Shown here: positions 1-50,155 of the stretch, piece after piece
Layout: every line of letters begins with the position of its first letter
How positions within the stretch are numbered: the stretch's first letter is position 1
From: a virus
Lineage: Duplodnaviria > Heunggongvirae > Uroviricota > Caudoviricetes
Length of the DNA stretch: 50,155 nt
Reading direction: 5' to 3' (one strand)
Virus record (IMG/VR): IMGVR_UViG_2870479586_000004
Notes under the pieces: generated by a model
What the model was told of the DNA's origin: nothing
The model's input: only the letters and a program-made list of their open reading frames with translations
Database searches by the model: none
Program-made: the position numbers and the translations under genes

Positions 1-1284
1 TTAAAGACTTCTGGAAGGTTGCGCAGCTCTGACAACACGCGGTTGATCTTCCGCAGCGTCTTCCAGCGCACTTAAATCACGGTCTTTCACTTCTGGCATT
101 TTCAGCGCAGAGATTAAACCAATCACAGAATATGCCATGATCATAATGGCGATCGGATACCAGGATTCCGTCATGGTGCAGAAAATCCCCGCCAGGATAG
201 GACCAAAACCGGAAGCGATAAGACCACCAATTTCTTTAGAAATAGCCATTCGGGTAAAGCGGTTTTTACAGCCGAACATTTCTGCCATGGTAATGTTTTC
301 CAGAGCAAATAATCCAAGCACCGCACAGTTATGAATCACAATCAGTGCAACCATAATGGTGCTCGGGGCATAGCTTTTATCTACGATGATAGAAAGCATT
401 GGCCATGCCAGCACAATTGCAGAGGTATTCATAATAATATACGGGATCCGGCGACCAATTTTATCGGATAACCAACCAAGGAACGGAATGGTCATAAAGC
501 CGAGAATCGAACTGATCATCAATGCATCTGTTGGAATTGCTTTGTTAAACAATAACGTCTGCACTAAATAGCCTGCAAGGAAAGTCTGAATTAAACCTGA
601 GTTACCAGCCTGACCAAAACGCAGCCCTGTTGCCAGCCAGAAGGATTTGCTCTGGAACATGCTACCAGCAGGTGCAGGTTTTGCTGTCGGTTGGTTGCTG
701 TCGTTAACCTTCTCAAAGACCGGGCTTTCTTTCAGATTCATACGCAACCAGATAGCAAAGACCATCACGACAACGCTCGCCAGGAAAGGTATACGCCATC
801 CCCACGCCAGCAGTTCCTCTTTACTGAGAATGAAGAACATAAAGGCCCAGATTGCCGTTGCGCTCAAGGTTCCGCAGTTAGTTCCCATAGCCACAAATGA
901 GGAGATAATTCCGCGCTTACCTTTTGGCGCATATTCCGCCAGCATCGTACCGGCACCGGAAATTTCCGCACCTGCACCCAACCCCTGAATAATACGAAGC
1001 GTCACCAGCAAGATGGGTGCAAAAACACCAATCTGTGCATAGGTCGGTAACACACCAATTAAGGTGGTACAGATCCCCATCATGGTGATGGTAATAAAGA
1101 GCACTTTTTTACGCCCTATTCTGTCGCCCATTTTGCCGAAAATAAATGCTCCGACAATACGTGCCACATAACCTGCACCATAGGTTCCCATTGCCAGAAT
1201 TAACGCCATTGCCGTTGATGATTCAGGAAAAAATATTTCATGAAACACTAACGCTGCGCCGAGCGAATATAACTGGAAATCCAT
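1..1284 (-). CDS. ydfJ: MFS metabolite:H+ symporter (ProP/ShiA-like family), 427 aa, complete
   Basis: Full ORF with stop at 1-3; about 12 predicted TM segments; MFS signature GDRIGRKK between TM2 and TM3; recalled similarity to K-12 YdfJ which flanks Qin. Confidence 0.8.
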   Translation of the reverse strand: MDFQLYSLGAALVFHEIFFPESSTAMALILAMGTYGAGYVARIVGAFIFGKMGDRIGRKKVLFITITMMGICTTLIGVLPTYAQIGVFAPILLVTLRIIQGLGAGAEISGAGTMLAEYAPKGKRGIISSFVAMGTNCGTLSATAIWAFMFFILSKEELLAWGWRIPFLASVVVMVFAIWLRMNLKESPVFEKVNDSNQPTAKPAPAGSMFQSKSFWLATGLRFGQAGNSGLIQTFLAGYLVQTLLFNKAIPTDALMISSILGFMTIPFLGWLSDKIGRRIPYIIMNTSAIVLAWPMLSIIVDKSYAPSTIMVALIVIHNCAVLGLFALENITMAEMFGCKNRFTRMAISKEIGGLIASGFGPILAGIFCTMTESWYPIAIMIMAYSVIGLISALKMPEVKDRDLSALEDAAEDQPRVVRAAQPSRSL

Positions 1285-1887
1285 AATTCACAGGTGTTTT
1301 TTCCCATCCTGTGGTTTCCTTGGCGTTTTCTAGGTTTTTTCAGATAGTTGCATTTTTTAAAAAGCATCCTAAGTTCGATCTCAGTGTCTATCTGGGGCCT
1401 ATTTCTGTCCCATATATGCCCCAAAAAAACTCCCTAACAGATAAGTAGTTTTTTCATGGATTTATGCGTAAAATCAAGAACGGCTGGAAATCATTCAATA
1501 CTCACACTATCGAAAAATTTACCAGCCAACCGCAGCACGTTCTTGCATAAGGCGTGTCTGCGGTTTTTCAACTATTCAGATACATCACTCCCATCACATT
1601 CATTCCTCCGCATCAAAGGCATATAGGCTATATCACCTTGATATTTTTCTTTTTCAGATAAAAACTGTTATCTATGTATACTTTTAAACCCAATCCGTGT
1701 AGAGTCTCTGCATAAGATAGTTTGCAGTTGCCGCTTCAGCTTGCGCCATAAACCGCCTGATTTTTGCTGCCACCTGTTAGCATTCCTGTATACCTGAAAC
1801 GACAATGTTTATCTACGAACTTTAAGAACACCCAAGATAAAAATTGTCAACTATATCATATATAACACATTACTAATTCGAGGCTAT

Positions 1888-2001
1888 ATGAACAGCATAC
1901 TGATAATCACTTCTCTCCTTATCATATTCAGCATTTTTAGTCATGCCCTAATAAAATTAGGGATTGGCATATCCAATAACCCAGACAAAACCGATGTATA
2001 A
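1888..2001 (+). CDS. hypothetical small hydrophobic protein, 37 aa ([37 protein letters not shown])
   Basis: ATG at 1888 preceded by GAGG about 6 nt upstream; one predicted TM helix; below the ORF-track size cutoff. Confidence 0.3.
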
Positions 2002-2069
2002 GTCAACATATCCTGAATCAGACATACAATATCGCAATGAAAATCAATAATATTTTAAGGAATATCTTC

Positions 2070-2303
2070 ATGAAATCAAAAGACACCCTAAAGTGGTTCC
2101 CTGCGCAGCTTCCTGAAGTAAGAATTATCCTAGGGGATGCTGTAGTGGAAGTAGCAAAACAGGGAAGACCTATCAATACCAGAACATTGCTTGATTACAT
2201 TGAAGGAAACATAAAGAAAAAATCATGGCTGGATAACAAAGAATTATTACAAACAGCGATATCAGTTCTTAAAGACAACCAAAATTTAAATGGTAAAATG
2301 TAA
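2070..2303 (+). CDS. ydfK: YdfK/YnaE-family cold-shock-induced prophage protein, 77 aa
   Basis: Internal ATG at 2070 with AAGGA 9 nt upstream; product MKSKDTLKWFPAQLPEV... matches recalled K-12 YdfK. Confidence 0.7.
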   Translation: MKSKDTLKWFPAQLPEVRIILGDAVVEVAKQGRPINTRTLLDYIEGNIKKKSWLDNKELLQTAISVLKDNQNLNGKM

Positions 2304-2619
2304 TATAATAAACTTACTTTTTTATCATTTTTCCACTTTAACAACATTTTGCTCCACTTTTCCACGATCAAACAACTTGAAATCTGGTTAAAATAACACG
2401 CAACACTATTCTTCTTCCTTGAGTCCGCCCGGAACTCGAAAAACAAACCGAGTTAAAGCCATTTTTCACAAAATCGATTTTGGGTCTCACCAAAATTACG
2501 GGGTTGCATACGCATTCGTTTATTTTCGAACGTGTACATACAAATATGCACAAAAATAATCAAAATTATTTTCTGAGATGCATTATGATATGAACACCAA
2601 TTTCGTATAGAGTCTCACT

Positions 2620-3209
2620 ATGTCTCGAATTTTTGCTTACTGTCGGATATCAACGCTGGATCAGACCATCGAAAATCAACGCCGGGAAATCGAAAGTGCA
2701 GGTTTTAAAATCAAACCTCAGCAAATAATCGAAGAACACATTAGCGGCTCAGCAGCAACCAGTGAGCGTCCTGGTTTTAACCGGTTGCTTGCTCGCCTGA
2801 AATGTGGTGATCAATTGATTGTGACAAAACTGGATCGCCTTGGTTGTAATGCAATGGATATCAGGAAAACAGTGGAACAACTGACCGAAACAGGTATCAG
2901 AGTGCATTGCTTAGCATTGGGGGCATTGACCTGACCAGTCCAACAGGAAAAATGATGATGCACGTAATTTCAGCAGTCGCTGAATTTGAACGAGACCTTT
3001 TACTTGAACGCACTCATTCCGGGATAGTAAGAGCCCGCGGCGCAGGGAAACGTTTTGGTCGACCACCTGTGTTAAATGAAGAACAGAAACAGGTGGTATT
3101 CGAACGAATTAAGTCAGGTGTAAGTATAAGTGCCATTGCCCGGGAATTCAAAACCTCGCGGCAAACCATTTTAAGAGCCAAAGCAAAACTTCAGACACCT
3201 GACATATAA
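2620..3209 (+). pseudogene. pinQ: serine recombinase (PinQ/PinR-like), frame broken by an apparent 1-nt deletion in the G5 run at 2919-2923
   Basis: ORFs 2620-2934 and 2907-3209 are N- and C-terminal halves of one resolvase-family protein (catalytic [10 protein letters not shown]-terminal HTH); adding one G restores ...[17 protein letters not shown]...; total 590 nt, one short of 196 codons plus stop. Confidence 0.8.
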
Positions 3210-3306
3210 AAAATAATCTCGGTGTGAGATGCTTTACGTCTTCCAAGCCCCCTTCCTTGCCGTAAATGGAAAGATACATCTAATTATAGAATTTATATGT
3301 TTTACC

Positions 3307-3882
3307 CTACGGCAGTGCTGGCCATTCAATATCCTGTGCAGTTGACGTATCAACACGGTTCAGCAACACCCGATACTTTTTCCAGGCTTCCAGCAATGAG
3401 GTTTCTTCCTCCGTTGCGATTTCCAGATCTACAGCATCCTGAAGTGGCGCAATATGCTCACTGGCTACCTGCATCAGGCTGTTTTTTGTTTCTTCCGCCT
3501 CTCGGATCCGGAACAGTTTTTCTGCTTCTGCATCTTTCACCCAGGCTGTGCCGTTCCACTTCTGAAACTCCCCTTCCGGCGATAACCAGGTAACATTTTC
3601 CGGTAACGGACCGAGTTCAGAAATAAATAACGCGTCCCCTGACGCTACGTCATAAACCGTTTTACCCCGATGGTCTTCAACGAGATGCCACGATGCCTTA
3701 TCACTGTTGAAAACAGCCACAAAGCCAGCAGGAATATCTGGTGGTGCAATATCGGTACTGTTTGCTGGCAGACCTGTATGAGGCGGAATATATGCGTCAC
3801 CTTCACCAATAAATTCATTAGTTCCGGCCAGCAGATTATAAATTTTTATGGTCCGTGGTTGTTCACTCATTCTGAATGCCAT
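3307..3882 (-). CDS. tfa: tail fiber assembly protein (Tfa)
   Basis: 191 aa; recalled similarity to lambda/Qin Tfa; immediately downstream of stf. Confidence 0.9.
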
Positions 3883-6848
3883 TATGCAAGCCTCACAATA
3901 TAGTTAAATGCGATGTTTTTGACGGTGTTTTCCGCGTTACCAGCAGCGTTAACGGTGATGGTGTGTCCATGTGAACCAATCGCAACGGAGTGCGTATGAG
4001 CACCAATACCGACAGTATGCGCGTGTGCACCTGCAGATGCTGCTGTGCCGGACAGTGAATGGCTATGATTACCATCTGTACTGGTATTCGCTAACCACCC
4101 CGTAGACATACCTACTGAGCCTTGTACACCCCAGGTATTTTGACCTGAGCTTGTATAACCATATTGATAAGTATCTTTAAAAACACTGGGGTTAAATCGA
4201 CGGCCATCTCTATGGCTGTGATTACCAGCTGCATTCGTGCTGCCACTTAAACTATGGGTATGCGCACCAGTGTTATTCGTGGATTTAGTGCCGTAATCAA
4301 ACGACGATGTGTTTTTCGTCCCCAAATCCGTACTGGATGCGCTGGCGCTGTGGGTGTGCGATTTAATGCCGTCCTGTTCCTGAGACAATACGGCACGACC
4401 ACTGGCGGGTTTGCCCTTAATCGTCCAGCCACGCATATCAGGGATCACGCCTGACGGATAAGCGGCTGCAAGTTTCGGGTATGCAGATTTGTCAAAAGTC
4501 TGCCCCTGCATCAGGGCATAGCCAGACGGAACGGTATCTGATGGCCACGGGATTGGTGCGCCAGGCGGATAAAACTGCTCTGATGGCGTATAGAGTGAAT
4601 AAACTGTACCGTCCGTTAACCCTTCCGGCTTATTAGCAGAATATGCTGGTGACGTATGAATCGTCACGCTGGCATTACTGGTATAATCCCATTGAATATT
4701 TACACCAGTCGCATAATTTCCGATTGCAACGTAAATATCGTAAGTATCACCAGATGTATTGACCCAGGCAAAATTTGTAAACCCTGTCGATGTGCGCTGC
4801 CATAAAGCACCAGTAATCCCCTTCGGATTACCATTACCTGCACGTAAAACAAGTTCAGATATACCTGCCTGTTGAGGTGACCCCACGTTAAATCCAGCGC
4901 CACCAATCAACGTAATTGAAACAACAGAACTCGCCTGTGGCATGGTTACCGTTGCTAATTTGAACCAACCAGCACCACCGCTGAATGACATTGTTGTTGA
5001 GTTAAGCGTACCAATATCTTTCGGCGTCAGTGTTATATCCGCTGAAAGCGCCTTACCATTCACCTTACGGGCAGAAGGTACCCGACCATTCGCATTGTCA
5101 TTAGCTGCTTTCACTGCTTTCGGTGTCGCAGCAAGCGTTTCAGATGTGCTGTTGGTTGCACTACTGAGCTGGACAATTCCTTTTTGTGCTGTCGTAGCGT
5201 CCTGTGCGGTGTATTTCCCGTTAGCCAGGTCATACGCGGCCTTAACGGCTTTTGGCGTTGCCGCCTGTGACTCGGAAGTGCTGTTAGTCGCACTGCTGAG
5301 CTGAACTATCCCTTTCTGTGCTGTCGTTGCATCCTGTGCGGTGTATTTCCCGTTAGCCAGGTCATACGCGGCCTTAACGGCTTTTGGCGTTGCCGCCTGT
5401 GACTCGGAAGTGCTGTTGGTCGCACTGCTGAGCTGTACTATCCCCTTTTTCGTCGTGCTCGCATCCTCAAGCGCCACGGCGGATGCAATATCCTCTGCCC
5501 GTTTTGCTGCTGTCTCGGCGCGCGTTGCCGCGGATTCCGCCGTACTTTTGCTCTGTGCTGCCGCTGCCGCACTGCCAGCAGCCTCTGTCGCCTTCGTGGA
5601 TGCCGTCGTGGCGCTGCCCCTCGCTGCTGACGCCTGTCTGGTCGCCTCATCTTTTGAAGCAGACGCAGATGATGCCGATGACGCCGCCGAACTGGCGGAC
5701 GATGCGGCAGCCGTTTTTGAGGATTCTGCGCTGGTTTCCGACGCTTTCGCGTTCGTTTCGGATGTCTTCGCTGCGGAAGCAGACCTCGCTGCTGCGCTGG
5801 CCTGTTCAGTGGCTTCGCCAGCCTTCGTTGTGGCTGTTGAAGCGGATGATGCGGCGCTTTCTGCCGATTTTCCGGCGGCGGTGGCACTGACTGCTGCCTT
5901 CTCTGCCTTAATGGACGCCTCACGGGCCGATGATGCAGCTGCTGTCTCAGAGTCTGCCGCAGCTGAGGCGCTCTGTTCCGCTGCCGTTTCAGAAGACCTG
6001 GCATTCGTCTCGGACGTTTTTGCCGCCTTCACGGAATTTCCTGCCGCCGTTGCCGAGGAGGCTGCACTGCTGGCGCTTGTGGAGGCGTTCGTTTCTGATG
6101 ATTTCGCTGCCTCTTTTGAGGCCGCCGCATCCCGGGCTGAAGTGGCGGCTTCTGACGCTTTCGTCGTCGCAGTGGATGCAGAAGTGGCTGCTGATTTTTG
6201 TGACGCTGCAGCATTCGTTTCTGACGTTTTCGCCGCACCGGCACTGGTGGCCGCCGCGCTTTTTGAGGACTCTGCAGCGGCAGCACTTTTTGATGCTTCA
6301 GTGGCCTTTGTTGATGCCGTTCCTGCGCTGGAAGACGCCTCCTGAGCCGAAGTCGCGGCCTGTCCGGCTGACGTGCTGGCTGCACGCGCTGAGCCTGCAG
6401 CATCAGTCGCATGGGTTGCCGCCTCACGGGCTGATGTGCTGGCATCGCTGGCTGACTTCTTCGCGGCGGCTGTGTTCTGTGCCACCGCGGACGCGTTACG
6501 CGCCACCTCTTCCACCATCAGTTCAAAACGTCGCAGTGCCTCCGGACGGGCATCATCCTCCGTCATGGCACCGAGAAAATCATTCAGCGTACCGGGTTGA
6601 GAATCTTCATACACGGTGATGGTCCCGGCATGTGACGGCGGGAATCCCTCCACCAACAGAATAACGCTGTACTGACCGTACTCAACGTCCATACTGTAAC
6701 GCCCGGCTTCATCCGGATTTTCTGAGGCCAGCGTGTTCACCACCACAGTGGTACTGTTACGTTTTGCTTTCAGCTGGATTGTGCAGTTCTGTACCGGTTT
6801 TCCTGTGCCGTCTTTCAGTACACCTGAAATCTTTACTGCCATATTCAC
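3882..6848 (-). CDS. stf: side tail fiber protein (Stf), 988 aa
   Basis: N-terminus [29 protein letters not shown]... typical of lambda Stf; long Ala/Ser/Thr-rich shaft; 45-aa unit repeated three times; His-rich C-terminal region (HSHSLSG...[14 protein letters not shown]). Confidence 0.9.
5077..5452. repeat. tandem coding repeat inside stf, about 132-135 bp x3 (first copy diverged)
   Basis: Near-identical DNA copies at 5209-5340 and 5341-5450 with a diverged copy upstream; encodes the triplicated 45-aa unit [44 protein letters not shown]. Confidence 0.8.
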
Positions 6849-6850
6849 CC

Positions 6851-6880
6851 CACAAAAAAGCCCGCCTGAACCGGCGGGCT
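6851..6880 (-). terminator. intrinsic terminator downstream of lom
   Basis: Minus-strand hairpin GCCCGCC-loop-GGCGGGC followed by a T-run (plus-strand A-run 6854-6859). Confidence 0.6.
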
Positions 6881-6906
6881 GTCATAACACTGTGTTACCT
6901 GGCTAA

Positions 6907-7506
6907 TCAGAATTTATAACCGACACCCACGATGAAACCGTCAGTGCGCCAGTCGCCACTGCCGGAACCTTCATAAGCAAGGTCAATGGCCACGGATTCG
7001 GTCGGGTTAAACTGCACGCCAGCCCCCCACGCCAGAGACGTGTTGCTGTGGCGACCGTCATCACTTCCGGTCAGCACATCGTGCGTTTTCCCCTTGTTGT
7101 CAGTTACGCGGAGATAATCCCCGGAGAAAGTCGACACACGGCTGTAAGCCACACCCGCCATCGCATACGCGCTGAACCATTCATTCACGCGTACAGACGG
7201 CCCCGCCATCACGCTGAACCAGCGGTTACGCACGGAATCTTCATGCCAGCGGATATCGCTGTAACGGGTCAGCTGGCGATTCTTGTCTCCTGCATAGCTG
7301 AATGACGTCACCATTCCCAGCGTGTCCGTAAACTCATAACGGTATTTCACGTTAATCCCGTTAAGATCATCGCTGCCGGGAACGTTCGTCGAGGCATGAA
7401 GATACCCCGCGCTCAGCGTGGACTGATGTTCAGATGCCCATGCAGGCGCACCGGATACGGCCAGACAAATGGCTGCGGACAAAATTGCTGCACAAACTTT
7501 ACGCAT
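6907..7506 (-). CDS. lom: Lom outer-membrane protein (Ail/Lom family beta-barrel), 199 aa
   Basis: Signal peptide then beta-barrel sequence ending ...GFIVGVGYKF; recalled match to lambda Lom. Confidence 0.9.
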   Translation of the reverse strand: MRKVCAAILSAAICLAVSGAPAWASEHQSTLSAGYLHASTNVPGSDDLNGINVKYRYEFTDTLGMVTSFSYAGDKNRQLTRYSDIRWHEDSVRNRWFSVMAGPSVRVNEWFSAYAMAGVAYSRVSTFSGDYLRVTDNKGKTHDVLTGSDDGRHSNTSLAWGAGVQFNPTESVAIDLAYEGSGSGDWRTDGFIVGVGYKF

Positions 7507-7575
7507 AATTACCTCTCGCTTTTCTGCAATAAAAAAGACACCATTTCTGGTGCCCTTATATGGGTTATAACAATT

Positions 7576-10500
7576 TCAACGAATACTGATGCCGGAAGCG
7601 GCTTTTTTGGTCACAATCACCGTACAGTCGGTGATATTGCCTGCCCCCTGATTGCCTTTCTGGAAAATCTTAAACTCCAGAGTGACGCTACCACCACCAC
7701 TAGGCATATCAATAACTGCACTGTAACTACCGGGAATGGCCCCTTTAGTTTCTCTGGATGCGATTAATACGCCGTTTTTGCGAACTTCAAAACCATAACC
7801 CGTGTATCGCGTGCCTCCCGGGTTATTTCCGCTCCCCGGATCGTCATACGCTATACCGTTAAAAATAATGGGCGGAATAATAATCTGGCGGTCAAAGTTA
7901 TGATCATCGCTGATGGTGACTGTAACCGTACCGTTTGGTGTTTCCGTGTTACCCCACGTACCGACTTTTTTCGGGAAGGCTTTTGATACAGCTTTAACGA
8001 AATCCCCTCTGACCTGGGTCGCCTCCAGCATGCCCTTAATCGTACAGTTCTGGTTAATCGTGACATTGTTGAGCGTTCCTGAGTTCGCATTCACACTACC
8101 ACTGATATCCGCATTTTTAGCGGTCAGCTTTCCGTCTGATGTCAGGGAAAATACCGGAGGACTGCCACCGCTGGTAATGGCGGGGGCTGTCAGGCGCTTC
8201 AGGAACACGTCGTTCATGAATATCTGGTTGCCCTGCGCCACAAACATCGGCGTTTCATTCCCGTTTGCCGGGTCAATAAACGCGATACGGTTAGCGGCAA
8301 CCAGGAACTGGCTCAGTTTGCCTTCCTCCGTATCCTCCATGCTGAGGCCAAGCCCCGCGACATAATGTTTGCCGTCTTTGGTCTGCTCAATTTTGACGCC
8401 CCACATGGCATTCCATTTATCGTTGGCGTCCTTCCACTCTTTCGAAAACTCCTCCAGTCTGCTGGCGTTATCCTCCGTCAGCTCGACTTTTTCCAGCAGC
8501 TCCTTGCCGAGATGGGATTCGGTTATCTTGCCTTTGAAAAAATCCAGGTAACCTTCCGCATCATCGCTCGCCCGACCGACGGCCTCCACGAATGCCGATT
8601 TGCCAACGGTGTTCACACTGCGGATATAAAAGTAATAATCATGGCCCGGTTTGATATTGATACTGGCGGCTATCCAGTACAGCGCCGTACCAAGATAGCG
8701 GGCTGTGGTTTCAACCTGCCTGATATCGGTAATCTGCTTTTCCGAGAACCAGAATTCAAACTGTACCGTCGGATCATAAACCGCAAGATGCGGCGTGGCG
8801 GTTATCTGAAAATAGCCCGGCGTCAGCTCAATCTGTGACGGCGCTGCCGGTGCGGCAATCCGGAACGATACCGACGCCGGATCGCCCTGCTGTCCCCGGG
8901 CATTTACCGCCCGGACTGTCAGCGTGTAACGCCCCAACGCCAGCTGCCTGAAGCGGTATGTGGTTTCCGTCGTCCGGGCCGTGCTGACCAGCCGCTCACT
9001 GCCGTCATCCGCTGCCACGGTCAGGCGAAGCATAAAGCTCCCCCCTTCACCACCTTCGGCGTATCCCAGCGCGCCAGCACCTGGTATTCCCCGCTGTCTG
9101 CGGTGACTTCTGCGGTCAGGTGCTGCACTGCTGGCGGCGTGACACCATTCACCGTGCCGCTCTGGTCGCCGTCAAAGTGCGCCCCGTTATCCACGATGGC
9201 CTCTTTCTCCGGCACATGCTGCACAGCGGTGATGGCATACGTGCCTTCGTCATTCTCACGGATACTCACGCAGCGGAACAGGCGCTGGCGCAGCGTCGGC
9301 AGCTTCAGCCCCCATACACTGTATTCAGCAACACCGTCAGGAACACGGCTCACTTTTACCTTCACGCCGTCGGTGACGGACTGAACCTCCACGCTGACCG
9401 GATTGCCACTTCCGTCAACCAGGCTTATCAGCGTGGTACCGGAGGATGGCAGCGTGATTTCACGGTCGAGCGTCAGCGTCCGGGTCTGGCTGTTCACCGC
9501 CAGCACACGACCACCGGTGCTGATACCGGCATAGTCATCATCACAGATTTCAATGACATCGCCCGGCACATGGCGAAGCCCTTCTGCGCCCACGCAGAAG
9601 TCCACGGTCTGCGTTTCCAGCAGTTCTGTTTTAATCAGCCACAGCCCGGCGCGGTGTGCCTGCCCCCGGCTGGTACAGCCAAAAGCATCCATCTTCGTGA
9701 CGTTACGACCGTAACGGGCAATGGCCTGCGTATCCTCCACAAGCTCTGTCGCCGTCTCCCAGCCGTTGTTCGGGTCAATCCAGTTCACCTCAACGGCATT
9801 ATGGCGGTCTTTCAGGGCGCTAAAGCTGTAGCGGAACGGCGCGCCATCATCCGGCATCACCACATTACTGCGGTTATAGGTCCACACCTTATCCGACGGT
9901 CGGTCCTGCACGAACGTCAGCGTCTGCCCGTTCCATACCGGCATACAGCGCATCGCCGAGCAGAAATCACTGAGCACATCCCACGCCTTGCGCTGTGTGG
10001 TCAGGTACGCATTACAGGTGATGCGCGGCTCCGTGCCGCCAAAGCCGTCCGGCACTGACTGGTCGCAGTACTGGCCGATGACATACAGCGCCCATTTGTC
10101 CACATCCGCCGCACCAAGACGTTTCCCCATGCCGTAGCGTGGATGGGTCAGCATATCCCACAGACACCAGGCCATGTTATTGCTGTATGCTGGCTTAAAC
10201 GTTCCGTCCCAGATACCGCTGTATTGCCGCGTCTGCGGGTTATAGTTCGACGGCACCTGCAGAATACGCCCGCGCAGATGATAATTACGGCTCACCTGCT
10301 GACTGCCGAACTGCTCTGAGTCCACCTGTACGCCAACCAGTGCCGTGTTCGGGTAGCACTGTTTCACATCGATGATTTCGGTGTATGACGACCAGAGCGT
10401 TTTGTTCTGCAGCTGGTCTGTGGTGCTGTCCGGTGTCATCCTGCGCATCCGGATATTGAACGGGCGCGGCGGCAGGTTATCCACCACCACCGAGGCCAGA

Positions 10501-10988
10501 TACTGCGAGGTGGTTTTGCCCTTAATGGTGATGTCTTTTTCCGTCACCCAGCCACCGTTACGTTGTATCTGAACCAGCAGGCGGACTTCCGACGGATTCC
10601 GGTCCCCCTTTGAAGTGGTTTCCACCAGTGCCTGCACACCGAAGGTAAAGCGCAGACGGTCGATGTTTGCCGACGTGATGGTCCGGGTAATCGGCGTGTC
10701 GTACTTCACTTCCGTACCCAGCACCGTCTCGGAGCCGGAGGATTCAAATCCCTCCGGCGGTGTCTGCTCCTGCTCACCAGCCCGGAAAACCACCGTGACA
10801 CCGGAGATATTGGTATTCCCCTCACTGTCCAGCACTGGCGTACTGTTCAGCAGCACACTTTTTAATCCGTCCACCGGACCTTCAATCGGCCCTTCACTGA
10901 TGGCGTCTATCACGCTCAGCATCTGGGATGATTTCAGGTTGTCCTTCGCTTCGCGCGGGGTATGCCCCTTACTGCTGCCTTTACCCAT
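7576..10988 (-). pseudogene. J: tail tip host-specificity protein J, frame broken near the C6 run at 9050-9055
   Basis: ORF 9021-10988 (655 aa) matches the lambda J N-terminus (MGKGSSKGHTPREAKDNLKS...); ORF 7576-9033 (485 aa) continues J; total 3413 nt, one short of in-frame; the last ~130 aa diverge from lambda J. Confidence 0.85.
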
Positions 10989-11048
10989 TCCTCACGCTCC
11001 AGAAACGACAAAACCGCCCTGAGGCGGTTTCACATAAAACGTTTTTCA

Positions 11049-11719
11049 TCAACGACCAATCACCACAACCTGACCACCGTCCCCCTCGTCTGCCGTGCTG
11101 ATCTCCTGAGAAGCCACCCGCGACCCCACGCGCATTTCACCGTACAGAACAGGCAGAACATTGCCCTGGGCAACCATGTTATCCAGTGAGGAGAAATAGG
11201 TGTTCTGTTTGCCGTTATCCGTTGTCTGTGTACGGGGAGTTCTGGCTTTCGGTGCCAGCATCTGCGCCACACCACCGAGCACCATACTGGCACCGAGAGA
11301 AAACAGGATGCCGGTCATACCACCGGCCCCAATGGCTGCCCCCATGCTGCAAGGGTGGCTCCGGCGGTAAAGAATGATCCGGCAATGGCGGCAGCCCCCA
11401 GGACAATCTGGAATACGCCACCTGACTTGGCCCCGGCGACTCTGGGAACAATATGAATCACAGCGCCATCAGGCAGAGTCTCATGTAACTGCGCCGTTAA
11501 CCCGGACGTGCTGACGTCCCGCCCGGCAATCCGTACCTGATACCAGCCGTCGCTCAGTTTCTGACGAAACACCGGGAGCTGTGTGGCCAGTGCGCGGATG
11601 GCTTCAGCCCCCGTTTTCACACGAAGGTCGATGCGGCGGCCAAATCGTTGCAAATCCCCGTAAAGGCAGATGCGCGCCATGCCCGGTGACGCCAGAGGGA
11701 GTGTGTGCGTCGCTGCCAT
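11049..11719 (-). pseudogene. I: tail assembly protein I, frame broken by an apparent 1-nt deletion at 11340-11344
   Basis: 11315-11719 encodes the I N-terminus (MAATHTLPLASPGMARICLYGDLQRF...), 11049-11345 the C-terminus (...GGQVVVIGR); adding one G restores AAWGAAIGAGGMT; 671 nt versus 672 expected. Confidence 0.85.
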
Positions 11720-12360
11720 TTGTCGGTATACCTCTCTCGTTTGCTCAGTTGTTCAGGAATATGGTGCAGCAGCTCGCCATCACCACAGTAAATGGCGGCA
11801 TGATTCGGCACCGATGAACCAAAACAGCACAGCAGCACATCGCCCGGTTGTGCTGATGACAACGGCACCTGATACAGCCCTGTGGCCTCCAGATTATCCA
11901 GATAGAGATTCTGACCGTGACGCCACCAGTCATCCTCGCGATGAAAATCCGGCATCTCAATCCCCGCCAGATGATAAGCATCCCGGAACAGCGTGTAACA
12001 GTCCGTCACCCCGTGCTCAAAGCGCCGCCCGCTGAGATGCGGCACACAGCGGAACTTGTGAATCGTCCCCCGGCAGACCAGCCACCACGGCAAATCACTC
12101 TGCACCTGCAGCCGCCGGTCGGCCTCACTCAGCCAGGGCAGACCACCGGGGTGGCTGTGGACCAGCGCCACAATCTCACCCTGCATTTCTGCCTGCAGCC
12201 AGTCTTCCGGCGACATACGGAAATACGCCTCCGGCTCACCGGAGATATTCACGCAGGGGAAATATCTTTCCCCCTCCGGCGTGCTTACCACGAAGCCGCA
12301 CGACTCCGCTGGCGCACATCGCCGGGCGTGCGCCAGAATCGCTGATTCTGTCTCTGTCAT
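11617..12360 (-). CDS. K: tail assembly protein K (MPN/JAMM-like HSHP motif plus NlpC/P60-like region)
   Basis: 247-aa ORF beginning MTETESAILAHARRCAPAESCGF..., recalled match to lambda K; may start at the internal Met of MSPEDWLQ as in the classical annotation. Confidence 0.85.
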   Translation of the reverse strand: MTETESAILAHARRCAPAESCGFVVSTPEGERYFPCVNISGEPEAYFRMSPEDWLQAEMQGEIVALVHSHPGGLPWLSEADRRLQVQSDLPWWLVCRGTIHKFRCVPHLSGRRFEHGVTDCYTLFRDAYHLAGIEMPDFHREDDWWRHGQNLYLDNLEATGLYQVPLSSAQPGDVLLCCFGSSVPNHAAIYCGDGELLHHIPEQLSKRERYTDKWQRRTHSLWRHRAWRASAFTGICNDLAAASTFV

Positions 12361-12365
12361 GGGAT

Positions 12366-13064
12366 TTACTGCGAAAGTTTGTTAATGGAAAGGAAGCCGC
12401 CAAAGTTGCCGACGTTATTGCGAAACTTACAGCCGCTCAGGCATTTGCTGCATTTATCCTTCGTGATATCGGACGTTGGCTGGTCATATTCATCCGCGAC
12501 AGCCGGACCGCTATAACCGCACTCATCACCGCGATAGGTCCAGGTACAGGTGTTGGCCAGCATGATACGCCCCGGAAAAACAGCGCCATCCGTTTCAGTC
12601 GGTGTGGCCAGCACAAAGGTCGCGCTGACCGCGCTCAGTTCGCTGCACTGCTCGATGCGCCAGCGGCTGATCACCTCCTGCTCCGGATCGGCTTCGCTGT
12701 TTCCGTTGACGAAGTTCACCGCATCCAGAAAACGGGCATAAACCTTACGCCTGACCACCGTTCCGCCGACCAGACTCTGCAAATCCTCCGCCATACCGGT
12801 GACCATACCGTACAGGTTAGAAACCGTCAGCGTGGGGCGCGTACTGGTGCCTTTGCCATTCAGTTCAAAACCACTCCCCTGAATGGGATACGCCTGATAC
12901 TGTCGCCCCTGCCAGGTGACCGGCTCACCTTTTTCGTTCTGCTCATTACAGAAAAAATAACGTTCACCACCGACCTCTGTCAGATCGATTTCCCAGAGCA
13001 CCACGCTGGCCGACTGCTCCGCACGGGTGCATTCATTCAGTGTTTCCTGCCGGATATCCTGCAT
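12366..13064 (-). CDS. L: tail tip assembly protein L, 232 aa
   Basis: MQDIRQETLNECTRAEQSASVVLWEIDL...; recalled match to lambda L; correct position between M and K. Confidence 0.9.
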   Translation of the reverse strand: MQDIRQETLNECTRAEQSASVVLWEIDLTEVGGERYFFCNEQNEKGEPVTWQGRQYQAYPIQGSGFELNGKGTSTRPTLTVSNLYGMVTGMAEDLQSLVGGTVVRRKVYARFLDAVNFVNGNSEADPEQEVISRWRIEQCSELSAVSATFVLATPTETDGAVFPGRIMLANTCTWTYRGDECGYSGPAVADEYDQPTSDITKDKCSKCLSGCKFRNNVGNFGGFLSINKLSQ

Positions 13065-13392
13065 CAGTTCACCACCTGTTCAAACTCTGCGCTGAACTCA
13101 ACACGCAACATACTGACCCGCGACGACCATTTTGCGCAGGTCACCTTTATCTGCCTGTAACCATAAGGCGGCGTCCACAGAAAGGCTTTCCAGCCCCCGT
13201 GCTCTTCCAGAAACGACTCCAGTACCGTGGCCTCCTCACGGGGGACAGAAAGCGTCACGCTGTACGTTTTCAGGTTGGCATTCAGCCCGGCAGGCGCTCG
13301 CTGGGAATAGCCATCACCAAAGCGCACCTTTCTTACAGAAGGGCCGAAGCCACATCCATACCGGGTTTCACTTTCCAGCGGAAGGTTTTCAT
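13064..13392 (-). pseudogene. M: tail tip protein M, frame broken by an apparent 1-nt deletion near 13341-13345
   Basis: ATG overlapping the H stop (ATGA) encodes MKTFRWKVKPGMDVAS then stops; the remainder (...SVRKVRFGDGYSQRAPAGLNANLKTYSV...EFEQVVN) continues in another frame; 329 nt versus 330 expected. Confidence 0.8.
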
Positions 13393-15950
13393 CGTCCACC
13401 TCCGGAGAACAGGCCACCATCACGCATCTGTGTCTGAATTTCATCACGGGCACCCTTGCGGGCCATGTCATACACTGCCTTCATCATCTGTGGACCTGGC
13501 AGACCATTCGTACCGTCGTTCTGAATCACCACGTTGTTGTTCTGATTAAAATTAATGCCTTCAGCCCGCCGCATCTGCGCCGGACTTCCGGCACCGCCCA
13601 CATAACCACCTTCCGCATAGCCCCGCATCAGGCGGTACAGGTTGCCGACACCAATCCGGCTGGTTGCCTCCTTCGTGAAGACAAATTCACCACGGTGAAC
13701 AATCCCCGCTGGCTCATATTTGCCGCCGGTTCCCGTAAATCCCCCGGTCGCAAAACGGAATTTCGCCGCAGCGGCCTGAATGGCTGTACCGCCTGACGCG
13801 GATGCTCCACCACTGGCAGCACCGCCAATGGCGCTGCCGATACTCCCGACAATCCCCACCATTGCCTGCTTAAGCAGAATTTCTGTCATCATGGACAGCA
13901 CGGAACGGGTGAAGCTGCGCCAGTTCTGCTCACTGCCGGTCAGCATCGCCGCCATATTCTGTGCAATACCATCAAAGGTCTGCGTGGCTGCACTTTTAAC
14001 CTGCGACATACTGTCCGTGGCGCTCTCTTCCCACTCACTCCAGCCGGACTTCAGGCCTGCCATCCAGCTCCCGCGAAGCTGGTCTTCAGCCGCCCAGGTC
14101 TTTTTCTGCTCTGACATGACGTTATTCAGCGCCAGCGGATTATCGCCATACTGTTCCTTCAGGCGCTGTTCCGTGGCTTCCCGTTCTGCCTGCCGGTCAG
14201 TCAGCCCCCGGCTTTTCGCATCAATGGCGGCCCGTTTTGCCCGTTGCTGCTGTGCGAATTTATCCGCCTGCTGCGCCAGCGCGTTCAGGCGCTCCTGATA
14301 CGTAACCTTGTCGCCAAGTGCAGCCAGCTGGCGTTTGTACTCCAGCGTCTCATCTTTATGCGCCAGCAGGGATTTCTCCTGTGCAGACAGCTGGCGACGT
14401 TGCGCCGCCTCCTCCAGTACCGCGAACTGACTCTCCGCCTTCCACAAATCCCGGCGCTGCTGGCTGATTTTCTCATTCGCTCCGGCATGCTTCTCCAGCG
14501 TCCGGAGTTCTGCCTGAAGCGTCAGCAGGGCAGCATGAGCACTGTCTTCCTGACGATCGCCCGCAGACACCTTCACGCCGGACTGTTTCGGCTTTTTCAG
14601 CGTCGCTTCATAATCCTTTTTCGCCGCCGCCATCAGCGTGTTGTAATCCGCCTGCAGGATTTTCCCGTCTTTCAGTGCCTTATTCAGTTCTTCCTGACGG
14701 GCGGTATATTTCTCCAGCGGCGTCTGCAGGCGTTCGTAAGCCTTCTGCGCCTCTTCGGTATATTTCAGCCGTGACGCTTCGGTATCGCTCTGCTGCTGCG
14801 CATTTTTGTCCTGTTGAGTCTGCTGCTCAGCCTTCTTTCGGGCGGCTTCAAGCGCAAGACGGGCCTTTTCACGATCATCCCAGTAACGCGCCCGCGCTTC
14901 ATCGTTAACAAAATAATCATCCTTGCGCAGATTCCAGATGTCGTCTGCTTTCTTAAACGCAGCCTCTGCCTTAATCAGCATCTCCTGCGCGGTATCAGGA
15001 CGACCAATATCCAGCACCGCATCCCACATGGATTTGAATGCCCGCGCTGTCCTGTCTGCCCAGGTCTCCAGCGTGCCCATGTTCTCTTTCAGGCGGCGGG
15101 TCTGGTCATCAAACCCTTTCGTTGCGGCTTCGTTCGCCGCCTGCAATGCCCCGGCTTCATCGCCGGAACGCTGCAACTGAGCAACATACGCAATCTGCTC
15201 CGCCGTCACGTTATGGAACTGGCGCGCCATCGCCGTCAGCCCCGACGTCGGGTCAGTGGTCAGCTTCCCGAAGGCTTCAGCGACCTTGTCCACCTCCACA
15301 CCGGATGCAGAAGAGAAACGCGCCACACTCTGGCTGATGGACGCAATCTGAGCCTCACCGCTTACCCCCGCCTTAACCAGTGCACTGAGTGACTCGCTGG
15401 TCTGGTTAAACGTCAGCCCTGCCGCCTGCCCGGCTCTGGACAGGACCAGCATACGATCTGCCGTCAGACCCGACTGATTACCGGAAAGGACCAGCGTTTT
15501 GTTGAAATCGGACAGGGTTGAGTTACCCTGATACCAGGCATACGCCAGCGCACCGGTCGCCACCGCCAGCGAGGTGGCCCCGACCATCGGCAGGGTGATC
15601 GCACCGGCAAGCCCCCGGAACATGGGGATCATCCCGCCGAAGGAGTCCTTAACCTGACCACCCTGTTGCAGCAGGATCAGCCACGGACTTTGCCCGCCTG
15701 CAAGCTGCGTGGCCACGTCGGTGAACTGTGCAGGCAGCATACGCATGGCGGCTTTATACTGCCCGACGGAAATCCCCGCTTTCTGTGCAGCCAGCGCCTG
15801 TCGGCTCAGCGACTGTTCAACGACTGCCGCTGTTTTTTTCGCATCAGTTTCCGTACCGGAAAAATGACGCCTGACTCTGGCCATCTGCTCGTCAAATCTG
15901 GCCGCATCCAGACTTAAATCAACGACCAGATCGCCTACCGGTTCAGCCAT
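13389..15950 (-). CDS. H: tail tape-measure protein H, 853 aa
   Basis: Length and sequence match recalled lambda H; lies between G/T and M. Confidence 0.95.
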   Translation of the reverse strand: MAEPVGDLVVDLSLDAARFDEQMARVRRHFSGTETDAKKTAAVVEQSLSRQALAAQKAGISVGQYKAAMRMLPAQFTDVATQLAGGQSPWLILLQQGGQVKDSFGGMIPMFRGLAGAITLPMVGATSLAVATGALAYAWYQGNSTLSDFNKTLVLSGNQSGLTADRMLVLSRAGQAAGLTFNQTSESLSALVKAGVSGEAQIASISQSVARFSSASGVEVDKVAEAFGKLTTDPTSGLTAMARQFHNVTAEQIAYVAQLQRSGDEAGALQAANEAATKGFDDQTRRLKENMGTLETWADRTARAFKSMWDAVLDIGRPDTAQEMLIKAEAAFKKADDIWNLRKDDYFVNDEARARYWDDREKARLALEAARKKAEQQTQQDKNAQQQSDTEASRLKYTEEAQKAYERLQTPLEKYTARQEELNKALKDGKILQADYNTLMAAAKKDYEATLKKPKQSGVKVSAGDRQEDSAHAALLTLQAELRTLEKHAGANEKISQQRRDLWKAESQFAVLEEAAQRRQLSAQEKSLLAHKDETLEYKRQLAALGDKVTYQERLNALAQQADKFAQQQRAKRAAIDAKSRGLTDRQAEREATEQRLKEQYGDNPLALNNVMSEQKKTWAAEDQLRGSWMAGLKSGWSEWEESATDSMSQVKSAATQTFDGIAQNMAAMLTGSEQNWRSFTRSVLSMMTEILLKQAMVGIVGSIGSAIGGAASGGASASGGTAIQAAAAKFRFATGGFTGTGGKYEPAGIVHRGEFVFTKEATSRIGVGNLYRLMRGYAEGGYVGGAGSPAQMRRAEGINFNQNNNVVIQNDGTNGLPGPQMMKAVYDMARKGARDEIQTQMRDGGLFSGGGR

Positions 15951-16377
15951 ACCGGACTCCTCCTGCGATCCCTTCTGATACTGTCATCAGCATTACGTCA
16001 TCCTCCGTCATGTCCGCCACATCCGGGGAAGCAGGGATAACTTCATTCCCGTCCGGGCCAAAGCGGACACCTCCGGCAAGCCCTGCCGCTTTCTGCATCA
16101 GCACATCATCTTCAGGCTCTTCGTCAGCCTCGCGCCGGTTCAGCAGACTGAAATCCAGCGGATGCATATCCGGATCGCTGAAAAACAGGCTGAGCACGGT
16201 GTACGTCAGCCCGGAAAAGTGCATATCCAGCAGAACATCATGAAAATAATGGGTACTGTAAAAGCGGTGCCAGTCGGCATACTCCGTGGATGACATCCCG
16301 GCAAGCATGGCACGCCAGTCGGGTCGCCCCATCTCACGCGCCAGTTTCAGGGCAAAACTCAGCTCACCGTCGAACAC
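15943..16377 (-). CDS. T: tail assembly chaperone T segment, expressed as a G-T fusion by programmed -1 frameshift
   Basis: ORF in the -1 frame overlapping the 3' end of G; sequence MFDGELSFALKLAREMGRPDW... matches recalled lambda T. Confidence 0.85.
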   Translation of the reverse strand: MFDGELSFALKLAREMGRPDWRAMLAGMSSTEYADWHRFYSTHYFHDVLLDMHFSGLTYTVLSLFFSDPDMHPLDFSLLNRREADEEPEDDVLMQKAAGLAGGVRFGPDGNEVIPASPDVADMTEDDVMLMTVSEGIAGGVRYG

Positions 16378-16781
16378 TTTCCCGCAGAAACAGGCTCTGC
16401 AGGCCCGGCGTCATCTGCCTGTTCAGGAGCATCATTCACCACAAACTCATACATACCGGACAGCCGGTACACCACGTTTTCAGCATGAGAAATTGCCTCC
16501 GTGGGCCAGGTGGTAAGCACTTCCTGCTCAATCTGTTTAACGGCTTCATTCATGGACGGCATCTGCGTCTTCTGCGGATGGTTATGCCACAGGGACATCG
16601 CCACCAGAAACGCGCCGGTTCTGATGGCGTCTTCCACAGTAAACTTCCGGTTGCTGTCTGACTCCGCCTGTTCTGCCTGCCGTTTCATCAGGGCGAGATG
16701 CTCAATACGCTGCAGGGCTGACAGTTCAGAAAGCGTGACGGTCACACCGTTATGTTCAAATGATTCGGTTTTCAGGAACAT
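16359..16781 (-). CDS. G: tail assembly chaperone G, 140 aa
   Basis: MFLKTESFEHNGVTVTLSELSALQRIEHLALMKRQ...; recalled match to lambda G. Confidence 0.9.
   Translation of the reverse strand: MFLKTESFEHNGVTVTLSELSALQRIEHLALMKRQAEQAESDSNRKFTVEDAIRTGAFLVAMSLWHNHPQKTQMPSMNEAVKQIEQEVLTTWPTEAISHAENVVYRLSGMYEFVVNDAPEQADDAGPAEPVSAGKCSTVS
16377..16383 (-). other. programmed -1 ribosomal frameshift slippery heptamer G GGA AAG at the G/T junction
   Basis: Minus-strand sequence ...TCT GCG GGA AAG TGT... five codons before the G stop, as in lambda G-T. Confidence 0.7.
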
Positions 16782-16796
16782 CGCTGACTCTCCGGA

Positions 16797-17537
16797 TTAA
16801 CTGGCGGTGACGTTGATTTCTGCAACCGCAGCAAGTTCACCATTACCGGATACGACCGGAATGTTGACCTTACCTGCAGCAACGCCTTTCACGGTAATGG
16901 TCATACCACTGACCGACACGGTGGCTTTTGTTTTATCCGCAGACACCGCACGGAAGCTCTTGTCGGTTGCGCCTTCCGGCTGGAATGCCACGGTCAGCGT
17001 GGTGCTCTGCCCTTTCACCACCGAGGAGCTGGCAGGCGTCACGGTCATACCGGTTGCCGCCGTCACCGTACTGCGATCTTCTGCCATTGACGGACGGCCC
17101 ACATTGGTGACCTTCACCGTACGGGTGATCACTTCCTTCGCCGTCACCGCCTTACCGATACTGCTGACCCAGCCACGGAACACATCGACCGTGCCGTTCG
17201 GGAAGCGGATTTTATAGGCACGGGTATCACCTTCATTAAACCACGCCAGCAGCGCCTGCTGCCCCTGCTCTCCGGGCATCCACGCCAGCGTGAAGCTGGT
17301 ATCTCCGGCGGATTTCTGCCCCTGCCCGGTCGCGGTCCAGTCCGCATATTCATCATCGAGATAACTGTCGTCATAGGACTCAGCGGTCAGTTCGCCGGGT
17401 GTCAGGTCTTTAACTTTTGCCAGACGCGACCAGTCAACGTCTGAAAGCGGGTTCGCATAAGGGTCACCGTTCCCCTTATAAACCCACAGGGTGGTTCCGG
17501 CCCCTTTCACCGGTGCCAGAGGATTTGGTGTTGGCAT
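16797..17537 (-). CDS. V: major tail tube protein V, 246 aa
   Basis: Start at internal ATG 17537 ([22 protein letters not shown]...); C-terminal Ig-like domain; recalled match to lambda V. Confidence 0.9.
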
Positions 17538-17544
17538 ATCGTCC

Positions 17545-17940
17545 TCACATTTCATAGGTAATGACATAAGTCAGATCGGCTGAACTCCACAGGCCCGCAT
17601 CATCGTCGCGCCGGTAGTCATAGCCACTGGCCACCATACTGGTGATCAAATCTGACAGTGCCGGGATATCGCTCATCACCGGATAAATCCGGGACTCCAT
17701 CCACGCATCCAGCTCTGAATCCGGTACCTGAGCAGGCAGGAAAACTTCAATATGCAGCTCCGCCTGCCAGGTATCGCTGTCCAGCTCTTCGCCCGTGTAT
17801 TCAGCGCCGGTGAGATAAACGGCAACTGCCGGAAAATCCGCCTCATCAAAAACAGCGGGGCGACCATCAAAAAACGTCGCCCCGGTGTCATGCTTCTCCA
17901 GTGCATCCAGTACGGCTGCACGGAGTTCAGTATGTTTCAT
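17545..17940 (-). CDS. U: tail terminator protein U, 131 aa
   Basis: [33 protein letters not shown]...; recalled match to lambda U. Confidence 0.9.
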
Positions 17941-18515
17941 CGCTTTATTACCATCCTCAGTTGATGCTGCAGCGCATAGCCCAGCTCTTTCGGAAGACGT
18001 TCACGCCGTATCCGCTCAATATTTTGTTTAAACGCCGTGGTCAGCGGCACCGCCATCGGGATTTTCACCACATCAATGGGGTAACGGTTTTTCCCGGCCA
18101 CACGCTGCATGACATGCCACCGGCCATTTTTCAGTTGCTGAATAAACGCGCCGGGAATACGACGGTTACCCACCACAAGCACGCTGCCGCCACCTTTCAG
18201 GGCTGAACGCTGCCCCTTTTTACGACGCCTGCGTCGGGACAGGACAATCCGCGCGTTACCCAGCTTTATTACGGGCAAATCCCCCCGGTTAACCTTGATT
18301 CTGGCCTGCGGATTTTTGACCGTAGCCCTTTTCAGCCTGGCCCTTTCCTTTACCAGTTTCCGGCGTACCTTTGTCTCACGGGCAACCTGTGACGCCGACT
18401 GCGATATCGCGGATGAAGCAACGCGGTTAATAGCCATTGCGGCGGCACCGGGCACCGCCGTTCTGCTGATACGGCTGAGGTTTTCAACGGCCTGCTCAAG
18501 ACCTTTTATGGCCAT
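17937..18515 (-). CDS. Z: tail completion protein Z, 192 aa
   Basis: MAIKGLEQAVENLSRIS...; recalled match to lambda Z. Confidence 0.9.
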   Translation of the reverse strand: MAIKGLEQAVENLSRISRTAVPGAAAMAINRVASSAISQSASQVARETKVRRKLVKERARLKRATVKNPQARIKVNRGDLPVIKLGNARIVLSRRRRRKKGQRSALKGGGSVLVVGNRRIPGAFIQQLKNGRWHVMQRVAGKNRYPIDVVKIPMAVPLTTAFKQNIERIRRERLPKELGYALQHQLRMVIKR

Positions 18516-18526
18516 ACATCCCCCTT

Positions 18527-18880
18527 TCAGCGGCGACGGTTAACGGCAGGCGGCACGCCACGCCCAAGCCAGAGATGACAGCTTCCGCCATCATCCGGTG
18601 AAATCCGGTCTATCCAGAAGTTTTCCTCACCGATGGTCAGCGTGTCGCCGCGCCGCAGCTGCCGCACATCATCAGTCCGGACAAACAGGGACGGGCTGGA
18701 GCCTTCAACACGCACGCCCTGTCCGGCATAGCTGATATTTTCAGGGTCATCAAAAACACCACGTATTACTGCGCCGGACTGCTCACCGGATGTCATGGTG
18801 GCTGACGTTCCCATGTACCCGCGTATCGTTTCATCGGCGCGGGCAATGGCAGCATCGAACAGGTTATCGAAATCAGCCAC
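18527..18880 (-). CDS. FII: head-tail connector protein FII, 117 aa
   Basis: MADFDNLFDAAIARADETIRGYMGTSA...; recalled match to lambda FII. Confidence 0.9.
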   Translation of the reverse strand: MADFDNLFDAAIARADETIRGYMGTSATMTSGEQSGAVIRGVFDDPENISYAGQGVRVEGSSPSLFVRTDDVRQLRRGDTLTIGEENFWIDRISPDDGGSCHLWLGRGVPPAVNRRR

Positions 18881-18891
18881 AGCGCCTCCCG

Positions 18892-19287
18892 TTATTGCAT
18901 TCTGGCCAGGCCATGTTCTGTCATTTCGGCTGCCACACTGGCAGAAACACGGAACGCCGTTCCCGGCAGCACAAATGCCACAGCCTCATCCCGCGTGGCG
19001 TGAAGTGCATCAGTATGCAGCGTCACCAGTGCCACAACCGTGACCAGATCAGCCGTATCAGTCACGGTACCCGGCTGCGCTGACACCACCTCATTTTCAT
19101 GCCCGGTCAGCGCATTTTCCGGGCTGACAGACGTGTCCTGACCGGCAGCGTCATCCGTGTCATCAAGCTCCTCTTCCAGCTCTGCCACACGGAGCGCCAG
19201 TTCTTCTTTCGTCCCCGTCAGGCTGACATCACGGTTCAGTTGCTCACCCAGCACCTGAAGACGGGAAATCAGTTCATCTTTCGTCAT
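18892..19287 (-). CDS. FI: DNA-packaging protein FI
   Basis: Start at internal ATG 19287 (MTKDELISRLQVLGEQLNRDVSLTGTKEELALRVAELEEEL...); recalled match to lambda FI. Confidence 0.85.
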   Translation of the reverse strand: MTKDELISRLQVLGEQLNRDVSLTGTKEELALRVAELEEELDDTDDAAGQDTSVSPENALTGHENEVVSAQPGTVTDTADLVTVVALVTLHTDALHATRDEAVAFVLPGTAFRVSASVAAEMTEHGLARMQ

Positions 19288-19328
19288 GGACTCCTCCACA
19301 GAGAGAAAATGGCCCCGAAGGGCCATGA

Positions 19329-20354
19329 TTACGCCAGTTGTACGGACACGAACTCATCAGGGTCAGCCAGCAGCATCAGCGGTGCTGACTGAATCATGGT
19401 GAACTCACGCGCCGGATCGCCGGTGGTCACCCAGTTTTTCGGGTAACGGGCAGAGGCGTTAATGCCTTCGCGCTGTGCGTCCGCATCCTGAATGCAGCCA
19501 TAGGTGCGCAGACCGCGTGCCTGAGTGTTGCCCAGCACCATCGTGTTGTCCGGCAGGAAGTTCTTTTTGACACCATTTTCCACGTACTGTCCGGAATACA
19601 CGACGATGGCCACATCGCCATACATTCCCTTATAAGACACCGCTTTGCCCAGGTCTTTTACCGCTGTCTCCAGTTCGGAATGAGAGCCGCGACGGGTATC
19701 CAGCTTCTCCCTGACGGCTTTGAAGGAACGGAACAGCGCCCAGCCTTTCGGATCAAACACGATGATATTCACCACACCGCTGGCGTTCAGCGCGTAGGCT
19801 TCGATATCGTCGGTCGGGTCATACGTGGACTTATCACGCTTACTCCACTCCGTGCCGCCGGACTGCGTGATGTTATTCGCCGCATTGCGGCCCATATCCA
19901 CCTCAACCGGATCGAAGGCTTCACCGGTCATGGTGTATTTGCCCCTGAGCACGGCAGAAACGGCCTGCATCTCTTCGACCTGGGCAATGGCCAGCTCCTC
20001 GTCACGCATGTTCTGCAGGATGATGCGACGGCGGCGGTAAGCCGGGTCCGCCAGATTCTGCGGATCTTCATCCGGCAGGCGACGCAGGGTCATCTGCGGA
20101 TTCACCTCATGCTTGGGTTTGACATATCCCGGCGTAAATTCAGAGGTGGAGCCGCCACGGGAGCGGATAACCTCACCGGAAACAATCGGCGAAACGTACA
20201 GCGCCATGTTTACCAGTCCCGGAATTTGTGAGAGATAGACTTTCTCCGTGGTGAAGGGATAGCTCTCACGGAAAAAGAGACGCAGAAACAGCGGATCAAA
20301 CTTAAATTTCTGCTCATTTGCCGCCAGCAGCTGGGCGGTTGTGTACATCGACAT
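19329..20354 (-). CDS. E: major capsid protein E, 341 aa
   Basis: Start at internal ATG 20354 (MSMYTTAQLLAANEQKFKFDPLF...); recalled near-identity to lambda E. Confidence 0.95.
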   Translation of the reverse strand: MSMYTTAQLLAANEQKFKFDPLFLRLFFRESYPFTTEKVYLSQIPGLVNMALYVSPIVSGEVIRSRGGSTSEFTPGYVKPKHEVNPQMTLRRLPDEDPQNLADPAYRRRRIILQNMRDEELAIAQVEEMQAVSAVLRGKYTMTGEAFDPVEVDMGRNAANNITQSGGTEWSKRDKSTYDPTDDIEAYALNASGVVNIIVFDPKGWALFRSFKAVREKLDTRRGSHSELETAVKDLGKAVSYKGMYGDVAIVVYSGQYVENGVKKNFLPDNTMVLGNTQARGLRTYGCIQDADAQREGINASARYPKNWVTTGDPAREFTMIQSAPLMLLADPDEFVSVQLA

Positions 20355-20409
20355 AAAAAAATCCCGTAAAAAAAGCCGCACAGGCGGCCTTTAGTGATGA
20401 AGGGTAAGG

Positions 20410-20742
20410 TTAAACGATGCTGATTGCCGTTCCGGCAAACGCGGTCCGTTTTTTCGTCTCGTCGGTGGCAGCCTCCGGCCAGAGCACATCCTCATAACGG
20501 AACGTGCCTGACTTGTAGAACGTCAGCGTGGTGCTGGTCTGGTCAGCAGCAACCGCCAGGATGCCAACGGCAGCACCGTCGGTGGTGCCATCCCACGCAA
20601 CCAGCTTACGGGTGGAGGTATCCGGCATCAGCGGGGTCATTGCAGGCGCTTTCGCACTCAATCCGCCGGGCGCGGTTGCGGTATGAGCCGGGTCACTGTT
20701 GCCCAGCGGCTGGTAATGGGTAAAGGTTTCTTTGCTCGTCAT
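20410..20742 (-). CDS. D: head decoration protein D, 110 aa
   Basis: [27 protein letters not shown]...; recalled match to lambda D. Confidence 0.95.
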
Positions 20743-20751
20743 AAACATCCC

Positions 20752-22050
20752 TTACACTGGTGTGTTCAGCAAATCGTTAACGGCATCAGATGCCGGGTTA
20801 CCTGCAGCCAGCGGTGCCGGTGCACCCTGCATCAGACGATCCAGCGCAGTGTCACTGCGCGCCTGTGCACTCTGTGGTGCAGCTGCCAGAATGCGGCGGG
20901 CCGTTTCCACGGTCATACCGGGGGTTCCGGCCAGCACGCGTGCCTGTTCTTCGCGTCCGTGAGCCTCCTCACAGTTGAGGATCCCATAATGCGACTGTTT
21001 TCTGCCGCAACCGCTGCGGTGATCTGCGCGTTCACGTCCGGCTGCGCCGCGCTGGCGTTCTCGCCCTCCGTCGCTGACACCACGTCAGTAACGTCAGCCT
21101 GCAAAGCAGTGGCTGAAACAGTTGTTGATTGAGTCTCTTTGGTCATTCGCCCTCCTGAGAGACGGGATTTACGTGCATCCAGTGCATCACGCATGACGGT
21201 GATCGCATCGGTGCTGTTAACAAGTTCATCAGCCAGTCCGGCATCAATGGCCTCCTGACCGCTGTACACTGCAGCCTCGGTATCCAGAACAGCCTGCACG
21301 GACAGGCCGGTATATGCCGACACTTTCTGCGCAAACATCTGGCGGGTTGCATCCATCCGGGACTGCAGTGTTTCCCGGACGTCATCCGGAAGATGGCTGT
21401 AGGGGTTGCCATCCACCTTATGGCTGCCGCTGTAAATCAGCGTGATTTCCACGCCCTGTTTCTCCAGCGCAGCACCGTAATTGCTGTGAGCCATCATGAC
21501 GCCGATGGAGCCTGTCCGGGCGGTCTGCGTGACCAGACGCCGGGAAGCGGCACTGGCAAGCAACTGACCTGCACTGCAGTTCATGTCGTTGGCCAGCGCC
21601 CATACCGGTTTTATGTCACGCACACGGGCGATGATGTCAGCGCAGTCAAATGCCCCCGCCACCATCCCGCCGGGCGTGTCCATATCGAGCAGAATGCCGT
21701 CCACCATCGGATCGCTGGCAGCCTGTTGCAGACGGGCGATAATGCCGTTGTAACCGGTCATCCCCGAATACGGCTGCAGCGCCCGCGTCCGGCTGACCAG
21801 CGTGCCGGAAACCGGCAGCACGGCGATGCCGTTCATGACCTGATAACTGCGGGCCTGTCGTGGTCCGTCATCATCACCGGATAACGCCAGCGTCGCGGGT
21901 GCCTCTCCGGCAGTCAGGCTGTCACCGGACACCGCATCTGTCAGGCGGCTGATCCCAAGCTGGCCTGCAAGCGCACAAAAGAAAACCCGCGCATAGGCGG
22001 GTTCAAGCATCAGCGGCTCATTAAAGGCCATGCTGGCAATATGCGGGAGA

Positions 22051-22070
<20 letters not shown>
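20752..22070 (-). pseudogene. C: capsid assembly protease C with nested scaffold Nu3, frame broken by an apparent 1-nt deletion at 20983-20985
   Basis: GTG start at 22070 after GGAGGA (VTAELRNLPHIASMAFNEPLMLEP...); frame leaves the lambda sequence after ...AAENSRIMG; true C-terminus (...PGMTV..TARRILAAAPQSAQ...DLLNTPV) is in ORF 20752-20937; 1319 nt versus 1320 expected. Confidence 0.85.
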
Positions 22071-25751
<3,681 letters not shown>

Positions 25752-25777
<26 letters not shown>

Positions 25778-26297
25778 TCAGCAACCCCGGTATCAGTTCA
25801 TCCAGTGCGGCTGCTTTGTTCATGGCTTTGATGATATCCCGTTTCAGGAAATCAACATGTCGGTTTTCCAGTTCCGGAAAACGCCGCTGCACCGACAGGG
25901 GGATCCCGTCGAGAATACTGGCAATTTCACCTGCGATCCGCGACAGCACGAAAGTACAGAATGCGGTTTCCACCACTTCAGCGGAGTCTCTGGCATTCTT
26001 CAGCTCCTGTGCGTCGGCCTGCGCACGCGTAAGTCGATGGCGTTCGTACTCAATAGTCCCTGGCTGGAGATCTGCCTCGCTGGCCTGCCGCAGTTCTTCA
26101 ACTTCCCGGCGCAGCTTTTCGTTCTCAATTTCAGCATCCCTTTCGGCATACCATTTTATGACGGCGGCAGAGTCATAAAGCACCTCATTACCCTTGCCAC
26201 CGCCTCGCAGAACGGGCATTCCCTGTTCCTGCCAGTTCTGAATGGTACGGATACTCGCACCGAAAATGTCAGCCAGCTGCTTTTTGTTGACTTCCAT
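25752..26297 (-). CDS. Nu1: terminase small subunit Nu1, 181 aa
   Basis: MEVNKKQLADIFGASIRTIQNWQEQGMPVLRGGGKGNEVLYDSAAVIKWYAERDAEIENEKLRREVEEL...; recalled match to lambda Nu1. Confidence 0.95.
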
Positions 26298-26379
26298 TGT
26301 TCATTCCACGGACAAAAACAGAGAAAGGAAACGACAAAGGCCAAAAAGCCCGTTTTCAGCACCTGTCGTTTCCTTTCTT

Positions 26380-26500
26380 TTCAGGGGGTATTTTAAATAA
26401 AAACACTAAGTTACGACGAAGAAGAACGGAAACGCCTTAAACCGGAAAATTTTCATAAATAGCGAAAACCCGCGAGGTCGCCGCCCCGTAGCCTGCCGGA
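26380..26500. other. cos site; cosN cohesive-end sequence at 26475-26486 with cosB/R-site region toward Nu1
   Basis: Plus strand 26405-26486 is the reverse complement of the recalled lambda left end (GGGCGGCGACCTCGCGGGTTTTCGCTATTTATGAAAATTTTCCGGTTTAAGGCGTTTCCGTTCTTCTTCGTC...). Confidence 0.85.
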
Positions 26501-26685
26501 TCGCCGGAAAGGACCCGCAAAATGATAATAATTATCATCTGCATGTCACAACGTGCATCTACGCAATCAAACCACGTCAAATAATCAATTATGACGCAGA
26601 TATCGTATTAATTGATCTGCATCAACTTAACGTAAAAACAACTTCAGACAATACAAATCAGCGACACTGAATACGGGACAACCTC

Positions 26686-26919
26686 ATGTCAACGAAGAAC
26701 AGAACCCGCAGAACAACAACCCGCAACATCCGCTTTCCTAACCAAATGATTGAACAAATTAACATCGCTCTTGAGCAAAAAGGGTCCGGGAATTTCTCAG
26801 CCTGGGTCATTGAAGCCTGCCGCCGGAGACTGTGCTCAGAAAAAAGAGTTTCTTCTGAAGCAAACAAAGAAAAGAGTGACATTACTGAATTGCTCAGAAA
26901 ACAGGTCAGACCAGATTGA
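26686..26919 (+). CDS. ynfO: small prophage protein, YnfO-like, possible ribbon-helix-helix DNA-binding fold, 77 aa
   Basis: ORF just beyond cos; basic N-terminus then RNIRFPNQMIEQINIALEQKGSGNFSAWVIEACRRRL; name from recalled Qin gene order. Confidence 0.5.
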   Translation: MSTKNRTRRTTTRNIRFPNQMIEQINIALEQKGSGNFSAWVIEACRRRLCSEKRVSSEANKEKSDITELLRKQVRPD

Positions 26920-26961
26920 AGCAATTTAGATAATCGTGCAGACTACGCCCCCTCATATCAC

Positions 26962-27387
26962 ATGGAAGGTTTATCTATGGATCAGGTAGTCATTTTTAAA
27001 CAAATATTTGATAAAGTTCGAAACGATTTAAACTATCAATGGTTTTATTCTGAGCTAAAACGTCACAATGTCTCACATTACATTTACTATTTAGCCACAG
27101 AGAATGTTCATATTGTATTAAAAAATGATAATACAGTGTTATTAAAGGGCCTAAAAAACATTGTGTCTGTCAAATTTTCAAAGGATAGGCATCTTATAGA
27201 AACGACCTCTAATAAGCTGAAATCCAGAGAGATCACATTTCAGGAATACAGAAGAAACCTTGCTAAAGCAGGAGTTTTTCGGTGGGTTACAAATATCCAC
27301 GAACAAAAAAGATATTACTATACCTTTGATAATTCATTACTATTTACTGAAAGCATCCAGAAAACTACACAGATCTTACCACGCTAA
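26962..27387 (+). CDS. ydfO: DUF1398-family prophage protein (YdfO/YbcV-like), 141 aa
   Basis: Recalled similarity to the YbcV/YdfO family; position between ynfO-like gene and gnsB as in Qin. Confidence 0.6.
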
Positions 27388-27538
27388 ACCATAACGTCCG
27401 GCTTCTCTCACTCCTGAGCCGGACTGCATTGGTTTAATAAAAACCATCAACAATTGTGATTTAGATATTCGGAACCATTCAAATATAACAAAACCCCGTA
27501 AAAACGAGGTTTATGGATAAATTTTATTATTGAATACA

Positions 27539-27715
27539 TCAGATTAAATTAATCTTGACATCATAGCTTTCAAGACCCGTCATTTTTTCCCGTGCGGTAA
27601 ACTGAATACTGGTAACTTCTTTCCCGGTCTTTTTCTTAAGTTCAATAATTTTTTTTGTTATATATTCAGAAATATCTGCTTCTGCTTTTGTTTTTAAGTT
27701 TTCAATATTCATCAT
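27539..27715 (-). CDS. gnsB: GnsA/GnsB-family small protein, 58 aa
   Basis: MMNIENLKTKAEADISEYITKKIIELKKKTGKEVTSIQFTAREKMTGLESYDVKINLI translated from the minus strand; closely resembles recalled GnsA/GnsB; below the ORF-track size cutoff. Confidence 0.75.
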   Translation of the reverse strand: MMNIENLKTKAEADISEYITKKIIELKKKTGKEVTSIQFTAREKMTGLESYDVKINLI

Positions 27716-27883
27716 TTCCTCTTTTAGTCTGTTATGACTTTCCAGTTACACAGTAAGTCGATTATATGGTGCAAACGTGTAAAAGATAAGATGAAACATC
27801 GCAATAATCAACATACGATAGTCTAAATTTTACACAAACAGACAAAGAAGATTTTCCTGAATTATCAATACAATAGCATCAAA

Positions 27884-28114
27884 TCAACTCAAGAGCCTTA
27901 TTGCTGCTTCCAGAATTTCTTCTGAAGTAACATGTCGATCCGCGGCTACATAAATGACTTTATGATCTCCGGTCAGAGATGGAAACCCTGCGGCCATTAC
28001 AGTAAGGTGTGTTTTTTCGCCATTTGGATATTCACGCATGATGGTGTTAACTCCAGTCATCGCTGGCACTACCACTGCAGGTTCAGAGTTAAAAAAAACT
28101 ATGATTTTTTTCAT
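27884..28114 (-). CDS. hypothetical protein, about 76 aa from internal ATG (ORF-track version starts at 28156)
   Basis: ORF MKKIIVFFNSEPAVVVPAMTGVNTIMREYPNGEKTHL... between gnsB and cspI; no family recognised. Confidence 0.4.
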   Translation of the reverse strand: MKKIIVFFNSEPAVVVPAMTGVNTIMREYPNGEKTHLTVMAAGFPSLTGDHKVIYVAADRHVTSEEILEAAIRLLS

Positions 28115-28385
28115 GATGTTACCGTAGTATGTGAGTATCCATCGAATAGATACCAAGCAAAAAAGCTCCCGAAGGAGCCTTCATTTTCACTTTTTTAAAT
28201 CCAACGACAGACGGCTGGCATTTAAGTATTGTGAAATATTATCAAATGTAATCATCATTGATTTACAAAAGATACATTTTGCCCCGAAAGGATTCATGTC
28301 AGAAACATCAAAAGATGATGTTCTATACTGGGAACCATGACAACACGGGCATCTAAAGTGAATATGGTTTGTAATATTGTCTACC

Positions 28386-28598
28386 TCAAAGCGCCACTAC
28401 ATGAACAGCGGCAGGACCTTTAGGTCCGTTCTCAATACCAAATTCAACTTCCTGATTCTCAGTTAATGTTTTGAAATCGTTGCTCTGAATTGCTGAGAAA
28501 TGGACAAACACATCTTTGCTGCCATCTTTCGGCGTGATGAAACCAAAACCTTTTTCAGGGTTAAACCATTTCACTAAACCAGTCATTTTGTTAGACAT
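28386..28598 (-). CDS. cspI: cold-shock protein CspA-family, 70 aa
   Basis: [70 protein letters not shown]; RNP1/RNP2 motifs. Confidence 0.9.
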
Positions 28599-28961
28599 AA
28601 TTATTACCTTTTGAAGAAATTAGCCCTTGGGCAGAATGGTCCGAAAAAAAATATCAGAGAGAAAAACCAACAAGGAAATCTCAAGAGGTACAAATAATAA
28701 AATTATAACAATGACTGCTTCAGATAAATTTGTAACAAACCAGAACACCATTAACGCATGATTAACCACCCATAGCAAGGATTACTTTTGTAAAGAAAAA
28801 CACAGCAATGAAAGAATAGCTTTATTTATTAATAATAACGTGTCATTCTGATTAAGACCTTTTATCTTACCCTTAAGATTTCAGGAATTTTGGCTCATGG
28901 AAGAGTCCTTTTTATTTAAATTTTACATTCCGCGATGTAAATGTTCCGATTTAATATTACC

Positions 28962-29985
<1,024 letters not shown>

Positions 29986-29989
<4 letters not shown>

Positions 29990-30297
29990 ATATATTTATG
30001 ATGAGGACGCTCGTGCTTATTGGCAGGATTTTCAATCTTAAAGGAGTACTGATGCTGCAGATAAGACTCAACTTTTTCTGACAATTTTTCTGCTACTTCC
30101 AGGAAGACTTGCCGGACGCTCCTTCTGGCTGCTGCCTCATAAAACTCCAGCGCAGCTCCTTCAACACGGTCCATGGCGACATCCAGGTCAAAAATTTCAC
30201 CGTCAAAGCGTTCTTTGTCCTGTAAGGCTACAGTTACCGTAACTTTATTCTCAAAATTACGGACTCCTTTCACAACCAGTTCATAGTCTTGAGTCAT
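29986..30297 (-). CDS. ydfR: DUF1327-family prophage protein (YdfR-like), 103 aa
   Basis: Recalled similarity to Qin YdfR; sits between holin and endolysin. Confidence 0.6.
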
Positions 30298-30301
30298 TGG
30301 A

Positions 30302-30517
30302 TTACTCTCCTCTCGCAGCCTTACGCCTGTCTTCTTTAATCTTGAAATAAAGATTTGTCAGATACGTCAGCAGGCCAAAAACCAGGCTACCCAGCACACC
30401 GATTGCAGCCCACTGTGACGGAGTTACTTTATCGAGTAACTGCAATGCCCAGAAACCAGCATTACCCGCCGATGTGCCATAGGCAACACCTGTTGTTAAC
30501 TTATCCATTGATTTCAT
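30302..30517 (-). CDS. essQ: class II holin (phage 21 S-like pinholin) with dual-start motif MKSM
   Basis: [71 protein letters not shown] closely resembles recalled S21; ORF-track N-terminal extension probably not translated. Confidence 0.85.
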
Positions 30518-30736
30518 ATCCTCACCCCGATGTACACGGATGGTGCAATATGTTTGAAAAGATCGGAGTCTACGGGGTAGTTTTGACAGCACACGTTGTT
30601 CTCAACGGCGCTAAAAAAACATACACATTAAAAATGTGGGTAATTATTTTGAAAGAAAGTCATATATAAAATAATAATACGAGAAATGTTTTCATATTTA
30701 GTGTACTGTATACGGCCATTTATACAGGAAAAGCCT

Positions 30737-30907
30737 ATGTCAGAACGTAAAAACTCAAAATCACGCCGTAATTATCTCGTTAAATGTTCCTGCCCAAACT
30801 GCACCCAAGAGTCAGAACACAGTTTTTCAAGAGTACAAAAAGGTGCCCTTTTGATCTGCCCTCATTGCAACAAAGTATTCCAGACAAATCTTAAAGCTGT
30901 AGCCTGA
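30737..30907 (+). CDS. small zinc-ribbon protein (two CxxC pairs), about 56 aa
   Basis: MSERKNSKSRRNYLVKCSCPNCTQESEHSFSRVQKGALLICPHCNKVFQTNLKAVA; ATG at 30737. Confidence 0.5.
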   Translation: MSERKNSKSRRNYLVKCSCPNCTQESEHSFSRVQKGALLICPHCNKVFQTNLKAVA

Positions 30908-30962
30908 TTGATTTTATTAGTAACAAGTATTTTTTATATTTTAATAATATATTTAAAGCAGA

Positions 30963-30988
30963 TAATAAAAAACCCGCCTGAGCGGGTT
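30963..30988 (-). terminator. intrinsic terminator on the minus strand
   Basis: Hairpin ACCCGC-CTGA-GCGGGT with a downstream T-run on the minus strand (plus-strand A-run 30964-30971). Confidence 0.55.
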
Positions 30989-31270
30989 TGAGATTGTGGT
31001 GCTTTTTGTGGGAGTCATCCACTTACGCACTTTGTTTTGCCATGCCAGCAGTTAGCTTCTGCTGTAAAACTATTCATGCAGCAAACCTGCACTTCACCAC
31101 AATGGTTAGCATACTTTTCCTGATTAAGATTTTGCCAAATATGCTAGCCATTGTTTCATGTATTGGACCTCCTTACTTTTTATTAAAGAGATCCAATATT
31201 CACTACTCTGTCCGTATCTCTACTCAGGCATCAGCCTTCTTCGTTATCGTATACAGACGAGCGATGAATT

Positions 31271-31486
31271 TTAATCAGTAATGATGACATTTGCTGCTGC
31301 AGGACCTTTAGCACCACTCTCTATAGAGAAGGTAACCTTTTGACCTTCAAATAAGGTTCGATAATTATCATTCTGAATCGCAGAAAAATGCACAAACACA
31401 TCTTTACTACCATCAACAGGAGAAATAAAGCCGAAACCTTTATCAGCGTTAAACCATTTTACTAAACCAGTCATTTTATTTGACAT
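31271..31486 (-). CDS. cspB: cold-shock protein CspA-family, 71 aa
   Basis: [71 protein letters not shown]. Confidence 0.9.
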
Positions 31487-31786
31487 TCTACATTCCTTAA
31501 CTTGAGCCTTTCGGCATAAATGGTTTGCATAACAGAAACGACTTCGTACTTAATTGGAGAGACTCAAAGAAGGAATAAGTGAATAACACCTGAAATGAGA
31601 ACTGCTTTAGTAAACTACTTCGTATATCGTCTGTTCTTCAAACCGACGCAATCATTAACGCATAGTTGAACATATGAAGCAATGTTTATTTTAGACATCC
31701 AGCCATCTTCAACCCCATCAAAAAACTATAGCTTTCTTCAGGAACGTGTGTATAGTGCGCCAAGTTATCAGTATTAAGGAATTTTT

Positions 31787-31999
31787 TTGTCCCGTAAAAT
31801 GACAGGAATTGTCAAAACCTTTGACGGCAAAAGCGGCAAGGGTCTTATCACCCCATCCGATGGTCGTATCGATGTCCAGCTTCATGTCTCAGCGCTCAAT
31901 CTCCGCGATGCAGAAGAAATTACCACCGGATTACGCGTGGAATTTTGCCGGATAAATGGTCTGCGTGGCCCTTCAGCTGCCAATGTTTACCTTTCATGA
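31787..31999 (+). CDS. cspF: cold-shock protein CspA-family paralog (CspF/CspH-like), 70 aa
   Basis: [70 protein letters not shown]; divergent from cspB. Confidence 0.85.
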
Positions 32000-32284
32000 G
32001 CTATATTAAAGCTTTAATTTCAGGCCCCATCGGATCACACATGGAGAGTTTTTATGAATAACCCCGTCTGTCTTGATGACTGGTTGATTGGCTTTAAAAG
32101 CTTATGCTGTACTTTGGCCGTAATAGCTCTGCTAATAATATAATAAGCAGACTCATTGTGTTTAGGGACATTGTACTGGAAGAAAACATTTTAAACATCA
32201 GGCAAATAACCAAGTCACCAGCTAAATAATAAGTTAACAGACATGAGTCCCGGGATGAGATTCAACATTACCATTGCCCCATTT

Positions 32285-32320
32285 AAAGCACAAAACCCGC
32301 TCATCAGCGGGTTTTCTACT
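32285..32320 (-). terminator. tR'-like intrinsic terminator downstream of the late promoter
   Basis: Hairpin AACCCGC-TGATGA-GCGGGTT flanked by T-runs on both strands. Confidence 0.5.
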
Positions 32321-32360
32321 TTTTCTTAACGTCGGGTATACAAAGCCCATCGTTGAAAAA

Positions 32361-32389
32361 ATTTTATCCATATTTTTTGAAAAATGCAA
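32361..32389 (-). promoter_or_regulatory. candidate late promoter P_R' (and likely qut region) just downstream of Q
   Basis: Minus strand TTGCAT-N17-TAAAAT immediately after the Q stop codon. Confidence 0.45.
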
Positions 32390-32420
32390 ACATCATGTCG
32401 CCATCTTCAGCAAAAATCAT

Positions 32421-33173
32421 TTATCTCGTCACCTTCCTCAATTGCGCTTCCGCGTATGCTTCTTCCTGCCAGCACTTTGTTACCAGTTTACCAATGACGT
32501 CCGCATACCCCTTATACCACTGATAATCGGTCAGGTCTGGTACCAGCTTCTGGACATGACGTCGTGCCAGCGTGGTCGGTAAACGACTAAACCGGTTTCC
32601 ATTACAACGCCCACAAATCTTATATACCGGTACGCCATGAAACCGGGTTCTTTTTTCATCCAGAACAATCCCTTTACCCTTACACCCTCTGCACGCTGTG
32701 CTGGCTTCGCCCTTACCATGGCAATGCTGACATAGTTCCTTCACCCATTCTTCCTTGATTACAGATTCCCCGCGTCTGTAGTGTTTCACCACTTCGCGCA
32801 ATACATTATAAAATCCCGTACCTGAACAATGCTCACAGCGAGCCTTACTTGCCGCAGACCTGGAGTAATCAGCAAAGGCAAAACTCACGAGGTAAGGAAT
32901 AATCTGTAACCGGATTTCTTCACTCAATTTGTTCAATGTCGGGTTATCCAGTGCCATCGCGTAATTTAGCAGGCCTTCAATCGCAAACTGAGGGTCCTGA
33001 ACACCAACTTTTGCCAGAAATAAGGCCAACCCAAGTGGTGCTTTCGACTGCACCATCCCCTGCGCTGCCATTACATCCGTAATTGTTAAACAACCGGTGC
33101 CTGTCGCTGGAGCGTCATCGCTCAATTTTGGAGATTTTGGGGAGTAATATTTTGGTAAGGCTTCAAGGTTCAT
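32421..33173 (-). CDS. quuQ: late-gene antiterminator Q (phage 82/21-type), 250 aa
   Basis: Start at internal ATG 33173 (MNLEALPKYYSPKSPKLSDDAP...); Cys-rich zinc-binding segment; located upstream of the late promoter and lysis cassette. Confidence 0.8.
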   Translation of the reverse strand: MNLEALPKYYSPKSPKLSDDAPATGTGCLTITDVMAAQGMVQSKAPLGLALFLAKVGVQDPQFAIEGLLNYAMALDNPTLNKLSEEIRLQIIPYLVSFAFADYSRSAASKARCEHCSGTGFYNVLREVVKHYRRGESVIKEEWVKELCQHCHGKGEASTACRGCKGKGIVLDEKRTRFHGVPVYKICGRCNGNRFSRLPTTLARRHVQKLVPDLTDYQWYKGYADVIGKLVTKCWQEEAYAEAQLRKVTR

Positions 33174-33186
33174 GCTCGTTCTCCAC

Positions 33187-34275
33187 TTACGCCAGTACGC
33201 CAATTGCCAGCGCGCGATCGATAAAACGAAATATCAGCTCCAGTTGGGAGCCATACTTATCTTCAAATGCCACTGTATCCGTATGCAGCTCGTTGTGATG
33301 CTTTCTGCACAAAGGCAACACAAAGAGATCATGTGCTTTTGTTCCCATTCCGCCCTGCCCGTGACCAATCAGATGATGCGGATCGTCGGCTGGCATACCG
33401 CAGCAAGCACACGGCTGTGTCTTAACCCAACGTGTGTATTTCTCCTTAACCCAGCGGCGACGTTTAGGCAGCTTCATGAAAGATTCCGGAGACTCTGGAT
33501 CAACGGTGATGCTTACCACCGTCTTTTCCTGTGGTGATTTTTGTTGCTGGTGGGCGTAAGGCAACGGTGCAAGATTTTTTGTGCGTTGTTTCAATATGCT
33601 GGTGGCGGTCTGCTCTCCCGGTACGATGTCGCTTTCGCGGTACACCGAGCAGATTTTTTCCGCTGGTAATCCCAGCGAACGACGCGATACAGCCTCAGGT
33701 AGTGCATCCACCACCTGATTGCAGACCGCCCACCAGGATAATTCAGCCAAAGATAATTCCCGCTCCTGCGTACCGCTTATTGCGTGACGGATGACGTCAA
33801 TCACCCATGCTGTCAGATTTTGTTGAGCAAGCAGCTCCAGTGATTCCGATGTCTGGTCACGCAGTTGGTTGTCGCAGTGCCAGCACAACACCATTGCGCC
33901 GGTACCATAACGGTGAATGACTGTTTCAGTGTGATGGTAATCGCCATTAGGCCACTGGCAGGATGTAACATGACGTAATAGCCAGTCGGACAATGCGCCA
34001 ACGCCGCCAGCAGCACGAATCACCCGTTCGTTACTAAAAAACGGCAGCAATGTTTTGTCTTCCGCCAGCGGCTGGCGAACGGCAGGAACGACTCCGGATG
34101 GCAGATTACGCATGCTTTTTGGTTCCGGTTCCACCAGCACTCGAGGATTATGAAATATCTGTATGGATTCACGGCCCGGCTTAAGGACCACCAGCCCAAG
34201 CTCAGGCACCAGAACAGGTCTAAGTAATACCCGCACGTTACCTCCAGATCCGTTGCTGGAAAGTGCGGGACGCAC
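33187..34275 (-). CDS. ydfU: DUF968-family prophage protein (YdfU-like) with C-terminal Cys/His-rich HNH-like motif; true start probably internal
   Basis: Recalled similarity to Qin YdfU; C-terminal CACCGMPADDPHHLIGHGQGG...CRKHHNELH. Confidence 0.7.
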   Translation of the reverse strand: MRPALSSNGSGGNVRVLLRPVLVPELGLVVLKPGRESIQIFHNPRVLVEPEPKSMRNLPSGVVPAVRQPLAEDKTLLPFFSNERVIRAAGGVGALSDWLLRHVTSCQWPNGDYHHTETVIHRYGTGAMVLCWHCDNQLRDQTSESLELLAQQNLTAWVIDVIRHAISGTQERELSLAELSWWAVCNQVVDALPEAVSRRSLGLPAEKICSVYRESDIVPGEQTATSILKQRTKNLAPLPYAHQQQKSPQEKTVVSITVDPESPESFMKLPKRRRWVKEKYTRWVKTQPCACCGMPADDPHHLIGHGQGGMGTKAHDLFVLPLCRKHHNELHTDTVAFEDKYGSQLELIFRFIDRALAIGVLA

Positions 34276-34516
34276 GTGGTGGGCGTTCGGAATAAGGCAG
34301 CCTGACAGAGATTATCCAGTGCCGATAGTCGAGACTGAGAGCTTTCTTAACCTCGAACCCGCGCCTGCGGTAAGAATGAATCAGCCATTCGGCCTGTTCT
34401 GCAGTGCATGGAGGGTGCTGGAACCATTCAGACTTGAATGCGTGAGAATACCGCCCGTGCGTGCAGGCAAGAACGGGCGAATTATCAGAATTGTAATATT
34501 TTGCGTTGCGTGCCAT
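34238..34516 (-). CDS. hypothetical protein, 92 aa
   Basis: ORF between rem and ydfU; no family recognised. Confidence 0.35.
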   Translation of the reverse strand: MARNAKYYNSDNSPVLACTHGRYSHAFKSEWFQHPPCTAEQAEWLIHSYRRRGFEVKKALSLDYRHWIISVRLPYSERPPRASRTFQQRIWR

Positions 34517-34582
34517 CGGTTTTCTCCGGTGGCACGGTGTTACTCAGCGGGAGTTCAGCCCCGCGCAAGATTGTAGATGAGT

Positions 34583-34834
34583 TTATTCTCCTGAAAAAGC
34601 AGAAAAGCCAGCTTTTATTCCGATCTCTTTCAATGCCTGTAATGAAGTGACAAACTCACCTTCGCGCAAGATAAATCCGTCCGTGACCCGAGCATCCACA
34701 AAATTAATTAACGCAGCCCCATTCTTTCGCAAACACATAATGCGGTAATGACTAACAAGATTTCCATTTTCAACGCACACAGCATAGAGGCCATCTTCAC
34801 AAAAAATTTTACGCAGTTCTTCGATGTTCATCAT
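34583..34834 (-). CDS. rem: Rem-like small prophage protein, 83 aa
   Basis: MMNIEELRKIFCEDGLYAVCVENGNLVSHYRIMCLRKNGAALINFVDARV...; name from recalled Qin gene rem downstream of hokD. Confidence 0.65.
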   Translation of the reverse strand: MMNIEELRKIFCEDGLYAVCVENGNLVSHYRIMCLRKNGAALINFVDARVTDGFILREGEFVTSLQALKEIGIKAGFSAFSGE

Positions 34835-34950
34835 CAGAATCCTTCCGGATAATTAGCTCTCCCCTTTAAGGGACCATCCCTCTTATCCCTGCGCGCTACT
34901 TAAGTATTTTTGATTCTATTCCGGCACCGTCCAGAACTTCAAACGCGTTG

Positions 34951-34982
34951 AAAATAAAAACAAAAACCCGCCGAAGCGGGTT
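34951..34982 (-). terminator. intrinsic terminator downstream of hokD
   Basis: Minus-strand hairpin AACCCGC-TTCG-GCGGGTT followed by TTTTTGTTTTTATTTT. Confidence 0.7.
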
Positions 34983-35050
34983 AAGTGCGGGTGCGTTGAG
35001 GATGCCTGCCACATCAGAGGTGGCGAGGGATTTCTCCCCCGCCGGGTCTC

Positions 35051-35206
35051 TTACTCCTCAGGTTCGTAAGCTGTGAAGACAGCGACCTCCGTCTGGCCGG
35101 TTCGGATTCGTACCTCGCAGAGGTCTTTCCTCGTTACCAGTGCCGTCACTATGACGGTTAAACAGATGACGATCAGGGCGATTAACATCGCCTTTTGCTG
35201 CTTCAT
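35051..35206 (-). CDS. hokD: Hok-family type I toxin (host-killing small membrane protein), 51 aa
   Basis: Minus-strand translation MKQQKAMLIALIVICLTVIVTALVTRKDLCEVRIRTGQTEVAVFTAYEPEE matches recalled HokD/RelF; below the ORF-track size cutoff. Confidence 0.9.
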   Translation of the reverse strand: MKQQKAMLIALIVICLTVIVTALVTRKDLCEVRIRTGQTEVAVFTAYEPEE

Positions 35207-35277
35207 AGCCTGCTTCTCCTGTCAACGCAAAGCAGAAGTGTCACCTTCGGTGCGAAACAGAGATGTCATGCTTTGGT

Positions 35278-35565
35278 TCAGAGAATGCGTTTGACCGCCT
35301 CGCTATATACTTCCGAGCGTTCTCTTTTCCCAACAGAAATCACGAAAACGACAACTTTCTCGTCTATAACCTGGTATACAAGGCGATAGCCTGAAGACCG
35401 GAGCTTAATCTTGTAACAATCAGGCATACCACGGAGCTTGTTTGCTTCAATCCGGGGTGACTCAAGTACTTCAACCAGCTTCTTTTTCAACTGTTCACGT
35501 ACCGTCGAGCCCAGCTTTCGCCATTCCTTTAGTGCCCGCTCGTCAAAATCCAGAAAATACGCCAT
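35278..35565 (-). CDS. relE: RelE mRNA-interferase toxin, 95 aa
   Basis: MAYFLDFDERALKEWRKLGSTVREQLKKKLVEVLESPRIEANKLRGMPDCYKIKLRSSGYRLVYQVIDEKVVVFVISVGKRERSEVY... Confidence 0.95.
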   Translation of the reverse strand: MAYFLDFDERALKEWRKLGSTVREQLKKKLVEVLESPRIEANKLRGMPDCYKIKLRSSGYRLVYQVIDEKVVVFVISVGKRERSEVYSEAVKRIL

Positions 35566-35804
35566 CAGAGTTCATCCAGCGTCACACGTACTGGCTTAGG
35601 ATTACGAAGCCGTTCTTTCACTATCTCCACAAGTTCAGCATCTTCATCACTCAGGAGTGTCTGTTTGAACGGCAAGCGTTCATTGTCAGCGATATACTCG
35701 AGCATGAGACGAAGCGCTTCAGAAGGAGTTACACCCATTTTTTCAAGCGCGGCGTAAGAACGCGCTTTAAGTTCATCGTCAATACGCAGGTTAATGCTAC
35801 CCAT
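35565..35804 (-). CDS. relB: RelB antitoxin, 79 aa
   Basis: MGSINLRIDDELKARSYAALEKMGVTPSEALRLMLEYIADNERLPFKQTLLSDEDAELVEIVKERLRNPKPVRVTLDEL; start overlaps relE stop. Confidence 0.95.
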   Translation of the reverse strand: MGSINLRIDDELKARSYAALEKMGVTPSEALRLMLEYIADNERLPFKQTLLSDEDAELVEIVKERLRNPKPVRVTLDEL

Positions 35805-35828
35805 GTCTTACACCTCTTGTAATTACAA

Positions 35829-36134
35829 ATGTCATTACAAGTATCGCACTACAACATGCTTAGGGCAAGTCACGAAGGAAGTCAGAAAGTAGTCGTAAGA
35901 ACGGTGATCACTGTCCGCTTTGTGCCAGGAGCAGCCATTGCTAAGTCCATCCTGTATTGTGCAGGTCAGCTCGTTTTTAAAGAGTCCGGCCATCATCTTA
36001 CTGGTACAGACACCATATACTTTGTGACGGTCAGGCTACATATGCACAACTCAACTTATTCATCTATTTTTTGCTTTAGCATGTCAGTGTTGCTTTCTCG
36101 TCGGCGGGTGAGCGGTGACCTGACCTGTCGATAA
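35829..36134 (+). CDS. hypothetical ORF, 101 aa, possibly YdfV-like; weak support
   Basis: ORF divergent from relB; composition not strongly protein-like; kept only because a gene is recalled here in Qin. Confidence 0.25.
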   Translation: MSLQVSHYNMLRASHEGSQKVVVRTVITVRFVPGAAIAKSILYCAGQLVFKESGHHLTGTDTIYFVTVRLHMHNSTYSSIFCFSMSVLLSRRRVSGDLTCR

Positions 36135-36336
36135 AGGAACGTAGCACGTTTTATGCAACACCCGCATGCGGCAGAAAATTATTGCCGAACGTTTACCCCT
36201 GTCAACAAGCTTTACTTTCTGAGGCGCGCCAGCCCGCGAGGAAAACAATCTGAACATCAAACAATTAATGACACAAGAAATACGATTAAAGATTTTTTTG
36301 TGCATGCCGATAGTGCTTTTTTAAAAGGAGAAATCT

Positions 36337-36669
36337 ATGTCTGTCACAATTCAGGGAAATACCTCAACCGTTATTTCAAACAACTCCGCCCCGGAAGGAA
36401 CATCAGAAATAGCCAAAATCACAAGACAAATTCAGGTGCTGACTGAAAAGCTTGGGAAAATCTCATCGGAAGAGGGGATGACGACACAGCAGAAAAAAGA
36501 AATGGCTGCATTGGTACAGAAGCAAATTGAAAGCCTCAGGGCTCAACTGGAGCAGTTGTTAAGGCAGCAGGCAGAGAAAAAGAATAAAGACGCGACAGTT
36601 CAGCCTGATAAAAAAGAAGAGAAAAAAGACGATACAAATACCGCTGGCACCATTGATATTTACGTCTAA
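36337..36669 (+). CDS. flxA: FlxA-like protein, 110 aa
   Basis: MSVTIQGNTSTVISNNSAPEGTSEIAKITRQIQVLTEKLGKISSEEGMTTQQKKEMAALVQKQIESLRAQLEQLL...; AAGGAG RBS upstream. Confidence 0.85.
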   Translation: MSVTIQGNTSTVISNNSAPEGTSEIAKITRQIQVLTEKLGKISSEEGMTTQQKKEMAALVQKQIESLRAQLEQLLRQQAEKKNKDATVQPDKKEEKKDDTNTAGTIDIYV

Positions 36670-36683
36670 GTGACAGCCGTATT

Positions 36684-36708
36684 GTGGCCCTCATCGGGCC
36701 ACTTTTCG
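36684..36708 (+). terminator. intrinsic terminator after flxA
   Basis: Hairpin GTGGCCC-TCATC-GGGCCAC followed by TTTTCGCC. Confidence 0.65.
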
Positions 36709-37105
36709 CCATCAGCCTTTTCTTTAAAGACATATTATCTTTGTATCATTTCTGATAGTTAACATTACAAGATATAAGTAATGGACGCACTCCCAATTAG
36801 TCTATTTAAATCGCCACGAGTTTAACTGACAACCCATGATCAATTATGAATTGCAACTATTTCTGTAGTCACTTTTGTGGGGACAGTCCACAAAACTGCC
36901 AACTTCCGCTTCTTGCTCTTAGCGGACATTAGCATAGGCTATTTACCATAACGCCTCATTACGCGCACCGCCCAGACTGACTCAGCGCGTTTCTGGCATA
37001 TCCCCGGTAAAACAAGTAACAAACCACCCGAAAATGAACACCAGAAACGCGACTTAAGAATCTACCCTATGAATGGATATGCACTCAACCGAATCGATCT
37101 TGGTT

Positions 37106-38447
37106 TCAATCTTTTTTATCGGGATCAGGCTTCTTTTTAGGTAACTTCGGGGGCTTAACTTGCTGATGACTTTGCGTTCGGCGCGTAAGCCAGGGATGGT
37201 CAGCTTTAGGTTTAACATAGTATTTTGAGCGTAAATCAATACGGGCATTATCCACTCGTTCATGGACACTCTTTTCATCATCCAGTGGTATAGGCTCCGG
37301 GCCATCAACATACTTTTCCCAGCCCAGCGCTTTCCCGTCATACAGAACGTTAATTTCACCGTCAAAGTTCTCGCATACAGTAACAACCGAATGCCTAAGT
37401 CGATATCCCCGGCCCTCACTGCGTACCTGAAACGCACTGCTTTTGTACTGGAAAGTGAGATTTTTAGACAGAACGCGCTTCGCCTGTAGGCTGAAGATAT
37501 AACCCAGTTCCTCTTCAGAATGGTGCACATCAAGATGAGCATTATCAGTAGTACGAGGCGACGTAGCGAACCGGTTGTTATAGGCTTCAATAAAGGTCGG
37601 CAACCATGCATTTGCTGTTTCAATATCACTGATATTCTGAAGCCGCATTTCTTTGACCAGCCTGTCCTGTAGTGTCTGATTGGCGCGCTCTACCCGCCCT
37701 TTTGCCTGCGGGCTGTTGGCATGGATTGGCTCGATGCCCAGTGTCTTTATCGCACGAGTGAACTGGGTCAGCTCACCTTCCCGCTCTGGGTTATTTACCC
37801 TGAATATACTGTGTCTATCAGAGTAGAGAGCGAGCGGTACGCCATGATCATTAAGGTAACCCCGGAGGGTTTCCATGTAAGCCCGGGTTGTTTCAGCAGG
37901 CACAAAACGCAACGCCATCAACGCACTGGTGGTATCATCAATGAAAACGATCAGTGTACATCTGGGGCCTCGATTTTCAAACCAGTCATGAGGTGAGCCA
38001 TCAATCTGGATCAGTTCACCGTAAGAGGGTCGTCGCATGCGGCGTTGATATATACGGGCAATTTTACGACGGCGTTCACGCCATACCCCCCTCTTCTATC
38101 ATCCACTTTCTGAGAGTTTCAACGGATAAAGATAAACCGTGTATCTCGCGCAATTTTTCGCACGCAAACGTAGGTCCAAAATCAGCGTAACGGCCTTTGA
38201 GGAGTGAAATTACTGTTGCTCTGAATTCAGTAGAAAAGGAATTATTAGGACGCTTTCCACGTCGGTGGGAAACCAGACCAGAAGGCCCTTCATTTCTATA
38301 CCGTTGCACCAGACGTTTAACCTGCCGAATAGAAATGCCAATGCGTGCCGCAGCTTGTTCCTGAGTAATATGTCGATTAATTGACTCCTGAATAATCTGA
38401 AGTCGGTGGAGTTCCTTATGACTCATCGTAACAGTTTCTTTGGTCAT
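37106..38447 (-). pseudogene. DDE transposase (IS481/ISNCY-like) split into orfA (38076-38447) and orfB (37106-38038) at a C6 homopolymer (38086-38091)
   Basis: orfA has an HTH (ARIGISIRQVKRLVQRY); orfB has an rve core (IQIDGS...FIDDTTS...SPQAKGRVERANQTLQDRL); removing one base fuses them into about 446 codons; a -1 shift would not reach orfB. Confidence 0.7.
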
Positions 38448-38594
38448 GAAAAATCCCCCAGAGAATTGTCTGGGGACATTTTAGAATGGTTCAAAGGGGA
38501 CATTACAGCTTGGTGTTAACAATAGCCTGCTTCTCCTGTGTAAGTTCACAGAGATATTGCAATTGCCTCCGGATAAGTAAGGGGAGATTGCACT

Positions 38595-39683
38595 ATGCAA
38601 ATGCAGCATCTGATGGTTGGCTATCCTAAGTACTACCAAACGGCCGATTATGCGTTGAGGCTTTCAGTGATGGCTGATATAGCAACAATGAGAATGAAGG
38701 CTCTGCACTTCTGGGATAAACACGGTATTTCTGCAGCTTCTGAAGCCTTTGGCGTGTCCTGCCGCACGCTTTACTGGTGGCGTCAGTTACTGAACAAGGA
38801 AGGACCTGAGGGGCTAATCCCGCACAGTAAGGCACCTCTGGTGCGACGAAAAAAACACTGGCATCCCGATGTGCTGAAAGAGATTCGACGCCTCAGGACA
38901 GAGCTGCCGAACCTCGGTAAAGAGCAGATTTTTGTTCGCCTGAAGCCCTGGTGCGAACAGCGCTATCTGGCCTGTCCGAGTGTTTCCACCATCGGCAGAA
39001 TGATCGCTGCCGCACATGATAAAATGCGGATGATACCTGTGCGTCTGGGATCGCGGGGGAAGGCACTGCTTGTCAAAAAGCGGTCTGCCAAACCCCGCAG
39101 GCCAAAGCACTACCGCCCGGTAAAGACAGGTGAGCTCATTGGGATGGACGCCATTGAGCTCAGAATGGGCGAACTGCGTCGCTATGTCATCACCATGATC
39201 GACGAATGCAGCAATTACGCGCTGGCACTGGCTGTGCCGTCACTCAACAGTGATATCGTCAATCACTTCTTCAGCCGCGCAGCCCGGTTGTTCCCGGTCG
39301 GTATCAGCCAGATAATCACAGATAACGGAAAAGAGTTCCTGGGAAACTTCGACAAAACGCTGCAGGAAGCCGCTATCAAACACCTCTGGACCTATCCCTA
39401 CACGCCAAAAATGAACGCTATCTGTGAACGTTTTAACCGGACGTTAAGAGAGCAGTTTATTGAATTTAATGAGATTTTACTCTTTGAAGATCTGGCGCTA
39501 TTTAACCAGAAGCTGGCGGAATATCTGGTGCTGTATAACAGCAAAAGACCCCACAAGGCGCTCGCACTAATGACGCCCGTGGAATATATTTTAAAAGAGA
39601 ATAAAAATTGCAATATGTGGTGGACCCATACATCTCCTTGCCTTTCGGCACGTAAGAGGCTAACCTACATGTGTCTGGCATGA
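38595..39683 (+). CDS. DDE transposase, rve family (IS481-like), 362 aa
   Basis: N-terminal HTH (FGVSCRTLYWWRQ), rve core (GMDAIEL...ITDNGKEF...NAICERFNRTLRE). Confidence 0.75.
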   Translation: MQMQHLMVGYPKYYQTADYALRLSVMADIATMRMKALHFWDKHGISAASEAFGVSCRTLYWWRQLLNKEGPEGLIPHSKAPLVRRKKHWHPDVLKEIRRLRTELPNLGKEQIFVRLKPWCEQRYLACPSVSTIGRMIAAAHDKMRMIPVRLGSRGKALLVKKRSAKPRRPKHYRPVKTGELIGMDAIELRMGELRRYVITMIDECSNYALALAVPSLNSDIVNHFFSRAARLFPVGISQIITDNGKEFLGNFDKTLQEAAIKHLWTYPYTPKMNAICERFNRTLREQFIEFNEILLFEDLALFNQKLAEYLVLYNSKRPHKALALMTPVEYILKENKNCNMWWTHTSPCLSARKRLTYMCLA

Positions 39684-39882
39684 AATTGGCCTCAGATTAA
39701 TGTTAAGCGTCTTGCAGGACGCGTAATGTTAACTGGGGCTTTTCTCTACCTGCCGTTGGTGTTCGTGCCCGAGGCAGATAGCCTCAAGCACCCGCAGTCA
39801 TTCTACTTAACTAAGATTTCCCCGCAAACCGTTTTTGTCCAGCACAGTAAATATCCAACTAAACCAATGGAGTTCGCTGTAT

Positions 39883-40062
39883 TTACCGCCAGTATTCAAT
39901 GCACATGACCGCCATGAACACCCCTAAAAAAAGGGCATTTATATATCCAAATATTAATATCAAAACATCAACTTTTTCCATATACCTTGCTGTGAAGATG
40001 ATGGGCATACATGATGCGAACAACCAGAACGCAACAAACAAAAACTGCAATGCGTTTTTCAT
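39883..40062 (-). CDS. hypothetical small membrane protein, 59 aa, two predicted TM helices
   Basis: ATG at 40062 preceded by AGGAGG 5 nt upstream; MKNALQFLFVAFWLFASCMPIIFTARYMEKVDVLILIFGYINALFLGVFMAVMCIEYWR. Confidence 0.55.
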   Translation of the reverse strand: MKNALQFLFVAFWLFASCMPIIFTARYMEKVDVLILIFGYINALFLGVFMAVMCIEYWR

Positions 40063-40316
40063 TATTCCTCCTACAATCAATGTGCAATTACATTTAAACA
40101 CACCTCAATTTGGCCGGACATATAAATATCTAAACCAGAAAAAATCACTTACATAGCGTTACAAACTCTTTAGTCTAAAGGTTCATCGTAAAACATTCCC
40201 CATACTTATCAGTCCGTTCCGCGCCAGGTAGCTCATTGCTTTATCTGGCAACCTGTAATCAGGTTTCCGCTTTTTCAGTTGGCTGGTCGTTTAACCGACA
40301 TAGTTAACCCATTAAT

Positions 40317-40604
40317 CTAGTTGCCGGATGTTGGTGGATTTTCGCGTTTTAGTTGTTCATAAAAGTGCACAGCTTTAACCAATTCTTCTGATGTAACCGG
40401 GACTGGTGAGGCAGTGAATAAGGCCTGAATTTGATAGTTCGGCCTGTCGTTACAATCCTCTTTTTTCGGTACATATTTCCAGTCACCAGACCACTACTTC
40501 CCCTGAAAGTCCGTAACGCCTTTTTTCACGTAGCGATATCGCCATGTCACTGGTTTTGCTTGCCCCGCCGTTTCATGCCCTTCCTGATAATTAATCTCGC
40601 TCAT
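40317..40604 (-). pseudogene. 95-codon reading frame with a single in-frame TAG (plus-strand 40494-40496); hypothetical
   Basis: ATG at 40604 then MSEINYQEGHETAGQAKPVTWRYRYVKKGVTDFQGK-TAG-WSGDWKYVPKKEDCNDRPNYQIQALFTASPVPVTSEELVKAVHFYEQLKRENPPTSGN; protein-like composition on both sides of the stop. Confidence 0.4.
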
Positions 40605-40792
40605 TCATCGCCCCACTCATCACAATATGCTTCGACCGGAGTTTTTCCCGCTTCATAGTCATCACGCTAGGATTCGACATCAGCAGCACTTCCACCGCGT
40701 AACTCACCATAGTCCATTAATAGTTCATCCCGCTCTTCAAAACTGATGTTATATTTAGCTGAACAAAAATCAGCCACTTTGTTCTTCCTCAT
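40601..40792 (-). pseudogene. 63-codon reading frame with a single in-frame TAG (plus-strand 40667-40669); hypothetical
   Basis: ATG at 40792 then MRKNKVADFCSAKYNISFEERDELLMDYGELRGGSAADVES-TAG-RDDYEAGKTPVEAYCDEWGDE; overlaps the start of the next frame. Confidence 0.35.
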
Positions 40793-41214
40793 CGTCTTTT
40801 ATTTCGTGGTATGAGTAATTGCAGTAGTTAAAGAAAATTTCTTATGCTCCGTCATGAATTTCATCAGGTGTTGCGTCATCGTCCACTTCGAATACATCCT
40901 CAAAATCTCCACCAGCTATTCCCGTTTCAATAATAATTTTGAACTTTCGCATTTCACTACCGCCCTTTCGGGCGGCCTCCTGATGTTCTGAGGGTGCAGA
41001 AATCCATCCGGTTAAGGATTAAGTTTTATTTACAGAACTGAATTTAATTATTCAGATATACGTATCTGTAACCTTACGAATCTACTCACTGGATGCCTCT
41101 TTCATAAAAATAATCCAGTGGGTTTTATCGTTTTTTCCCTGTTCGTTGACAGATAACAGGCTTTCTATCTGTCAGTGCCAGAATCTGGCTTACCGGTATT
41201 TGCGTTTCATTCCA

Positions 41215-41571
41215 TTAAAAAATCAGAACGCCGTGCGGCCTCAACACCCGAAAAGCTTCTTTAAATCTCTGTCGCAAATCATCACGCCAGGCATCTTTAT
41301 TCAGCCGTCCATATTTCTTTCCCATCCAGGCGTTATCACCAACACGCTCAAGATGCGGAGGGTCTAATACAACCATCGAAAAAGATGCGTCTGCAAATGA
41401 TAATGCACGAAAATCTGCGATAATGTCAGGGCTGATAATCAAGCGTCTCCCATTGCGTAATGTGTATCCTTCTTTTCTGATATCGCTAAATATCGCCCGT
41501 TCGTCAGACTTATCGAACCAGAACATGCGGCTGCCACAGCACATATCAAGAATGGTTGCCGGTGCACTCAC
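41215..41571 (-). CDS. SAM-dependent DNA methyltransferase-like protein, short or truncated (118 aa)
   Basis: Motif I-like ILDMCCGS, motif IV DPPH, then LRPHGVLIF; TAA stop at 41215-41217 is followed in frame by 29 further sense codons; start overlaps upstream stop (ATGA). Confidence 0.55.
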   Translation of the reverse strand: MSAPATILDMCCGSRMFWFDKSDERAIFSDIRKEGYTLRNGRRLIISPDIIADFRALSFADASFSMVVLDPPHLERVGDNAWMGKKYGRLNKDAWRDDLRQRFKEAFRVLRPHGVLIF

Positions 41572-41990
41572 TGCGCCACGTCCTGAAAATTACCCTGATA
41601 GAAAGCCAGTATGCGCTGCATAACTTCGCTCTTCCGGCACTCGCGACAGATTATGTTTAGGCGACTGTCGTAGCGACGTATTTCTCCGTCAGGTGATGAC
41701 CAGATAAGGTCCGGATCAACCACAGCAGGTTTCTTCACCTTTGCCCTCGAGAGTTTTTTGCGGGCGTTTTGCCAGTCCTTACGCGCCTGTTCAGAGGGGA
41801 ATAACCCGTAGCCGGAGTTGTATACATCGCCACTGGCTACCAGCTCTCTGGCAAGAACGCTCATCAGATATCTAGTCGCACCTGTTTTAGCTTCCAGTTG
41901 CCGTAACGTCTCACGGCCGCTCTGGCGCACGAGTTCCACCACCTGCCATTTAATTTTTTCCCGCTCTTCTTGTGTAAAAACTTTTGCCAC
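41568..41990 (-). CDS. hypothetical protein with probable winged-helix DNA-binding region, 140 aa
   Basis: ORF with basic, helix-rich sequence (TLRQLEAKTGATRYLMSVLARELVASGDV); translationally coupled to the methyltransferase ORF. Confidence 0.5.
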   Translation of the reverse strand: MAKVFTQEEREKIKWQVVELVRQSGRETLRQLEAKTGATRYLMSVLARELVASGDVYNSGYGLFPSEQARKDWQNARKKLSRAKVKKPAVVDPDLIWSSPDGEIRRYDSRLNIICRECRKSEVMQRILAFYQGNFQDVAQ

Positions 41991-42030
41991 AAGTCCCCCT
42001 TAAAATTACCTCATGACCTGAAATCAACAC

Positions 42031-42999
42031 TTATCCTCTGAAACCAGGCGGAATTTCTGTATCCGGTTCAGAAATATGATTAACACAACGCTGTACAGGT
42101 GAACGTCCCAGGCGGATGACCAGTTCGTCCCATTTTTCGCGGAGCTTTGACGGGCTCATGATGTTTTTTACCCAGAATGGATCTCGCTGAACCCGACCAA
42201 ACATTTCGCAAATTTGTCTGTGGCTTCTGCCATCCAGCATCCGCATTGTGCGCACGTCATTGGCCCAGGCAGTCCAGTTAGGCTCTTTTGGTCGCATGAT
42301 CTCGCCATCATCACTGGCTGCCTGTTCGTAGAGACCCACGATCCGCCCCCAGATCCACTGCGCACACGCCAAATCCTCCCTGCTACCCCACTGGCGTTTT
42401 TTCGCACTAAACACAACCGCGTCGGAGTTCCGGGTTAAAAAATCCTGTTCAGTCGTCTGCGGGTCCGGTTGCGAAGCTTCCGGACGAAAAGTGTTTTTAT
42501 TCTCTGTAGTAATCTCTGTTGTATTCTCTGTAAGATCATCAGGCCATTTTGACCCGATGACATTGGGTCGTTTTGAACCAATGGAGCGTTTCATTTTGAC
42601 CTCTTCCATCGTGTCATTTTGACCTGATGGAGCGGCGCATTTTGAACCGATGGATTCGCTCAATTTGCCACCATCTAAAAGCTCGCTCCCATAGTTGATC
42701 GTGTAGAAATTGGTCATATCGCGCTTTGATTTATTGAGCTTTTCACAACGCAAAAGCCCCAGCGTTTTCAGACTTGCAAACGCGCGCTTTAACGTTGACT
42801 CTGACCAGAATGGGAACTGTTCCAGCCATTGTTCCGTTGTGTTATAAATCCAGCGAACACCATCACATTCCATGCCGGAGTTGGTATCTCTCAACCAGTA
42901 GTGCAGTTGTTGCAAAACAATGGCTTCGTTTAAGCCAATTTTCATTGCCAGCTGCGTGTTTATAACCAGTGGGCGTTCAGCAAAAAGAAGGCTCATAAT
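42031..42999 (-). CDS. putative phage replication protein (replisome-organiser-like N-terminal winged-helix region), about 322 aa from ATG 42999
   Basis: N-terminus MSLLFAERPLVINTQLAMKIGLNEAIVLQQLHYWL...; in the lambda O position of the early rightward operon. Confidence 0.5.
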   Translation of the reverse strand: MMSLLFAERPLVINTQLAMKIGLNEAIVLQQLHYWLRDTNSGMECDGVRWIYNTTEQWLEQFPFWSESTLKRAFASLKTLGLLRCEKLNKSKRDMTNFYTINYGSELLDGGKLSESIGSKCAAPSGQNDTMEEVKMKRSIGSKRPNVIGSKWPDDLTENTTEITTENKNTFRPEASQPDPQTTEQDFLTRNSDAVVFSAKKRQWGSREDLACAQWIWGRIVGLYEQAASDDGEIMRPKEPNWTAWANDVRTMRMLDGRSHRQICEMFGRVQRDPFWVKNIMSPSKLREKWDELVIRLGRSPVQRCVNHISEPDTEIPPGFRG

Positions 43000-43498
43000 T
43001 CCATCCAGCTTTTTGTTGGTATTGCTGTCGATACGCAAGCTTGAAAGCAATTGCTTTTTCTATAAGTTCGTCAGTTTCACGATCCACTACGGCAGGATCA
43101 GCAAAAAGCAGTCCGGACTCCACCACATCGCCATATTCTTTGTTTAACCCGGCGATCATGCACGTGATGCTTTTTCCGTCAGTAATTTCACGATACAACC
43201 TGAAATCACTAATCCGGATAGCCTCCATAATCGCAGGCACTAGCGCCGTGAACTTTTCACGCTTATCCCTGGTGTCGATAGCCTTCCAGCGTTCGAATAT
43301 CTTCACTCGATTAACACCAAGCGCTCGCTGATCAACCGCGCCACCTTCATCTGTGACACGCTGAACATCGATGTTCGGGCGCTCTTTCAAAGCCCAGAAT
43401 GCTTCAGTGATTAATATCGTCGCCTGCTCCTGTGTCATTCCTGGTCGACATATCCAGGCATCCAGAGCCTCACGAGCCTGTTCAGGAGTGATTTTCAT
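42977..43498 (-). CDS. hypothetical early-operon protein, 173 aa (CII position)
   Basis: ORF immediately downstream of the Cro-like gene; no family recognised with confidence. Confidence 0.5.
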   Translation of the reverse strand: MKITPEQAREALDAWICRPGMTQEQATILITEAFWALKERPNIDVQRVTDEGGAVDQRALGVNRVKIFERWKAIDTRDKREKFTALVPAIMEAIRISDFRLYREITDGKSITCMIAGLNKEYGDVVESGLLFADPAVVDRETDELIEKAIAFKLAYRQQYQQKAGWNYEPSFC

Positions 43499-43709
43499 TG
43501 TTCAACCGCCCCGCCCGCTTCGTCTTACGATATTCGTCATAAACCTTGGGATCATACTGAAGCTCGCCGCCAGATGCCTCCTGTAGACGCATCGCGCGAC
43601 CTTCAGGAACCAGCTCTTGCCATTGAGAAACAGCAGATGGGTCAACGCCAGCAGCTTTCGCTACTTTGGCTTTCGTACCGTAAAAATTAATTACGTCTGA
43701 TTTAAACAT
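43482..43709 (-). CDS. dicC: Cro-like small HTH regulator (DicC/YdaS-like), 75 aa from ATG 43709
   Basis: GGAGG 6 nt upstream of ATG 43709; MFKSDVINFYGTKAKVAKAAGVDPSAVSQWQELVPEG...; divergent from the CI-like gene. Confidence 0.6.
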   Translation of the reverse strand: MFKSDVINFYGTKAKVAKAAGVDPSAVSQWQELVPEGRAMRLQEASGGELQYDPKVYDEYRKTKRAGRLNNENHS

Positions 43710-43722
43710 CGCACCTCCAATA

Positions 43723-43736
43723 TTGAGTTTTCTCAA
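43723..43736. promoter_or_regulatory. palindromic operator-like site TTGAGTTTTCTCAA in the dicC/dicA divergent control region
   Basis: Perfect 14-bp palindrome between the divergent repressor genes; near-identical copy at 44258-44270. Confidence 0.5.
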
Positions 43737-43786
43737 TGCTAATCACTCAAGGAATCTCAAGTCAAGGGTTATTAAGATATCTAAAT

Positions 43787-44193
43787 ATGAACGAGAAAAC
43801 TTTAGGTCAACGCATTAGAGAAAGACGTAAGCAGGTAGGCTTAAGTCAAAACGGTTTAAGCAAAGCTGCTGGCGTATCTGGCTCATCAATTTCATTATGG
43901 GAAAGTGACCATACAGCCCCGCGCGGGCAAAATTTGCATCGCCTCGCCGAGGTATTGCAATGTTCACCAACCTGGATACTGTTTGGCGACGAGGACAAAA
44001 CACCAGCTCCCCTGTTTCACTCGATAGTGCCTTAGACTTATCGGAAGATGAGTTAGAGATGCTGCGTTTGTATCGCGCACTTCCTAAATCAGAGCAACAA
44101 GCACAACTCAGCGAACTCCGCGCCCGCGTTGAGAATTTTAATCGCCTGTTCACCGAGCTATTAGAGGCTCGCAAACGCAACAAGCATCAATAA
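43787..44193 (+). pseudogene. dicA: CI-like XRE-family HTH repressor (DicA-like), frame broken by an apparent 1-nt deletion in the C4 run at 44009-44012
   Basis: 43787-44035 encodes the HTH domain (...VLQCSPTWILFGDEDKTPAP); 43960-44193 encodes the C-terminal part (...EDELEMLRLYRALPKSEQQAQLSELRARVENFNRLFTELLEARKRNKHQ); 407 nt versus 408 for 135 codons plus stop. Confidence 0.75.
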
Positions 44194-44257
44194 TCATCCC
44201 TTCACAAAATTTTAAAGCCTTACATTTCAATGTATTGGCTTTATCTTGCGCCAATAC

Positions 44258-44309
44258 TTGAGTTTTCTCATCAAAAAACCTTGACGAAAAACAATGAGAA
44301 AACTAAATT
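44258..44309 (+). promoter_or_regulatory. promoter of the ydfA-dicB operon (TTGACG-N17-TAAATT) with flanking operator copies
   Basis: -35 at 44281-44286, -10 at 44304-44309; operator TTGAGTTTTCTCA at 44258-44270 and partial inverse copy TGAGAAAACT at 44295-44304. Confidence 0.55.
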
Positions 44310-44385
44310 ACCTCCATCAAGACACCGCACGGTGTTCTCAGCAAACAGTTCCGCTACCCCGGCGTTAAGGGGAAATGAGGTCAGC

Positions 44386-44541
44386 ATGGATACTATCGAT
44401 CTTGGCAACAACGAATCTCTGGTGTACGGCGTGTTTCCAAACCAGGACGGCACGTTCACCGCAATGACGTATACCAAAAGCCAAACGTTTAAAACCGAAA
44501 ATGGTGCCCGTCGCTGGCTGGAAAGAAACTCAGGTGAGTGA
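44386..44541 (+). CDS. ydfA: YdfA-like small protein, 51 aa
   Basis: Internal ATG 44386: MDTIDLGNNESLVYGVFPNQDGTFTAMTYTKSQTFKTENGARRWLERNSGE. Confidence 0.7.
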   Translation: MDTIDLGNNESLVYGVFPNQDGTFTAMTYTKSQTFKTENGARRWLERNSGE

Positions 44542-44542
44542 T

Positions 44543-45118
44543 ATGGATTTCGACACAATCATGGAAAAGGCTTACGAAGAATACTTCGAAGGCCTTGCCG
44601 AAGGCGAAGAAGCTCTCAGCTTCAGTGAGTTTAAACAGGCACTCAGAATAAGAATGTGCTCTCACAATGACGCGGAGCACAAATATGAGAAGCAAAATCA
44701 GACCGCAGAAAATTTTGTTCTGGAACCCGGAGAAACGCTTTTCAAAATTCCCGTTACGTGCCCCATTTGCGGTTTTACATCAGAAGAACTTGACGACTCC
44801 TGTAACAATCAGGAAACAACCAAGTATGTCGAAGATGATACCGAGTGCGCACGAAGAACGATTATATCCACAAGTCCAAACTCCAGGACCAATAAATCTC
44901 ACTTTGAGAGGGTGATTAATCCACTCCCCCAAACCAATAAAAAAGATGCCGGAGGACAAAAAACCCAATGGAACAACGGGATATCTGTCAAAAAAAGACG
45001 TTCCATTAAAGACAAACAACGCAGCGCCAACAACTGTAAGCGCTTTATACCAGTAATCAATTTTCATGTTCTTAAGCGGATTTATTGGTGGTTGCGACAT
45101 TGCTTAATGAATCCTTAA
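44543..45118 (+). CDS. YdfB/YdfC-like protein as one continuous 191-aa ORF with a CxxC motif
   Basis: ATG 44543 two nt after the ydfA stop; MDFDTIMEKAYEEYFEGLAEGEE...VTCPICGF... Confidence 0.55.
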   Translation: MDFDTIMEKAYEEYFEGLAEGEEALSFSEFKQALRIRMCSHNDAEHKYEKQNQTAENFVLEPGETLFKIPVTCPICGFTSEELDDSCNNQETTKYVEDDTECARRTIISTSPNSRTNKSHFERVINPLPQTNKKDAGGQKTQWNNGISVKKRRSIKDKQRSANNCKRFIPVINFHVLKRIYWWLRHCLMNP

Positions 45119-45377
45119 AACTGTGGTGATTTTAAGGATACCACCTCGCCTGACGTGGTTAAAAGCAGGCACACAACACGAAAGCGCACGGCGAAGTTCG
45201 TCTCACTGTACGGTGTCGTTAAATTTAATTCGACCGTGCGCTTCCGGTTGTGGCAACCCGCAAAATGGCGCGGCGGTAAGTATGGCGGGGTTATTCCTTC
45301 CCCGTTGAGGACACCGAGTTGTCAGGTTGACCATACGCTTAAGTGACAACCCCGCTGCAACGCCCTCTGTTATCAAT

Positions 45378-45435
45378 TTTCTGGTGACGTTTGGCGGTAT
45401 CAGTTTTACTCCGTGACTGCTCTGCCGCCGTTTTT
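45378..45435 (+). ncRNA. dicF: DicF small RNA (ftsZ-targeting antisense sRNA) within the dicB operon
   Basis: TTTCTGGTGACGTTTGGCGGTATCAGTTTTACTCCGTGACTGCTCTGCCGCCG followed by TTTTT matches recalled DicF almost exactly; upstream of dicB. Confidence 0.8.
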
Positions 45436-45604
45436 AAAGTGAATTTTGTGATGCGGTGAATGCGGCTAAGCGCACGCGGAACAGTTAAAACCAAAAACAG
45501 TGTTATGGGTGGATTCTCTGTATCCGGCGTTAATTGTTAACTGGTTAACGTCACCTGGAGGCACCAGGCACTGCATCACAAAATTCATTGTTGAGGACGC
45601 GATA

Positions 45605-45793
45605 ATGAAAACGTTATTACCAAACGTTAATACGTCTGAAGGTTGTTTTGAAATTGGTGTCACTATCAGTAATCCTGTATTTACTGAAGAGGCCATTAAC
45701 AAAAGAAAACACGAACGGGAGTTATTAAATAAAGTATGCATTGTTTCAATGCTGGCTCGTTTACGTCTGATGCCAAAAGGATGTGCACAATGA
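45605..45793 (+). CDS. dicB: cell-division inhibitor DicB, 62 aa
   Basis: Internal ATG 45605: MKTLLPNVNTSEGCFEIGVTISNPVFTEEAINKRKHERELLNKVCIVSMLARLRLMPKGCAQ. Confidence 0.9.
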   Translation: MKTLLPNVNTSEGCFEIGVTISNPVFTEEAINKRKHERELLNKVCIVSMLARLRLMPKGCAQ

Positions 45794-45981
45794 ATTCAGC
45801 ATTTGCGCTTGTTCTGACAGTTTTTCTTGTTTCCGGAGAGCCAGTTGATATTGCAGTCAGTGTTCACAGGACAATGCAGGAGTGTATGACTGCAGCAACC
45901 GAACAGAAAATTCCCGGTAACTGTTACCCGGTCGATAAAGTTATTCACCAGGATAATAACGAAATCCCGGCAGGATTTTAA
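45790..45981 (+). CDS. ydfD: YdfD small membrane lysis protein, 63 aa
   Basis: ATG 45790 overlapping the dicB stop: MNSAFALVLTVFLVSGEPVDIAVSVHRTMQECMTAATEQKIPGNCYPVDKVIHQDNNEIPAGF. Confidence 0.8.
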   Translation: MNSAFALVLTVFLVSGEPVDIAVSVHRTMQECMTAATEQKIPGNCYPVDKVIHQDNNEIPAGF

Positions 45982-46074
45982 AACAGCACCGTAATAAATA
46001 TCCAGTTTCATTCTTATATGTCAGCAATGGCAGAGATTTGTTCACCCTTAAATCTGTGATGAGGTTTATCAATA

Positions 46075-48516
46075 ATGAGCACTGATAAAGAAGAATTTGC
46101 ACTATATTGCGAAGCAAAAAATGACAAAGTAAGAAAACGCCTGGGAATTAAAGGTGGTTTTTACTGGACTACAGCAAAAAAATTATCTGTTGCAATCTCC
46201 CGCTGCATTACCGCAATGGATGACAACGATTATGATGAAGACGACTTTAAAAAACCCGTCCGCGTCAATTTGCCCGTTGTTGACGACCTTCCGCCAGAAG
46301 GCGTGTTTGATACTGAATTCTGCAACCGCTATGAAAAAGGCGGGAAAGATGGCATCACAATGACATTTATCGGCCCTTCCCCCTCTGTTCAGGACAAATC
46401 AGCCAGCACTGATAATACCAACATCAACGGCGAAGACATGACTGAGATTGAGGAGAGCATGCTTCTACCTGTCTCCGGTCAGGAACTGCCCATTCGTTGG
46501 CTTGCTCAACACGGCAGCGAAAAACCAGTAACGCACATTTCACGCGACGAACTCCAGGCATTACACATTGCACGGGCTGAAGAACTACCGGCTGTTACTG
46601 CCCTGGCTATTTCGCATAAAACCAGTCTGCTCGACTCGCTGGAGATTCGCGACCTCCACAAACTGGTTCGTGACACTGACAAAGTTTTCCCTAATCCTGG
46701 TAATTCAGACCTGGGACTAATAACTGCTTTTTTCGAAGCATACCTGGACGCTGACTACACTGATCGGGGTCTGCTGACAAAAGAGTGGATGAAAGGAAAT
46801 CGTGTTTCACGCATCACCCGCACGGCTTCCGGTGCTAATGCTGGCGGTGGGAACAAAACCGATCGCAATCCGAATTTAGTACACACCCTCGACACACTGG
46901 ATGTGGAGATTGCAGCAGCCACACTTCCGATGGATTTTAATATTTATGAAATTCCGGGCAGCGTTTATCGTCGCGCAAAAGAAGTAGTCCTGAAAAAAGA
47001 AAGTCCGTTCAAAGAATGGTCCGCAGCACTTCGTGCAACCCCGGGTATTCTGGACTATTCCCGCGCCGCTATTTTTGCACTTATCCGAAGCGTACACCCT
47101 GAATTTTATCACTACCCGGGACGCCTTCAGGGGTATATCAACGCCTATTTGACGGAAACTGATCACGAGAACCCCAGCAAGGAAACTCTCACAGCTGCCC
47201 GGCATACGCCGGAAAAAGATATCCTGGAAGAAATTAACCGCGAGGTGGTTACTGAGCGTGAAACAGAAGAAGAAAAACCACAACCATCTGACGCAATGGC
47301 AGGTGAACAGGCAACAACTGAAACAATGGAACCGGATACAACTGAACATTGCCAGAACGCGCAGTCGCTGGATGCTCAGTCGCAGGTGAGTTCCGCTAAC
47401 CAAGTAAAAGTCACCGCTGACGAAGTAAACAAAATTATGCAGGCAGCCAATATCAGCCAGCCTGACGCCGATAAGTTACTTGCTGTATCGCGTGGTGAAT
47501 TTGTTGAGGGGATTAGCGACCCTAATGATCCGAAATGGGTCAAGGGGATCCAGACTCGCGATTCTGTGAACCAGAACCAGCAAGAAACGGAACAGAACGA
47601 CCAGAAAGCGGAACAAAACAGCCCAAATACGCAACAAAACGAGCCAGAAACGAAACAACCTGAACCAGTAGTGCAACAGGAACCGGAAAAGATCTGCACC
47701 GCCTGCGGTCATAGCGGTGGCGGCAACTGCCCTGATTGTGGTGCGGTGATGGGTGACGCAACATACCAGGAAATATTCGATGGAGAGAATCAGCCTGAAG
47801 TTCAGGAAAATGATCCGGAGGAAATGGAAGGCACTGCGCATCAGCACAAGGAGAACACTGGCGGCAATCAGCATCATGCCAGCGATAGTGAAACTGGCGA
47901 GGCGTCAGATCCCTTAATTAAGGCGAACGGTCATCATAATCTCACATCCACCAGCAGAGCGGGGATTCATCTGATGATCGACCTTGAAACCATGGGAAAA
48001 AATCCCGATGCCCCGATTATCTCAATAGGTGCAATATTTTTCGATCCGCAAACCGGAGATATGGGACCGGAATTTAGTAAGACTATCGATCTGGAAACTG
48101 CTGGCGGAGTCATTGATCGGGACACCATTAAATGGTGGCTTAAACAATCACGCGAAGCGCAATCTGCCATTATGACCGATGAAATCCCGTTAGATGATGC
48201 ACTGTTACAATTGCGGGAATTTATCGACGAAAACTCCGGTGAATTTTTTGTTCATGTCTGGGGAAATGGAGCCAACTTCGACAACACGATTTTGCGCCGC
48301 TCATACGAACGGCAGGGGATCCCCTGCCCGTGGCGTTACTACAACGATCGCGATGTACGCACAATCGTTGAGCTGGGGAAAGCCATAGACTTCGATGCCA
48401 GAACGGCTATTCCATTCGAAGGTGAGCGCCATAATGCACTTGATGACGCCCGTTACCAGGCAAAATACGTTTCAGCTATCTGGCAAAAACTGATCCCGAG
48501 TCAGGCTGATTCTTAA
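46075..48516 (+). CDS. ydfE: large prophage protein (YdfE-like), 813 aa: N-terminal domain, acidic/Gln-rich linker, CxxC...CxxC zinc ribbon, C-terminal DnaQ-like DEDDh 3'-5' exonuclease domain
   Basis: C-terminal motifs MIDLETMG, HVWGNGANFDNTIL, HNALDDARY typical of DEDDh exonucleases; zinc ribbon CTACGH...CPDCG; intact single ORF. Confidence 0.7.
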   Translation: MSTDKEEFALYCEAKNDKVRKRLGIKGGFYWTTAKKLSVAISRCITAMDDNDYDEDDFKKPVRVNLPVVDDLPPEGVFDTEFCNRYEKGGKDGITMTFIGPSPSVQDKSASTDNTNINGEDMTEIEESMLLPVSGQELPIRWLAQHGSEKPVTHISRDELQALHIARAEELPAVTALAISHKTSLLDSLEIRDLHKLVRDTDKVFPNPGNSDLGLITAFFEAYLDADYTDRGLLTKEWMKGNRVSRITRTASGANAGGGNKTDRNPNLVHTLDTLDVEIAAATLPMDFNIYEIPGSVYRRAKEVVLKKESPFKEWSAALRATPGILDYSRAAIFALIRSVHPEFYHYPGRLQGYINAYLTETDHENPSKETLTAARHTPEKDILEEINREVVTERETEEEKPQPSDAMAGEQATTETMEPDTTEHCQNAQSLDAQSQVSSANQVKVTADEVNKIMQAANISQPDADKLLAVSRGEFVEGISDPNDPKWVKGIQTRDSVNQNQQETEQNDQKAEQNSPNTQQNEPETKQPEPVVQQEPEKICTACGHSGGGNCPDCGAVMGDATYQEIFDGENQPEVQENDPEEMEGTAHQHKENTGGNQHHASDSETGEASDPLIKANGHHNLTSTSRAGIHLMIDLETMGKNPDAPIISIGAIFFDPQTGDMGPEFSKTIDLETAGGVIDRDTIKWWLKQSREAQSAIMTDEIPLDDALLQLREFIDENSGEFFVHVWGNGANFDNTILRRSYERQGIPCPWRYYNDRDVRTIVELGKAIDFDARTAIPFEGERHNALDDARYQAKYVSAIWQKLIPSQADS

Positions 48517-48588
48517 TGTTCAACTGTCGCCGGTTGTGACTGGTATTCTGCAACCGGCGCTCGTCTGATGTAAGAGATAAAGAAATCG

Positions 48589-48840
48589 ATGAGCGAAGTA
48601 ATCATGATTGTCTCTCCCGGCAAATGGGTATCCGAAGAGCAGTTAATTGCGCTGAAAGGAATAAAAAAAGGTACGTTAAAAAAGGCCCGGGAAAAATCGT
48701 TTATGGAAGGAAGGGAATATAAGCATGTCGCTCATGACGGTATGCCATGGGATAACAGTCCATGCTTTTACAACCTGGAAGAAATTGATCGCTGGATTGA
48801 GCGCCAGGCATCAGCAAGACCAAGACGTCATCTTACTTGA
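48589..48840 (+). CDS. xis: excisionase-like small DNA-binding protein, 83 aa
   Basis: Small basic ORF immediately upstream of the integrase in the same orientation. Confidence 0.6.
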   Translation: MSEVIMIVSPGKWVSEEQLIALKGIKKGTLKKAREKSFMEGREYKHVAHDGMPWDNSPCFYNLEEIDRWIERQASARPRRHLT

Positions 48841-48874
48841 CTAAAAGCCACACTAACTAATGAGAGAAGTTGAA

Positions 48875-50155
48875 ATGAAATATCCGACAGGCGTGGAAAA
48901 CCATGGAGGGAAATTACGTATCTGGTTTGTTTATAAAGGCGTAAGAGTCAGGGAAAACCTGGGGGTTCCTGACACAGCAAAAAACAGGCGCGTTGCAGGT
49001 GAGCTACGCGCCTCTGTTTGTTACGCAATAAAAACTGGTGTTTTCGACTATGCAAAACAGTTTCCCTCCTCACGCAATCTGGAAAAATTTGGTGAGGCCC
49101 GACAAGATTTAACCATAAAAGAACTGGCTGAAAAATTTCTGGCACTGAAAGAAACTGAAGTCGCCAAAACATCACTCAACACATACCGTGCCGTCATCAA
49201 AAATATCCTGAGCATAATCGGTGAAAAAAATCTTGCCTCATCGATTAATAAAGAAAAATTACTGGAGGTTCGTAAAGAGCTACTGACTGGATACCAGATC
49301 CCCAAAAGTAACTATATTGTTACACAACCAGGGAGATCGGCTGTAACTGTAAATAATTACATGACAAATCTTAACGCCGTGTTCCAGTTTGGTGTTGATA
49401 ACGGTTACCTGCCAGATAATCCGTTTAAGGGGATCTCGCCATTAAAGGAATCAAGAACCATTCCGGATCCTCTTTCGCGGGAGGAATTTATCCGTCTTAT
49501 CGATGCGTGCAGAAATCAGCAAGCAAAAAATTTATGGTGTGTTTCTGTTTATACTGGCGTTCGCCCTGGTGAGCTGTGTGCACTTGGATGGGAGGACATA
49601 GATCTGAAAAATGGAACAATGATGATCAGGAGAAATTTAGCAAAAGACCGTTTCACGGTACCAAAAACACAGGCGGGAACCAATCGGGTCATTCATCTTA
49701 TTAAGCCAGCAATCGACGCTCTCCGGAGTCAGATGACATTAACGAGACTGAGCAAAGAGCATATCATTGATGTTCACCTCAGAGAGTATGGCAGAACAGA
49801 AAAACAAAAATGCACCTTTGTTTTTCAACCTGAAGTGTCAGCGAGAGTAAAAAATTATGGTGACCATTTTACCGTTGACTCAATAAGGCAGATGTGGGAC
49901 GCAGCGATAAAACGTGCCGGACTCCGCCATCGAAAATCATATCAGTCGAGACATACTTATGCCTGCTGGTCGCTGACAGCTGGTGCTAACCCGGCATTTA
50001 TAGCAAACCAGATGGGCCATGCAGATGCGCAAATGGTATTTCAGGTATACGGAAAATGGATGTCTGAAAACAATAATGCACAGGTAGCTTTGTTAAATAC
50101 ACAGTTAAGCGAGTTTGCCCCAACCATGTCCCATAACGAAGCAATGAAAAATTAA
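48875..50155 (+). CDS. intQ: tyrosine-type phage integrase, about 426 aa, stop at window end
   Basis: MKYPTGVENHGGKLRIWF... N-terminal arm-binding region; catalytic region with RHRKSYQSRHTYA and conserved Tyr context; ORF-track alternative start at 48860. Confidence 0.85.
   Translation: MKYPTGVENHGGKLRIWFVYKGVRVRENLGVPDTAKNRRVAGELRASVCYAIKTGVFDYAKQFPSSRNLEKFGEARQDLTIKELAEKFLALKETEVAKTSLNTYRAVIKNILSIIGEKNLASSINKEKLLEVRKELLTGYQIPKSNYIVTQPGRSAVTVNNYMTNLNAVFQFGVDNGYLPDNPFKGISPLKESRTIPDPLSREEFIRLIDACRNQQAKNLWCVSVYTGVRPGELCALGWEDIDLKNGTMMIRRNLAKDRFTVPKTQAGTNRVIHLIKPAIDALRSQMTLTRLSKEHIIDVHLREYGRTEKQKCTFVFQPEVSARVKNYGDHFTVDSIRQMWDAAIKRAGLRHRKSYQSRHTYACWSLTAGANPAFIANQMGHADAQMVFQVYGKWMSENNNAQVALLNTQLSEFAPTMSHNEAMKN

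Follow-up and report, generated by a model that had tools for sequence, protein, structure and literature searches.

Two questions arise at this prophage locus: which host receptor the tip of its central tail fibre is built for, and whether the gene, as sequenced, could place that tip on a virion. The window, meaning the whole 50,155-nt stretch of the IMG/VR record IMGVR_UViG_2870479586_000004, carries gene J, encoding the tip attachment protein (central tail fibre), on the minus strand at 7576..10988. An earlier note, made by reading the sequence, had proposed that the J product tracks lambda J for about 1000 residues and then diverges in its receptor-binding end, implying a different receptor. 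Profile searches place the gene in the lambda gpJ family: Pfam hits to Phage-tail_3, FNIII-A_GpJ, Ig_J, Ig_J_second, Phage_Tail_Tip and Ig_GpJ_C were obtained, with PF24801, PF13550, PF24421, PF24489, PF09327 and PF12421 each exceeding its cutoff and following one another as expected, and phmmer matched J to lambda gpJ in PDB 8iyk with E = 3e-234. Its position is also that of a J gene, within a tail cluster H-M-L-K-I-J-lom-stf-tfa, and tblastn with the 434 virion proteins recovered the series Nu1-A-W-B-C-D-E-FI-FII-Z-U-V-G-H-M-L-K-I-J-lom on the minus strand in lambda order, at 95–100% identity except for FI (86%).

In place of an uninterrupted J frame of about 1130–1140 codons, the ORF listing and translation gave two overlapping ORFs in different frames: a 5′ ORF of 655 aa (9021..10988, minus strand), closed by a premature TGA at 9021-9023, and a 3′ ORF of 485 aa starting from an internal ATG (7576..9033, minus strand). 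The earlier note had assumed a single J product of about 1130 residues, which the window does not encode. With 434 J as the tblastn query, aa 1-649 aligned to 10988-9042 and aa 648-1137 to 9048-7579, again in different frames, and global alignments to the J genes of 434, lambda and an E. coli prophage contained only one 1-nt gap. The gene thus measures 3413 nt, one base less than the intact 3414 nt found in 434 and in two E. coli prophages (lambda J is 3399 nt). The deletion lies in a run of six G on the gene strand (C6 on the plus strand) at 9040..9045, where lambda and 434 read AAG GGC GTG AGC (GGGCGTG) and the intact allele of E. coli A25 reads AAG GGG GGG AGC (G7), while the G6 of the window leads into the TGA. 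J nt 451-2250 are otherwise about 100% identical to the intact A25 allele, so the J lesion is either recent or artefactual.

The position of the break within the protein bears on its consequence. The 5′ ORF contains the hub domains and the start of the first Ig-like domain (positions 1-40 of the PF24421 Ig_J profile, at aa 610-649), and the 3′ ORF resumes at profile positions 45-104 (aa 2-62) and continues through Ig_J_second, the tail-tip fibre domain and the receptor-binding domain. With the first Ig-like domain divided in this way, halves made as separate proteins are unlikely to work. A candidate explanation in which the frameshift falls in the linker between hub and fibre, so that a split J could still assemble, is ruled out by this Pfam placement. 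The frameshift lies about 1.05 kb upstream of the receptor module, and as sequenced the receptor domain is neither joined to the tail-tip hub nor expressed within a full J.

To compare the protein with lambda J (NC_001416), we inserted one placeholder base at the single gap and computed identity in 50-residue bins. The repaired J is 94–100% identical to lambda J over residues 1-950, save one 88% bin at 651-700 beside the frameshift, then drops to 76% at 951-1000 and to 42%, 28% and 35% over 1001-1137. The proposed likeness over about 1000 residues therefore holds to residue 950, and only once the frame is repaired. The divergence claimed for the last roughly 130 residues is confirmed, identity to lambda being 28–42% over the last ~137, and the peptide quoted for it is present exactly in the 3′ ORF; alignment excludes a C-terminus essentially identical to that of lambda J. 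The C-terminal domain as a whole is about 35% identical to the LamB-binding domain of lambda, and the window J does not belong with the LamB-binding specificity region of lambda (residues ~960-1132), from which it is separated by four indels within a common fold. These indels, at lambda residues ~1008-1012, 1043-1049, 1078 and 1099-1114, match the four indel hot spots (1012, 1049, 1077 and 1107) reported for the J ‘specificity region’ 960-1132 (PMC6646904). Framework motifs common to both proteins are FP, DDHxFDRQI, NG, DMPxGxG and KKxxxGIS. A concentration of the divergence from lambda in loops was not found: predicted strands are 34% identical and the remaining positions 41%.

A sliding comparison of nucleotides, together with the mapped mismatches, shows that the divergence is confined to a block of about 1.1 kb (6981..8080, minus strand) made up of J codons ~970-1137, the spacer between J and lom, and the greater part of lom. 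Dense mismatches to lambda begin at about 8080 and stop at about 6981, inside lom. Within the block, nucleotide identity is 51–72% to lambda and 96–100% to 434, whereas outside it identity to both is about 95–96%. Since the same block is 96–100% identical to 434, the C-terminal divergence of J is not a matter of chance, and its origin by gradual drift is ruled out by the sharp boundaries together with the near-identity to 434. What the block shows instead is the signature of a module exchanged by recombination, set in a tail cluster that is otherwise lambda/434-like. The span of 7576-8000 given for the divergent part by the earlier note correctly ends at the J stop codon (7576-7578), but the quoted peptide already starts near 8082 and the block runs on through the spacer and most of lom. 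The accompanying description of the virion genes as near-identical to lambda also holds in part: J nt 1-2900 are 95.4% identical to lambda but as close to 434 (96.0%). The virion genes being equally close to the two phages, the element is better called an ordinary lambda/434-type mosaic than ‘lambda with a new tip’.

We then asked how the C-terminal 167 aa of J are distributed, using them as a tblastn query against 50,697 phage records. Matches were found in 243 records, which separate cleanly into 74 at 90% identity or more and 169 below 60%, with none between. The two records of phage 434 matched at 97.6% and 97.0%, ‘lambda h434 imm21’ at 97.0%, mEp460_ev081 at 100%, and many Stx-converting and ECOR-derived lambdoid phages at 99.4%. 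The best match to 434 J runs ungapped through all 167 aa, agreeing in length and in the placing of indels, and the receptor domains differ by four substitutions (N1019D, I1108V, Q1110H and G1115R). Of 5,426 complete E. coli genomes, 2,112 carry the DNA of the domain (7576-8000), in nearly every case at 90% identity or more, so the 434-type tip is among the commonest J tips. From these comparisons we class the window J as a member of the lambda gpJ family whose tip belongs to the h434 class and lies outside the LamB-binding class of lambda.

The receptor domain itself (7582..7989, minus strand; aa 349-484 of the 3′ ORF) matches PF12421, Ig_GpJ_C (‘Tip attachment protein J, C-terminal receptor binding domain’), at 90.1 bits, against a gathering threshold of 26.2. 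The AlphaFold2 model, based on an alignment of 10 sequences, is all-beta and Ig-like; its confidence is only moderate, with a mean pLDDT of 75 and poor termini. The top Foldseek matches of this model were all gpJ receptor-binding domain structures (8xck, 8xcj, 9wca and 9wcb), with E values around 1e-13, TM scores of about 0.73 and 38–44% identity. Among these, 8xck and 8xcj are the lambda gpJ domain in its closed and LamB-bound forms (38% identity, TM 0.73), whereas 9wcb is the A8 gpJ domain with OmpC (44% identity, TM 0.74) and 9wca the closed A8 fibre. A sequence search of the PDB returned only lambda gpJ and the ‘A8 gpJ 713’ chimera, with a phmmer score of 125 bits for A8 vs 95 for lambda. 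No structure of a 434-type domain was found in that sequence search, the nearest solved domains being 38–50% identical.

What receptor would this domain use? Host specificity is set by the J C-terminus (PMC3509688, PMC11101478), and a lambda phage given 434 J in place of its own J uses OmpC, the receptor of 434 (PMC3509688, PMC11101478, PMC12502783). The central fibre of 434 is treated as an OmpC binder and has been modelled as a trimer docking onto the OmpC trimer (PMC12502783), and particles in which lambda J carries the C-terminus of another natural gpJ are redirected to OmpC, with preferences that depend on the allele (PMC11338833). Aligned with J proteins of known receptor, the C-terminus is 97.6% identical to that of 434 (OmpC), 44% to that of A8 (OmpC) and about 35% to that of lambda (LamB). 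Because 434 J, with its near-identical C-terminus, uses OmpC, a receptor other than LamB, as the earlier note had anticipated, is well supported by this analogy. Taking the two parts together, it is very probable that a 434-type module was swapped in by recombination as the ~1.1-kb block and that the J domain uses OmpC rather than LamB, by homology with 434; for the window allele itself, OmpC use is inferred by analogy.

The mechanism that we propose begins with the host-range module of phage 434, which through recombination would have come to occupy the 3′ end of J in place of that of lambda. The J part of the block would form the Ig-like receptor domain in which the trimeric central tail fibre ends, and on the homology with 434 this domain is predicted to dock on the OmpC porin trimer and not on LamB. 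In lambda, receptor binding spreads the three receptor domains, the change is passed on via a beta-prism and a helical shaft, and the tail tip opens (PMC11101478); OmpC binding would likewise lead to rearrangement of the fibre and opening of the tail tip. Which host strains would be susceptible is not predictable, because gpJ variants discriminate among OmpC alleles (PMC11338833).

The same sensitivity to sequence bears on the alternative that the domain, despite its likeness to 434, has a different receptor, such as OmpF or another porin, in place of OmpC. One or a few changed residues in the J specificity regions have been enough for lambda and phage 21 to gain the use of OmpC or OmpF (PMC6646904, PMC11336670), and two of the four substitutions that separate the window allele from 434 fall in non-strand positions of the model. 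Against this stand the 97.6% identity to 434, the 99–100% identity of the domain to that of many isolated phages and of the h434 class at large, and the lack of any length change relative to 434 at the indel hot spots, and we consider a non-OmpC receptor improbable. Phage 21 does not serve as a natural OmpC-using comparator, since its native receptor is LamB (PMC11336670). A literature search by name for receptor data on mEp460, ‘IdasGreatGrand’ and ‘h434’ returned nothing usable.

Whether a module predicted to bind OmpC is deployed at all depends on the frameshift, and J is not the only gene affected. Tail gene I has a -1 frameshift at 11339..11343 (minus strand), where a G6 run on the gene strand is shortened to G5, and tail gene M has another at 13341..13343 (minus strand), where CCCC in 434 has become CCC; in both cases relatives at 98% identity are intact. 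A third, at 20983..20985 (minus strand), reduces GGGG to GGG, relative to 434, in gene C, which encodes the head protease/scaffold. The deletions in C, M and I are private to the window when compared with 434 and with the intact prophage of E. coli 00-3076. Since J, I, M and C have all lost their frames, neither a tail tip nor mature heads can be made by the prophage as sequenced, and a statement that it uses a different receptor may therefore describe a fossil and not a working phage.

We considered whether these lesions reflect the decay of the prophage or bases dropped during sequencing. Under the first reading, J is a genuine pseudogene of a decaying, cryptic prophage at the Qin locus and its 434-type domain is a non-functional relic; under the second, bases were lost through error in sequencing or assembly (drop-outs or compressions in G/C runs), and the true J is an intact protein of 1137 aa with a working 434-type tip. 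Decay would account for four private -1 frameshifts in the essential virion genes C, M, I and J, one of them splitting the Ig_J domain, and it suits the surroundings. The prophage sits at the Qin locus of E. coli, between a ydfJ-like MFS gene (1..1284) and int (48860..50155), which adjoins rspB in relatives. Its early and lysis genes are of Qin type, and it also has pseudogene remnants, transposase remnants, an extra transposase ORF (38595..39683), a truncated methyltransferase ORF (41215..41571) and a split pin recombinase, as seen in other decayed Qin-type elements. What fits decay less well is that all other virion genes are full length, at 86–100% identity to 434 (at least 95% for all but FI), with no nonsense codons or larger deletions, as though selectively maintained, which favours the error reading. 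The near-identity of J nt 451-2250 to the intact A25 allele, but for the missing G, likewise counts against decay, as does the uniformity of the four lesions, each being the loss of a single base from a G/C run.

This uniformity speaks for error: all four events are deletions, all lie in G/C runs and all are private to the window. The best relatives among complete genomes are 97–98% identical across the virion module, and in the comparison with the intact E. coli 00-3076 prophage (97.6% identical over 24.9 kb, with 588 mismatches) the four frameshifts are the only indels besides one intergenic gap and a divergent stretch in H. The intact state of relatives at 98% identity at the I and M sites points the same way. 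In the virion module, none of the A/T runs of at least 6 nt carries an indel (15 of 15), unlike the expectation from generic homopolymer sequencing error, and this lack of change in A/T runs of 6–7 nt argues for decay and against error, as does the fact that two of the affected G/C runs are only 4 nt long when intact. Six other genomes match the int-xis-exo region at 100% identity over 4155 nt, which again speaks against error. In the Qin-like regions, a comparison with a 98%-identical relative gave indels that are only intergenic or ambiguous. On these data, decay and dropped bases in G/C runs stand roughly level; we give an even chance to J being a genuine pseudogene and nearly as much to its being an intact gene misread.

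The J run itself is a special case, as the same contraction occurs elsewhere. The gpJ of the E2348/69 prophage also has G6, in all four E2348/69 assemblies, and is annotated as ‘frameshifted’ in NC_011601.1, the E2348/69 record that we examined. This reproducibility across independent assemblies argues against a sequencing error, and the occurrence of the same G7-to-G6 change there and in three IMG/VR contigs is consistent with decay. Among 122 matches to the site in an IMG/VR sample, 108 read GGGGGTG, eight have G7 and three have G6, in different backgrounds, so that besides the window the G6 form occurs in at least three backgrounds (E2348/69, with its four assemblies, and the three IMG/VR contigs). 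The G7 run was created by a T-to-G change in one J allele that turned K-G-V-S into K-G-G-S, and it is a recurrent site of contraction, or of miscalling. Recurrent G7-to-G6 contraction in a single J allele is the only mildly unusual item of the locus.

Such a run could in principle serve as a contingency tract, in which G6 turns the tail tip off and a return to G7 turns it back on, or the G6 form could yield some full-length J through -1 ribosomal slippage on G GGG GGA. A slip of this kind would restore exactly the wild-type residues, and three copies of J suffice for a virion. The three other lesions in the window make either reading unlikely, and we regard both as highly improbable.

For phages of this prophage family, the receptor domain indicates which porin is used, predicted to be OmpC and not LamB, which bears on host-range prediction and on the choice of natural gpJ tips for retargeting lambda-based delivery particles. 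A second host-range determinant is the side tail fibre gene stf (3882..6848, minus strand), which is intact, encodes 988 aa with Pfam phage_tail_N, Phage_fiber_2 and Collar domains, and resembles 434 Stf only in its N-terminal 169 aa; it is followed by the tail fibre assembly gene tfa (3307..3882, minus strand; 191 aa, Pfam Caudo_TAP). Next to J lies lom (6907..7506, minus strand), a 434-type allele of the Ail/Lom outer-membrane protein gene (PF06316, 403 bits; 96% identical to 434 Lom). The class of the receptor domain, its receptor and its modular exchange have all been known since the lambda-434 hybrids, and with the class long known from lambda h434 hybrids and present in about 40% of complete E. 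coli genomes, the importance of the result lies mainly in annotation. Its practical value is a correction: J is not intact, four virion genes carry frameshifts in G/C runs, and the reads ought to be checked before the element is described as an intact, inducible phage.

Four known systems place the window J in context. Lambda gpJ (NP_040600; PDB 8xck, 8xcj and 8iyk), which binds LamB, shares its family, domain order, gene neighbourhood and Ig-like fold, but differs over the last ~137 residues (28–42% identity), with indels at four places, and in its receptor, which for the window is predicted to be OmpC. The domain of the A8 gpJ chimera (PDB 9wca, and 9wcb with EDL933 OmpC) is the closest solved structure and also comes from an OmpC-using tip, but forms a separate sequence class at ~45–50% identity, so that its OmpC contacts cannot simply be transferred to the window domain. 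The E2348/69 gpJ (E2348C_RS28990) agrees with the window at 300 of 301 nt around the G run, having the local allele and the G7-to-G6 contraction in common with it, and also has a 434-like 3′ end, but belongs to a different prophage at a different locus, in a longer J (3715 nt) with a divergent middle. The fourth is J of phage 434 (UMO75286.1; ‘h434’, OmpC), an intact gene of 3414 nt. The window departs from 434 near J residue 650, where it has K-G-G-S-F-M in place of K-G-V-S-F-L together with the frameshifting G6, and in its side tail fibre, which is 988 aa long compared with 437 aa in 434. Once the frame is repaired, the two J proteins are 98% identical overall at the amino acid level, and the window and 434 also share the lom allele and the J-lom arrangement downstream.

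In the tail-tip gene J, the G run at window 9040-9045 (minus strand) has lost one base relative to the intact allele of E. coli A25, so that seven Gs become six (G7 to G6). This contraction divides J into ORFs of 655 and 485 aa, with the break falling within the first Ig-like domain, and the earlier note's treatment of J as one product is thus not borne out. The same contraction is present in other genomes and in other J backgrounds: six Gs were observed in a locus from E. coli E2348/69 (L004, 6001-6301) and in the IMG/VR loci L073, L093 and L105, and seven in the IMG/VR loci L023, L025, L037, L046, L054, L063, L070 and L071. The commonest allele at this site is GGGGGTG (108 of 122 sampled), and therefore the unstable G run arose by a T-to-G change.

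J is a mosaic in its own right. Window 8739-10538 (J nt 451-2250) is about 100% identical to the E. coli A25 gpJ gene, which is longer (3717 nt), and the following ~600 nt match phage 434 and lambda, with 65–75% identity to A25; the tip is of the 434 type in all J genes compared. The 434-like block extends past the J stop codon, crosses the spacer and takes in some 175 codons of lom (window 6981-7575), and therefore the tip of J appears to travel as a pair with the lom allele.

Three further virion genes, I (11339-11343), M (13341-13343) and C (20983-20985), each carry a frameshifting single-base deletion in a G/C run that is absent from both phage 434 and a related intact prophage in E. coli 00-3076. 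All three are well conserved apart from these frameshifts, and none of the 15 A/T runs of at least 6 nt in the virion module is altered. As sequenced, the I, M and C frameshifts could reflect either decay or sequencing error.

The prophage occupies the Qin locus (window 1-1284 and 26400-50155), running from a ydfJ-like MFS gene (1-1284) through int (48860..50155), whose end coincides with that of the window. Its virion module is complete and of lambda/434 type, and its early and lysis genes are of Qin type. Rfam matches include DicF RNA (45379-45430), sok (39627-39793), two cspA-type thermoregulators (28359-28744 and 31255-31647) and, inside tfa, IS009 RNA (3341-3539); a RelE/ParE-like toxin is encoded at 35278..35565. 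The stretch 37054-39683 holds transposase remnants, with an IS1202-like ISEsa1 fragment according to annotation of relatives, and also a 362-aa transposase ORF (38595..39683) inside the ~38% of the query that is unmatched in Qin regions, which are elsewhere 99.9% identical. Two overlapping ORFs at 2620-3209 are the positional counterpart of a pin-type recombinase, which carries a frameshift annotation in the relative E. coli 00-3076.

The side tail fibre gene stf (988 aa) contains internal repeats at window 5097-5447, seen as shifted, 219-nt self-similar matches and also as Pfam Phage_fiber_2 repeats. Its likeness to phage 434 Stf is limited to its first 169 aa.

Follow-up and report, generated by a model that had tools for sequence, protein, structure and literature searches.

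Two separate mobile elements, one base apart in the Shine-Dalgarno region of a prophage hokD gene

When two transposase genes stand head to head, do they belong to one mobile element or to two? The window, that is, the whole stretch of 50,155 nucleotides of viral DNA analysed here (IMG/VR record IMGVR_UViG_2870479586_000004), contains such a pair: two genes, each coding for a helix-turn-helix (HTH) and a DDE domain, diverge from a spacer of 147 bp (38448-38594). A sequence-only reading had called the two genes unrelated-looking and placed them beside flxA, had found no terminal inverted repeats, and hesitated between two adjacent insertion sequences (IS), one composite element, and remnants. 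The layout and the site, which lies in a Qin-type prophage, are as it described them, and "unrelated-looking" is fair: the BLASTP comparison of the two proteins yields only E = 0.001 over 61 residues and, together with the profile matches, assigns them to different families. Both elements, however, have terminal inverted repeats and target-site duplications.

Each of the back-to-back genes belongs to a mobile element of its own, and the two elements landed at a distance of one base: at the hokD locus of other genomes each is found without the other, the minus-strand one in E. coli 13E0767 (L001) and K-12, and the plus-strand one in E2348/69. Of the three early options, two adjacent elements is thus the one that stands; the single composite element and the remnants fall. 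The spacer joins 74 bp of the end of the minus-strand element, 16 bp of target DNA, and 57 bp of the end of the plus-strand element. A shared divergent promoter was sought there and discarded: the spacer is made of two element ends and target DNA, and no sigma-70-like sites were found in 38380-38680. The gene pair as such is ordinary. The two insertions lie within the Shine-Dalgarno region of hokD and part the toxin gene from its mok/sok leader.

The toxin gene hokD lies at 35051..35206 on the minus strand, as PGAP names it at the corresponding coordinates of L001, where the DNA is 99.96% identical to the window. Its start codon (CAT on the plus strand, 35204-35206) overlaps by 2 nt the left copy of a 15-bp duplication, ATAGCCTGCTTCTCC, at 35205-35219, whose reverse complement is the hok Shine-Dalgarno sequence followed by the first two bases of the start codon. 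The orphaned hok leader, with the mok/sok regulatory region, is at 39633..39793 on the minus strand, where the Rfam model sok (RF01794) matches over its full length (39627-39793, 100.5 bits for a gathering score of 59, E = 1.3e-22). The locus thus has a toxin reading frame of the Hok family and a leader, but 4.4 kb of inserted DNA part the two (3.3 kb in K-12-type strains): it is a disrupted hok locus, not an intact one.

The element on the leader side is a complete insertion sequence, probably of the IS481 family, 1095 bp long (38538..39632, plus strand), absent from the otherwise identical site of L001. That genome joins window position 38537 to 39633, with alignment pieces overlapping by 6 bp, and this empty site and the junctions define a duplication TCTCCT at 38532-38537 and 39633-39638; the left copy overlaps the last 5 bp of the right copy of the 15-bp duplication. 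The ends read GTGTAAGTTCACAGAGATATTGCAATT ... AATTGCAATATGTGGTGGACCCATACA, with imperfect terminal repeats of the form (G)TGTA...ATATTGCAATT and its complement. The transposase reading frame, from the list of open reading frames, is apparently intact (38595..39683, plus strand, 362 aa). It has no stop inside the element and takes its last 17 codons and its stop from the flanking hok-leader DNA; such read-out into the flank is also seen in L010 and L013. The profile NF033577 (transpos_IS481) aligns over its whole length (2-283 of 284) with E = 1.7e-65, at 221.4 bits, just under the curated cut-off of 224, and PGAP names the corresponding gene of E2348/69 "IS481 family transposase". A length of about 1-1.1 kb, one reading frame without frameshift, terminal repeats and a short duplication are what the family calls for, and all are found here; IS481 itself makes a 6-bp duplication. 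To judge from its sequence, the element may still be active. The sequence-only reading had envisaged that ISfinder might define two ordinary complete IS copies with clear ends: the IS481-type element is one, and the minus-strand element also has clear ends but is not an IS as catalogued.

The minus-strand transposase gene is not part of a 1.6-kb IS beside flxA. It belongs to a transposon of 3302 bp (35220..38521, minus strand) that carries cargo and an IS1202-family, ISEsa1-type transposase, and whose boundaries recur to the base in other hok loci. The far end, at 35220, lies beyond relE and outside the interval 37106-39683 to which that reading was confined. The transposon begins with TGTCAAC at 35220 and ends with GTTAACA at 38521, and is flanked by two exact copies of ATAGCCTGCTTCTCC, at 35205..35219 and 38522..38536. 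The terminal inverted repeat next to the transposase, which reads TGTTAACACCAAGCTGTAATGTCCCC on the minus strand, is at 38496..38521, identified by repeat search and from the junctions; the distal one, TGTCAACGCAAAGCAGAAGTGTCACC, is at 35220..35245. They match at 19 of 26 positions (binomial P about 4e-7). Without an exact 7-mer seed, this match was found by eye at the junctions and then checked by script: 35220..35245 is the best partner of the transposase-side end anywhere in 34000-38400. A second copy of GGGGACATT lies 24 bp further in from the transposase-proximal repeat; at the relE end, as read from the sequence, only ATGTC recurs at this spacing. In the IS1202 family, the inner part of the end repeat is expected a second time near each end, as an extra binding site for the transposase.

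Between these ends, a constant left arm consists of the end repeat, relE and relB, and a constant right arm of the transposase and its end repeat. The type II toxin-antitoxin pair relE and relB occupies 35278..35804 on the minus strand (relE 35278-35565, relB 35565-35804), and the cargo in the window is ydfV (35829-36134) and flxA (36337-36669), together 35829..36669 on the plus strand; all four rest on reading frames and on PGAP names in L001. The stretch that varies between versions is about 35932-36900, so that the first ~100 bp of ydfV fall within the constant left arm; in other copies it holds chr/ncr, CDF or LysR-type cargo. The pair relBE is present in every version examined.

The transposase gene itself (37106..38447, minus strand) is an ISEsa1-type pseudogene, as the NCBIfam profile, the mapping of the indel against intact copies and the PGAP names agree. 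It consists of two reading frames, 38447..38076 (123 aa, HTH) and 38038..37106 (310 aa, DDE), which score 113 and 316.5 bits against NF033594 (transpos_ISNCY_2, cut-off 250); PGAP labels it "IS1202-like element ISEsa1 family transposase", and the gene "ydfW" (37106-37255) is its C-terminal tail. The split falls on a run of six C at 38086-38091, G6 on the coding strand. With one G removed, the reading frame is continuous over 446 aa, which bears out the earlier remark that fusion needs one base fewer and is not an IS3-type -1 programmed frameshift. One could still suppose that the split gene is expressed by programmed frameshifting at the run, which does look slippery. This is highly improbable: a +1/-2 shift would be required for fusion, intact homologues, which have one base fewer and read G5T or G4TT there, encode the 446 aa in one frame, and PGAP lists the chromosomal copies of E. 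coli as pseudogenes. Judged against these relatives, the split is a homopolymer mutation rather than a programmed frameshift. The terminator-like hairpin reported just upstream of the start is indeed there (38455..38476, minus strand): from 38476 to 38455, an 8-bp stem with a 6-nt loop, followed by ATTTTTC, that is, UUUUU in the RNA, and the ATG. Part of it coincides with the inner GGGGACATT repeat and with the likely ribosome-binding site. As a free-standing structured RNA it was rejected, since the 92-nt region is not significantly more stable than its shuffles (z = -0.83).

How well does the element fit the IS1202 family? The TGT...ACA ends with imperfect terminal repeats of about 24-26 bp (PMC10132070) are present, with 19/26 matches; the repaired 446-aa protein agrees with the large single-frame HTH and DDE/RNase H transposase of about 400-500 aa; and the perfect 15-bp duplication, found at six loci, falls within the subgroup lengths of 5-6, 15-17 and 27-28 bp (preprint 10.1101/2022.12.17.520857). 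Members of the family, however, are simple IS of about 1.3-2 kb, a few of them with one passenger gene, whereas this mobile unit spans 3302 bp in the window and from 2575 to 12,859 bp in other places, and has both relBE and cargo. A transposon that employs an IS1202-family transposase is a better description of it than a simple IS.

Insertions of this transposon recur in at least five further hok-type loci, one of them in E. coli K-12, in identical position and orientation and with other cargo between the same transposon ends. Six loci have perfect 15-bp duplications, which represent five sequences and agree in every case with the hok locus concerned: Qin (in the window and in K-12), pEnt261, IncI-gamma/K1 plasmids, Phytobacter pMRY16-398_1 (the 12,859-bp version), K. 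pneumoniae p44-1, and E. adelaidei pECC3473_01. The Enterobacter plasmid pEnt261 aligns with the window only at 35202-38537, with 99.4% identity. Its copy is intact, as is that of Salmonella pSA20064858.1. Matches to the sok model abut the transposase-side end in 8 other loci (Rfam), Hok-family toxins are annotated beside one or other element in L006, L010, L013, L016 and L034, and with one genome per species, hok-type sequence was recognised by eye against about 13 of 16 transposase-side ends. There are exceptions: in pMS7884B the left flank is hok and the right flank is unrelated, with no clean duplication; in a Kluyvera copy (L020) the duplication is 13 bp long and displaced by 2 bp; two copies (L017 and L032) show no recognisable hok locus, the duplication of L017 matching at only 13/15; and in L028 the transposase-side end lies against hok in the opposite orientation. 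The hok loci are homologous to each other, and conservation of the flanks alone is no proof that the transposase reads hok sequence.

Elements of the ISKpn28 type are likewise found repeatedly at the same hok site. Five copies in hok loci have a 6-bp duplication; those in plasmid hok loci with the same ends as the window element have CCTCCT (L010, L013), TCTCCT (L034) and ACTCCT (L035). Klebsiella plasmids hold roughly 1600 copies of the ISKpn28-type element, many of which may descend from a few insertions. Copies with the same ends are also inserted at galF/yegH and in a ColV plasmid (L011, L012), and the title of PMC6101004 places ISKpn28 in mgrB; the preference of this type for the hok site is therefore a bias, not a strict specificity. 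Each element has one fixed orientation in hok loci, with its transposase start nearest the shared junction, hence the head-to-head layout, which is seen again at the independent hok locus of the Klebsiella plasmid p44-1 with ISKpn28 as the partner.

Could the two genes form the two arms of one element, composite or compound, that moves as a unit? Their divergence across so short a spacer and the recurrence of the pair in p44-1 speak for it. However, the elements have separate inverted repeats and duplications (15 bp versus 6 bp), target DNA (38522-38537) lies between them, each is found at the same hokD site without the other, the transposases are of different families, and the pair occurs in 0 of 5426 complete E. 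coli genomes: we give this possibility almost no credit. It is also very improbable that the minus-strand gene is ISEsa1 just as catalogued, with relE-relB-ydfV-flxA as mere neighbouring prophage genes, even if the ISfinder data tabulated by Harmer and Hall (PMC10132070) list 1609 bp, an inverted repeat of 15/22 and no duplication, and many plasmid matches start at 36901. All four of the four matches to 36901-38521 only that were examined (L005, L008, L009, L014) have the distal ncr nickel cluster, and the two that were followed beyond it, pMS7884B and the Phytobacter plasmid, have relB-relE and the same 35220-type end about 11 kb further on; position 36901 is therefore a boundary of the cargo, not an end of the element. 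An end at about 36897-36913, as the 1609-bp version has it, was tried and rejected: within 36800-37100 the best partner of the other end reaches only 14/26, and the motifs there that resemble GGACATT are in the wrong orientation. The perfect 15-bp duplications, for their part, flank the larger units.

There is also the possibility that homologous recombination spread the 3.3-kb block among hok loci, the 15-bp repeat being merely conserved hok sequence. Hok loci do have Shine-Dalgarno and leader motifs in common, and plasmids and prophages recombine often. Nevertheless, the boundaries of the block are identical to the base where the hok flanks are too diverged for BLASTN to align, and the repeat is a true duplication: uninterrupted loci, such as the left flank of E2348/69, have a single copy, and the 15-mer differs between loci while the two copies within a locus are identical. 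With TGT...ACA ends typical of the family in addition, this explanation has a very slim chance. Less remote, yet still unlikely, is that the clustering at hok reflects survival instead of target recognition, with insertions being retained where they disarm a toxic hok gene or sit in dispensable DNA. In pEnt261 the hok leader is broken by ISKpn8, transposases of two unrelated families are found here at almost one position, and Pedersen and Gerdes reportedly described, in 1999, the unrelated IS150 and IS186 beside hok genes of E. coli K-12. Selection alone, however, would not place insertions at an identical base pair and in one orientation at six loci or more, and both the hok coding sequence and its ribosome-binding site survive the entry of the transposon intact.

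A double insertion of two elements into a hok/mok/sok locus is thus the explanation that we retain, with a probability of about 0.88. In the ancestor, a lambdoid prophage of the Qin type, the nin region would have contained a complete hok/mok/sok locus, which two unrelated DDE elements hit one base apart in the Shine-Dalgarno region. The IS1202-family transposon (35220-38521) would have entered by transposition with 15-bp staggered cuts, duplicating ATAGCCTGCTTCTCC and leaving hokD and one copy of the ribosome-binding site just downstream of relE, with the mok/sok leader on the far side; this insertion appears to have created the relB-relE-hokD gene order of E. coli K-12. The IS481-family element (38538-39632) would have entered the leader-side copy of the same sequence, duplicating TCTCCT. 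Either order of entry gives an identical final sequence, and the order of events cannot be read from it. Loci of the E2348/69 type, with the IS only, could arise from the window type by precise excision, and 18-bp direct repeats (35205-35222 and 38522-38539) flank the DNA that would be lost. The transposase of the transposon later gained a +1 homopolymer frameshift, and the transposon is therefore now immobile unless a transposase is supplied in trans. The boundaries, repeats and duplications of the elements, the frameshift, the nature of the target and the recurrence at other hok loci are observed; we infer that expression of hokD now starts from the relBE promoter and is free of sok control, and that the transposases themselves probably recognise the hok site.

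We lean, with less assurance, towards a broader reading: ISEsa1 would be no 1.6-kb IS but the transposase arm of cargo transposons that form a family of their own, so far undescribed. These would have relBE as a backbone addiction module, make 15-bp duplications, and home to the hok/sok Shine-Dalgarno sequence in a fixed orientation and with base-pair precision. A hok-targeting, relBE-carrying transposon looks undescribed: the literature searched, mostly titles and abstract openings, mentions no ISEsa1-type transposon with either property. If this reading is true, the transposon uses a conserved addiction locus of plasmids and prophages as a safe landing site, and disarms hok regulation as it brings along a toxin-antitoxin pair of its own; the relBEF (relB-relE-hokD) operon that textbooks show for K-12 is the scar of one such insertion; and the unrelated IS481-type lineage of ISKpn28 and its relatives converged on the same site. 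That two unrelated transposases lie one base apart at the hok ribosome-binding site points to a special feature of this DNA. A GCCnnnnGGC palindrome lies beside the insertion point. ISEsa1 would gain, in the catalogue, real ends, a duplication length and a target, none of which the 2023 paper on the IS1202 family (PMC10132070) found for its subgroup. In K-12, the "Qin prophage" genes ydfV, flxA and ydfW/intK and the order relB-relE-hokD become parts of a transposon, and the missing sok/mok leader of hokD is located. The large version carries chromate and nickel resistance clusters that are common on Klebsiella and Enterobacter plasmids, so that its true ends and target matter for plasmid annotation.

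Among known systems, the closest to the transposon is ISEsa1, classed in the IS1202 group or family and formerly in ISNCY: the transposase is nearly identical, plasmid copies have 99.3-99.7% DNA identity, and the transposase-side end is the same. Matches to the ISEsa1-type transposase number more than 1400 records in PLSDB. ISEsa1 as catalogued has 1609 bp, an inverted repeat of 15/22, no duplication and no target (PMC10132070). The unit described here, in contrast, has 2.6 to 12.9 kb with relBE plus cargo, end repeats matching at 19/26, a 15-bp duplication and a site in hok loci, and is frameshifted in the window copy; the perfect duplication at six loci contradicts the "no TSD" entry. The ISAjo2/ISAba32 subgroup has the same type of HTH and DDE transposase, related to TnsB of Tn7, and its TGT...ACA ends have imperfect repeats about 26 bp long, with one more copy of the end sequence further inside; it inserts site- and orientation-specifically without accessory targeting proteins (PMC10132070). 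Its members differ in being 1.5-kb IS that make 5-bp duplications and insert 5 bp from the XerC arm of dif-like (dif/pdif) sites, whereas the duplications of the transposon are 15 bp long, as in the ISTde1 length class (preprint 10.1101/2022.12.17.520857), its targets are hok loci and its cargo amounts to several kb. It would be the second IS1202-family lineage with precise, oriented targeting without accessory proteins, after the dif-targeting ISAjo2 group, its target being a toxin-antitoxin locus typical of conjugative plasmids and prophages.

The plus-strand element resembles ISKpn28 in its length of 1095 bp, its end sequences and its 6-bp duplication, and ISKpn28 takes the same position and orientation in plasmid hok loci; with about 75% nucleotide identity, the element is an unnamed relative, for which PGAP has just the names "IS481 family transposase" or "integrase core domain-containing protein". 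The hok loci of K-12 are said, in the 1999 account by Pedersen and Gerdes, to be disrupted by IS150 or IS186, and hokD to be "rearranged". As here, the inactivating insertions lie near the toxin reading frame and not inside it, and the K-12 hokD follows relBE and is without a mok/sok leader; in contrast to that account, the rearrangement is here resolved to the base as a transposon insertion, with the leader located and intact. Finally, Lima-Mendez et al. reportedly described, in 2020, Tn3-family transposons that carry toxin-antitoxin pairs. In both cases a type II pair is constant in the backbone, beside variable cargo. The transposase family and the mechanism differ, however, the pair of the present transposon lies at the end opposite the transposase, and this transposon inserts into another toxin-antitoxin locus.

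The two divergent transposase genes, with a spacer of 147 bp between them, belong to two nested elements that share a single site; both families are known, and in that sense the pair is ordinary. The minus strand carries an ORF of 123 aa with HTH_28/HTH_32 domains (38447..38076) and a second of 310 aa (38038..37106), scoring 113 and 316.5 bits against the NCBIfam profile transpos_ISNCY_2 (cut-off 250). The plus-strand ORF (38595..39683, 362 aa) has HTH plus rve/rve_3 domains and scores 221.4 bits over the entire transpos_IS481 profile, slightly below its cut-off of 224. The sequence-only reading, which had seen two unrelated-looking HTH-plus-DDE genes about 150 bp apart, is thus borne out by the spacer, the domain matches and the minimal similarity of the two proteins (BLASTP E = 0.001). 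It was also right that the minus-strand gene is split at a C6 run (38086-38091) and needs one base fewer: deleting one G gives an ORF of 446 aa, the length that PGAP gives intact copies, and the coding strand of intact relatives reads G5T or G4TT at this site. The split amounts to an ordinary +1 mutation in a homopolymer, which makes this gene a pseudogene; the copies of K-12 and other E. coli chromosomes are likewise annotated as pseudogenes, and 'ydfW' is merely the C-terminal tail of this transposase. The plus-strand ORF is open.

The limits of the plus-strand element are given by E. coli 13E0767, whose DNA matches the window at 99.9% identity on either side of the plus-strand gene but does not have that gene. 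There, window positions 38537 and 39633 meet, sharing an overlap of 6 bp, so that the insertion is 38538-39632, of 1095 bp, with TCTCCT on both flanks. Its ends are GTGTAAGTTCACAGAGATATTGCAATT and the complement of TGTATGGGTCCACCACATATTGCAATT. Within the element the transposase ORF meets no stop; it extends 51 bp into the flank, as it does in copies elsewhere. Plasmid copies with identical ends are 93-97% identical; the named relative is ISKpn28, at 75%. In E. coli FAHZZU7007, a copy 94% identical (1204-2298 of that locus) lies between galF and yegH, which in K-12 flank the colanic acid cluster; the lack of a clean duplication in its flanks, TTGCCT and TTGCAT, suggests a deletion associated with the IS.

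The minus-strand gene, by the same kind of comparison, is part of a transposon of 3302 bp, 35220-38521. The Enterobacter asburiae IncF plasmid pEnt261 matches the window at 35202-38537 only, with 99.4% identity, and there the block interrupts a different hok/mok locus. The two ends agree at 19/26 positions (P about 4e-7), and the best partner of the transposase-side end within 34000-38400 is position 35220. Terminal inverted repeats, reported earlier as not found, are therefore present twice: 19/26 repeats and a perfect 15-bp duplication for the transposon, clear ends and a TCTCCT duplication, against the empty site, for the IS481-type element. Among the options formerly listed, two adjacent elements stands, each having its own ends and duplication; a plain IS on the minus strand does not, since that element is the 3.3-kb transposon. 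The second-best match to the end repeat, at 35939-35964 (17/26, TGCTAAGTCCATCCTGTATTGTGCAG), sits on the cargo side of the left cargo boundary (35932/35933), 7 bp from it, and could be the relic of an older inner end marking a cargo exchange point, or chance.

Both elements lie in a hok locus. Immediately to its right, the IS is bordered by a match to the full Rfam sok model, which spans the hok mRNA leader (39627-39793, minus strand; 100.5 bits, E = 1.3e-22, gathering score 59). To its left stand 16 bp, ATAGCCTGCTTCTCCT, that recur at 35205-35220, immediately upstream of the hokD start codon; by chance, 0.27 matches would be expected. Read as the reverse complement, AGGAGAAGCAGGCTAT(G), this 16-mer is the ribosome-binding site and start of hok. 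E2348/69 and one more strain have hokD, the 16-mer, the IS and the leader side by side, without the 3.3 kb in between. At six hok-type loci the transposon junctions read 15-mer|TGTCAACGC...GTGTTAACA|same 15-mer. The duplication is ATAGCCTGCTTCTCC in the window, E. coli 13E0767 and K-12 DH5alpha (Qin hokD); ATGGCCTTCTTCTCC in pEnt261 and in E. adelaidei pECC3473_01, where the leader is different; ATCATAGCCCCTCCA in IncI-gamma/K1 plasmids from Salmonella and E. coli, where the Hok/Gef gene is beside trbA; ATAGCTGACTTCTCC in Phytobacter pMRY16-398_1; and ATAGCCTTTTTCTCC in K. pneumoniae p44-1.

A search with the 21-nt transposase-side end in one genome per species gave 16 loci, about 13 of which, judged by eye, adjoin hok-type sequence, ...CTCC|TTGC[CA]TT...AAGAGGCT. 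Rfam sok adjoins this end at gathering threshold in eight loci, six from the scan and two others (L005, L006). The orientation is constant: the transposase end points to the leader, and the relE end to the coding sequence of hok. The exceptions are a Kluyvera locus (L020) with a 13-bp duplication shifted by 2 bp; Enterobacteriaceae MGYG-HGUT-00110, with no recognisable hok locus and a 13/15 duplication (ATCCGCTGTGAATCC / ATCCGTCGTGAATCC); one inverted junction (L028); plasmid pMS7884B, whose right flank is rearranged; and Kluyvera sp. STS39-E, whose site is not recognisable as a hok locus. In the last, an Rfam isrO match overlaps the end repeat and flank (6628-6741; 58.8 bits, gathering score 42): either the element has another target at this site, or related sequence is part of the isrO model.

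The IS481-type element and ISKpn28 are also found at non-hok sites. Where they lie in a hok ribosome-binding site, as in Qin, in one IncF plasmid of E. coli and in plasmids of Klebsiella and Citrobacter, they are placed at ...CTCCT|T in a single orientation throughout, with duplications TCTCCT, CCTCCT or ACTCCT. Plasmid p44-1 repeats the window's whole layout at a different hok locus, with ISKpn28 replacing the E. coli element. The head-to-head arrangement is thus what two orientation-specific insertions, one base apart, are expected to give, and we infer that the transposases recognise the hok site directly. In pEnt261, ISKpn8 (IS3 family; 4424-5790 of that locus) breaks the same hok leader about 90 bp past the transposon, a third unrelated element that adds to the impression of hok loci collecting insertions. 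Another composite junction, at about 6005-6050 in Citrobacter freundii p2_CFTMDU, has next to the transposase-side end the final 11 bp of an ISKpn28 right end (GGACCCATACA), then ACTCCT and a complete ISKpn28. This looks like insertion beside the junction of two IS copies, either in a tandem dimer or in a circle; most ncr cargo is there replaced by a Tn3-family transposon.

Position 36901, where plasmid matches to 'ISEsa1 alone' (36901-38521) stop, was considered as an element end and rejected: all those examined (L005, L008, L009, L014) continue into an ncr nickel-resistance cluster, and the two traced further have chrBA, then relB-relE and the same 35220-type end. Position 36901 is thus a cargo boundary, which would explain why Harmer and Hall (PMC10132070) list ISEsa1 as 1609 bp, with IR 15/22 and without duplication or target. 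The cargo is ydfV and flxA in the window and K-12, a CDF transporter with a nested IS110 in a version of 6093 bp, and a LysR regulator with two membrane proteins in one of 4487 bp. The CDF and LysR versions keep both arms, 713 bp on the left with the end repeat, relE and relB, and roughly 1.6 kb on the right with the transposase and the other end repeat. The Phytobacter version has 12,859 bp and a perfect duplication. Apart from relBE, no accessory gene is common to all. The MGYG-HGUT-00110 copy (about 3475-6049, 2575 bp) has an unrelated 333-aa ORF replacing most of the transposase gene.

Consequently for hokD (35051..35206, minus strand), the ribosome-binding site is kept, as the left duplication copy; the gene now lies 72 bp after relE, and its mok/sok leader 4.4 kb away. 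It would be transcribed from the relBE promoter, without sok control, which would fit the K-12 relBEF operon. Either order of the two insertions would give an identical final sequence. With the IS present, the transposon is bracketed by direct repeats of 18 bp (35205-35222, 38522-38539), since both elements start with (T)GT, and recombination between these copies would remove the transposon precisely, giving the exact E2348/69 arrangement. Just downstream of hokD, a weak isrK-like match (34961-35042, minus strand) reaches 25 bits where the gathering score is 50, and probably reflects no more than the hairpin of a GC-rich terminator. The terminator-like hairpin noted earlier before the minus-strand transposase is present: with a U-run, it precedes the ATG and belongs to the conserved transposon end. 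When the region was folded it was not statistically exceptional; by analogy with many IS, its most likely role is to block outside read-through, to hide the ribosome-binding site, or both.

The window is a Qin-type lambdoid prophage, from tail genes through integrase. The suggested comparison with K-12 Qin finds the transposon-only allele there, and this allele is common; E2348/69 and others have the IS-only allele, which is likewise common. Both elements together occur in 0 of 5426 complete E. coli genomes (query 36900-39900, at least 80% covered), so the source of the window is a rare lineage or one that these genomes do not include. Just past the hok leader the DNA differs between strains and holds defence-like genes: of E2348/69 (4417-6412) and Z1323HEC0355 (4511-6150), one has an HNH endonuclease with an AAA ATPase, the other a KwaB-like Kiwa protein. 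In the window and in K-12 this place is taken by decayed pseudogenes (methyltransferase, DUF7167).

In the searchable literature, whose coverage is incomplete, we found no description of the ISEsa1-type element's true extent, 15-bp duplication, relBE backbone or homing to hok loci, nor a reading of relB-relE-hokD as its insertion scar. Its TGT...ACA ends, repeats of about 26 bp and second inner repeat copy, clear at the transposase end, are features described for the IS1202 family (PMC10132070); this family includes a class with duplications of 15-17 bp (preprint 10.1101/2022.12.17.520857), which the 15 bp of the transposon fit.

Follow-up and report, generated by a model that had tools for sequence, protein, structure and literature searches.

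A probable small membrane protein gene beside a disrupted hok/sok locus in a Qin-type prophage of Escherichia coli

The DNA analysed here, a viral record of 50,155 nucleotides that we refer to as the window, is a Qin-type (Qin-like) lambdoid prophage of E. coli. On its minus strand, at positions 39883-40062, lies an open reading frame of 59 codons plus a stop, which we call ORF59, with its ATG at 40062-40060 and its stop codon at 39885-39883. The product, MKNALQFLFVAFWLFASCMPIIFTARYMEKVDVLILIFGYINALFLGVFMAVMCIEYWR (59 aa), is a small protein with two hydrophobic segments and a GRAVY of 1.27, in agreement with an earlier note on this DNA that had picked out a highly hydrophobic 59-aa frame at this place. 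The same note held that the frame escapes a cut-off of 60 aa, and at that threshold only a 72-aa, GTG-extended version (40101..39883) is indeed listed. A perfect Shine-Dalgarno sequence, AGGAGG, occupies 40067..40072 on the minus strand and is separated from the ATG by the 4 nt AATA, rather than by the 5 nt given previously; in 18 of 86 related copies it is replaced by AGGGGG. The intergenic stretch or leader upstream of ORF59 (40063..40190, minus strand, ~128 nt) lies within a highly conserved block that starts from the end of the upstream gene.

The coding strand of ORF59 is T-rich, with a GC content of ~0.36, and the GC content over 39800-40199 is 0.355-0.365 compared with 0.42-0.51 in the neighbouring DNA, a base composition like that of a moron. 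A survey of enterobacterial intergenic small ORFs makes the general point that AT-rich DNA yields hydrophobic ORFs (PMC11188072). On a T-rich strand such ORFs are favoured by composition itself, and the hydrophobicity of ORF59 is thus partly a by-product. Moreover, AGGAGG followed by 3-9 nt and an ATG is seen 5 times in the window, compared with an expectation of 2.05, and 8 of 100 shuffles reached this count. Frame and Shine-Dalgarno sequence are therefore not statistically decisive, and the status of ORF59 as a gene rests on comparative evidence. Folds of the start region from -110 to +30 and from -60 to +30 were no more stable than shuffles (z = +0.45 and +0.33), and the start region of the paralog described below is likewise unstructured (z = -0.23 against shuffles). 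A sequence scan returned no sigma-70 consensus promoter or terminator for the window copy. The description of ORF59 as strongly translated was a deduction from its Shine-Dalgarno sequence; the literature searched yielded no transcript, ribosome-footprint or proteomic evidence, and ORF59 peptides are unmentioned in it, including in the supplements of the Sakai Ribo-seq and Enterobacteriaceae microproteome papers.

We drew the prophage map from the annotation of E. coli IAI1, which is 99.9% identical to the window over a 701-bp region around ORF59; transcription in the window runs from right to left. The order begins with dicA/dicC (cI-/cro-like), a ydaT-like gene, the gene for replication protein O (as annotated in PhiR42_1) and a DUF977 gene, and continues with three pseudogenes (methyltransferase, DUF7167 and hypothetical), ORF59, an unannotated stretch and an ISEsa1-like insertion sequence. 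Then come ydfW, flxA, ydfV, relB-relE-hokD, rem, ydfU and ydfT (Q), followed by the lysis cassette (essD, ydfR, rrrQ, rzpQ) and the head and tail genes. ORF59 thus belongs to the early-right, nin-like part of the prophage, with the replication genes on one side and the gene for the Q antiterminator on the other. Its immediate upstream neighbour (40183..40604, minus strand) is a decayed, frameshifted hypothetical gene, identified by mapping a PGAP pseudogene call in IAI1 onto the window, and the tail of this gene, ...NGLISxxxVLR*, is recognisable upstream of the paralog too. In K-12, Qin has lost everything between a breakpoint inside the ISEsa1-like element and ydfX, ORF59 included, so that small-protein surveys in K-12 would not have seen it.

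Downstream of ORF59 lie the remains of a hok/sok locus. The hok mRNA leader with its sok antisense region covers 39633..39793 on the minus strand, as delimited by Rfam model RF01794 and by alignment to intact hokD loci; the Rfam match itself (39793..39627) scores 100.5 bits, where the gathering score is 59, and begins 90 nt after the ORF59 stop codon on the same strand. A TAGAAT -10 element of the leader can be discerned by eye at 39805-39800. The leader is intact as far as the hok Shine-Dalgarno sequence, into which an IS481-family element of ~1.1 kb has been inserted (38537..39632, plus strand; flanked by TCTCC duplications, with Pfam rve/HTH domains), whose 362-aa transposase ORF runs out of the element to 39683. 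Beyond it, the last 16 nt of the leader (38522..38537, minus strand; AGGAGAAGCAGGCTAT), which extend from the hok Shine-Dalgarno sequence through the AT of the ATG, are stranded between this element and an ISEsa1-like (IS1202-group) element (37106..38521, with a provisional left boundary, minus strand; HTH and rve_3 ORFs) that abuts the hok start codon. The junction of the ISEsa1-like element with hok, GGCTAT/TGTTAAC..., is common to IAI1, phage PhiR42_1 and 41 of 88 related loci. The two insertions have destroyed hok in the window and left ORF59 intact, and the end of the IS481-family element (~39632) is the nearest IS, 250 nt from the ORF59 stop codon, which bears out the earlier placement of the frame next to an IS region. 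The accompanying remark that antisense RNA is not evident passes over the sok region of this neighbouring leader, although that antisense system is the partner of hok rather than of ORF59.

The association of ORF59 with this leader is constant, in that a hok/sok leader directly follows ORF59 in 88 of 88 copies examined; in ATCC 25922 and an ST131 strain, an intact hokD begins 258 nt after the ORF59 stop codon. The sequence scan found no terminator between ORF59 and the hok leader. Given that the window copy also shows no consensus promoter or terminator of its own, read-through from ORF59 into the leader is likely. In addition, the conserved block is an exchange block that spans ORF59, with one edge at the end of the upstream gene and the other inside the hok leader. 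The converse association does not hold, since the hok/sok leader is present in ~4044 genomes and ORF59 in 1569, an example of a leader without ORF59 being hokW/sokW of 933W.

Of 5426 complete E. coli genomes, 1569 (29%) contain the DNA of ORF59, always with at least 95% identity, and carriers include IAI1, ATCC 25922, ST131 isolates and deposited genomes of temperate phages. The entries for it in protein databases (GenBank, UniRef) all come from E. coli and Shigella and are labelled "hypothetical protein" or "membrane protein", and among the matches listed no RefSeq/PGAP feature lies under ORF59 or its paralog. Of 88 copies examined, made up of 87 loci and the window, 87 have an intact ORF, and variants with a frameshift at a run of seven T are found in databases. 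Across 87 copies, polymorphism amounts to 2.8 per 100 nt in ORF59, whereas the intergenic DNA on either side reaches 9-10 (Fisher p = 0.007), a low diversity that could stem from a recent recombination block instead of selection. The five polymorphic sites within ORF59 are all nonsynonymous, with no synonymous change, a pattern compatible with neutrality (p = 0.34; 87 copies). With these counts, dN/dS within the lineage is uninformative as a coding test, and we set it aside.

The comparison that carries the argument is with a distant relative. An exhaustive HMMER search (1.84 billion representatives) recovered a 59-aa protein with 41% identity to ORF59 (E = 1e-8), so that the homology search recommended in the earlier note did return a deep paralog. 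Its common form, P0046, is MRKILMYLCISIWIVISCVPIILTSEYLTEASIMALMFGHANALCIGVFISIIYIECWR. The two proteins align gaplessly from M1 to R59, with the same start and stop and 19 invariant columns, whereas the flanks of the two genes can be aligned only with indels. At the DNA level the genes are 59% identical, with 58%, 71% and 47% identity at codon positions 1, 2 and 3; pN is 0.34 and pS 0.72, which gives a dN/dS of ~0.19, with dS saturated. The ORF59 frame alone is open in both copies, and amino-acid identity in it is 42% versus 24-31% in the other frames. Divergence biased toward third positions, a dN/dS of ~0.19 and the single frame that stays open in a deep paralog indicate a genuine protein-coding family, and we consider it very likely, on these sequence comparisons, that ORF59 is a member of one. 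The evolutionary test consists of one deep comparison between two lineages; neither a profile search built from both lineages nor the exhaustive HMMER search brought up a further one.

The paralog also served to discard competing gene models. The 72-aa GTG-extended form, found in many GenBank records, was rejected, because a stop codon interrupts this frame 6 codons ahead of the ATG in the paralog. An 85-aa ORF on the plus strand (39899-40156), for which the record of phage PhiR42_1 has a CDS, lacks a Shine-Dalgarno sequence and is interrupted by two stops in the paralog. A genome match, L007, reported as 53% identical, was considered as a third lineage and proved to be a degraded copy in a poor assembly.

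The paralog is present in 1045 of 5426 complete E. coli genomes (19%), at 99% identity or more, between ttcA and uspF/ompN, in the Rac attachment region, beside an integrase fragment; ATCC 25922 carries both lineages. BLAST against the window and its relatives shows that the island in which it resides is a colinear, heavily deleted lambdoid remnant, comprising in order an integrase fragment, fragments of DUF1627 and DUF977 genes, the C-terminal tail of the upstream gene, the intact 59-codon ORF and a hok fragment. The 59-codon ORF is the sole intact piece. Upstream of it, at ~75 nt, is a consensus extended -10 element, TGaTATAAT (positions 4918-4926 of the genome match L009), and ~55 nt after its stop codon lies the hok coding fragment. 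The presence of that fragment implies that the synteny of ORF59 with hok is older than the split between two lineages that are now 41% identical. An intact gene standing alone behind a consensus extended -10 suggests, as far as the sequence allows, that the paralog has been retained and that its constitutive expression is tolerated. The paralog resembles a domesticated stand-alone gene of phylogroup-B2-type chromosomes.

The hydrophobic stretches of the ORF59 protein extend over about residues 4-24 and 33-55. AlphaFold2, run on an alignment of 11 sequences, models a helical hairpin composed of helices 2-24 and 31-58 (mean pLDDT 74), and the earlier proposal of a two-helix membrane protein agrees with both the hydrophobicity profile and the model. 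Between the lineages, the best conserved block is S17-C18-[MV]-P20-I-I-[FL]-T24, in which Ser17 and Cys18 are invariant. The second segment carries F38-G39-x-x-N42-A43-L44-x-x-G47-V-F49, in which an Asn is buried in a small-xxx-small-xxx-small face. The family ends in I-E-x-W-R, and the tail after the second helix has four residues (EYWR or ECWR).

Searches for described relatives of ORF59 returned little. No Pfam family matched at E values up to 1, the Hok and lipoprotein-attachment models included, and there were no matches in PHROGs, holin families included, in PADLOC, which covers anti-phage defence, or in a PDB profile search. Foldseek against viral models (BFVD) gave only non-significant helical hairpins, the best with E = 1.6. 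The single NCBIfam match, TIGR03647, fell below threshold (14.5 bits versus a cutoff of 26) and was dismissed as compositional. ORF59 accordingly has no match to a described defence or superinfection-exclusion family in PADLOC, PHROGs, the BFVD Foldseek search or the PDB profile search. Judging from sequence, the ORF59 family would be akin to other phage-borne small membrane proteins and would stand outside the described families searched.

Our preferred explanation is that ORF59 is a genuine gene of lambdoid (Qin-type) prophages, encoding an integral membrane protein of 59 residues that belongs to a family with two deep lineages and whose role we guess to be that of a non-lethal accessory factor; we assign this reading a probability of about 0.6. 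ORF59 is intact where hok has been lost, persists amid pseudogenised neighbours and, in the form of the paralog, survives by itself downstream of a strong promoter, and for these reasons we favour a non-lethal accessory function over a toxin. Exclusion or membrane modulation as the accessory role is a tentative choice, more probable than a toxin but less probable than not. ORF59 would probably be transcribed with the early-right operon and may be translated efficiently from its exposed AGGAGG. The protein could then insert into the inner membrane as a helical hairpin with both termini inside the cell (N-in/C-in). Alternatively, cleavage between Ser17 and Cys18 might release a lipidated peptide of 42 residues with one C-terminal membrane helix. 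In either form, the protein would be expected to act through its conserved faces (S17, C18, P20 and T24 in the first segment; G39, N42, A43 and G47 in the second) and through the C-terminal E-x-W-R, and these faces may self-associate or bind a host membrane protein. Our best guess is that the lysogen or the phage would benefit from ORF59 as a non-lethal accessory factor and not as a killer.

Two groups of known proteins offer models for such a role. T4 Imm, HK97 gp15, T5 Llp and Cor of phi80 and HK022 are short, membrane-anchored exclusion factors of temperate or lytic phages, lipoproteins among them, that act at the envelope without killing the host. ORF59 resembles them in its lipobox-like Ser-Cys pair, and the paralog does so in having its own extended -10 element, as in a "moron" gene; however, there is no detectable relationship in sequence or fold, and ORF59 is an early-right gene rather than a neighbour of tail or immunity genes. 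ORF59 may act in superinfection exclusion. AcrZ, MgtS, MgrB and CydX are chromosomal small membrane regulators of E. coli, with fewer than 60 aa, that were missed by annotation and bind larger membrane proteins. They are mostly single-helix proteins conserved across enterobacteria next to or together with their partners, whereas the members of the ORF59 family are encoded in prophages, have two segments and are found only in Escherichia/Shigella.

The most serious alternative, which amounts to a variant of the preferred explanation that differs in topology and maturation, is that ORF59 encodes a lipoprotein precursor, in which a type II signal peptide would occupy residues 1-17 and Lgt and LspA would process the protein at Ser17-Cys18, yielding a miniature lipobox-plus-C-terminal-TMD architecture. 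Both lineages obey the PROSITE lipobox rule, with K/R among the first 7 residues, a hydrophobic core and [AGS]-C ending at Cys18, a match that arises by chance in 2.5-8% of composition-preserving shuffles. The invariant Ser17-Cys18 pair, embedded in the best conserved block SC[MV]PII[FL]T, fits a lipobox-like motif, and the lower conservation of residues 1-17 (5 of 17) than of residues 18-59 (19 of 42) in the two-lineage alignment also counts in favour. On the other hand, hydrophobic residues follow directly after the Cys (MPIIFT or VPIILT), and FASC and VISC are atypical as E. coli lipoboxes. The AlphaFold2 model, in which residues 2-24 form one continuous helix, weighs weakly against cleavage; the Pfam search, in which no lipoprotein-attachment model matched at E values up to 1, also counts against it. 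We consider this maturation pathway a doubtful but substantial possibility.

The earlier note named toxins and holin-like proteins among the frequent roles of such small membrane proteins, and a second alternative is that ORF59 is a small membrane toxin, either type I-like or forming a holin- or pinholin-like pore, which would collapse the membrane potential and be held in check by a control element that has escaped recognition. ORF59 is small, very hydrophobic and preceded by a strong Shine-Dalgarno sequence, and it lies among toxin-antitoxin modules, with hok/sok directly downstream and relBE-hokD ~4.7 kb further on. The G39xxxA43xxxG47 motif in the second helix and the database variants frameshifted in the T7 run also point in this direction. 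Like the Hok/Gef (hok/sok) toxins, ORF59 would encode a small hydrophobic inner-membrane peptide in a lambdoid prophage, and it shares with them both the nin-like location and the strand. Hok, however, has one hydrophobic segment, compared with two in ORF59, and the two proteins share no sequence similarity; neither Pfam, its Hok model included, nor PADLOC gave a match. ORF59 also differs in lacking an overlapping mok-like frame, a Sok-type antisense partner and a folded leader. Leaders of type I toxins are typically structured, whereas the ORF59 start region is unstructured (z of +0.3 to +0.45).

A controlling antisense RNA is likewise difficult to find. No antisense sigma-70-like promoter was detected near ORF59, where the only Rfam match is the hok/sok leader, whose antisense RNA pairs with hok mRNA, and antisense promoter-like sites seen at the paralog are not shared with ORF59. 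We considered an antisense RNA ending at the only terminator-like hairpin nearby on the plus strand (40250-40275) and rejected it: ST131-type copies carry mutations in the stem and have lost the T-run, ATCC 25922 has no such hairpin, and its position falls inside the decayed upstream gene. Such mutation or partial deletion in relatives that keep ORF59 argues against a conserved control element. Furthermore, the paralog is intact and alone behind its extended -10 element in 1045 genomes, a situation that would be hard to tolerate if it were an uncontrolled toxin.

The pore-forming version of the toxin alternative fares no better. Class II holins and pinholins, such as S21-68 of phage 21, have ~60-70 residues and two transmembrane segments in an N-in/C-in arrangement, with a small-xxx-small-xxx-small second helix. 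ORF59, with 59 aa, two predicted segments and a G39xxxA43xxxG47 face, resembles them, but it has neither a charged C-terminal tail beyond the four residues EYWR nor a dual start, an endolysin neighbour or a match to a PHROG holin family. In addition, the prophage has its own lysis cassette, essD-ydfR-rrrQ-rzpQ, downstream of Q (ydfT), whereas ORF59 lies upstream of Q and not beside an endolysin or spanin gene. With no conserved antisense promoter or terminator, an unstructured start region, a tail of four residues and a distant lysis cassette, the toxin or holin suggestion finds little in its favour, and we judge it unlikely.

A third alternative ties ORF59 functionally to hok/sok, as a second membrane effector, as a modulator of Hok or simply as part of a transcript that reads into the hok leader. 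The leader downstream in every copy examined, the hok fragment behind the paralog with the old synteny it implies, the lack of a terminator before the leader and the exchange block that spans both would all be expected if the two were linked. However, ORF59 is intact without hok in the 41 of 88 loci that carry the ISEsa1-like insertion, in this window and in the paralog island, the leader is far more widespread than ORF59 (~4044 versus 1569 genomes, 933W hokW/sokW included), and hok/sok is self-sufficient. A functional tie of this kind therefore seems quite improbable. We give similarly little credence to a bolder version, according to which ORF59 would represent an unrecognised class of phage micro-protein, a lipidated or hairpin peptide of the inner membrane, that has long travelled with hok/sok and tunes how the membrane responds to Hok-type killing or to phage entry, or that, as the stand-alone copy with its own promoter at ttcA in B2-type E. 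coli, has been domesticated as a regulator of host membranes.

The weakest alternative, a chance ORF in AT-rich intergenic DNA behind a fortuitous Shine-Dalgarno sequence, could appeal to the missing PGAP feature among the matches listed, the narrow taxonomic range, the five nonsynonymous and zero synonymous sites within the lineage, the non-significant AGGAGG-ATG count and the hydrophobic ORFs expected from AT-rich DNA (PMC11188072), but is very hard to reconcile with a paralog in which all 59 codons, the start and the stop are preserved although nucleotide identity is down to 59%, with indels in the flanks only, with a coding-like codon-position pattern, a dN/dS of ~0.19 and closed alternative frames, with a diversity below that of the flanking intergenic DNA, and with survival amid pseudogenised neighbours and in a heavily deleted remnant.

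The comparative evidence for the gene enlarges the set of small membrane proteins known from phages by one family, and the conserved positions S17, C18 and P20, N42, the G39/A43/G47 face and E56-x-W-R offer themselves for mutation. Should ORF59 act in none of phage exclusion, transporter modulation or interaction with Hok, it would remain an ordinary hypothetical accessory gene. If one of these roles is true, ORF59 would help explain the fitness effects of prophages, and if it is indeed a micro-protein that travels with hok/sok, a classic toxin-antitoxin module would gain a new functional partner, and ORF59 itself would count as a host factor that is widespread yet missing from annotations.

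The three genes upstream of ORF59, the 59-codon small hydrophobic membrane-protein gene, occupy window positions 40183-41571 on the minus strand and encode a hypothetical protein, a DUF7167 protein and a SAM-dependent methyltransferase. In the near-identical prophage of E. coli IAI1, all three are annotated as pseudogenes (frameshifted or stop-containing) and ORF59 is intact. Within ORF59, an A7/T7 homopolymer (window 39926-39932) is the origin of frameshift variants in the database, including ...ALFFRGVHGGHVH* and ...ALFLGGSWRS..., which may reflect errors of sequencing or genuine on/off variation. On the strand opposite ORF59, an 85-aa ORF (window 39899-40156, plus strand; 5206-5457 at L002, the phage PhiR42_1 locus) is an annotated CDS in that phage (PV340562). 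We rejected this ORF as a gene; because it has no Shine-Dalgarno sequence and two stops break its frame in the ORF59 paralog, the annotation is probably a mis-call that stands where ORF59 should have been called.

That paralog, a deeply diverged relative of ORF59, lies intact (L009 5001-5180) in the ttcA-uspF island, an AT-rich segment at the Rac attachment site (L009 3900-6300, and the same in L008-L013). The island is a lambdoid remnant, colinear but heavily deleted, which retains pieces of an integrase, of DUF1627 and of DUF977, as well as the tail of ORF59's upstream neighbour and, at L009 5235-5296, a fragment of the hok CDS. Upstream of the paralog there is a consensus extended -10 element, TGATATAAT (L009 4918-4926).

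Elsewhere in the window, Rfam matches above the gathering score comprise IS009 (3341-3539, 227 bits), two cspA-type thermoregulator leaders (28359-28744 and 31255-31647) and the DicF sRNA (45379-45430), all of which are consistent with a Qin-type prophage; cspI and cspB are present in the corresponding part of the IAI1 prophage map. When window 36500-41000 was compared with Qin of E. coli K-12 MG1655 (L095, 1641000-1651000), the match ended at about 37290, within the transposase region of the ISEsa1-like element, and then jumped to ydfX/dicC, so K-12 has neither ORF59 nor the orphan hok/sok leader, nor the replication-side genes.

The hok Shine-Dalgarno sequence is the insertion site of a second element, an IS481-family copy of about 1.1 kb (window 38537-39632) with a TCTCC duplication on both sides; the older ISEsa1-like junction is 10-15 nt away from this insertion. 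The 362-aa ORF for the IS481-family transposase runs past the element end and into the hok leader as far as 39683. Copies of this element at 99.9-100% identity number up to 38 per genome and are often plasmid-borne.

The 16-mer AGGAGAAGCAGGCTAT, which extends from the hok Shine-Dalgarno to the first two bases (AT) of the ATG, is present in exactly two copies on the minus strand (window 35205-35220 and 38522-38537), with 0 expected by chance. One copy lies directly 5' of hokD in the relB-relE-hokD operon, and the other lies where the orphan hok/sok leader adjoining ORF59 ends. Between them are 3.3 kb carrying relBE, ydfV, flxA, ydfW and the ISEsa1-like element. This segment has the appearance of an insertion that broke up a single hok/sok locus and duplicated 16 bp; such an event would account for hokD/relF being fused to relBE with no sok/mok leader.

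Follow-up and report, generated by a model that had tools for sequence, protein, structure and literature searches.

The 50,155-nucleotide stretch of DNA analysed here (the window) is a Qin-type lambdoid prophage of Escherichia coli, with its early-right genes on the minus strand. It is colinear over its whole length, in reversed orientation, with a 48.7-kb record named "Escherichia phage PhiR42_1", and its segment 39633-43610 shares 99.7% identity with the Qin region of E. coli IAI1. The order dicA, dicC, YdaT-family gene, O-like replication gene, and DUF977 gene is common to the window, IAI1, and PhiR42_1, and an Rfam scan of the window returned the DicF RNA (45379-45430), two cspA-type leaders, and one sok RNA. 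The replication genes, namely the O-like gene (42031-43050, minus strand) and the DUF977 gene (41568-41990, minus strand), are followed by a small phage DNA methyltransferase gene, and then by a cassette of three genes, for a DUF7167 protein, for an acidic protein of 58 aa, and for a third product that is variable. In the window, these four genes, all on the minus strand, are decayed and make up the block 40183-41571, flanked on one side by the replication genes and, further downstream, by the Q antiterminator gene. No known RNA family was detected by the Rfam scan within this block, the nearest being the sok RNA at 39627-39793, and a consensus scan for promoters and terminators gave a result no richer than that of shuffled sequence.

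To describe the four genes, their read-through translations were scanned against protein families with an X at each stop, and 20 loci (19 regions, PhiR42_1 being represented twice) were fetched from E. coli genomes and phages for comparison. All four translations match phage protein families over their stops in Pfam or PHROG.

The first gene (41082..41571, minus strand) is a methyltransferase pseudogene, identified by its match to phrog_954 and by DNA alignment; the enzyme that it once encoded was small, SAM-dependent, and probably of the DNA amino type. It starts at a GTG (41569-41571) overlapping the DUF977 stop, and its open reading frame (41215..41571) is closed by a TAA at 41215-41217, where codon 119 has changed from AAA. 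Exactly 29 in-frame sense codons follow, as the first-pass annotation had stated, before a second TAA at 41125-41127. Besides this stop, a 1-nt insertion in a G/A run (41128-41139) shifts the frame, so that the final 19 codons of the ancestral gene fall out of frame; the intact 175-aa gene of the Stx2c phage Stx2c_EH0430 holds AAA at the stop site and has a G/A run that is shorter by one base, and removing the extra base restores these 19 codons (KTHWIIFMKE...) up to the ancestral stop, TAG 41082-41084. The read-through matches phrog_954 ("DNA methyltransferase") with an E-value of 8e-74 over residues 4-147, spanning the stop, and a tblastn search with it retrieved 244 phage records covering at least 80% of the query, while the Pfam methyltransferase models scored at or below threshold. 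The small phage methyltransferases of phrog_954, such as those of Stx2c_EH0430, Klebsiella ST846-OXA48phi9.2, and Salmonella vB_SosS_Oslo, share 79-86% protein identity with the window copy over residues 1-147, as well as the DMCCGS and DPPH motifs. Unlike them, however, the window copy carries the TAA at codon 119 and the frameshift before the last 19 codons. The truncated 118-aa frame retains both motifs, predicted from the translation to correspond to the SAM-binding motif I (DMCCGS) and to motif IV (DPPH). A PDB sequence search with the intact protein as query found no related solved structure.

The same 118-aa frame is treated in different ways in existing records. In SL112 and KE58 (loci L013 and L014, positions 130-486, corresponding to 41215-41571 of the window), it is annotated as the intact protein WP_001310834.1, whereas in IAI1, Z1323CEC0015, and E275a it is called a pseudogene. 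The RefSeq annotation of this frame is thus inconsistent, and WP_001310834.1, a "class I SAM-dependent methyltransferase" of 118 aa in some RefSeq genomes, is to be regarded as a truncated remnant. Since the motifs are kept and WP_001310834.1 is called intact, the fragment might conceivably hold some residual activity.

The second gene is a 60-codon DUF7167 pseudogene (40770..40952, minus strand; PF23768, phrog_1997) that had been overlooked in the first-pass annotation. Its frame 40842..40952 (36 aa) ends at a TAA (40842-40844), derived from the AAA codon of Lys37, and remains open for 23 codons more. The read-through scores 49.2 bits against PF23768 (gathering threshold, 24.4), with residues 2-53 aligned to positions 1-60 of the 60-position profile, and matches phrog_1997 over residues 1-57 (E 3e-28), both matches spanning the stop. 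At the position of this stop, nine relatives hold AAA. Sequence and alignment reveal a short GC hairpin with a GAAA loop (CCGCCC-GAAA-GGGCGG; 40959..40977, minus strand), lying 7 nt ahead of the DUF7167 start codon and with a GGAGG motif on its other side. This hairpin is kept in all relatives and sits at a mosaic boundary where the upstream gene varies among prophages; its predicted fold is not significant when compared to shuffled sequences (z = -1.7). A further disrupted copy of this gene was observed in the Rac prophage of strain 442/2 (locus L005, 1553-1735), whose DUF7167 begins with ATA and is interrupted by a TGA.

The third decayed frame (40601..40777, minus strand; phrog_519) is a pseudogene of a conserved acidic 58-aa protein; it shares 8 nt with DUF7167 and an ATGA with the gene that follows. 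Two lesions affect it: the start codon has changed from ATG to GTG (40775-40777), and the TGG codon of Trp37 has become a TAG (40667-40669), relatives holding ATG and TGG at these positions. The frame that ends at this TAG (40667..40792, 41 aa) is followed by 21 further codons up to a TGA at 40601-40603, and the read-through matches phrog_519 across the stop (E 2e-11). The first-pass annotation located this stop correctly, but not the start: the ATG that it proposed (40790-40792) lies five codons upstream of the ancestral one. In the window lineage only, the conserved Trp16 has also changed to Arg, and the altered start codon corresponds to a change of Met1 to Val. A TAG at the same Trp37 codon was found in the phage vB_EcoM-606R7 (locus L004, 1777-1963), with different flanking sequence, as an independent disruption.

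The variable third gene of the cassette (40183..40604, minus strand) was delimited by its match to phrog_660 and by alignment with intact 171-aa and 119-aa versions, intact relatives ranging from 104 to 171 aa. Judged by its sequence, it is the most heavily decayed of the four. Its frame 40494..40604 (36 aa) ends at codon 37, a TAG that reads cta on the plus strand (40494-40496), where relatives hold CAG, CCG, or CTG, and 58 further codons lead to a second TAG (40317-40319), derived from CAG. Near 40329-40330, 90 nt have been deleted in frame between two AATCCACCA repeats, a 4-nt deletion lies near 40285-40286, and further stops, TGA included, are found at 40275-40277 and beyond; the ancestral stop is the TGA at 40183-40185. 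The read-through nevertheless matches phrog_660 over residues 2-93, across the first stop, with an E-value of 5e-28. In the phage 640R1 (locus L003, 1950-2207) and in strain 219 (locus L008, 1597-1913), the third gene holds a homopolymer of eight A residues instead of six, a frameshift of +2 A; since A8 replaces A6, the annotated 85-aa open reading frame of 640R1 is a frameshift product rather than the real protein.

The picture obtained from these four genes agrees in part with what had been noticed at first. The coding strand (minus) and the stops at 40494-40496, 40667-40669, and 41215-41217 were placed exactly, and so was the lack of any open reading frame of at least 60 aa on the coding strand, where none of the minus-strand frames in 40102-41214 exceeds 45 aa. 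On the other hand, three interrupted frames had been counted instead of four, and the view that they are interrupted only by stop codons does not hold for three of the four, which also bear the methyltransferase insertion, the lost ATG of the 58-codon gene, or the deletions of the third gene. The proposed contrast between nonsense mutations here and frameshifts elsewhere fails for the same reason, as frameshifts and deletions are also present. The region had also been described as "nin-like". Its position supports this description, since in lambda the genes ninA-ninI, located between P and Q, occupy the same place and are likewise small, dispensable early-right genes, from the replication genes to Q. 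However, the resemblance is positional only: when the read-through products and their intact relatives were scanned with Pfam, only DUF7167 and weak methyltransferase matches were returned, and none to NinA-NinI.

Intact counterparts of the cassette are found in related prophages at approximately 88-93% identity, with open reading frames of 60, 58, and 104-171 aa, the intact 175-aa methyltransferase being that of the Stx2c phage. They are exemplified by WP_001224672.1, WP_000753060.1, and WP_033814887.1 (CFIAFB20190157), as well as by the cassettes of vB_EcoS-640R1, vB_EcoM-606R7, and Rac. The window and these relatives are alike in gene order, in the 8-nt and ATGA overlaps, in the upstream hairpin, and in a DNA identity of about 90%, but the relatives differ in having sense codons at the stop positions, an ATG start in the 58-aa gene, and signs of purifying selection. 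Sense codons were thus found in related prophages at each of the stops, and they are one substitution away from those of the window: AAA to TAA in both the methyltransferase and DUF7167 genes, TGG to TAG in the 58-aa gene, and, among the three codons of the third gene, CAG to TAG. As for what these proteins do, Pfam and NCBIfam give nothing beyond DUF7167. The intact cassette is conserved and constrained in the relatives, and might deserve to be studied for itself.

The stops are widely distributed, and roughly 2,500 E. coli genomes match the locus. All eight closely related copies that were inspected share them: every stop is present in IAI1, PhiR42_1, SL112, KE58, and Z1323CEC0015, and in WG5 wherever the region is retained. 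Among 5,426 complete E. coli genomes, the 57-mer centred on the TAG at 40667 is found identical in 496, and that centred on the TAG at 40494 in 880. For the DUF7167 stop, 106 genomes hold an identical 57-mer and 498 hold it with one or two differences, counts that are ambiguous because a nearby GAT/GAG polymorphism splits the lineage; of two copies inspected from the class with one or two mismatches, that of strain 1303 belongs to this lineage and is annotated with an internal stop, while that of FORC_041 corresponds to a more distant prophage in which the gene is intact.

The decay of these genes is already on record in the public annotation. In the Qin-type prophage of IAI1 (ECIAI1_RS08200, RS25915, and RS25525), whose DNA is identical to the window over 40440-41000 and carries the same stops, PGAP describes the methyltransferase as "frameshifted; internal stop", DUF7167 as "internal stop", and the third gene, a hypothetical protein, as "frameshifted; internal stop"; the remnant of the 58-codon gene (40601-40777) is left unannotated. 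Matching annotations are found in other genomes. RefSeq also flags as interrupted the DUF7167 and third-gene remnants of strain 1303, and those of the methyltransferase and the third gene in E275a. These pseudogenes in identical copies indicate a real but ordinary case of prophage decay that is already known. One review (PMC6379469) gives general background on how Qin prophages have degraded in E. coli at large, and the literature search found nothing on these particular genes and no paper on PhiR42_1.

Errors of sequencing or assembly, or chance frames without any gene, could be invoked on account of the homopolymer lesions reported elsewhere in the window and the shortness of each open reading frame, but this possibility is practically nil: the stops are substitutions rather than homopolymer indels and recur unchanged in hundreds of complete genomes that were sequenced independently, and the family matches that span them (E-values from 8e-74 to 2e-11), together with the intact frames that cross the same positions in relatives, rule out chance.

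The DUF7167 and 58-aa genes provide a measure of the selection acting on the cassette. Among intact relatives, their dN/dS ratios range from 0.03 to 0.11, and both genes are under strong purifying selection there. Against the window, the ratios rise to 0.12-0.27; as these values are still lower than 1, the decay must be recent when set against the time since the sampled relatives diverged. For these two genes only, lineage-specific changes were then counted as codon states that occur in the window lineage but in none of the relatives sampled. In DUF7167, three such changes are non-synonymous and one is synonymous, besides the stop, and the 58-aa gene has nine non-synonymous and four synonymous ones. 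The resulting total of 12 non-synonymous to 5 synonymous changes, plus the stops, is based on small numbers, but it compares to 1-3 non-synonymous versus 7-16 synonymous changes in most intact pairs; it is near-neutral, close to unconstrained change, as neutral drift predicts. The number of stops can be evaluated in a similar way. About 4-6% of random substitutions in these two genes would create a stop, so that approximately one is expected from about 21-25 substitutions, compared to the two observed (P about 0.3). Since the stop count fits drift, nothing beyond relaxed selection is needed to account for it.

Taken together, these data argue very strongly for a genuine pseudogenisation, as the first-pass annotation had already considered likely, in which the four genes have been lost through inherited stops, indels, and the loss of a start codon under relaxed selection and drift; homologues for every read-through, sense codons in relatives, shared stops, and RefSeq pseudogenes all point in this direction. 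In related prophages, the four genes are intact and seem to be translationally coupled and under purifying selection; according to this model, in the lineage of the window they were no longer needed and have drifted. Single-base changes generated the stops, from AAA to TAA twice, from TGG to TAG once, and most simply from CAG to TAG in the remaining case, alongside the lost ATG, the 1-nt insertion, and the 4-nt and 90-nt deletions, and these lesions are inherited rather than introduced by sequencing errors. The gene products are most likely non-functional fragments, and we infer from the sequence both the loss of function and the absence of full-length expression.

The lesions do not seem to be of the same age. 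The TAG of the third gene is also present in strains AST240 and 219 and in phage 640R1, more distant prophages that retain DUF7167 and the 58-aa gene in intact form, and for this reason it would be either an older lesion than the stops of these two genes or one spread by recombination. If the sharing of third-gene lesions with more distant prophages is taken as a sign of age, these would precede the DUF7167 and 58-aa stops. The locus offers a clean example of prophage decay at an early stage, and one that can be dated. In practical terms, the short open reading frames in 40183-41571 should not be called genes, although the importance of the locus beyond annotation is little.

An adaptive origin of the inactivation has also been considered. 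The cassette, a conserved and constrained early module of lambdoid phages, could be devoted to anti-defence or host takeover, a role proposed because small acidic proteins might suggest it, and its repeated inactivation in Qin and Rac would then reflect host selection against a costly function; we see only a slim chance of this. A more general version, in which the lysogen pays a cost for, or is poisoned by, the cassette or the methyltransferase, so that knock-outs are favoured during prophage domestication, has a very slim one. All four adjacent genes are affected, and recurrent, independent disruptions are known, such as the TAG at the Trp codon in 606R7, the ATA start and TGA of the Rac DUF7167, and the +2 A frameshift in the third gene of 640R1 and 219. 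The first of these, with the same codon altered in a different flank, could hint at selection for inactivation over pure drift. However, TGG is unusually prone to become a stop, as two of its nine possible changes, both of them transitions, have this effect; moreover, the stop count matches the neutral expectation, and all the genes are preserved intact in many prophages.

Finally, the first-pass annotation had raised the caveat that the genes might be amber-suppressible. The 58-aa and third genes, which are both interrupted by TAG and whose codons beyond the stop are still protein-like, would then remain functional through low-level natural read-through of UAG or through a host amber suppressor tRNA. 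In E. coli, a C placed after UAG makes for a comparatively leaky stop, and the TAG of the 58-aa gene recurs in phage 606R7. Nevertheless, this explanation is very unlikely indeed. The TAG codons are derived rather than conserved, with divergent relatives holding sense codons; programmed read-through would be expected to show a stop conserved among divergent homologues and constraint downstream of it, and neither is seen here. Furthermore, the ATG start and a conserved Trp are gone from the 58-aa gene, which has undergone nine lineage-specific amino-acid changes, in line with the neutral pattern described above, while the third gene, downstream of its TAG, accumulates a second TAG, TGA stops, the 4-nt frameshift, and the 90-nt deletion. 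Suppression would not restore the set either, because only half of the four primary stops are TAG, the other two being TAA, and the neighbouring genes that bear the latter, one with a frameshift in addition, are beyond the rescue of an amber suppressor. ARAGORN found no tRNA gene in the 50-kb window, and hence no cognate suppressor encoded by the element.

Several other features of the window distinguish it from its closest relatives. An IS481-family insertion sequence occupies 38538-39632 and is absent at that site from both IAI1 and PhiR42_1. Its transposase frame (38595-39683, 362 aa) reaches 221 bits against an NCBIfam cut-off of 224, and in IAI1 coordinates 6 bp are common to both flanks, suggestive of a target-site duplication.

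Adjacent to it, the sok antisense RNA and hok leader at 39627-39793 (RF01794, 100 bits) are separated from the coding part of hokD (34982-35220) by approximately 4.4 kb of inserted DNA that contains IS elements and flxA/relBE, while in relatives both parts are contiguous. A related rearrangement of hokD by relBE has been described in Qin (PMC6379469).

On the other side of the replication genes, the immunity region 43611-44314, which includes a minus-strand open reading frame (43815-44183), does not align to IAI1 or PhiR42_1, and both of its flanks are 99% identical to them; the repressor or immunity allele present in the window is probably a different one.

Follow-up and report, generated by a model that had tools for sequence, protein, structure and literature searches.

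Does the last gene of the early-left operon in a Qin-type prophage encode the exonuclease half of a RecET-type recombinase, or a nuclease that works by itself? The gene lies in the Caudoviricetes record IMGVR_UViG_2870479586_000004, of which the whole stretch of 50,155 nucleotides was analyzed (hereafter, the window). An earlier note, made from the sequence alone, described a single ORF of 813 aa that combines an N-terminal domain, a long acidic Gln/Glu-rich linker, a CxxC...CxxC zinc ribbon and a C-terminal DnaQ-like 3'-5' exonuclease domain, and suggested a recombination or anti-defence nuclease. All of these parts were recovered in that order from the ORF list, AF2 and Pfam. The ORF is complete, with an ATG start and a GAGG Shine-Dalgarno-like motif ~10 nt upstream. 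The identical protein is recorded from 332 contigs, and of 5426 complete E. coli genomes, 1245 (about a quarter) contain 80% or more of the gene; the ORF is therefore far beyond chance and confirmed as a real gene. It is already listed in databases as an "exonuclease" and is a very common intact prophage gene of E. coli. In RefSeq, the identical gene appears under 'exonuclease' or '3'-5' exonuclease', and labels across databases are inconsistent ('exodeoxyribonuclease VIII', 'exonuclease', '3'-5' exoribonuclease'). We found no experimental or functional study of the activity, substrate or phenotype of the protein in the searchable literature, and the gene is among the most widespread uncharacterized prophage enzymes of E. 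coli.

Table 1 Features of the 813-aa gene and its surroundings (positions in the window; dicB and ydfD were placed from the RefSeq annotation of an identical locus, L001 8531-8907, shifted by +37074).
Feature	Position	Strand	Basis
DicF sRNA, same operon	45379..45430	+	Rfam RF00039, 72.5 bits
dicB and ydfD, immediately 5' of the ORF, same orientation	45605..45981	+	translations; RefSeq annotation
RecE-type platform fused to DEDDh 3'-5' exonuclease, 813 aa	46075..48516	+	ORF list, Pfam, NCBIfam, BLASTP
N1 alpha/beta domain, aa 1-100	46075..46374	+	AF2 pLDDT 84-98
N2 helical domain, aa ~116-250	46420..46824	+	AF2; overlaps Pfam Exonuc_VIII PF06630
N3 helical domain, aa ~258-398	46846..47268	+	AF2 pLDDT 82-98
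Disordered acidic Gln/Glu-rich linker, aa 399-630	47269..47964	+	composition; AF2 pLDDT <50
Conserved short motif LLAVSRGEFVEGISDPNDPKW, aa 468-488	47476..47538	+	sequence comparison
Cys4 zinc ribbon, C541-x2-C544-x7-C552-x2-C555	47695..47739	+	sequence; pLDDT about 75 (AF2)
DEDDh 3'-5' exonuclease domain, aa 632-803	47968..48483	+	Pfam Rv2179c-like PF16473
Exo motif I, D636-L-E638	47980..47988	+	invariant in 47-sequence alignment and against T4 DexA
Exo motif II, catalytic D736 (NFD)	48280..48282	+	invariant in 47-sequence alignment and against T4 DexA
Exo motif III, H786-x4-D791 (HNALDD)	48430..48447	+	47-sequence alignment, T4 DexA alignment
Stable hairpin directly after the ORF stop codon, no U-tract	48529..48558	+	folding
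Excisionase	48589-48840	+	ORF list, RefSeq
Tyrosine integrase	48875-50155	+	ORF list, RefSeq

The first 615 residues form what we term the platform, which is non-catalytic and made up of three folded domains followed by the acidic linker, and they are shared with RecE (exodeoxyribonuclease VIII) of the Rac prophage of K-12: both proteins contain the Exonuc_VIII region, a GISDPNDPKW motif, a Cys4 ribbon and an acidic linker. Pfam Exonuc_VIII (PF06630) matches aa 57-189 (E 5e-36, 124.9 bits, cut-off 25), and BLASTP aligned aa 58-615, ribbon included, with aa 49-590 of K-12 RecE at 58% identity, the N2 part being nearly identical in the two proteins. This RecE nature of the N-terminal region had been missed by the earlier note. 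AF2 gave pLDDT values above 90 across most of aa 1-100, 120-250 and 258-390. Searches of PDB and BFVD gave no significant fold match for N1, and for the platform as a whole our searches, among them fold searches of PDB/BFVD, returned no relative, by structure or by sequence, whose function is known. RecE, which together with RecT is a workhorse of recombineering, behaves as a full-length protein unlike its isolated nuclease domain. The function of its N-terminal 560-600 residues is still unknown (PMC11611040). Purely from the shared architecture, we infer that the platform may have a targeting role.

BLASTP detected no similarity between the ORF and K-12 RecE beyond aa 590 of the latter, and the NCBIfam RecE equivalog NF007259 scored 932.1 bits, under its cut-off of 1269, covering only model positions 1-603 of 877. 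Similarity to RecE thus ends where the PD-(D/E)XK nuclease of RecE itself starts, indicating that in the 813-aa protein the head on the RecE platform has been swapped. The C-terminal 5'-3' dsDNA exonuclease of RecE (3H4R) is replaced by an unrelated DEDDh head; a Pfam scan of the ORF gave no match to DUF3799 (RecB-like PD-(D/E)XK), and phmmer with RecE aa 600-866 gave no match to it either. The label 'exodeoxyribonuclease VIII' implies the wrong catalytic domain for this protein.

The final part of the platform, leading up to the head, is the linker, whose acidic, Gln/Glu-rich character had been described correctly. By composition, aa ~399-630 are poor in Lys/Arg, and pLDDT values below 50 at aa 399-446, 491-537 and 561-626 predict disorder. 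Most allelic differences are located in this segment, with dN/dS values of 0.64-0.71. It carries a conserved peptide: we compared 55 sequences (the window ORF, 53 representatives and K-12 RecE) and found G[IV]SDP.D.[KE]W in 29 of them, irrespective of head type. The GISDPNDPKW peptide probably binds a partner. The zinc ribbon is also present as described, with C541, C544, C552 and C555 all in place. It occurs in only 8 of the same 55 sequences and must therefore be considered an optional module, even if K-12 RecE has it too.

The C-terminal head belongs to the DEDDh (DnaQ-like) 3'-5' exonuclease superfamily, as had been proposed. PF16473 matches it over its whole domain (E 4.6e-67, 225.6 bits, cut-off 27, model positions 2-177 of 177), and all five catalytic residues (D636, E638, D736, H786 and D791) are present; H786 is invariant and D791 at least 90% conserved in the 47-sequence alignment, and both are invariant in the alignment with T4 DexA. 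We looked for loss of the catalytic residues and for homology to a non-nuclease family, and found neither. AF2 predicted the domain with a pLDDT of about 90 and an RNase H-like alpha/beta fold, for which the best Foldseek matches were DexA, RNase T and Orn/REXO2 (probability 1.00, target-normalized TM 0.6-0.76). Purifying selection is reflected in dN/dS of 0.15-0.23 for the head, values that derive from just 11 substitutions there. The 3'-5' polarity of the head is probable from family membership.

Among PDB entries, T4 DexA (exonuclease A; 8KEL/8KEN) is the best match of the head both in sequence (E 7e-6) and in structure (E 1.5e-7, target-normalized TM 0.64-0.72), and it is the only one found at the sequence level. 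It shares the DEDDh fold and the catalytic residues with the head at an identity of about 27%, but it is a stand-alone protein of 227 aa from a virulent phage, with extra loops and without the RecE platform. A homologue of the head without the platform also exists: gene 29 of the P22-like Salmonella phage g341c encodes 182 aa with 56% identity to the head and, like the 813-aa gene, lies in the early-left operon, but within the erf module, next to erf, with ssb and abc2 on either side. Its neighbours there connect the head with the metabolism of phage DNA ends. Across seven phages with stand-alone homologues, no conserved partner could be defined, their contexts being too heterogeneous or too poorly annotated.

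The name of the Pfam family raises the possibility that RNA is the substrate of the head, which would then trim or degrade host or operon transcripts. The best family match, PF16473, takes its name from Rv2179c of Mycobacterium tuberculosis, an exoribonuclease that this bacterium encodes as a stand-alone protein; the top structural matches include RNase T and Orn, and the operon itself yields a processed sRNA, DicF. However, the closest solved structure is that of a DNA exonuclease, DexA, the platform is common with the DNA nuclease RecE, and the stand-alone homologue of g341c is found among DNA recombination genes. We consider an RNA substrate quite unlikely, and DNA the more probable target.

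The earlier note had placed the gene at the pL-operon position where Rac carries recE/recT, and the early-left operon slot does match: the gene closes the dicF-dicB-ydfD early-left operon and is directly followed by xis-int, in the slot that recE occupies before xis-int in Rac. An 86-nt stretch that holds the hairpin after the stop codon (48510-48595) folds at -27.1 kcal/mol, with a z-score of -2.9 against shuffles. Our promoter and terminator scan around the gene performed no better than on shuffled sequence; co-transcription with the genes upstream is probable.

Some features speak for a functional equivalent of RecE, that is, for the exonuclease half of an exonuclease-annealase recombinase promoting phage recombination: 615 aa of platform are common with RecE, the operon slot is that of Rac recE-recT, and the stand-alone homologue of the head sits in an erf-ssb-abc2 recombination module. 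The annealase is what such a protein would need, and the possibility had been raised that it lies beyond the window. It was not found. Between the ORF and the prophage end (48589..50155) there are only xis and int, both still within the window, and in a genome whose prophage has the gene at 100% identity, int is followed by the host gene rspB. The RefSeq annotation of this complete prophage lists no gene of the RecT/Erf/Red-beta type. In the window and 8 related loci, those of the viable phages mEp460 and HannyBb included, the DEDDh-headed gene is directly followed by xis-int without an annealase; in both PD-(D/E)XK-headed relatives that we examined, the next gene is recT. This absence is based on the ORF list, the RefSeq annotation of identical and related prophages, and Pfam scans of ten other window ORFs, and it argues against a RecET-type recombinase. 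Moreover, the polarity of the nuclease family is opposite to that of all known recombinase exonucleases. We thus give little credence to the protein being a functional RecE.

The gene had also been called 'YdfE-like', a designation that holds by position and fails by sequence. The ORF lies where b1577 lies in K-12, i.e. after dicB-ydfD and before int, in a Qin-type prophage beside rspB, and K-12 indeed keeps only a fragment of ydfE, a pseudogene cut by IS2E. Direct BLASTP of the K-12 ydfE product (306 aa) with the 813-aa ORF detected no similarity (best E 4.1), and homology to K-12 YdfE was rejected on this basis; the two are related only through an intact allele of 823 aa, P0123, found in phages mEp460 and HannyBb at the same locus, after dicB-ydfD and before xis-int. 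K-12 YdfE aa 1-256 are 98.8% identical to aa 1-256 of P0123, and over ORF aa 270-812 the identity to P0123 (aa 245-822) is 67%, the heads being at least 75% identical. The first ~245-270 residues of P0123 are of the YdfE type and unrelated to the RecE-type N1-N2 of the ORF, while N3 is common to RecE and this allele. The homology between ORF and P0123 therefore covers only the part lost in K-12, the C-terminal two-thirds.

Decay of this kind in the K-12 allele, together with a frameshifted dicA-like repressor gene and rearranged ydfB/ydfC next to the window gene, might suggest a cryptic-prophage remnant without current function. Against this, the 813-codon frame is unbroken in viable phages as well as in hundreds of genomes, no catalytic residue has been lost, and dN/dS of the head is well under 1, making this reading very improbable.

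The kinship with DexA invites another role, that of a prophage-borne defence or exclusion nuclease directed at incoming modified phage DNA. The neighbouring dicB confers phage resistance when expressed. EcD/'HREX', a stand-alone DexA homologue of E. coli, is reported to protect against T4 and to digest 5hmC DNA (Kang et al. 2025, PMC12153337), and it is, like the head studied here, a DexA-like DEDDh exonuclease from E. coli. It is, however, a different, stand-alone protein that starts with MIDTET; the comparison was made with the residues reported in PMC12153337 and with the start known from primers. In the 813-aa protein, Y756 and A770 stand at the positions of W152 and D169, the residues reported to recognize 5hmC in T4 DexA, so HREX-type specificity of the head was rejected. 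D90, a residue of the DexA tetramer that is Ala in EcD, is kept as D708, with the reservation that the loop alignment is approximate. Further, PADLOC gave no defence-system match for the gene, the early-lytic operon to which the gene belongs is normally repressed in lysogens, and there is no + strand promoter-like site directly upstream, a point that weighs lightly. A defence role of this type appears unlikely.

Conversely, the phage may use the nuclease against host immunity, by removing nucleic acids of the immune response whose 3' ends are free (retron msDNA, DRT cDNA and linear oligonucleotide signals, for example). An early-expressed phage gene without a recombination partner, a fast-diversifying linker and a mosaic build would be consistent with this role, and the DEDDh relatives include the oligonucleotide-degrading Orn/REXO2. 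Yet we found no link in the literature, selection on the head is purifying, not diversifying, and the elaborate RecE platform would be left unexplained. We regard anti-defence as improbable to about the same degree as defence.

Taken as a whole, the locus is probably best explained as encoding a modular phage early protein, in which a DEDDh head was swapped onto the RecE platform to give a lone 3'-end trimmer. The 813-aa protein most likely works as a 3'-end exonuclease, with this platform as its tether. Upon derepression of the Qin-type prophage, the gene would be transcribed with dicF-dicB-ydfD from the early-left promoter, and the platform may bring the protein to the targets of the RecE platform, either DNA ends or a host factor. 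There, the head would take nucleotides singly off free 3' ends by two-metal catalysis with D636, E638, D736 and D791, H786 serving as the general base. The protein would act alone, as a trimmer or eraser of 3' ends in phage DNA metabolism, and not as one half of a RecET-type exonuclease-annealase pair. A point that weighs against this reading is that a 3'-5' nuclease yields 5' tails, for which no phage recombination pathway is known to have a use.

The same exchange is seen across the family. We scanned 54 sequences (the ORF of the window plus 53 representatives, at 50% identity) and found a DEDDh head on the platform in 17 and a DUF3799/PD-(D/E)XK head in 16; relatives with the DEDDh head extend down to 36-44% identity. 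A third head type is carried by P0138/P0213; it matched no Pfam family, and PHROGs gave only the uninformative label 'exonuclease'. Because the platform is joined to a nuclease of opposite polarity about as often as to the PD-(D/E)XK type, and then without an annealase, it appears to be a module in its own right, with a task that depends neither on 5'-3' resection nor on RecT. A broader proposal, which we put forward as speculative and on balance doubtful, is that the N-terminal region of RecE is a general targeting platform of enterobacterial lambdoid phages with interchangeable heads (5'-3' PD-(D/E)XK, 3'-5' DEDDh and at least one further type). Its DEDDh version would be a stand-alone '3'-tail eraser' delivered to DNA ends, not a recombinase, that to the phage's advantage blocks host processes dependent on 3' tails (RecA loading, RecBCD/Chi products) or destroys DNA-based immune molecules. 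Different heads on one platform, or different platforms on one head, constitute a natural experiment that could reveal the binding target of the platform.

The 813-aa ORF has a GAGG motif about 10 nt 5' of its start. An identical protein is recorded on 332 contigs and at least 80% of the gene is present in 1245 of 5426 complete E. coli genomes, so the ORF is a genuine gene rather than a chance frame. RefSeq labels it 'exonuclease' or '3'-5' exonuclease' in those genomes. Two Pfam domains were identified: Exonuc_VIII (PF06630; aa 57-189, E 5e-36) and, over its full model, the Rv2179c-like 3'-5' exonuclease (PF16473; aa 632-803, E 4.6e-67). Residues ~399 to 630 are rich in Asp, Glu and Gln and poor in Lys and Arg, and four cysteines form a ribbon (C541-x2-C544...C552-x2-C555), which bears out the acidic linker and CxxC...CxxC ribbon described in the earlier note.

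BLASTP against K-12 RecE (reference sequence from NC_000913) aligned aa 58-615 with RecE aa 49-590 at 58% identity, a stretch that includes both the ribbon and the GISDPNDPKW motif; no similarity was found past aa 615 (RecE aa 590). Since the likeness stops at the start of the RecE PD-(D/E)XK nuclease, a different nuclease occupies its place; the protein is a RecE platform (the non-catalytic N-terminal part) with its nuclease swapped for another. Aa 1-616 match positions 1-603 of the 877 in the NCBIfam RecE equivalog model with a score under the cut-off, and the PD-(D/E)XK domain of RecE is lacking, whereas the protein agrees in all sequence and fold features with the DEDDh/Rv2179c-like family. 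It belongs to the latter family and lies outside the RecE equivalog family, so the frequent database name 'exodeoxyribonuclease VIII' is misleading.

Across an alignment of the C-terminal head and 46 stand-alone homologues, at about 40-53% identity, the residues D636, E638, D736 and H786 were invariant and D791 was at least 90% conserved; all five line up with the same residues in T4 DexA, whose entries 8KEL/8KEN are the only significant PDB sequence matches of the ORF. In the full-length AlphaFold2 model, pLDDT is about 90 across aa 630-810, and Foldseek ranks DexA first for the head, followed by RNase T and then Orn/REXO2. With the catalytic residues kept and no homology to a non-nuclease family, the DEDDh exonuclease domain proposed earlier stands. 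Two alleles at 95-98% identity differ from the ORF mostly in the linker, with dN/dS values, from small counts, of 0.15-0.23 in the head versus 0.64-0.71 in the linker.

AlphaFold2 models three units of the platform as confidently folded: aa 1-100 (alpha/beta), ~120-250 and ~258-398 (both helical), with disorder at aa 399-446, 491-537 and 561-626 and moderate confidence in the ribbon. Aa 1-395 modeled separately (pLDDT 87.6) gave no significant match in the PDB (best E 1.6) or among the viral models of BFVD (best E 0.17), and a family-profile search found no solved relative of this part. The ORF is chiefly of value for offering a natural way into the unexplained N-terminal region of RecE.

The gene order at the locus (dicA-like repressor, ydfA, ydfB, DicF, dicB, ydfD, the ORF, xis, int; DicF identified by Rfam) is that of K-12 Qin, gene for gene; one genome whose copy is 100% identical has rspB after int. 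In K-12, IS2E interrupts ydfE, leaving a pseudogene whose 306-aa product shows no similarity to the ORF. Among 1.84 billion representative proteins searched was P0123 (823 aa), which begins with the K-12 YdfE sequence (aa 1-256 of both, 98.8% identity) and whose aa 245-822 match aa 270-812 of the ORF at 67% identity; hence the ORF is allelic to intact YdfE at a single locus, and the two proteins share domain N3, linker and head but have unrelated N-termini. Because K-12 retains only the unrelated N-terminal part, its product resembles the ORF nowhere. The earlier name 'YdfE-like' was thus right as to locus and allelism with intact YdfE, but not as to similarity with the K-12 product. The viable phages mEp460 and HannyBb carry a gene of P0123's length in the same slot. 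YdfE_C (PF27432) has faint precomputed Pfam matches inside the distant DEDDh-headed relatives at loci L006 and L014; it was not reported for the ORF at E up to 1 in the Pfam copy searched. The sequence, Pfam architecture and generic 'exonuclease' label are already public; in our literature search no paper turned up that reports any function, describes the exchange of heads or relates the gene to ydfE as an allele.

The earlier note had proposed checking for an annealase partner beyond the window. In the window and eight related loci, excisionase and integrase genes come immediately after the DEDDh-headed gene, with no annealase gene next to it; these loci are the identical-copy genome L001, phages mEp460, HannyBb and 640R1, E. 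coli 042 (where int and the att site differ), and the distant relatives L006, L014 and L015 (38-49% identity). Neither the RefSeq annotation of a complete prophage with the identical gene nor a Pfam search with ten further ORFs of the window revealed one. Of the PD-(D/E)XK-headed type, two genes were examined, Rac recE and the one at locus L016, and recT follows each. A RecET-like recombinase role is unlikely, since an annealase is missing and the head is predicted to have the opposite polarity. Stand-alone head homologues occur in a P22-like phage, g341c (56% identity, between ssb and abc2, just 3' of erf), and in other phages beside YfdQ and an HD phosphohydrolase, ligase, integrase, or hypothetical genes only.

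The best-supported general reading, which we consider fairly probable, is a modular early-lytic protein, presumably co-transcribed with dicB, which would act without an annealase partner and whose RecE-type platform would deliver a two-metal 3'-5' exonuclease of the DexA/Rv2179c type to the DNA on which it acts. A role directed at RNA seems rather unlikely, and the anti-defence function raised earlier improbable. A defence role like that of EcD, a reported E. coli DexA homologue (PMC12153337), is possible at low probability and not favoured: EcD is a different, stand-alone protein; DexA W152, D169 and D90 correspond to Y756, A770 and D708; PADLOC gave no match for the ORF; and the operon is early-lytic. 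Escherichia, Citrobacter and Klebsiella are the main sources of the bacterial 'DexA homologues' in that study, which never mentions prophages (PMC12153337). Many of these homologues may be prophage genes of the RecE-platform/DEDDh family, which would alter the interpretation that they serve host defence.

Such modularity extends across the family. Among 54 sequences scanned (a set of 53 long 50%-identity representatives plus the ORF), 47 have Exonuc_VIII, 17 a DEDDh head, 16 the RecE-type PD-(D/E)XK head DUF3799, one a RecT remnant and two (P0138 and P0213) a further head, while about a dozen end in a short tail with no recognised head; a local phmmer cross-tabulation was consistent with the Pfam counts. 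With K-12 RecE added, the Cys4 ribbon occurs in 8 of 55 and GISDP.D.KW in 29 of 55, with any head type. The third head (about 270 aa, containing '...LWKDVFKTDERFT..NGGGTSINGTYMTMIATREFG...') matches no Pfam family and may be annealase-like; a Sipho_Gp157 gene and then xis-int follow its gene. In P0126 (703 aa), which looks like a recE-recT deletion fusion of a Rac-like prophage, the platform passes in frame, at a point within the zinc ribbon, into the C-terminal portion of RecT. The headless P0124, P0146, P0156, P0236 and P0253 share a short, conserved, hydrophobic tail ('...QQLTLAALQGLCANPA...').

Coordinates of the exonuclease gene and of features at its locus and related loci
Feature	Locus	Position	Strand	Remarks
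Exonuclease ORF	window	46075..48516	+	813 aa, ATG start
Hairpin	window	48529-48558	+	9 bp, G+C-rich (CGCCGGUUG...CAACCGGCG), without U-tract
dicA-like repressor gene	window	43736-44193	+	frameshift; overlapping ORFs 43736..44035 and 43960..44193
ORF extending ydfB	window	44501..45118		205 aa
Region from ydfB to dicF	window	44501-45379		unlike K-12 between ydfB and dicF; ydfC absent
Unannotated ORF	window	44780..45100	minus	106 aa, hydrophobic, no Pfam match
Transposase genes	window	37106-39683	both	rve integrase core and HTH
Rrf2-family regulator gene	L006	5533-5859
Rrf2-family regulator gene	L014	476-826
Rrf2-family regulator gene	L015	3515-3859
Third-head genes (P0138/P0213)	L017, L018	4001-6445

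The Rrf2-family regulator genes lie directly 5' of the exonuclease gene, in the slot held by dicB-ydfD in E. coli. The hairpin, immediately 3' of the exonuclease stop codon and before xis (-27.1 kcal/mol for the 86-nt stretch around it, z -2.9 versus shuffles), may serve in RNA processing or stability and so influence xis/int expression. The dicA-like repressor is annotated by RefSeq as a frameshifted pseudogene also in the genome with the identical locus; the division inhibitor dicB is intact downstream. The transposase genes lie within the prophage, which is thus interrupted by an IS element; in the matching region, the TUM14759 prophage, which has the identical exonuclease gene, instead carries a P-loop ATPase (Sll1717 family) gene.
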